Part shown: piece by piece, positions 1-19,940 of the stretch
Layout: every line of letters begins with the position of its first letter
Position numbering within the stretch: the stretch's first letter is position 1
Virus genome (UHGV): UHGV-2015158
Source of the DNA: a virus
Reading direction: 5' to 3' (one strand)
Length of the DNA stretch: 19,940 nucleotides
Notes under the pieces: generated by a model
What the model was told of the DNA's origin: nothing
What the model saw: the letters and a program-made list of their open reading frames with translations, nothing else
Databases searched by the model: none
Translations under genes and position numbers: made by a program

Positions 1-203
1 TGAGGCAGCACCTGGCACGGCTGGGACGGAAGTCGCTGTCGTTCTCAAAATCGGTGGAGCTGCATGACAAAGTCATCGGGCATTATCTGAACATAAAACA
101 CTATCAATAAGTTGGAGTCATTACCCATGGCAGGTACATCTCTTGACTGGTCATAGAGATAAATTTAATGCTGAGAAATGCAGTATTGAATTTATCAATT
201 TTT

Positions 204-443
204 CTATTTCCTGCGTATGGCACGTAACTTCTTAATGTGTTCTGCCGTTTCGATCTCTTCTGCTATCCGATCTGCATCAGCTTTATTCACAGGTTCAAAG
301 TCATGATTAAAGCGGAACATGCTGGCGATACATGTTCTGCCTTTTCGGATGTAGTGAACTTTGTTGTAGGTAGAACGCAGGATTTTGCAGGGAGTGCCGT
401 GGTGGTCGACGTACCAGGTGTTAGGAAAAATGATTCTGAGCAT
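204..443 (-). CDS. hypothetical small early-left protein
   Basis: 79-aa ORF co-oriented with the exo-bet operon; no motif recognised by eye. Confidence 0.35.
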   Translation of the reverse strand: MLRIIFPNTWYVDHHGTPCKILRSTYNKVHYIRKGRTCIASMFRFNHDFEPVNKADADRIAEEIETAEHIKKLRAIRRK

Positions 444-490
444 TTTTACACCTCAGTTGGACGATGTTGAAATTTGCTGCTTTGAGGCCA

Positions 491-709
491 TCACAATCCC
501 CATTGTTTGTTCTTAAGTTCGATCTCCTCCTGGCAACTTGCACAAGTCCGACAACCCTGAACGACCAGGCGTCTTCGCTCATCTATCGGATCGCCACACT
601 CACAACAATGAGTGGCAGATACAGTCTGGTAGTTCAGACGACGCATTTTTATTGCTGTATTGCGCTGTAATTCTTCGATTTCTGATGCTGAATCAATGAT
701 GTCTGCCAT
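491..709 (-). CDS. TraR/DksA-family C4 zinc-finger protein
   Basis: 72 aa with paired Cys motifs (CCECG ... CRTCASC) typical of small phage TraR-like proteins; same orientation as the PL operon. Confidence 0.6.
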   Translation of the reverse strand: MADIIDSASEIEELQRNTAIKMRRLNYQTVSATHCCECGDPIDERRRLVVQGCRTCASCQEEIELKNKQWGL

Positions 710-761
710 CTTCCATTAATCCCTGAATTGTTGGTTAATACGCTTGAGGGTGAATGCGAAT

Positions 762-785
762 AATAAAAAAGGAGCCTGTAGCTCC
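762..785 (-). terminator. putative intrinsic terminator
   Basis: Hairpin GGAGCCTGTAGCTCC (771-785) followed on the minus strand by a U-tract (A-run 762-770 on plus), just downstream of the 808..1107 ORF. Confidence 0.35.
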
Positions 786-807
786 CTGATGATTTTGCTT
801 TTCATGT

Positions 808-1107
808 TCATCGCTCCTTAAAGACGCCGTTTAACATGCCGATCGCCAGGCTTAAATGAGTCGGTGTGAATCCCATCAGCGTTACCGTTTCGCGGTGCTT
901 CTTCAGTACGCTACGGCAAATGTCATCGACGTTTTTATCCGGAAACTGCTGTCTGGCTTTTTTGATTTCAGAGTTAGCTTGACGGGCAATGCTGCGAAGG
1001 GCGTTTTTCTGCTGAGGTGTCACTGAACAAGCCCCATGCCGGAAAGCATAAGCACACAGAATATGAAGCCCGCCGCCAGAAAAATGCATTCTGTTGTTGT
1101 CATGCAA
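808..1107 (-). CDS. hypothetical protein
   Basis: 99-aa ORF (real start may be the internal Met, MHFSGGG...); overlaps the stop of the next ORF by 8 nt; no family recognised. Confidence 0.4.
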   Translation of the reverse strand: MHDNNRMHFSGGGLHILCAYAFRHGACSVTPQQKNALRSIARQANSEIKKARQQFPDKNVDDICRSVLKKHRETVTLMGFTPTHLSLAIGMLNGVFKER

Positions 1108-1291
1108 GCTCTCTCTCGTTTGCCTCTGCTTTCGCCGCCATCATTTCCAGCTTTTGTGAAAGGGATGCGGCTAACGTATGAAATTCTTCGTCTGTTTCTG
1201 CTGGTATTGGCACAAACCTGACTCCAATTTGAGCAAGGCTATGTGCCATCTCAATGCTCGTTCTTAACTCAACAGGAGATGCTTTGTGCAT
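1100..1291 (-). CDS. lambda orf60a-like small protein
   Basis: 63-aa ORF, same length and position relative to exo as lambda orf60a; assignment from memory, not searched. Confidence 0.45.
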   Translation of the reverse strand: MHKASPVELRTSIEMAHSLAQIGVRFVPIPAETDEEFHTLAASLSQKLEMMAAKAEANERELA

Positions 1292-1452
1292 ACAGCCCCT
1301 CGTTTATTATTTATCTCCTCAGCCAGCCGCTGGGCTTTCAGTGGATTTTGGATAACAGAAAGGCCGGGAAATACCCAGCCTCGCTTTGTAACGGAGTAGA
1401 CGAAAGTGATCGCGCCTACCCGGATATTATCGTGAGGATGCGTCATCGCCAT
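1264..1452 (-). CDS. lambda orf61-like small protein
   Basis: 62-aa ORF immediately downstream of exo and overlapping its stop, as orf61 does in lambda. Confidence 0.4.
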
Positions 1453-2123
1453 TGCTCCCCAAATACAAAACCAATTTCAGCCAGTGCCTCGTCCATTTTT
1501 TCGATGAACTCCGGCACCATCTCGTCAAAACTCGCCATGTACTTTTCATCCCGCTCAACCACGACATAATGCAGTCCTTCACGCTTCATACGCGGGTCAT
1601 AGTTGGCAAAGTACCAGGCATCTTTTCGTGTCACCCACATGCTGTACTGCACCTGGGCCATGTAAGCCGACTTTATGGCCTCGAAACCACCGAGCCGGAA
1701 CTTCATGAAATCCCGGGAGGTAAACGGGCATTTCAGCTCAAGGCCATTGCCGTCACTGCATAAACCATCGGGAGAGCAGGCGGTGCGCATACTTTCGTCG
1801 CGATAGATGATCGGGGATTCAGTAACATTCACGCCGGAAGTGAATTCAAACAGAGTTCTGGCGTCGTTCTCGTACTGTTTTCCCCAGGCCAGCGCCTTAG
1901 CATTAACTTCCGGAGCCACACCGGTGCAAACCTCAGCCAGCAGGGTGTGGAAGTAGGACATTTTCATGTCAGGCCACTTCTTTCCTGAGCGGGGCTTTGC
2001 TATCACGTTGTGAACTTCTGAAGCGGTGATGACGCCGAGCCGTAATTTGTGCCATGCATCATCCCCCTGTTCGACAGCTCTCACGTCGATCCCGGTACGC
2101 TGCAGGATAATGTCCGGTGTCAT
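1443..2123 (-). CDS. exo: lambda exonuclease (Red-alpha)
   Basis: 226 aa, begins [37 protein letters not shown]; full-length match to remembered lambda Exo; 4-nt overlap with bet. Confidence 0.95.
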
Positions 2124-2905
2124 GCTGCCACCTTCTGCTCAGTGGCTTTCTGTTTCAGGAATCCAAGAGCTTTCACTGCTTCGGCCTGTGTCAGTTCTGA
2201 CGATGCGCGAATGTCGCGGCGAAATATCTGGGAACAGAGCGGCAATAAGTCGTCATCCCATGTTTTATCCAGGGCGATCAGCAGAGTGTTAATCTCCTGC
2301 ATGGTTTCATCGTTAACCGGAGTGATGTCGCGTTCCGGCTGACGTTCTGCAGTGTATGCGGTATTTTCGACAATGCGCTCGGCTTCATCCTTGTCATAGA
2401 TACCAGCAAATCCGAAGGCCAGACGGGCACACTGAATCATGGCTTTATGACGTAACATCCGTTTGGGATGCGACTGCCACGGTCCGGTGATTTCTCTGCC
2501 TTCGCGGGTTTTGAATGGTTCGCGGCGGCATTCATCCATCCACTCGGTAACGCAGATCGGATGATTGCGGTCCTTGCGGTAAATCCGGCATGTGCAGGAT
2601 TCATTGTCCTGCTCAAAGTCCATACCATCAAACTGCTGGTTTTCATTGATGATGCGGGACCAGCCATCAACGCCCACCACCGGAACGATGCCATTCTGCT
2701 TATCAGGAAAGGCGTAAATTTCTTTCGTCCATGGATTAAGGCCGTACTGGTTGGCAACGATCAGTAATGCGATGAACTGCGCATCGCTGGCATCACCTTT
2801 AAATGCCGTCTGGCGAAGAGTGGTGATCAGTTCCTGTGGGTCGACAGAATCCATGCCGACACGTTCAGCCAGCTTCCCTGCCAGCGTTGCGAGTGCTGTA
2901 CTCAT
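2120..2905 (-). CDS. bet: single-strand annealing recombinase Bet (Red-beta)
   Basis: 261 aa, begins [59 protein letters not shown]; lambda Bet length and sequence. Confidence 0.95.
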
Positions 2906-2910
2906 CCGTT

Positions 2911-3327
2911 TTATACCTCTGAATCAATATCAACCTGGTGGTGAGCAATGGTTTCAACCATGTACCGGATGTGTTCTGCCATGCGCTCCTGAAACTCAAC
3001 ATCGTCATCAAACGCACGGGTAATGGCTTTTTTGCTGGCCCCGTGGCGTTGCAAATGATCGATGCATAGCGATTCAAACAGGTGCTGGGGCAGGCCTTTT
3101 TCCATGTCGTCTGCCAGTTCTGCCTCTTTCTCTTCACGGGCGATCTGCTGGTAGTGACGCGCCCAGCTCTGAGCCTCAAGACGATCCTGAATGTAATAAG
3201 CGTTCATGGCTGAACTCCTGAAATAGCTGTGAAAATATCGCCCGCGAAATGCCGGGCTGATTAGGAAAACAGGAAAGGGGGTTAGTGAATGCTTTTGCTT
3301 GATCTCAGTTTCAGTATTAATATCCAT
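2911..3327 (-). CDS. gam: Gam, RecBCD inhibitor (long form)
   Basis: 138 aa, begins [36 protein letters not shown]; matches lambda Gam. Confidence 0.95.
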
Positions 3328-3425
3328 TTTTTATAAGCGTCGACGGCCTCACGAAACATCTTTTCATCGCCAATAAAAGTGGCGATAGTGAATTTAGTCT
3401 GGATAGCCATAAGTGTTTGATCCAT
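3282..3425 (-). CDS. kil: Kil host-killing (FtsZ-inhibiting) protein
   Basis: 47 aa starting at the internal Met of ORF 3282..3551 ([47 protein letters not shown]); matches lambda Kil. Confidence 0.85.
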
Positions 3426-3558
3426 TTTTTGGGACTCCTGGCTGATTAAGTATGTCGATAAGGCGTTTCCATCCGTCACGTAATTTACGGGTGATTCGTT
3501 CAAGTAAAGATTCGGAAGGGCAGCCAGCAACAGGCCACCCTGCAATGGCATATTGCAT
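3394..3558 (-). CDS. cIII: CIII, FtsH inhibitor / CII stabiliser
   Basis: Hand-translated 54-aa ORF (below the track cutoff): [54 protein letters not shown]; overlaps kil by 32 nt as in lambda. Confidence 0.85.
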   Translation of the reverse strand: MQYAIAGWPVAGCPSESLLERITRKLRDGWKRLIDILNQPGVPKNGSNTYGYPD

Positions 3559-3630
3559 GGTGTGCTCCTTATTTATACATAACGAAAAACGCCTCGAGTG
3601 AAGCGTTATTGGTATGCGGTAACGCCGCGC

Positions 3631-3999
3631 TCAGGCGGCTTTGATAGTCATATCATCTGAATCAAATATTCCTGATGTATCGATATCGGTAATTCTTATT
3701 CCTTCGCTACCATCCATTGGAGGCCATCCTTCCTGACCATTTCCATCATTCCAGTCGAACTCACACACAACACCATATGCATTTAAGTCGCTTGAAATTG
3801 CTATAAGCAGAGCATGTTGCGCCAGCATGATTAATACAGCATTTAATACAGAGCCGTGTTTATTGAGTCGGTATTCAGAGTCTGACCAGAAATTATTAAT
3901 CTGGTGAAGTTTTTCCTCTGTCATTACGTCATGGTCGATTTCAATTTCTATTGATGCTTTCCAGTCGTAATCAATGATGTATTTTTTGATGTTTGACAT
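3631..3999 (-). CDS. ea10: Ea10 early protein
   Basis: 122 aa, begins MSNIKKYIIDYDWKASIEIEIDHDVMTEEKLHQINNFWSDSEYRL; same length and spacing from cIII as in lambda. Confidence 0.85.
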   Translation of the reverse strand: MSNIKKYIIDYDWKASIEIEIDHDVMTEEKLHQINNFWSDSEYRLNKHGSVLNAVLIMLAQHALLIAISSDLNAYGVVCEFDWNDGNGQEGWPPMDGSEGIRITDIDTSGIFDSDDMTIKAA

Positions 4000-4017
4000 C
4001 TATTCATATCCTCACAG

Positions 4018-4045
4018 ATAAAAAATCGCCCTCACATTGGAGGGC
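4018..4045 (-). terminator. putative intrinsic terminator (tL2-like)
   Basis: Hairpin GCCCTC-acattg-GAGGGC (4028-4045) followed on the minus strand by a U-tract (A-run 4018-4026 on plus); would be read through by N-modified RNAP. Confidence 0.4.
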
Positions 4046-4259
4046 AAAGAAGATTTCCAATAATCAGAACAAGTCGGCTCCTGTTTAGTTACGAGCGACA
4101 TTGCTCAGTGTATTCACTCGTTGGAATGAATACACAGTGCAGTGTTTATTAGTATGCCTGTCTTTTAACCACATCAGGCTCGGTGGTTCTCGTGTACCCC
4201 TACAGCGAGAAATCGGATAAACTCTATTCACCCCTACAGAGAGCAAAAGAGAAACGCCG

Positions 4260-4841
4260 ATGAACAACTCATGGTGGCAGGAACTAATGCATTTTTTCCT
4301 GCAAGGAATGACACTTAAACAGTTGATTCATATGCTAATCATCCTGATCATATTGATTATTGTTATGCCTGTAAGCGTAAAAGAATGGATAAACCTGCAT
4401 AATCCAGAAATCCTTCCTCATTACTGGATGTATTACATCCTGTTGTTTTGCGTTAGCTATGTGCTTAACGGCGTTGTTAATTCCGCTTATCACGCTGTGA
4501 CTGTAAGAATTGAGATATTCGCTGCTCAGAAGCGCAAATCTAAAGAAGAGAAATACGTGCAAGATTTGTTTGATTCGTTAACTCTTGGAGAAAGAGCGTA
4601 TTTGGCATTCGCTGTAGCCGCTAATAACCAGCTAAAGACAGAAAAGGGAAGCCCTGAAGCAATCTCATTGCTCGAAAAAGGGCTTCTTATTCGGGTACCT
4701 TCTGCTACTGGATATCCTGAAATCGACCGTTTTGTTATCCCGGAACGCTATAGAAATGAGTGCTACATTAGGTTTGCTGGGAAGAAAGACAGTCTTATGG
4801 ATGAACTTATCGCTCAGGATAAGCATGGCAAAAACAAGTAA
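4260..4841 (+). CDS. sieB: superinfection exclusion protein B
   Basis: 193 aa, begins MNNSWWQELMHFFLQGMTLKQLIHMLIILIILIIVMPVSVKEW with hydrophobic N-terminus; matches remembered lambda SieB; convergent with N. Confidence 0.85.
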   Translation: MNNSWWQELMHFFLQGMTLKQLIHMLIILIILIIVMPVSVKEWINLHNPEILPHYWMYYILLFCVSYVLNGVVNSAYHAVTVRIEIFAAQKRKSKEEKYVQDLFDSLTLGERAYLAFAVAANNQLKTEKGSPEAISLLEKGLLIRVPSATGYPEIDRFVIPERYRNECYIRFAGKKDSLMDELIAQDKHGKNK

Positions 4842-4857
4842 TTAGCAAATGAATTTA

Positions 4858-5169
4858 TCATCTCGCCGTCAGTTGTTTTGATTTCCGGTAGCCTGCCGCG
4901 TAAATAGCTACGTTTGGCAGGCAAACACTTCCACTGCATTCATCTACTTTCTTGCAGCGAAGGCTTCCGAGTGATATTGCTTTTTCAGAAAGGCTTAACC
5001 GCTTTCTCGGGTCTTCCTGAACAGGTTCCTCACTGTCTGTGCCGAAGATCGAATCGATGATGTTGCAGATGGAATCACGCTCGATGGCCAGCTTTCTGCG
5101 CCGCTCATGACGGCGAGTTTTGGCATTTCCTGCAAATGTTGATTTTCCGTACACGATTACCGTCATGAT
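4858..5169 (-). CDS. N: N-type antiterminator (P22 gene 24-like)
   Basis: 103 aa from the internal Met of ORF 4858..5250 (MTVIVYGKSTFAGNAKTRRHERRRKLAIERD); arginine-rich RNA-binding motif as in P22 N, unlike lambda N. Confidence 0.8.
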   Translation of the reverse strand: MMTVIVYGKSTFAGNAKTRRHERRRKLAIERDSICNIIDSIFGTDSEEPVQEDPRKRLSLSEKAISLGSLRCKKVDECSGSVCLPNVAIYAAGYRKSKQLTAR

Positions 5170-5284
5170 GTTTTCCTCATGTGAAATGGCTTTGGTGGTG
5201 ATGCGCCAGATGCTGATCTTCTGGTTGCTGTCGTTACTGCTGCAATTCACATCACCCCAAACCCATCTCGTTTGGTATCTGTTC

Positions 5285-5319
5285 GCGCTTTGTCAGCGCA
5301 TCATCGAAGTTAAAGAGCC
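5285..5319 (-). promoter_or_regulatory. nutL site (boxA + boxB)
   Basis: On the minus strand, boxB GCGCU-GACAA-AGCGC (5285-5299) with the P22-type GACAA pentaloop, preceded by boxA-like GCTCTTTAAC (5309-5318). PL/OL must lie just upstream (about 5330-5420, contains TATAAT at 5365-5370) but were not resolved. Confidence 0.6.
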
Positions 5320-5572
5320 TGCCAATCTGTTCCGTTTGGCTGCCAGCGTCCTGCTGATGGCGATTATAATGAACCAATAGTTCGATATTATCAAGAACTA
5401 TAAGTACGAATTGTTTGTGGTTCATTAACTTAATGAGATATGTTTTTGATATGTAAAGGAATTTATTTTTGTAAAGATTGAAGATTGGTCAGTAGGAGAG
5501 AAAGAATTGTTTGCTGGCGTGTTAGTTCGTGGGTTAGCACATGTGCGGATGTTAAATAAGGTAGACGATCGT

Positions 5573-5602
5573 GAGGAAAAGAAAAACCGGCGCTGAGGCC
5601 GG
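5573..5602 (-). terminator. intrinsic terminator after the immunity-region transcript
   Basis: Hairpin CCGGC-gctgag-GCCGG (5587-5602) followed on the minus strand by a U-tract (A-run 5573-5586 on plus), within 35 nt of the 5609..6508 stop; positionally like lambda t-imm. Confidence 0.5.
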
Positions 5603-5608
5603 GTATAA

Positions 5609-6508
5609 TTATTTGATTATTTCTTTTATAAAGACTTCTTTCGGTTGGTATTTTTTATCTGATGATTTGAGCTGGTACGTTATTGTTATATCAGCACGTA
5701 CAGAAAATTTACCTGCAAAATCTGATGGGTTTACGTTGGGGCCAAGAACCATATTTACTCTTCGATCTATTAATCCAGGGATAACAGCAGCCCAACCTTT
5801 CTCTGGATTGTCGAGGTCTAATGCACGGATTTCAACATCAACATCAAAATGATCCTGAGTATATGACTCTGGTGTGAAGACAACTTCAGTTGGGGCTTTT
5901 TTAATGGTTTCAGCGGGAATGGTCACTGTACCACCCCCTGTACCTATGACCATCGTAGATCCTTCGTCTGCCCTAGCTGGGGCAAGCGTCTTAATGGAAC
6001 TTTTGGCAAGAGTCTTCTTATTGGTTACCGTGCTTTCTATGATTGCTTGAAGACGGTCAGGTGAAATATTAGCCTCACCGGCACCAATATTGATGATTGT
6101 ATTGTTATTTGCTTCAAAGTGGGAGGTGTTGCTTGGAGCCATAGCCTTAGTTGCTAGAACTAAGCCATATCCAACCAGACCAATAACAACAGCACCAACG
6201 AGAGCGTTTCTCATTTTCCCATTTCCGATCTTTGCATGAGCGCCAGCAAGAAACTTGTCCATTTCTTCTTGGCTACCAAAGAGGAGTTTAATAACAATAT
6301 CTTCATAAAGGCTTCCTGCTTCTAATCGCGCAACATGCACCGATATATCAAGGATATTAGCCCCTGTCAGTTCCTGCAAAACACCTTCTGATTGTTTTGC
6401 GATGGCCTCCCACCCTTGAAGGGAGGTAATCACATCTTTGATGCTTACAGGTTCTTTAGTTGAATAATATATGTTTTCGGTAAAGGTTAAAGATAATTCT
6501 TGGGACAT
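5609..6508 (-). CDS. unrecognised 299-aa single-pass membrane protein in the rexAB slot
   Basis: Uninterrupted ORF with GAGGG RBS 5 nt before the ATG; one hydrophobic segment (residues about 101-124, NALVGAVVIGLVGYGLVLATKAMA, encoded about 6137-6208) preceded by K/R; AT-rich versus flanks; sits between cI and PL/N. No family recognised. Confidence 0.65.
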   Translation of the reverse strand: MSQELSLTFTENIYYSTKEPVSIKDVITSLQGWEAIAKQSEGVLQELTGANILDISVHVARLEAGSLYEDIVIKLLFGSQEEMDKFLAGAHAKIGNGKMRNALVGAVVIGLVGYGLVLATKAMAPSNTSHFEANNNTIINIGAGEANISPDRLQAIIESTVTNKKTLAKSSIKTLAPARADEGSTMVIGTGGGTVTIPAETIKKAPTEVVFTPESYTQDHFDVDVEIRALDLDNPEKGWAAVIPGLIDRRVNMVLGPNVNPSDFAGKFSVRADITITYQLKSSDKKYQPKEVFIKEIIK

Positions 6509-6637
6509 CCGAGCCCTCGCTGTTTCTTTCGATTTGCTGTGTTAAGCTAATATTTTAATATCCATGTTTCTGTTTGCTTGCAGTGTGTTTCTCACCACCA
6601 TCCAAACGTACTGGTTACTAGCTATGTGATGATGAAG

Positions 6638-7345
6638 TCATGAACTTTTCAGCCATTCCCTGGCCTCGATGTCATCTAGGTGGCGAGATTGCTTCAGAAT
6701 ACCAGCTACATACTCCACCTTTGCTACTTGATGATAAGGCAACGTTATTGGCCTGTGGTCTTGGTTGATGCTTGTAAATTGGTATTCTCCGTCTCTGTCA
6801 TAGCCAAGAACCTTGATCATGTTGTGCCCTTCAATGGTTCTGACAAACACCTCATCACCTGGGAATACTTTGGTGTTAGGCTCAATGAGTACATATTCTC
6901 CTGATTTTATTCTGGGCCACATGCTGTCTCCTTTTACACGAAGACCAAAGGCATCTGGATCATCGCTATAAATCTTGAGCCACCCATCGCGCTCTTCGGT
7001 CATCTCGATGGCACCATCAACACCAAGAATTGCCTCACCAACCACGCGCACTAACCCTTTTTTTAATTTGCCAACAATTGAAAAAGTATCTTCATCATTC
7101 GCTCCATTTAACGAAGTGCCGTGCTGAAGCCAAACAACATCAACGTTTAGAAATTTCGCAAGCGCATTCATTTTTTCCTGGCGTGGTAAAGACTCAGCAT
7201 TAAACCATTTGCTAACGCCTTTGGACGAAAGAGAAAGGGCACGGGCTATGGCCATTCCCCTACCATGTTCATCAAGACCAGCTTCTTTACAGGCTTGCGC
7301 TAGCCGCTGGGCGAATTCTTTGCGCACTTTTTCATTCTGAACCAT
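6638..7345 (-). CDS. cI: CI-type prophage repressor (HTH + S24 LexA-like peptidase domain)
   Basis: 235 aa; N-terminal HTH region and C-terminal autocleavage motif (VKGDSMWPRIKSGEYVLIEP); divergent from leftward-operon genes; not the lambda, 434 or P22 repressor sequence. Confidence 0.9.
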   Translation of the reverse strand: MVQNEKVRKEFAQRLAQACKEAGLDEHGRGMAIARALSLSSKGVSKWFNAESLPRQEKMNALAKFLNVDVVWLQHGTSLNGANDEDTFSIVGKLKKGLVRVVGEAILGVDGAIEMTEERDGWLKIYSDDPDAFGLRVKGDSMWPRIKSGEYVLIEPNTKVFPGDEVFVRTIEGHNMIKVLGYDRDGEYQFTSINQDHRPITLPYHQVAKVEYVAGILKQSRHLDDIEAREWLKSS

Positions 7346-7423
7346 GAGTACGATACTAAAGCACTTGCAAAAACTTTCAGTTCAACCATAATGCGTACTG
7401 AAAGTACGAAAAAGGACATTCCT
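7346..7423. promoter_or_regulatory. OR region (PRM/PR and operators) between cI and cro
   Basis: 78-bp divergent intergenic region; perfect 15-bp palindrome CGTACT-GAA-AGTACG at 7393-7407 and a further AGTACG half-site at 7347-7352; exact operator and promoter boundaries not resolved. Confidence 0.5.
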
Positions 7424-7651
7424 ATGCAAAATCTTGATGAGCCGATTAAAGGTGTCGGCATCCCTGAAGTTGCGAAGGCTTGTGGAGTTAGCGAAAGGGC
7501 TGTCTATAAGTGGCTCAAAAACGGCTTCCTCCCTAAGACTGAGTTTTTTGGGAAAACGAAATACGCATCAAAAATCGAAGAGATTTCTGGTGGCAAATAT
7601 CAAGCAAGCGAAATGCTTGAAATAAGCAAAAAGAACCTTCTGGCAGCATAA
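7424..7651 (+). CDS. cro: Cro-type repressor
   Basis: 75 aa from the second ATG of ORF 7391..7651 (MQNLDEPIKGVGIPEVAKACGVSERAVYKWLKNG), AAGGA RBS 7 nt upstream; HTH-like segment; first rightward gene. Confidence 0.8.
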   Translation: MQNLDEPIKGVGIPEVAKACGVSERAVYKWLKNGFLPKTEFFGKTKYASKIEEISGGKYQASEMLEISKKNLLAA

Positions 7652-7658
7652 GTAACAC

Positions 7659-7693
7659 CGCTCTTTATCAATCTGCACCGCCGACAACGCGGT
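7659..7693 (+). promoter_or_regulatory. nutR site (boxA + boxB)
   Basis: boxA CGCTCTTTA (7659-7667), 9-nt spacer, then stem-loop ACCGC-CGACAAC-GCGGT (7677-7693) carrying the same GACAA loop as nutL; lies between cro and cII. Confidence 0.6.
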
Positions 7694-7757
7694 AACTAAT
7701 TAAGAACTCATCGAAAGATGCGTATTAGTGATTATTTACCTATGGAAATAGTAAGAA

Positions 7758-8057
7758 ATGGAACAAACAAATTACAGCAAACTATCACAGCGCGACGTTG
7801 ATCGCGCAGAAACAGATTTACTTATCAACCTGTCAACGCTTACTCAGCGCGGTCTGGCAAAGATGATTGGCTGTCATGAATCGAAGATAAGCAGAACAGA
7901 CTGGAGGTTTATAGCTTCGGTCTTGTGTGCTTTTGGCATGGCATCAGACATCAGTCCGATTAGCAGAGCTTTTAAGTATGCGCTTGATGAAATCACCAAT
8001 AAAAAACGCCCGGTGTGCAAGACCGAGCGTTCTGAACAAATCCAGATGGAGTTCTGA
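7758..8057 (+). CDS. cII: CII transcriptional activator
   Basis: 99 aa; C-terminus ITNKKRPVCKTERSEQIQMEF matches the lambda CII C-terminus; position between cro and O. Confidence 0.85.
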   Translation: MEQTNYSKLSQRDVDRAETDLLINLSTLTQRGLAKMIGCHESKISRTDWRFIASVLCAFGMASDISPISRAFKYALDEITNKKRPVCKTERSEQIQMEF

Positions 8058-8079
8058 GGTCATTACTGGATCTATCAAC
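8003..8079 (-). ncRNA. oop: OOP antisense RNA (by position and terminator)
   Basis: The cII-O junction is lambda-like; minus-strand hairpin (8005-8031) plus U-tract inside the cII 3' end sits where the lambda oop terminator lies. Ends inferred from remembered lambda coordinates. Confidence 0.5.
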
Positions 8080-8089
8080 AGGAGTCATT

Positions 8090-8989
8090 ATGACAAATAC
8101 AGCAAAAATACTCAACTTCGGCAGAGGTAACTTTGCCGGACAGGAGCGTAATGTGGCAGATCTCGATGATGGTTACGCCAGACTATCAAATATGCTGCTT
8201 GAGGCTTATTCGGGCGCAGATCTGACCAAGCGACAGTTTAAAGTGCTGCTTGCCATTCTGCGTAAAACCTATGGGTGGAATAAACCAATGGACAGAATCA
8301 CCGATTCTCAACTTAGCGAGATTACAAAGTTACCTGTCAAACGGTGCAATGAAGCCAAGTTAGAACTCGTCAGAATGAATATTATCAAGCAGCAAGGCGG
8401 CATGTTTGGACCAAACAAAAACATCTCAGAATGGTGCATCCCTCAAAACGAGGGAAAATCCCCTAAAACGAGGGATAAAACATCCCTCAAATTGGGGGAT
8501 TGCTATCCCTCAAAACAGGGGGACACAAAAGACACTATTACAAAAGAAAAAAGAAAAGATTATTCGTCCGAGAATTCTGGCGAATCCTCTGACCAGCCAG
8601 AAAACGATCTTTCTGTGGTTAAACCGGATGCTGCAATTCAGAGCGGCAGTAAGTGGGGAACAGCAGAAGACCTGACCGCCGCAGAGTGGATGTTTGACAT
8701 GGTGAAGACCATCGCGCCATCAGCCAGAAAACCGAATTTTGCTGGGTGGGCTAACGATATCCGCCTGATGCGTGAACGTGACGGACGTAACCACCGCGAT
8801 ATGTGTGTGCTTTTCCGCTGGGCCTGCCAGGACAACTTCTGGTCCGGTAACGTGCTGAGTCCGGCCAAACTCCGCGACAAGTGGACCCAGCTCGAAATCA
8901 ACCGTAACAAGCAACAGGCTGGCGTGACAGCCGGAAAACCAAAACTCGACCTGACAAACACTGACTGGATTTACGGGGTGGATCTATGA
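8090..8989 (+). CDS. O: replication initiator O
   Basis: 299 aa, begins MTNTAKILNFGRGNFAGQERNVADLDDGYARLSNMLLEAYSGADLTKRQFKVLLAILRKTYGWNKPMDRITDSQLSEITKLPVKRCNEAKLELVRMNIIKQQGG; matches lambda O and contains ori. Confidence 0.95.
   Translation: MTNTAKILNFGRGNFAGQERNVADLDDGYARLSNMLLEAYSGADLTKRQFKVLLAILRKTYGWNKPMDRITDSQLSEITKLPVKRCNEAKLELVRMNIIKQQGGMFGPNKNISEWCIPQNEGKSPKTRDKTSLKLGDCYPSKQGDTKDTITKEKRKDYSSENSGESSDQPENDLSVVKPDAAIQSGSKWGTAEDLTAAEWMFDMVKTIAPSARKPNFAGWANDIRLMRERDGRNHRDMCVLFRWACQDNFWSGNVLSPAKLRDKWTQLEINRNKQQAGVTAGKPKLDLTNTDWIYGVDL
8438..8565 (+). repeat. ori-lambda: four iterons plus AT-rich unwinding region
   Basis: Four roughly 19-bp iterons of the type ATCCCTCAAAACGAGGGA (8438-8523) followed by an A-rich stretch (8524-8565), inside the O coding sequence. 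Confidence 0.85.
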
Positions 8990-9687
8990 AAAACATCGCC
9001 GCACAGATGGTTAACTTTGACCGTGAGCAGATGCGTCGGATCGCCAACAACATGCCGGAACAGTACGACGAAAAGCCACAGGTACAGCAGGTAGCGCAGA
9101 TCATCAACGGTGTGTTCAGCCAGTTACTGGCAACTTTCCCGGCGAGCCTGGCTAACCGTGACCAGAACGAACTGAACGAAATCCGCCGCCAGTGGGTTCT
9201 GGCTTTCCGGGAAAACGGGATCACCACAATGGAACAGGTTAACGCAGGAATGCGCGTAGCCCGTCGGCAGAATCGACCATTTCTGCCATCACCCGGGCAG
9301 TTTGTTGCATGGTGCCGGGAAGAAGCATCCGTTATCGCCGGACTGCCAAACGTCAGCGAGCTGGTTGATATGGTTTACGAGTATTGCCGGAAGCGAGGCC
9401 TGTATCCGGATGCGGAGTCTTATCCGTGGAAATCAAATGCGCACTACTGGCTGGTTACCAACCTGTATCAGAACATGCGGGCCAATGCGCTTACTGATGC
9501 GGAATTACGCCGTAAGGCCGCAGATGAGCTTGTCCATATGACTGCGAGAATTAACCGTGGTGAGGCGATCCCTGAACCAGTAAAACAACTTCCTGTCATG
9601 GGCGGTAGACCTCTAAATCGTGCACAGGCTCTGGCGAAGATCGCAGAAATCAAAGCTAAGTTCGGACTGAAAGGAGCAAGTGTATGA
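8986..9687 (+). CDS. P: replication protein P (DnaB helicase loader)
   Basis: 233 aa, begins MKNIAAQMVNFDREQMRRIANNMPEQYDEKPQVQQVAQIINGVFSQLLATFPASLANRDQNELNEIRRQW; matches lambda P; ATGA overlap with O. Confidence 0.95.
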   Translation: MKNIAAQMVNFDREQMRRIANNMPEQYDEKPQVQQVAQIINGVFSQLLATFPASLANRDQNELNEIRRQWVLAFRENGITTMEQVNAGMRVARRQNRPFLPSPGQFVAWCREEASVIAGLPNVSELVDMVYEYCRKRGLYPDAESYPWKSNAHYWLVTNLYQNMRANALTDAELRRKAADELVHMTARINRGEAIPEPVKQLPVMGGRPLNRAQALAKIAEIKAKFGLKGASV

Positions 9688-9974
9688 CGGGCAAAGAGGC
9701 AATTATTCATTACCTGGGGACGCATAATAGCTTCTGTGCGCCGGACGTTGCCGCGCTAACAGGCGCAACAGTAACCAGCATAAATCAGGCCGCGGCTAAA
9801 ATGGCACGGGCAGGTCTTCTGGTTATCGAAGGTAAGGTCTGGCGAACGGTGTATTACCGGTTTGCTACCAGGGAAGAACGGGAAGGAAAGATGAGCACGA
9901 ACCTGATTTTCAAGGAGTGTCGCCAGAGTGCCGCGATGAAACGGGTATTGGCGGTATATGGAGTTAAAAGATGA
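9684..9974 (+). CDS. ren: Ren (Rex-exclusion resistance)
   Basis: 96 aa, begins MTGKEAIIHYLGTHNSFCAPDVAALTGATVTSINQAAAKMARAGLLVIEGKVWRTVYYRFATREEREGKM; matches lambda Ren. Confidence 0.9.
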   Translation: MTGKEAIIHYLGTHNSFCAPDVAALTGATVTSINQAAAKMARAGLLVIEGKVWRTVYYRFATREEREGKMSTNLIFKECRQSAAMKRVLAVYGVKR

Positions 9975-10047
9975 CCATCTACATTACTGAGCTAATAACA
10001 GGCCTGCTGGTAATCGCAGGCCTTTTTATTTGGGGGAGAGGGAAGTC

Positions 10048-10488
10048 ATGAAAAAACTAACCTTTGAAATTCGATCTCCAGCACATCAGCAAAACGCTAT
10101 TCACGCAGTACAGCAAATCCTTCCAGACCCAACCAAACCAATCGTAGTAACCATTCAGGAACGCAACCGCAGCTTAGACCAAAACAGGAAGCTATGGGCC
10201 TGCTTAGGTGACGTCTCTCGTCAGGTTGAATGGCATGGTCGCTGGCTGGATGCAGAAAGCTGGAAGTGTGTGTTTACCGCAGCATTAAAGCAGCAGGATG
10301 TTGTTCCTAACCTTGCCGGGAATGGCTTTGTGGTAATAGGCCAGTCAACCAGCAGGATGCGTGTAGGCGAATTTGCGGAGCTATTAGAGCTTATACAGGC
10401 ATTCGGTACAGAGCGTGGCGTTAAGTGGTCAGACGAAGCGAGACTGGCTCTGGAGTGGAAAGCGAGATGGGGAGATCGGGCTGCATGA
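10048..10488 (+). CDS. ninB: NinB (recombination mediator)
   Basis: 146 aa from the internal Met of ORF 10030..10488 (MKKLTFEIRSPAHQQNAIHAVQQILPDPTKPIVVTIQERNRSLDQNRKLWACLGDV); matches lambda NinB. Confidence 0.9.
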   Translation: MKKLTFEIRSPAHQQNAIHAVQQILPDPTKPIVVTIQERNRSLDQNRKLWACLGDVSRQVEWHGRWLDAESWKCVFTAALKQQDVVPNLAGNGFVVIGQSTSRMRVGEFAELLELIQAFGTERGVKWSDEARLALEWKARWGDRAA

Positions 10489-11012
10489 CTATCAAATCAA
10501 ATACGCCAGCACACGACAAGGACTGCTGGCAAACGCCGCTTTGGCTTTTTGATGCACTGGATATTGAGTTTGGATTCTGGCTGGATTCGGCAGCGAGCGA
10601 CAAAAATGCTCTGTGTGCTCACTGGCTAACTGAGGCCGACGACGCGCTCAATTCTGAGTGGGTAAGCCACGGTGCAATCTGGAATAACCCACCGTACAGC
10701 AATATCAGGCCGTGGGTGGAAAAAGCCGCTGAGCAGTGCATACAACAGCGACAGACGGTAGTTATGCTTGTGCCAGAGGATATGTCAGTCGGATGGTTCA
10801 GCAAGGCTCTGGAGAGTGTCGACGAAGTTCGCATTATCACTGATGGACGGATTAATTTTATCGAACCATCGACAGGGCTGGAGAAGAAGGGAAACAGCAA
10901 AGGCTCCATGCTGCTGATTTGGCGACCGTTCATCAGTCCTCGACGGATGTTTACTACCGTATCCAAAGCGGCATTGATGGCGATCGGGCAGGGCGTCAGG
11001 AGGGCGGCATGA
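10485..11012 (+). CDS. phage Dam-like DNA N6-adenine methyltransferase (orphan)
   Basis: 175 aa from ATG 10485 overlapping the ninB stop (ATGA); NPPY catalytic motif ([10 protein letters not shown]) and overall resemblance to the phage Dam family; no adjacent restriction gene. Confidence 0.75.
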
Positions 11013-11185
11013 GGCGACAGCGACGAAGTTTCACCGACATCATCTGCGAAAACTGCAAATACCTTCCAACGAAACGCTCCAGAAATAAACGCAAGCCAAT
11101 CCCAAAAGAATCTGACGTAAAAACCTTCAATTACACAGCTCACCTGTGGGATATCCGGTGGCTAAGATATCGTGCGAGGAAATGA
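11009..11185 (+). CDS. ninE: NinE
   Basis: 58 aa ([58 protein letters not shown]); matches lambda NinE; ATGA overlap with the methyltransferase stop. Confidence 0.8.
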
Positions 11186-11529
11186 CAATGGATTATTCAC
11201 AGTTAAGTGATTTTGAAATTAACAGAATGGTAGGAGACATAATTTTTAAAGGCCTTTGGGCAAGTAAACCGGAAACATCAGGGAATAACACCAACAAATG
11301 GTATTACGGAAATGCTGATACAACTTTTGAGCCATTAAATCATTTGCCTGACTACTGCAATGATCCGAGCGCTTCATGGCCGATTATTGAGAAATACAGG
11401 ATTTCTATCTTAGACCAGTTAACTGAATGGTGTGTGGATGCAAAAGGCGTAAGCCCAATATTTGATACCAGACCTCTCCGCGCCGCCATTATTGTCTTTC
11501 TCCTGATGCAGGAGGCCAATAATGCTTAG
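11182..11529 (+). CDS. hypothetical nin-region protein
   Basis: 115 aa from ATG 11182 overlapping the ninE stop (ATGA); begins [34 protein letters not shown]; family not recognised. Confidence 0.5.
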
Positions 11530-11716
11530 CCCATCTCAATCCCTTCAATACCTGAAAGGAAGCATAGAGCGGGCTTCAATGTGCACAGAGTGGATTCTAT
11601 CTAGGTTTAGCGCATACAGAAGATTGCCGGTAAAGGGCATGCCAAGCAAGTCGATGCTGCATATGCAAAAGAATGCGCGCGGGAAGGTATGGCGAGAACG
11701 CAGGTTATCTGGCTGA
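11522..11716 (+). CDS. ninF: NinF-like protein with divergent C-terminus
   Basis: 64 aa; first about 19 residues ([19 protein letters not shown]) resemble lambda NinF, but the rest lacks the remembered Cys-rich segment. Confidence 0.45.
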
Positions 11717-11735
11717 AAGAGGGGGTAATTAAGGC

Positions 11736-12098
11736 GTGAATACTTACCACATCACACTACCCTGGCCTCCGAGCAATAATCGCTATTATCGCCATAATCG
11801 CGGGCGCACGCACGTCAGCGCAGAGGGGCAGGCATACCGCGATAACGTCGCCCGAATCATTAAAAACGCAATGCTGGATATCGGCCTGGCGATGCCTGTG
11901 AAAATCCGCATTGAGTGCCACATGCCGGATCGCCGTCGCCGTGACCTGGATAATCTGCAAAAAGCCGCTTTTGACGCACTCACCAAAGCAGGTTTCTGGC
12001 TGGATGATGCTCAGGTCGTTGATTACCGCGTTGTGAAGATGCCTGTTACCAAAGGTGGGAGGCTGGAATTGACCATCACCGAAATGGGGAATGAATGA
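11736..12098 (+). CDS. rusA: RusA Holliday junction resolvase
   Basis: 120 aa, GTG start; [104 protein letters not shown]; matches E. coli DLP12 RusA. Confidence 0.95.
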
Positions 12099-12235
12099 TG
12101 TTTGAGTTTTATATGGCAGAACGTCTTCGCCACCGCTGGGTGCGTCTGCGCTTATATCGTTTCCCCGGTTCTGTTTTGACCGATTACCGAATACTGAAGA
12201 ATTACGCCAAAACACTGACAGGAGCAGGAGTATGA
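12095..12235 (+). CDS. ylcG: YlcG-like small protein
   Basis: Hand-translated 46-aa ORF ([46 protein letters not shown]) overlapping the rusA stop, as ylcG follows rusA in DLP12. Confidence 0.6.
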
Positions 12236-12320
12236 AGTCAGAGATAACAATCAACTAATACTGTTTTGCTGATTTTTGCTTGTAATTGGCGTTCTGGTCT
12301 GATTTTTGTGGAGTAAGTTG

Positions 12321-12698
12321 ATGCGTGATATTCAGATGGTTCTTGAGCGTTGGGGAGCGTGGGCGGCTAATAATCATGAAGATGTGACCTGGTCGTCCAT
12401 TGCCGCCGGTTTTAAGGGATTAATTCCTTCAAAAGTAAAATCTCGCCCGCAATGTTGTGACGATGACGCGATGATCATTTGCGGGTGCATGGCCCGTCTG
12501 AAAAATAACAACAGCGATTTGCATGATTTGTTAGTGGACTATTATGTCGGCGGCATGACTTTTATGGCGCTTGCGCGTAAGCATGGTAGATCTGATTGTT
12601 GGATTGGCAGGATGCTCCAAAAAGCTGAGGGCGTAGTGGAGGGCATGCTGATGGTGTTGGATCTCAGATTGGAGATGGATGCTGATTGTTTGAGATAA
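12321..12698 (+). CDS. Q: late-gene antiterminator Q (DLP12 QuuD / phage 82 type)
   Basis: 125 aa from ATG 12321 ([70 protein letters not shown]), GGAG RBS upstream; resembles QuuD rather than lambda Q. Confidence 0.85.
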
Positions 12699-12798
12699 TT
12701 AAAGGAAAAGTTGCTGTCTGGTTATCATTAGACTAATGTTTCAAATGTTAGAATCGCAACGTAGTTATGATCATATAACAGCTTGTTCCCTGATTTAG

Positions 12799-12826
12799 CC
12801 AGCCTCCCCAAAGGCTGGTTTTTTTT
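12799..12826 (+). terminator. intrinsic terminator downstream of Q (tR'-like)
   Basis: Hairpin CCAGCC-tccccaaa-GGCTGG (12799-12818) followed by T8 (12819-12826). A weak -10-like TAGAAT at 12749-12754 may mark PR' but is not well supported. Confidence 0.55.
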
Positions 12827-12854
12827 CTAATAAGTATCAATCCGGTTAGGTATT

Positions 12855-13379
12855 TTATTGTTTGACCCATAATAGTTCATTGACATTGAATCCCAATTTT
12901 TGAGCAGTACGCACATAGTCTGCTTTTACATTATCTGGAATAGTTGGAGTCCGTGCCAGAATCCATAGGTATTCTCTGTTCGGACCACTGACAAGAGCAT
13001 ACTTATACTCATCATCCAGTTTGATTACATTATAGCCACCATAGAAGGGGCCAAAAAACGAAACCTTCAACGCTGCAGTTGTATTATCTCCTGTAAAGTA
13101 TGCTTTACCTTCGCTCTCGCTCCATTTGTTTTTCGTTGGGTCATATCCACGATTAAGTACACTAATCCCTCCGTCGTTCCGTTTCCCATAAGTGGCGCTG
13201 ACCTGTTCCAGACCACGTTCAAATCGGTTCTCAAGCCGAGCTATTTCATACCATTTTCCGAGGTAGCGGTTGGTGTCAAAATTTGTAATCGGCTGCACAC
13301 CTTTAGGTGGTGTCGGGGCCTTACATGCTATCAGAGTGAAAGAGAGTGCAATGCCAGTCAACACAGGCCATAACTTCAT
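12855..13379 (-). CDS. bacterial lipocalin (Blc-like) outer-membrane lipoprotein
   Basis: 174 aa; lipoprotein signal with lipobox LIAC (MKLWPVLTGIALSFTLIAC); lipocalin-type motifs (GKWYEIARLEN ... YALVSGPNREYLWILART); opposite orientation to late genes. Confidence 0.8.
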   Translation of the reverse strand: MKLWPVLTGIALSFTLIACKAPTPPKGVQPITNFDTNRYLGKWYEIARLENRFERGLEQVSATYGKRNDGGISVLNRGYDPTKNKWSESEGKAYFTGDNTTAALKVSFFGPFYGGYNVIKLDDEYKYALVSGPNREYLWILARTPTIPDNVKADYVRTAQKLGFNVNELLWVKQ

Positions 13380-13571
13380 AATATATCCTGTACTTTTGAT
13401 AGTTGAGAGTAAGTATTAAAGATAGATGATTACTACCGATCACCTAAAGAACTTTCCTACTATATTAGGAATAGTCCATAACAAAAAAATTGTCAGTGAT
13501 GACGGCAGAAAGGCAGTTTAGGTCGTGTACTACACTGTTAACCTGTTAATGAATTAGTCAAGGGGTAGGCA

Positions 13572-14531
13572 ATGATAAAAAAACCTGTCGTTGGGATCAG
13601 TGGTTGTTTGGCCGGTTCTTCTGTCCGTTTTGATGGTGGTCACAAAAGAGCTAGCTTTTTAATGGACAAATTACTGGAATGGGTAACATTCAAACCAGTA
13701 TGTCCGGAAATGGCTATAGGGCTTCCAGTTCCGCGTCCTGCTCTACGTCTTGTTCGCTCGGCGCAAGGAAATATACGGATGTGTTTCAGCCACGACCAGA
13801 ATGAGGATGTTACAGAGAAAATGACAGAGTTTAGTCGTTCTTATCTTGACAAATTAAAGGATGTATCGGGATTTGTGGTTTGTGCAAAATCTCCTAGCTG
13901 TGGTATGGAACGCGTGCGTGTATATGATGAAAATGGTAATCGTGGTCGTAAAGATGGAGTGGGACTATTTACGAGCACGTTGATGGAAAGGTTTTCCTGG
14001 CTACCGGTTGAAGAGGATGGGCGACTACATGATCCAGTGCTTCGTGAAAACTTTGTTGAAAGAGTATTTGCTTTACATGAGCTCAATCATCTTTATAAAG
14101 CGAAATTATCAAGAAGGGAATTATTAGCTTTTCATAGCCGTTATAAGCTTCAGTTGTTGGCGCATAGCCAGGCCGGTTATAAAGAGATGGGGCCATTTGT
14201 GGCTGCAATACATGAGTGGGCAGACCTTGAATCATACTTTGAGGTGTATCGTGAGAAGCTGATGGCGATTCTCAGAAAACCTGCATCACGTAAAAATCAC
14301 ACGAATGTGCTGATGCATATACAGGGATATTTTAGTAACTGCTTAAATACACGTCAGCGTAAAGAGTTGAGCGATGTTATACTTAACTATCGAGCTGGCA
14401 CGCTACCTCTTCTTGCGCCATTAACTTTGCTGAAGCATTACTTGGCAGAGTATCCTGATGATTATTTGCTTATACAGAATTACTTCCACCCCTATCCTGA
14501 TGAACTGGCTCTAAGACTCTTGGTGAACTAG
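13572..14531 (+). CDS. DUF523/DUF1722 (YbgA-like) protein
   Basis: 319 aa; N-terminal Cys-containing motif (GISGCLAGSSVRFDGGHK ... CPEM ... SPSCG) typical of DUF523/TudS-like proteins, with a YbgA-like C-terminal half; family-level call from memory. Confidence 0.7.
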   Translation: MIKKPVVGISGCLAGSSVRFDGGHKRASFLMDKLLEWVTFKPVCPEMAIGLPVPRPALRLVRSAQGNIRMCFSHDQNEDVTEKMTEFSRSYLDKLKDVSGFVVCAKSPSCGMERVRVYDENGNRGRKDGVGLFTSTLMERFSWLPVEEDGRLHDPVLRENFVERVFALHELNHLYKAKLSRRELLAFHSRYKLQLLAHSQAGYKEMGPFVAAIHEWADLESYFEVYREKLMAILRKPASRKNHTNVLMHIQGYFSNCLNTRQRKELSDVILNYRAGTLPLLAPLTLLKHYLAEYPDDYLLIQNYFHPYPDELALRLLVN

Positions 14532-14849
14532 GCGTTTGGAATGCACCAACAAGATGATTTTCTCCTTAGAGAATGTTTACAATCGTAAAAACTTCACTAT
14601 GATATCTATAGTTGTACAGTTTGTAAAAAAATTCGGTTCATGCTTAAGGTAATGTTAATATGTTAATTAATGATTAATAATCAAGCAAGCCAAAAATAGT
14701 TCTGTTTAATCTAGTATTACATAAATATTTTAAAGAAAATATCAAAGTTCATGATGATATAATGAGATTTTTCTCATTGAAAATATGGCAATTTTAATAT
14801 TTCCACCTATACTTACTTAACTCAAATCTAATTATGTCAGGTGGATGGT

Positions 14850-15581
14850 ATGCCATGCATATGTTCTATCATTTTGGTTTTGAACTCGTTTGATATCCGG
14901 CTTGGTAAAGAAAAAATCTCTCTAAAAAAAGGAAGTGTTGTTGCTATAGAATACAATTTAAAAGTTTTCTTTTCTTCAAATAAAGATAATATAATGATCG
15001 TGGATATTGAAGAGAAAACAGTTAATGACTTCTTTAAAAACAATACACTCTCACCTTTTTCTGTAAGAAGATTTTATTCAGCATACTTGATAGTAAACTG
15101 TACAGACTATTCATTGTTAAAGAACTTGATAGGTTGCTTGAATTGTGATGGTGAAACTACGGCTGTAGTTAAAAATTCAATATTATTTGCATGTCTTGCT
15201 ATTTTATCCTCGGAAAAAATGTTTCAGAGTTTTTTGTTTGGGTGTCTTAATAGTTTAGGAAGCAAAGTTAAGGCTATTATTCACTCGGACATATCTGCAG
15301 CATGGAGACTTTGTGATATTTCTTCAAGACTATGTCTGAGTGAAAGTTTGTTAAAAAGAAAACTAAAACACGAAGGCTTATCATTTAGCAAATTAATTCT
15401 TGAAGAACGAATGGTGATGGCTGAAAGGTTATTAAGCTACAATTTCTATCCTGTTGGGAAAGTTGCTAAAATATGTGGTTATGAAAGCGCGTCATATTTT
15501 ATAAGTGTTTTCAGAAGATATTTTGGTGTTCCCCCCCATGAATATTCATCAAGATTTTTTTTAGAAAAAGGCAAGATGTAA
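14850..15581 (+). CDS. AraC-family transcriptional regulator (AppY/EnvY-like)
   Basis: 243 aa from ATG 14850 (AGGTGG RBS); C-terminal AraC-type HTH (KVAKICGYESASYFISVFRRYFGVPPHEY); N-terminus resembles AppY; gene and flanks very AT-rich. Confidence 0.8.
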   Translation: MPCICSIILVLNSFDIRLGKEKISLKKGSVVAIEYNLKVFFSSNKDNIMIVDIEEKTVNDFFKNNTLSPFSVRRFYSAYLIVNCTDYSLLKNLIGCLNCDGETTAVVKNSILFACLAILSSEKMFQSFLFGCLNSLGSKVKAIIHSDISAAWRLCDISSRLCLSESLLKRKLKHEGLSFSKLILEERMVMAERLLSYNFYPVGKVAKICGYESASYFISVFRRYFGVPPHEYSSRFFLEKGKM

Positions 15582-15643
15582 CGTGATGCGTTTTGATGAT
15601 TTTGTAATTTTCATATTTGATGATTATATGATGCTTTCAGCTA

Positions 15644-15674
15644 CGCCAGAATAATCGCTGGCGTTTTTCTTTTC
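15644..15674 (+). terminator. intrinsic terminator after the AraC-family gene
   Basis: Hairpin CGCCAG-aataat-CTGGCG (15644-15662) followed by TTTTTCTTTTC (15663-15673). Confidence 0.5.
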
Positions 15675-15748
15675 TAATGTAACTTCTGTATCTTTCCCTC
15701 TTTCATTCCAAACCGTGTACACCATCCGTTATTCGCGGAGGTGAGGCT

Positions 15749-15964
15749 ATGAAATCCATGGACAAGTTAACAACGGGCATTGCCTACGGCACCTCTGCAG
15801 GCAGTGCTGGCTACTGGTTTTTACAGTGGCTTGATCAGGTCAGTCCGTCACAGTGGGCGGCGATTGGAGTGCTTGGAAGCCTTGTGTTGGGTTTTCTCAC
15901 TTATCTGACAAACCTTTATTTCAAGATTAAAGAAGATAAGCGTAAGGCTGCGAGAGGTGAATAA
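15749..15964 (+). CDS. S: class II holin (phage 21 S-type pinholin) with dual start
   Basis: 71 aa; [71 protein letters not shown]; matches S21/EssD; Met1 and Met4 give the antiholin/holin dual-start motif; GGAGG RBS. Confidence 0.9.
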
Positions 15965-16461
15965 TGTCGCCATCATTACGCAAGGCTGTAGCAGCTGCTA
16001 TTGGTGGTGGGGCTGTTGCCATAGCGTCTGTGCTCATCACTGGTCCGAGTGGTGACGATGGTCTGGAAGGTGTCAGCTACATACCATATAAAGATATTGT
16101 TGGTGTATGGACTGTATGTCACGGGCATACAGGAAAAGACATCATGCTCGGTAAAACGTATACCAAAGCAGAATGCAAAGCACTCTTGAATAAAGACCTT
16201 GCCACTGTCGCCAGACAAATTAACCCGTACATCAAAGTCGATATACCGGAAACAACGCGCGGCGCTCTTTACTCATTCGTTTACAACGTGGGTGCTGGCA
16301 ATTTCAGAACATCGACGCTTCTTCGCAAAATAAACCAGGGCGATATCAAAGGCGCATGTGATCAGTTACGTCGCTGGACATATGCTGGCGGTAAGCAATG
16401 GAAAGGTCTCATGACTCGTCGTGAGATTGAGCGTGAAATCTGTTTGTGGGGTCAGCAATGA
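15964..16461 (+). CDS. R: SAR endolysin (phage 21 R-type lysozyme)
   Basis: 165 aa; N-terminal signal-anchor-release segment ([20 protein letters not shown]) followed by a lysozyme domain; start overlaps the holin stop. Confidence 0.9.
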
Positions 16462-16919
16462 ACAGAGTAACCGCGATTATCTCCGCTCTGGTTATCTGCA
16501 TCATCGTCTGCCTGTCATGGGCTGTTAATCATTACCGTGATAACGCCATTACCTACAAAGCCCAGCGCGACAAAAATGCCAGAGAACTGAAGCTGGCGAA
16601 CGCGGCAATTACTGACATGCAGATGCGTCAGCGTGATGTTGCTGCGCTCGATGCAAAATACACGAAGGAGTTAGCTGATGCGAAAGCTGAAAATGATGCT
16701 CTGCGTGATGATGTTGCCGCTGGTCGTCGTCGGTTGCACATCAAAGCAGTCTGTCAGTCAGTGCGTGAAGCCACCACCGCCTCCGGCGTGGATAATGCAG
16801 CCTCCCCCCGACTGGCAGACACCGCTGAACGGGATTATTTCACCCTCAGAGAGAGGCTGATCACGATGCAAAAACAACTGGAAGGAACCCAGAAGTATAT
16901 TAATGAGCAGTGCAGATAG
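16458..16919 (+). CDS. Rz: Rz inner-membrane spanin
   Basis: 153 aa from the internal Met of ORF 16446..16919 ([21 protein letters not shown]...), N-terminal TM segment then coiled-coil-like region; ATGA overlap with the endolysin. Confidence 0.85.
16678..16860 (+). CDS. Rz1: Rz1 outer-membrane lipoprotein spanin (embedded in Rz)
   Basis: 60-aa ORF in the +1 frame wholly inside Rz; lipoprotein signal with lipobox (LVVVGC) and proline-rich body ([15 protein letters not shown]). Confidence 0.75.
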
Positions 16920-16950
16920 AGCTGCCCATATCGATGGGCAACTCATGCAA

Positions 16951-17244
16951 TTATTGTGAGCAATAGACACGCGCTTCCAGCGGAGTATAAATGCCTAAAG
17001 TAATAAAACCGAGCAATCCATTTACGAATGTTTGCTGGGTTTCTGTTTTAACAACATTTTCTGCGCCGCCACAAATTTTGGCTGCATCAACAGTTTTCTC
17101 CTGTCCAATTCCCGAAACGAAGAAGTGATGGGTGATGGTTTCCTTTGGTGTTACTGCTGTCGGTTTGTTTCCAACAGTAAACGTCTGTTGAGCACATCCT
17201 GTAATAAGCATTGCCAGAGCGGCAGAAAACAACATTTTTTTCAT
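16951..17244 (-). CDS. bor: Bor serum-resistance lipoprotein
   Basis: 97 aa from the internal Met of ORF 16951..17292 (MKKMLFSAALAMLITGCAQQTFTVGNKP...EARVYCSQ); matches lambda Bor; lipobox ITGC. Confidence 0.9.
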   Translation of the reverse strand: MKKMLFSAALAMLITGCAQQTFTVGNKPTAVTPKETITHHFFVSGIGQEKTVDAAKICGGAENVVKTETQQTFVNGLLGFITLGIYTPLEARVYCSQ

Positions 17245-17603
17245 CTTATTATCCTGCATTGTTAAAAACGGCAGAATCCTATGTGACAACAATTAAACGA
17301 TAGTTAAATGGATTGATGAAAATTAAAACTATATAGGTGGATGCTCAGCCTATTGGAGGAGGGGGGCACTCAGAATCCTGTGGAATGAAATAAACCGCTC
17401 TTTCTGTCCATTACCCTTTTAGCTGCGCTGTATCGTCGCCGTATTCCCGCATTAACCATGACCGTAGCCCGACGGGGAATTCCTTCTGCGTGAGTGTGCG
17501 GGAATAATCAAAAACGATGCACACCGGGTTTTACTGTGCTGACAGACGCAGGGTTACCCTCATAGTCGCTTTTCCGGTGCGATGGTGGAAGAAACCGGGA
17601 TGT

Positions 17604-17798
17604 TTATTCATCATCACTTTGGATTGATGTACATGCTCTCTTTTCTGACGTTAGTCTCCGACGGCAGGCTTCAATGACCCAGGCTGAGAAATTCCCAGAC
17701 CCTTTTTGCTCAAGAGCGATGTTAATTTGTTCAATCATTTGGTTAGGAAAGCGGATGTTGCGGGTTGTTGTTCTGCGGGTTCTGTTCTTAGTTGACAT
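17604..17798 (-). CDS. ylcI: YlcI-like DUF3950 small protein
   Basis: 64 aa (MSTKNRTRRTTTRNIRFPNQMIEQINIALEQKGSGNFSAWVIEACRRRL...); resembles the DLP12 small protein located between bor and cos; from memory. Confidence 0.55.
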   Translation of the reverse strand: MSTKNRTRRTTTRNIRFPNQMIEQINIALEQKGSGNFSAWVIEACRRRLTSEKRACTSIQSDDE

Positions 17799-17959
17799 GA
17801 GGTTGCCCCGTATTCAGTGTCGCTGATTTGTATTGTCTGAAGTTGTTTTTACGTTAAGTTGATGCAGATCAATTAATACGATACCTGCGTCATAATTGAT
17901 TATTTGACGTGGTTTGATGGCGTAGATGCACGTTGTGACATGTAGATGATAATTATTAT

Positions 17960-18186
17960 CATTTTGTGGGTCCTTTCCGGCGATCCGACAGGTTACGGGG
18001 CGGCGACCTCGCGGGTTTTCGCTATTTATGAAAATTTTCCGGTTTAAGGTGTTTCCGTTCTTCTTCGTCGTAACTTAATGTATTTATTTAAAATACCCCC
18101 TGAAAAGAAAGGAAACGACAGGTGCTGAAAGCGAGCTTTTTGGCCTCTGTCGTTTCCTTTCTCTGTTTTTGTCCGTGGAATGAGCA
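17960..18186 (+). other. cos packaging site (cosQ-cosN-cosB)
   Basis: Lambda right-end sequence ...CCGACAGGTTACG is directly followed by the left-end cohesive-end sequence GGGCGGCGACCT (cosN core 17998-18009); downstream R3/R2/R1-like CGTTTCC repeats before nu1. Confidence 0.85.
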
Positions 18187-18732
18187 ATGGAAGTCAACAA
18201 AAAGCAGCTGGCTGACATTTTCGGTGCGAGTATCCGTACCATTCAGAACTGGCAGGAACAGGGAATGCCCGTTCTGCGAGGCGGTGGCAAGGGTAATGAG
18301 GTGCTTTATGACTCTGCCGCCGTTATAAGATGGTATGCCGAAAGGGATGCTGAAATTGAGAACGAAAAGCTGCGCCGGGAAGTTGAAGAACTGCGGCAGG
18401 CCAGCGAGACAGATCTCCAGCCAGGGACTATTGAGTACGAACGCCATCGACTTACGCGTGCGCAGGCCGACGCACAGGAGCTGAAAAATGCCAGAGACTC
18501 CGCTGAAGTGGTGGAAACCGCATTCTGTACTTTCGTGCTGTCGCGGATCGCAGGTGAAATTGCCAGTATTCTCGACGGGATCCCCCTGTCGGTGCAGCGG
18601 CGTTTTCCGGAACTGGAAAACCGACATGTTGATTTCCTGAAACGGGATATCATCAAAGCCATGAACAAAGCAGCCGCGCTGGATGAACTGATACCGGGGT
18701 TGCTGAGTGAATATATCGAACAGTCAGGTTAA
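18187..18732 (+). CDS. nu1: terminase small subunit Nu1
   Basis: 181 aa, begins MEVNKKQLADIFGASIRTIQNWQEQGMPVLRGGGKGNEVLYDSAAVIRWYAERDAEIENEKLRREVEELRQ; matches lambda Nu1. Confidence 0.95.
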   Translation: MEVNKKQLADIFGASIRTIQNWQEQGMPVLRGGGKGNEVLYDSAAVIRWYAERDAEIENEKLRREVEELRQASETDLQPGTIEYERHRLTRAQADAQELKNARDSAEVVETAFCTFVLSRIAGEIASILDGIPLSVQRRFPELENRHVDFLKRDIIKAMNKAAALDELIPGLLSEYIEQSG

Positions 18733-19940
18733 CAGGCTGCGGCATTTTGTCCGCGCCGGGCTTCGCTCACTGTTCAGGCCGGAGCCACAGACCGCCGTTG
18801 AATGGGCGGATGCTAATTACTATCTCCCGAAAGAATCCGCATACCAGGAAGGGCGCTGGGAAACACTGCCCTTTCAGCGGGCCATCATGAATGCGATGGG
18901 CAGCGACTACATCCGTGAGGTGAATGTGGTGAAGTCTGCCCGTGTCGGTTATTCCAAAATGCTGCTGGGTGTTTATGCCTACTTTATAGAGCATAAGCAG
19001 CGCAACACCCTTATCTGGTTGCCGACGGATGGTGATGCCGAGAACTTTATGAAAACCCACGTTGAGCCGACTATTCGTGATATTCCGTCGCTGCTGGCGC
19101 TGGCCCCGTGGTATGGCAAAAAGCACCGGGATAACACGCTCACCATGAAGCGTTTCACTAATGGGCGTGGCTTCTGGTGCCTGGGCGGTAAAGCGGCAAA
19201 AAACTACCGTGAAAAGTCGGTGGATGTGGCGGGTTATGATGAACTTGCTGCTTTTGATGATGATATTGAACAGGAAGGCTCTCCGACGTTCCTGGGTGAC
19301 AAGCGTATTGAAGGCTCGGTCTGGCCAAAGTCCATCCGTGGCTCCACGCCAAAAGTGAGAGGCACCTGTCAGATTGAGCGTGCAGCCAGTGAATCCCCGC
19401 ATTTTATGCGTTTTCATGTTGCCTGCCCGCATTGCGGGGAGGAGCAGTATCTTAAATTTGGCGACAAAGAGACGCCGTTTGGCCTCAAATGGACGCCGGA
19501 TGACCCCTCCAGCGTGTTTTATCTCTGCGAGCATAATGCCTGCGTCATCCGCCAGCAGGAGCTGGACTTTACTGATGCCCGTTATATCTGCGAAAAGACC
19601 GGGATCTGGACCCGTGATGGCATTCTCTGGTTTTCGTCATCCGGTGAAGAGATTGAGCCACCTGACAGTGTGACCTTTCACATCTGGACAGCGTACAGCC
19701 CGTTCACCACCTGGGTGCAGATTGTCAAAGACTGGATGAAAACGAAAGGGGATACGGGAAAACGTAAAACCTTCGTAAACACCACGCTCGGTGAGACGTG
19801 GGAGGCGAAAATTGGCGAACGTCCGGATGCTGAAGTGATGGCAGAGCGGAAAGAGCATTATTCAGCGCCCGTTCCTGACCGTGTGGCTTACCTGACCGCC
19901 GGTATCGACTCCCAGCTGGACCGCTACGAAATGCGCGTAT
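18707..19940 (+). CDS. A: terminase large subunit A (5' part, runs off window end)
   Basis: Hand-translated open frame from GTG 18707 (overlapping the nu1 3' end) to the window end: MNISNSQVNRLRHFVRAGLRSLFRPEPQTAVEWADANYYLPKESAYQEGRWETLPF...; matches lambda gpA. Absent from the ORF track because no stop lies in the window. Confidence 0.9.
   Translation, partial: MNISNSQVNRLRHFVRAGLRSLFRPEPQTAVEWADANYYLPKESAYQEGRWETLPFQRAIMNAMGSDYIREVNVVKSARVGYSKMLLGVYAYFIEHKQRNTLIWLPTDGDAENFMKTHVEPTIRDIPSLLALAPWYGKKHRDNTLTMKRFTNGRGFWCLGGKAAKNYREKSVDVAGYDELAAFDDDIEQEGSPTFLGDKRIEGSVWPKSIRGSTPKVRGTCQIERAASESPHFMRFHVACPHCGEEQYLKFGDKETPFGLKWTPDDPSSVFYLCEHNACVIRQQELDFTDARYICEKTGIWTRDGILWFSSSGEEIEPPDSVTFHIWTAYSPFTTWVQIVKDWMKTKGDTGKRKTFVNTTLGETWEAKIGERPDAEVMAERKEHYSAPVPDRVAYLTAGIDSQLDRYEMRV

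Follow-up and report, generated by a model that had tools for sequence, protein, structure and literature searches.

A candidate anti-phage accessory gene in the slot between cI and PL of a lambda-like prophage

Gene content and signals of the locus

The region described here forms part of UHGV virus genome UHGV-2015158, of which 19,940 nucleotides were analysed (this whole stretch is referred to below as the window). It centres on a minus-strand ORF of 900 nt at 5609..6508, which begins with ATG and encodes a 299-residue protein corresponding to RefSeq WP_000076840.1 and to gp50 of phage 1H12. A GAGGG ribosome-binding site (6514..6518, minus strand) lies 5 nt upstream of the ATG. Upstream and on the same strand is a cI repressor gene of the 933W-type allele (6638..7345, with HTH_3 and Peptidase_S24 domains), separated from the ORF by a spacer of 129 bp (6509..6637, minus strand) that runs from the cI stop at 6638 to the ORF start at 6508, while the N antiterminator gene (4858-5166) is located downstream of the ORF. 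An intrinsic terminator consisting of a 5-bp GC stem, a 6-nt loop and a T-run follows at 5577..5602 on the minus strand, as indicated by both sequence and folding; its hairpin (CCGGC-loop-GCCGG at 5602-5587, followed by TTTTTCTTTT) has a free energy of -9.1 kcal/mol. On the far side of the slot, a promoter-like site TTGATA-17-CATTAT (5366..5394, minus strand) is a candidate for PL upstream of N. The ORF with its ribosome-binding site, the position behind cI with its 129-bp gap and the terminator directly downstream had all been listed in a preliminary description made from the sequence alone, and each is present.

The ORF is a real gene and not a chance frame, given a full-length match to the protein family phrog_4506, hundreds of full-length homologues, and dN/dS values of 0.05-0.10. 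The AT-rich composition that had been claimed for it is a genuine but only mild shift, with a GC content of 0.412 (GC3 0.327) against 0.453 (0.415) for cI and 0.489 (0.485) for N.

An earlier suggestion that the 129-bp gap might carry its own promoter is not borne out, as neither a consensus promoter site nor a terminator was found in the spacer, whose RNA folds no better than shuffled versions of itself (z = 0.49). Since neither a terminator nor a good promoter lies between cI and the ORF, co-transcription of the two is likely, and we infer that the cI transcript reads through the spacer into the ORF. Most likely, therefore, the maintenance promoter would drive both cI and the ORF in lysogens, with transcription ending at the slot terminator.

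An identical copy of the locus (100%) is found in each of 11 lambda-like coliphage records; one of them is that of Jouyvirus 1H12 (NC_049947), which lists the gene as gp50. Among 5426 complete E. coli genomes, 171 (about 3%) contain the locus, and in 150 of these the match is at least 99% identical; in one E. coli strain an IS1 element lies inside the matched stretch. All of the records listed annotate the protein as hypothetical. Neither WP_000076840 nor phrog_4506 was mentioned in the literature searched, which did not include the E. coli prophage-defence screen of Brenes & Laub 2025 (Cell Host Microbe), and WP_000076840 is absent from the DefensePredictor supplements.

The slot between cI and PL as a site of cassette exchange

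Many E. coli genomes, including those of O157:H7 strains, carry the same cI allele (about 97% nucleotide identity) without the ORF. By searching the N-ORF-cI region against E. coli genomes we located three such loci with the same allele and other cargo, and mapped homology breakpoints by pairwise blastn against each. On the cI side, homology breaks at window position 6610 in all three, and on the PL/N side it resumes at 5603/5604 in two of the three, the O121 locus resuming only at 5475. These breakpoints delimit an exchangeable minus-strand cassette at about 5604..6609, composed of the ORF and a 101-bp leader. By the same comparison the terminator (5587-5602) belongs to the shared backbone of the slot; it also accompanies the ORF in Edwardsiella and Kluyvera.

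The cargo found in place of the ORF is varied. The O157:H7 SS52 slot contains genes for a DUF3024 protein, a 153-residue protein of unknown function, a Ser/Thr kinase and a 54-residue hypothetical protein; that of O121 RM8352 contains DUF3024, a truncated pseudogene and an NYN-domain protein; and that of strain E89 encodes a 126-residue protein of unknown function. Several of these products resemble known or candidate defence proteins: the kinase, which is of the 933W Stk type, matches the PADLOC models PD-T4-6 (E = 1e-37) and mad6 (E = 7e-50), the DUF3024 protein matches the PADLOC candidate PDC-S43 (E = 7e-42), and the NYN protein gives weak matches to the NYN and HEC-09 models. The variability anticipated for this slot is thus evident among prophages sharing one cI allele, in which a Stk kinase, DUF3024 and an NYN nuclease take the place of the ORF. 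In lambda, 933W and 434, the genes rexAB, stk and hex are all located on the PRM transcript together with cI and give exclusion; 933W Stk, for example, is co-transcribed with cI and aborts infection by HK97 (PMC3564112). We regard the ORF as an accessory (‘moron’) gene that occupies, as a cassette, the slot between cI and PL of a lambda-like prophage.

A conserved protein family without functional annotation

The protein belongs to phrog_4506, which it matches over its full length (E = 1e-170, 567 bits; residues 1-299 aligned to positions 1-300 of the 300-position profile). Profile and structure searches, which had been proposed as a check, returned this as the sole family and gave no informative fold match, and since phrog_4506 carries no assigned function, membership gives no functional explanation. 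The protein has no Pfam or NCBIfam match above noise, and matches none of the 5027 models of PADLOC-DB v2.0.0 at E ≤ 1. Among 45 diverse family members none possesses a Pfam domain, and PADLOC and NCBIfam scans of these sequences likewise gave only noise. A match to DUF1206 (E = 0.007) was rejected, as it covers the hydrophobic helix only. When two alignments were used as profiles against PDB sequences, no match fell below E = 0.16.

The statement that the protein could not be matched to RexA, RexB or SieB also stands. Pfam and PHROG scans gave no Rex match, and hhalign comparison of a 45-sequence family profile with lambda RexA and RexB returned probabilities of 0.06% and 0.18%, respectively. 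The ORF was similarly unmatched by the SieB profile (PF14163). A true SieB-like gene is located elsewhere in the window, at 4260-4841 on the plus strand (E = 3e-25).

The family itself is large. A word-indexed search recovered 56 clusters, extending from Enterobacterales through to Accumulibacter, and an exhaustive profile search recovered 664 representatives at 50% identity (E ≤ 1e-3), of which 288 were retained at E ≤ 1e-30. Members occur in Gamma- and Betaproteobacteria and in one Desulfuromonadales MAG, are nearly always 290-330 residues in length, and match end to end. No domain fusions were found among the 664 representatives, so there is no partner domain from which a function might be borrowed. 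Comparison with the copies in Edwardsiella (dN/dS 0.10) and Kluyvera (0.05) shows the family to be under purifying selection.

Conservation of 95% or more is seen at, among other residues, L30, G65, S66, P177, P206, D233, G238, W239 and R250, and three motifs recur across the family: xGSLxE, NNNxIINxGAG and IRAxDLDxxxxGW. The second of these is represented here by ANNNTIINIGAGE, a conserved polar motif (residues 133-145; 6074..6112, minus strand) that directly follows the hydrophobic helix. The third, IRAxDLDxxxxGWA (residues 227-240; 5789..5830, minus strand), contains W239 (100% conserved), D233 (95%) and G238 (95%), and may form, together with R250, a site for a ligand or partner. High conservation of the C-terminal motifs extends from Enterobacterales to Nitrosomonas. 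The Gly/Thr-rich stretch highlighted in the preliminary description does exist (VIGTGGGTVTIP, residues 187-198), but it falls in a variable, indel-rich region of the alignment and is not conserved.

Genomic habit of the family and linkage to repressors

An HTH/S24 repressor is found just upstream and on the same strand in 10 of 23 species-level genome loci, and in 21 of 30 non-identical IMG/VR loci (loci were scanned with alignment A1, the broad alignment A4 being too divergent). Roughly one third to one half of family copies are not adjacent to a repressor. The linked repressors are themselves diverse, grouping into 12 clusters at an identity cut-off of 40% and into 20 at one of 60%, with some lacking an S24 domain. 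Copies in Edwardsiella and Kluyvera, which share 95% and 90% nucleotide identity with the ORF, lie behind different S24 repressors, a Pectobacterium copy with 74% amino acid identity lies behind a small HTH repressor, and repressor-linked copies are also found in Pseudomonas and related genera, in Dechloromonas and in the Desulfuromonadales MAG. The ORF moves between immunity regions, and the persistent linkage of the family to repressors is the strongest sign, albeit an indirect one, that the protein may act in the lysogen.

Copies away from repressors occupy a range of accessory sites. In Serratia rubidaea the gene is antisense between the antiterminator Q and holin genes; in Serratia fonticola it follows the primase gene of a satellite-like element with integrase, AlpA and primase; in Accumulibacter it is oriented divergently to a Mu-like prophage's transposase operon; and in Methylocaldum it adjoins a PD-Lambda-3_B/HEPN-like gene. 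The satellite locus in Serratia also holds an equally long candidate paralogue, which proved to be unrelated. Just past the stop codon, all four aligned homologues have a T-run preceded by GC-rich sequence, which we read as a putative terminator. The upstream regions of distant homologues show no conservation and, being unrelated, give no evidence of a shared private promoter. Such a genomic habit is typical of morons.

Structure and membrane topology

A confident AlphaFold2 model built with 32 homologues (pLDDT 85.7, pTM 0.70) predicts a strand-helix-strand-strand-helix arrangement at residues 5-94, a helix at 102-123, further helices at 125-179, and a beta-rich part at 186-297. The helix at 102-123 (6140..6205, minus strand) is identified by the model, by hydropathy and by the family alignment alike. 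It contains the only hydrophobic segment of the protein, which peaks at residues 102-120 (Kyte-Doolittle 2.24) and is flanked by three K/R residues before it and, depending on the window chosen, none or one after it, in agreement with the single helix at about 101-124 with preceding K/R that had been noted previously. Although this helix is the least conserved segment of the protein, its residues 103-120 are apolar throughout, and conservation of Gly115 reaches 87%. All 45 members checked possess one hydrophobic segment, at about residues 100-120, and across these members the flanks contain 144 K+R on the N-terminal side versus 52 on the C-terminal side.

The sidedness of the two flanking parts is less straightforward. 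By itself, the positive-inside bias predicts that the N-terminus is inside and the C-terminus outside, and this conflicts with the results of a direct-coupling analysis (mean-field; 191 sequences of the family, Neff 165). That analysis recovered coherent beta ladders within the C-terminal part (e.g. 222-271, 225-272, 219-275 and 221-273), and also an antiparallel ladder pairing the N-terminal strand with residues 184-190, namely 13-186 (z = 9.3), 11-190 (z = 6.4) and 17-184 (z = 5). At the pair 11-190, His-Asp alternates with Glu-Ser. Residue 111 of the hydrophobic helix is in addition coupled with residue 167 (z = 5.6). Contacts such as these cannot cross a membrane, and the two ends of the protein would consequently form one body, so that the N- and C-terminal parts are probably located on the same side of the membrane; given that there is no signal peptide, such a body would lie in the cytoplasm. 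In that arrangement the hydrophobic helix would not simply span the membrane, but would serve as an anchor, as a re-entrant element or as a latent helix able to insert into it. Of the domain-helix-domain layout originally proposed, the single hydrophobic helix is retained, while its N-in/C-out sidedness is rendered doubtful by the couplings and by the predicted compactness of the model (pTM 0.70).

Structural searches did little to clarify the fold. Foldseek against BFVD gave three matches at E ≤ 0.001, all of them uninformative (two uncharacterised phage proteins, one of them labelled DUF6575, and one unnamed match of low probability). Recurrent but very weak Foldseek matches in the PDB to the M16 (pitrilysin/insulinase) peptidase fold were set aside, as they were accompanied by neither the HxxEH zinc motif nor a confident superposition.

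Potential functions of the cassette

We suggest, with a probability of roughly one half, that the protein is the product of a lysogen-expressed anti-phage cassette that acts at the inner membrane by exclusion or abortive infection. We infer the anti-phage function from the position of the gene, from its neighbours, and from the cargo that it replaces. For an exclusion function speaks the geometry of the locus, which resembles that of cI-rexA-rexB, with all genes on the same strand and a terminator before OL/PL; against it speaks the absence of homology to known defence proteins. Under the proposed mechanism, the N- and C-terminal beta-rich parts would fold as one cytoplasmic body that senses or binds something, and between them would lie a helical insertion comprising one strongly hydrophobic helix followed by the conserved Asn/Gly-rich motif. 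The hydrophobic helix would exert its effect on the inner membrane, resulting in Rex-like exclusion or abortive infection and protecting the lysogen from other phages.

A more specific version of this mechanism, which we put forward only tentatively and consider unlikely in its full detail, is that of a single-protein abortive-infection effector with a hidden membrane-inserting helix. In the resting state, the helix at residues 103-120 and the Asn/Gly motif at 133-145 would be packed on a cytoplasmic alpha/beta body to which both ends of the chain contribute. Recognition of a phage cue by the C-terminal beta domain, through its conserved Arg/Asp/Trp site, might then free the helix, leading to oligomerisation and depolarisation of the inner membrane. 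Such a protein would combine the logic of RexA and RexB in one chain, carried behind repressors.

Several alternative hypotheses may explain the features of the family. A first possibility, though again an improbable one, is that the protein is a factor in lysogeny or host physiology, which either tunes induction or repressor stability in the manner of 434 Hex, or affects envelope or stress physiology. Genes of the PRM operon can do so, and slot genes can accordingly have non-defence roles, as illustrated by Hex of 434, which lowers RecA-stimulated repressor cleavage (PMC3564112). Motifs maintained across very distant hosts would fit a conserved cellular target, and their conservation across distant bacteria suits a host-directed or enzymatic activity as well as it does phage sensing; tight linkage to repressors would equally fit a role in lysogeny itself. 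However, the occurrence of the gene behind at least 12 unrelated repressor families, some of them without S24, speaks against a repressor-specific partner, and copies at accessory sites away from repressors, together with the exchange of known or candidate defence genes in the same slot, also argue against this explanation. Copies in Nitrosomonas, Methylocaldum, Accumulibacter and Desulfuromonadales speak against a role in virulence towards animal hosts.

A second alternative, which we judge to be slightly less probable still, is a Sie-type bitopic inner-membrane protein oriented N-in and C-out, whose periplasmic domain of about 175 residues would block the entry of phage genomes. Sie2009-type genes sit beside the repressor, as does the ORF, and the single hydrophobic segment with its positive-inside bias (K+R 144 vs 52 in 45 members) is consistent with such an orientation. 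Yet the couplings 13-186, 11-190 and 17-184, as well as 111-167, join parts of the protein that the membrane would separate, the AlphaFold model presents one compact body, and the conservation of the C-terminal motifs would be unusual for a domain that tracks fast-evolving phage injection proteins. Finally, the idea that the ORF is a decaying or selfish passenger, functionless for phage and host, draws on the absence of functional annotation in the records examined and on the IS1 insertion in one E. coli strain, but is effectively refuted by conservation, as judged from dN/dS, from the constant length and invariant residues of 664 full-length representatives, and from identical or nearly identical sequences in some 150 genomes of E. 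coli as well as in the 11 phage records.

Accessory prophage genes that are co-transcribed with the repressor are a classic source of exclusion functions (Rex, Stk, Hex). PRM-operon exclusion genes and variable prophage hotspots are thus already known; the protein family described here is not. It is large (664 clusters at 50% identity), recurs in the same place behind many unrelated repressors, and is without a Pfam or NCBIfam domain or an informative fold match, and we consider the protein a good candidate for a new anti-phage gene family. Should it prove to be a defence gene, it would constitute a widespread single-gene system missed by PADLOC-DB v2.0.0, and a simple model of lysogen protection by a protein with one hydrophobic helix.

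Comparison with known systems

Stk of the 933W type (PD-T4-6-like) shares this very slot with the ORF: it too follows the cI allele in question (about 97% nucleotide identity), and the exchange boundaries are identical. The ORF protein is, however, unrelated to Stk in sequence, and possesses neither a kinase domain nor a PADLOC match. P22 SieA and lactococcal Sie2009 resemble the ORF protein in being single prophage proteins that have a hydrophobic anchor and whose genes adjoin the lysogeny module, yet no homology to them was detected, and the globular parts of the ORF protein are suggested to lie on one side of the membrane, which makes an external blocking domain unlikely.

BstA of the Salmonella BTP1 prophage is an abortive-infection protein of about 300 residues without a hydrophobic helix, encoded behind the prophage repressor. 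It shares with the ORF the condition of a single-gene cargo of similar size downstream of a prophage repressor, but differs in that the ORF protein has no KilA-N-type domain or PADLOC match, and contains the helix that BstA lacks.

A further comparison is with lambda RexA and RexB, which are expressed in the lysogen and act at the membrane. The equivalence of the two slots, recognised from the outset, is upheld by their geometry: in both cases the cargo follows cI directly on the same strand, after a spacer of 112 bp in lambda (cI to rexA) and 129 bp here, with a terminator before OL/PL. In contrast, the ORF has no sequence or profile similarity to either gene (hhalign 0.06% and 0.18%), and stands alone between cI and the terminator where lambda has a two-gene system of sensor and multi-pass channel. 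RexB is a membrane protein with four helices, whereas the ORF protein has a single hydrophobic helix. We propose that the two may share a common logic, in which a sensor is coupled to a membrane-active element, as in RexAB.

Other genes of the window

Besides the 299-aa ORF itself (a phrog_4506 protein), the immunity-left region of the window contains a SieB-family superinfection-exclusion gene on the plus strand at 4260-4841 (PF14163, E = 3e-25; phrog_1301), which is placed on the opposite strand, with N and a DUF2528 gene on either side, so that this region has a second candidate exclusion function. Three accessory genes occupy 12855-15581, flanked by the gene for the antiterminator Q at 12306-12698 and by the holin gene at 15749-15964. 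The one on the minus strand (12855-13379) encodes a lipocalin lipoprotein; of the two on the plus strand, 13572-14531 encodes a 2-thiouracil desulfurase/DUF1722 protein, and 14841-15581 encodes an AraC-family regulator and lies inside a very AT-rich island (GC 0.26-0.33).

The small RNA svsR, which originates from the 3' end of cI in the lambdoid prophage NC-SV, is reported to limit phage infection (2026, PMC12803456). The counterpart of this position in the window is the 3' end of cI, at about 6638-6720. In E. coli EECO1006 (NZ_CP090319.1, 2224453-2227717), the otherwise identical stretch from N through the ORF to cI is broken by an IS1B element, and its annotation includes one hypothetical protein more than that of the intact loci.

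Other cargo behind the same cI allele

Three E. coli prophages that share the cI allele of the window have other cargo in the slot between cI and N. In O157:H7 SS52 (locus L039, 2058-3968) this comprises DUF3024, which is the PADLOC candidate PDC-S43, alongside an Stk-like kinase and a 153-aa protein that carries no annotation. The slot encodes an NYN nuclease in O121 RM8352 (L037, 2167-3513), and an unannotated 126-aa protein in strain E89 (L038, 2422-2802). Pfam and PADLOC scans gave no match for the 153-aa and 126-aa proteins, both of which we regard as further candidates.

Homologues in other bacteria

Mu-like prophages from Accumulibacter and a metagenome (L002, L003 and L004) carry a 41%-identical homologue. 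On one side of it is a gene that runs divergently from the transposase operon and encodes a protein of 282 aa without a Pfam match; on the other are the genes for the Mu-type protease/scaffold and the capsid. Within the stretch examined, neither a terminase nor a portal gene was called between these flanking genes, a layout that is unusual for a Mu-like phage. In Serratia fonticola (L005), the homologue lies inside a satellite-like element with an integrase, AlpA and a primase/DUF927 protein. Downstream, beyond two ORFs, one of 279 nt on the minus strand and a small one of 57 aa, are three large co-oriented ORFs (10194-16909; 847 aa, 598 aa and at least 791 aa), which had no match in Pfam and PADLOC scans and may represent an undescribed multi-gene system. 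Directly upstream of the homologue in a Methylocaldum MAG (L025) is a gene (7121-7909) matching PD-Lambda-3_B (E = 3e-14), Aga_HEPN (E = 2.5e-12) and Pfam Hypoth_Ymh; at this locus the neighbour of the family member is a known defence-type gene rather than a repressor.

Follow-up and report, generated by a model that had tools for sequence, protein, structure and literature searches.

A probable cargo cassette of blc-like, rudS and araC-like genes between Q and the holin gene of a lambdoid coliphage

The window, by which we mean the whole stretch of 19,940 nucleotides that was analysed (virus genome UHGV-2015158), carries a late antiterminator gene and a lysis cassette on the plus strand. The antiterminator gene Q (12321–12698) encodes a 125-residue protein of the QuuD/phage-21 type, which matches PF06530 with 173 bits, is 87.5% identical to K-12 QuuD and is homologous to the Q21 structures 6P18/6JNX (E = 2e-8). 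The lysis cassette (15749–16919) comprises a phage-21/EssD-type holin (15749–15964, PF04971; 91.5% identical to K-12 EssD), the endolysin RrrD (15964–16461) and the spanin RzpD (16458–16919). With the Q stop at 12698 and the holin start at 15749, 3,050 bp lie between the two genes, and this interval harbors exactly three genes, namely a blc-like gene on the minus strand followed by rudS and an araC-like gene on the plus strand. The first-pass annotation had described an island of about 3 kb with three non-phage-type genes in mixed orientation between Q and the lysis genes, a description that is confirmed.

The blc-like gene (12855–13379, minus strand) encodes an outer-membrane lipocalin lipoprotein of 174 residues that matches PF08212 with 148 bits and the NCBIfam Blc subfamily NF007786 with 315.5 bits, above the cut-off of 267. 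As read directly from the sequence, the protein starts with MKLWPVLTGIALSFTLIAC-K and contains the lipobox L-I-A-C with Cys19. E. coli Blc, whose ligands at the outer membrane are lysophospholipids or fatty acids, is of similar length (177 residues), and the phage protein is 59.8% identical to Blc of K-12 (b4149). The divergent intergenic region between blc and rudS (13380–13571) is the presumed site of cargo promoters; it contains a weak plus-strand promoter-like site (13403–13430), and no conserved operator was found within it.

The second gene (13572–14531, plus strand) encodes the 319-residue RudS, a fusion of a TudS (DUF523) desulfidase (PF04463, residues 7–149, 137.7 bits) and a DUF1722 domain of the YbgA family (PF08349, residues 192–309, 138.8 bits). 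It is 100% identical to gp66 of phage 1H12, which is RudS_vir, a member of the RudS family of TudS-DUF1722 tRNA 4-thiouridine desulfidases described by Jamontas et al. 2024 (PMC11417400). Overexpression of RudS_vir in E. coli BL21(DE3) lowered the 4-thiouridine (s4U) content of tRNA, its tRNA desulfidation activity being the lowest among the enzymes tested despite good expression, and E. coli cells expressing RudS were found to have less s4U in their tRNA and a reduced growth delay after UVA (PMC11417400). The three cysteines that bind the [4Fe-4S] cluster in RudS_vir (Cys12, Cys44 and Cys110; PMC11417400) are all present in the protein encoded in the window.

The third gene (14850–15581, plus strand) encodes an AraC/XylS-family regulator of 243 residues and of the AppY/YdeO/GadX/PatE type, in which residues 158–234 form a C-terminal double helix-turn-helix (PF12833, 56.8 bits; PF00165, 47.6 bits). 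The NCBIfam models identify it as no equivalog of a named regulator, the scores being 112.7 against a cut-off of 348 for YdeO, the top-scoring model, and 98.7 against 500 for GadX. It can be aligned over its full length with AppY (30% identity) and YdeO (28%), the range for YdeO, AppY and EnvY being 28–32%, and it is 52% identical to P0075, which is probably PatE. The AT-rich spacer in front of the gene (14532–14849, GC 0.267) holds the best sigma-70-like matches of the region, at 14576–14603 on the plus strand and 14627–14599 on the minus strand, each agreeing with the consensus in 10 of 12 positions.

The slot between Q and holin is occupied by a porin gene in DLP12 (nmpC), in phage ev243 and in many other phages, and these porin-carrying relatives share the Q family, the holin, the endolysin and the spanin with the window. 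By blastn, the homology of the flanks with DLP12 and ev243 ends at 12680, within the 3′ end of the Q gene, and returns at 15738, just 11 bp 5′ of the holin ATG. The loss and recovery of homology at these two positions in relatives with a porin in the slot supports a reading of the Q-to-holin block (12681–15737) as a swappable cargo cassette, that is, a moron in the Juhala/Hendrix sense of a lambdoid accessory cassette. The three genes are absent from this position in both close relatives, which have the porin gene instead, and the nucleotide composition of the block is unlike that of the adjoining phage genes. The island has a GC content of 0.374 compared to 0.459 for the window, with 0.436 for blc, 0.427 for rudS, 0.313 for the araC-like gene and 0.267 for the spacer between the latter two, while the neighboring phage genes reach 0.474 (Q), 0.532 (rusA) and 0.472 (holin). 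The island is foreign in composition to the phage backbone. The earlier claims that the Q-to-S slot is a cargo site and that the island extends from 12699 to 15700 are thereby upheld, the boundaries from the alignments (12680/12681 and 15737/15738) lying close to the proposed ones; the absence of a toxin subunit was likewise correctly called, as the domain search revealed no toxin-like domains in the three cargo genes. In the region, no tRNA genes were found, the Rfam search returned no family at threshold and PADLOC gave zero matches.

In the canonical Q cassette, the Q gene is followed by pR′, a pause element, a terminator and the late genes (bioRxiv 10.1101/651190). The window contains a strong intrinsic terminator on the late strand (12797–12828, plus strand) about 100 bp after Q, located 5′ of all plus-strand cargo and with no plus-strand gene in between. 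Its hairpin (12797–12820; 9-bp stem, −14.2 kcal/mol, z = −3.8) is followed by a run of T8, and the U-tract exists on the plus strand only. Since this strandedness and the position directly after Q match the geometry of the canonical cassette, the hairpin is probably tR′, the target of Q antitermination, and not the terminator of a cargo gene. Terminator-like sites are no more numerous in the region (3) than in shuffled sequences (2.7), and hence it is position and strength, rather than the count, that give weight to this hairpin and to the second one described below. Between Q and blc, conservation reaches 97% in cassette variants whose overall identity is about 90%, and the window shares a short block, ATATAACAG, with ev243 and DLP12, where it is found about as far from the Q stop.

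A second hairpin lies between the cargo and holin (15643–15674, plus strand), with a GC-rich stem of 7 bp (hairpin 15643–15664, −12.1 kcal/mol, z = −2.05) and a T-rich tail. In the lysogen, this terminator likely keeps transcription from cargo promoters out of the lysis genes. The first-pass annotation had ascribed both hairpins to the cargo as its own terminators; both indeed exist and the second one fits this role, but the first one looks like tR′. Regarding promoters of its own, the cassette offers matches at the level of the consensus only, which are no more frequent than in shuffled sequences (12 promoter-like sites in the island compared to 11.4). Just past the lysis genes, the window carries another known moron, the gene for the bor/iss serum-resistance lipoprotein (16951–17244, minus strand; PF06291, annotated as ‘Iss’ in RefSeq).

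One could imagine that the cargo is not coupled to Q at all, either because the late promoter lies 3′ of the island or because the island is read from the early pR transcript. No late promoter or Q-binding element was identified within 12699–12797, and no pause element was located; a direct repeat resembling the Q-binding element of Q21 is absent, and, as the cassettes swap within the 3′ end of the Q gene, it is not obvious that DLP12 has the Q-utilisation region in common with the window. A simple scan yielded one weak promoter match (12670–12699, 9 of 12 positions), which is not conserved in DLP12, and several −10-like hexamers were seen by eye. However, the 167 bp from the end of the araC-like gene to holin (15582–15748) hold a terminator and, in the scan, no promoter-like site, and as the alignments with DLP12 and ev243 pick up again a mere 11 bp ahead of the holin ATG, there is no shared promoter 5′ of holin. 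The strong terminator after Q, with its tR′ geometry and without a gene in front of it, the high conservation of the Q-to-blc interval and the block shared with ev243 and DLP12 also speak against this idea, to which we give hardly any credence. As no promoter-like site exists between the second terminator and holin, late transcripts would have to cross the island; as far as the geometry goes, Q would drive read-through across the island together with antisense transcription over blc.

The window is 99.8–99.9% identical to 11 isolated temperate coliphages (e.g. 1H12, Lambda_2E9 and ev110), whose linear records stop at ~18000 of the window and in which the island itself is 99.9–100% identical. 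A chromosome of 100% identity is annotated in the order icd, int, xis ... Q, lipocalin, YbgA family, HTH, holin, RrrD, RzpD, Iss and terminase. These matches are consistent with a functional 1H12-type (Jouyvirus) lambdoid coliphage that is integrated beside icd and possesses a late region of the DLP12/phage-21 type, an assignment that shares the probability of our overall reading given below. The cassette or a variant of it is matched in 1,152 of 5,426 complete E. coli genomes, with a coverage of at least 80% in 683 of them. The same trio also occurs on a DLP12-like (L007) and a Qin-like backbone (L005) and is kept on at least three different prophage backbones. In some genomes, the cassette is truncated or interrupted by IS1, IS2 or IS3, and BL21(DE3) possesses the trio as an IS3-truncated remnant. 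Isolated plaque-forming relatives without the three genes exist (ev243, ev099, 4A7 and the PhiR phages), which indirectly suggests that the cassette is dispensable for lytic growth.

The insertions and the BL21(DE3) remnant, and the fact that no phenotype is on record for the phage blc or the araC-like gene, would suit a neutral hitch-hiker, i.e. passive DNA linked to a successful Q/lysis module and now functionless for phage and host. Yet all three open reading frames are intact and under purifying selection across the variants (dS 0.19–0.37), with dN/dS values of 0.07–0.08 for blc, 0.10–0.13 for rudS and 0.25–0.28 for the araC-like gene. The maintenance of the trio on several backbones and the enzymatic activity of the RudS protein (PMC11417400) further argue against neutrality, which we regard as very unlikely.

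Insights into the origin of the cassette come from chromosomal loci. In 10 Kluyvera genomes, blc (minus) and rudS (plus) are adjacent to each other between radD and yejK, which is a non-prophage locus, and in Enterobacter and Kosakonia an MlrA/MerR-like gene is situated between the blc and rudS counterparts; these chromosomal pairs further back the cargo nature of the slot content. We thus favor, with a probability of roughly three in four, a composite moron cassette that arose by two acquisitions and combines its own expression in the lysogen with Q-driven late read-through. The first acquisition would have brought the divergent blc/rudS pair from an enterobacterial chromosome (GC about 43%), the second one the very AT-rich AraC-family gene of the AppY/YdeO/PatE kind (GC 31%). 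In the lysogen, the cargo may be expressed from its own promoters in the two spacers (13380–13571 and 14532–14849) and serve lysogenic conversion: Blc in outer-membrane lipid homeostasis, RudS in near-UV tolerance and the AraC-like protein in rewiring stress or acid-resistance regulons of the host, as PatE, PsrB and AppY do, with the terminator at 15643–15674 keeping cargo transcripts off holin. Upon induction, Q would load onto RNA polymerase at a late promoter within roughly 100 bp after Q, and the polymerase would pass tR′ (12797–12828), read blc in antisense and rudS and the araC-like gene in sense, and then, beyond the second terminator, go on to the genes for lysis and morphogenesis.

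Alternatively, rudS and perhaps the araC-like gene might mainly benefit the phage as auxiliary genes of the lytic cycle, whose Q-dependent late expression remodels the host. Erasure of s4U8 might, for example, spare a UV-triggered induction the near-UV cross-linking of tRNA and the growth delay that cuts late protein synthesis. UV is a classic trigger of prophage induction, both genes run in the direction of the late operon, with the tR′-like terminator on one side and holin on the other, and the cassette is retained in plaque-forming phages. However, the damage that induces SOS is done by UVC/UVB, whereas s4U is cross-linked by UVA. The orientation also says little since it was probably fixed by a single capture of the divergent pair; furthermore, the late transcript would run antisense to blc, the cassette is closed by its own terminator as in morons expressed in lysogens, and relatives with a porin are equally viable phages. 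While RudS does reduce the s4U level of tRNA and the growth delay after UVA when expressed in E. coli, the activity of RudS_vir on tRNA is comparatively low (PMC11417400). Taken together, we consider a mainly lytic role unlikely. A further reading, speculative and likewise unlikely, is that co-selection has made the cassette a module for stress survival, with its plus-strand half serving as late genes too: upon UV or SOS induction, a Q-driven flood of RudS would erase s4U8, the near-UV sensor in tRNA, and avert a stringent-type growth delay that throttles late protein synthesis, the PatE-like regulator would at the same time reprogram stress regulons of the host, and lysogens, i.e. about one fifth of E. 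coli strains, would be distinguished from K-12 by their tRNA thiolation, UVA tolerance and control of acid resistance.

The cassette is ordinary and carries little weight as a discovery, and the novelty implied by the first-pass annotation was overstated: the identical cassette is present in published and annotated phages, the paper on these phages names blc as a moron in more than half of its lambdas (PMC6969025), and RudS_vir has been assayed. The slot, the cassette and two of the three genes are already on record, the AraC-like regulator being the sole uncharacterised part. As for the possibility that these are ubiquitous backbone genes of a described phage group, they are indeed widespread and found in such a group, but as accessory genes. 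E. coli has been stated to be without RudS or TudS homologs (PMC11417400), contrary to which about one fifth of the complete E. coli genomes match the rudS-bearing cassette; hence, prophages may account for differences between strains in tRNA s4U and in the response to UVA. The araC-like gene, frequent in human isolates, is a relative of PatE, PsrB and AppY, which control acid-resistance and virulence regulons. The clean natural exchange of a porin for blc-rudS-araC at fixed junctions also makes the cassette useful for the study of swaps that keep the late switch working.

When compared to known systems, the closest counterpart is phage 1H12 (Jouyvirus jv1H12, NC_049947), whose gp64–gp68, like the corresponding genes of its siblings (Lambda_2E9, 4B5, 2G7a and ev110, among others), show the same cassette, order and flanks at 99.9–100% identity. 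In the records of this group, the third gene is merely annotated as ‘hypothetical protein’ or ‘putative transcription regulator’; the window represents the integrated prophage form, and otherwise nothing of substance differs. DLP12 of E. coli K-12, with the late order quuD - nmpC - essD - rrrD - rzpD - borD, shares the backbone of rusA, ylcG, Q (87.5% at the amino acid level), holin (91.5%), RrrD, RzpD, Bor, YlcI and NohD, and its slot is likewise filled by foreign cargo with identical junctions at 12680 and 15738. Its cargo is, however, a single porin gene on the minus strand, whereas the window has three cargo genes, and two of these point in the direction of the late operon. Stx phages of the 933W type are arranged as Q - pR′/tR′ - (tRNAs) - stxAB - S. 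The window resembles them in that its cargo is located 3′ of Q and 5′ of holin, placing the plus-strand cargo inside the late transcript, but it has neither toxin domains nor tRNAs, its Q does not belong to the Q933 family, one of its cargo genes is antisense, and a terminator of the cargo itself precedes holin. The phage Blc is a second, phage-borne paralogue beside the ampC-linked blc of E. coli, and is closer to the rudS-adjoining lipocalins of Enterobacter, Kosakonia and Kluyvera (73–81%) than to the latter. As a small, prophage-carried AraC/XylS protein encoded by an AT-rich gene, the regulator is similar to PatE, PsrA and PsrB of EHEC and AppY of DLP12, of which PatE, PsrB and AppY activate acid-resistance and stress regulons (PMC10877973, PMC10057817); its gene lies between Q and holin, whereas appY is found at a prophage end and psrA/psrB have been described with effector loci. 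Chromosomal RudS genes often reside in light-responsive operons with a photolyase or a LitR/MerR regulator (PMC11417400), and compared to these, the phage copy has lost the LitR/MerR-type regulator and sits in a late operon.

The Q gene (PF06530, 12321–12698) and the start of the phage-21-type holin gene (15749) are separated by 3,050 bp, and this interval is filled by three genes: blc for a Blc-type lipocalin lipoprotein on the minus strand (12855–13379) and, on the plus strand, rudS for a TudS + DUF1722 protein (13572–14531) and a gene for an AraC-family protein (14850–15581). The three-gene block of about 3 kb that the first-pass annotation had placed between Q and the lysis genes is thus borne out, and each of its genes could be assigned to a family. 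Compared to the flanking phage genes, whose GC content is about 0.47–0.53, the island drops to 0.436 in blc and 0.427 in rudS and is lowest in the araC-like gene (0.313) and the spacer preceding it (0.267). It contains no tRNA gene and no Rfam family above threshold, and none of the cargo proteins matched a defence system in PADLOC. The only Rfam hit paired a terminator hairpin with a "toxic sRNA" family at 26 bits, below the threshold of 50, and was dismissed as a generic hairpin.

Alignment to relatives defined the boundaries of the block precisely. The flanks are 91–93% identical to those of DLP12 of K-12 and of phage ev243; homology to both ends at 12680, 18 nt before the stop codon of Q, and restarts at 15738, 11 nt before the ATG of the holin gene. 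Between these junctions, DLP12 and ev243 instead carry a minus-strand porin gene (nmpC/ompD). The three-gene block is found in 12 records of the phage collection, and most of the other records listed that combine this Q with this holin have a porin. Judged by these alignments, cargo is exchanged in the Q-to-holin slot at fixed junctions, as had been proposed from the sequence at first reading, and the block is such cargo.

A canonical Q cassette consists of the Q gene, the late promoter pR′ with a Q-binding element and a sigma-dependent pause element, a terminator and the late genes (bioRxiv 10.1101/651190). The swap junction at 12680 cuts into the 3′ end of the Q gene, and for this reason the Q-utilisation region moves with the cargo. 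An exchange thus takes along the six terminal codons of Q and all of the presumed region of pR′ and the Q-controlled terminator tR′. Both terminators that the first-pass annotation had attributed to the cargo are strong hairpins, but the attribution fails for the first one (12797–12828, a 9-bp stem followed by T8, about 100 bp after Q), because it works as a terminator only in the plus direction and is not preceded by any plus-strand gene of the block. We read this hairpin as tR′ and not as the terminator of a cargo gene. The Q-to-blc interval is 97% conserved among cassette variants whose overall identity is about 90%. A Q-binding site search of 12699–12797 returned neither a 6-bp direct repeat nor a Q21-like direct repeat, and the promoter scan for pR′ yielded a single weak candidate at 12670–12699 that is not conserved in DLP12, where the spacer has 20 nt. 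The −10-like hexamers seen by eye in 12699–12797 (TAATGT, TAGAAT, TATGAT and TATAAC) are conserved only in part. A candidate element is the short block ATATAACAG, which DLP12 and ev243 also have, spaced about as far from the stop codon of Q as in the window.

The second hairpin (15643–15674) follows the araC-like gene, 75–85 bp before the holin gene, and the promoter scan found no promoter-like site between the two. In the lysogen, this terminator would shield the lysis genes from cargo transcripts, and on induction it would have to be overridden by Q-modified polymerase. We concur with the first-pass annotation in inferring that late transcription would run through the whole island, reading blc in antisense and the other two genes in sense.

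RudS enzymes combine TudS (DUF523) and DUF1722 and are tRNA 4-thiouridine (s4U) desulfidases. The RudS of the window, with the cluster residues Cys12, Cys44 and Cys110, matches gp66 of phage 1H12 with 100% identity, a protein that was synthesised and tested as RudS_vir by Jamontas et al. (PMC11417400). Overexpression of RudS_vir in E. coli lowered tRNA 4-thiouridine, but less than other RudS enzymes did; with RudS_vir the lag on 4-thiouracil was the shortest of all tested RudS variants, and the growth delay caused by UVA was diminished by RudS expression in general (PMC11417400). The assay host was BL21(DE3), and E. coli was said to be without RudS (PMC11417400). BL21(DE3) itself harbors Q-blc-rudS on a Qin-like prophage (locus L006, NZ_CP053602 1585487–1594505), in which rudS (locus positions 4873–5019) is cut by IS3 after 49 codons and persists as a truncated remnant. 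The statement that E. coli has no RudS is correct for BL21(DE3) and K-12 but is contradicted by about one in five complete E. coli genomes: the island is matched in 1,152 of 5,426, with at least 80% coverage in 683 and at least 99% identity in 110.

The lipocalin scores above the NCBIfam Blc cut-off, possesses the lipobox LIAC and shares 59.8% identity with K-12 Blc. Mathieu et al., whose collection includes 1H12 and 2E9, list blc as a moron, i.e. accessory phage cargo, in more than half of their lambda-like coliphages (PMC6969025). The nearest RudS homologues outside Escherichia are 70–76% identical, chromosomal, and found in Citrobacter, Klebsiella, Kluyvera, Enterobacter, Buttiauxella and Kosakonia. 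Ten Kluyvera genomes carry a divergent lipocalin gene, 73–76% identical, about 115 bp upstream of rudS, and this pair lies between radD and yejK, at a site that is no prophage (comparison loci L033, L039, L041 and others, locus positions ~5350–6960). For Kosakonia and Enterobacter (L028 and L038, respectively, ~4200–6960), a gene for an MlrA/MerR-like regulator separates the lipocalin gene from rudS. Given these chromosomal pairs in other Enterobacteriaceae, blc and rudS were most likely captured by a phage as a single chromosomal unit, and the araC-like gene, which is far richer in AT, was acquired separately. The linkage of an outer-membrane lipocalin to a tRNA s4U eraser is recurrent on chromosomes of several Enterobacteriaceae. 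Because of the intervening MlrA-like gene, a MerR-type operator was sought in the blc/rudS spacer. The candidate palindrome, GTGTACTACAC at 13525, was rejected, since the 90%-identical cassette variants do not conserve it and every chromosomal homologue lacks it.

The AraC-like protein can be aligned over its full length to AppY (30% identity), YdeO (28%) and EnvY (32%), and comparison to NCBIfam returned no equivalog of any named regulator. Its closest distinct relative (P0075) is 52% identical and encoded at about 313 kb in O157:H7 genomes, adjoining the pao (xanthine-dehydrogenase-like) genes. This position fits z0321, which is PatE on O-island 8 (PMC10877973), and on the strength of its position P0075 is a probable PatE. 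PatE, PsrB and AppY activate acid-resistance and stress regulons (PMC10877973, PMC10057817), and by analogy our best guess is that the AraC-like protein acts in such regulation. A 62%-identical AraC-like gene directly follows a Q gene of another family (PF03589, 250 aa, after ninE-ybcO-rusA-ylcG) in another prophage (L085, a contig of Logan SRR33953907, locus positions 5045–6735), so regulators of this type have come to lie after Q more than once, whichever the Q family. In the AT-rich spacer preceding the araC-like gene, two overlapping, opposed sigma-70-like promoter matches (10/12 each) that share −10 hexamers lie at 14576–14627. One is directed towards the araC-like gene, the other would read the 3′ end of rudS in antisense; they may be chance matches in AT-rich DNA.

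In a large group of E. coli genomes the match covers blc and rudS only. These still carry a third gene, an AraC-like allele of 76% identity that is too diverged for megablast. Backbones of three kinds carry the trio: lambda-like, DLP12-like (L007) and Qin-like (L005). Between variants, dN/dS amounts to 0.07–0.08 for blc, 0.10–0.13 for rudS and 0.25–0.28 for the araC-like gene; by this measure, selection maintains all three cargo genes. Two short contigs of a "Candidatus Nanosynbacter sp." MAG (Saccharibacteria; L059 and L078) also carry the cassette at 88–98% protein identity, almost certainly as a binning contaminant.

Copies of the window with 100% identity adjoin icd in E. coli chromosomes. 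The order annotated there is integrase, excisionase, exo/bet/gam, kil, cIII, sieB, cI-like repressor and cro/cII, followed by O, P, ren, nin genes, rusA, ylcG, Q, lipocalin, YbgA-family protein and HTH protein and, at the end, class II holin, RrrD, RzpD, Iss/Bor, YlcI and terminase. Eleven isolated temperate coliphages, including Lambda_ev110, Lambda_2E9 and 1H12 (genus Jouyvirus), match the whole window with 99.8–99.9% identity. Their linear records stop at ~17997–18001, which places the cos of the prophage between ylcI and the small terminase gene nohD. The near-identity and these ends indicate that the window holds the right arm, in prophage form, of a phage type that is functional and had been sequenced before. 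A 299-aa minus-strand ORF (5609–6508) occupies the place of lambda rexAB, between the N-like gene and the cI-like repressor gene, upstream of the latter and in the same orientation. Searches of Pfam and PADLOC gave no match to it and its sole match is PHROG 4506, a family of unknown function, which leaves the ORF as a candidate for an exclusion or defence function.

A full-text literature search with the RefSeq/GenBank accessions of four proteins found no mention, and a paper on the APEC prophage genes orf6/orf10, which encode a tail fibre protein and a conserved hypothetical protein, mentions a lipocalin (PMC7724020). As a moron, the block is present or absent among relatives and differs in composition, its dispensability is indicated indirectly, and it has its own terminator and putative promoters. 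The initial cargo reading was right in substance, but its implied novelty was overrated: the cassette is already known, and the PatE/AppY-like regulator is its sole uncharacterised component. The block is the same entity as gp65–gp67 of phage 1H12, and its position is homologous to that of nmpC in DLP12 and of stx in Stx phages.
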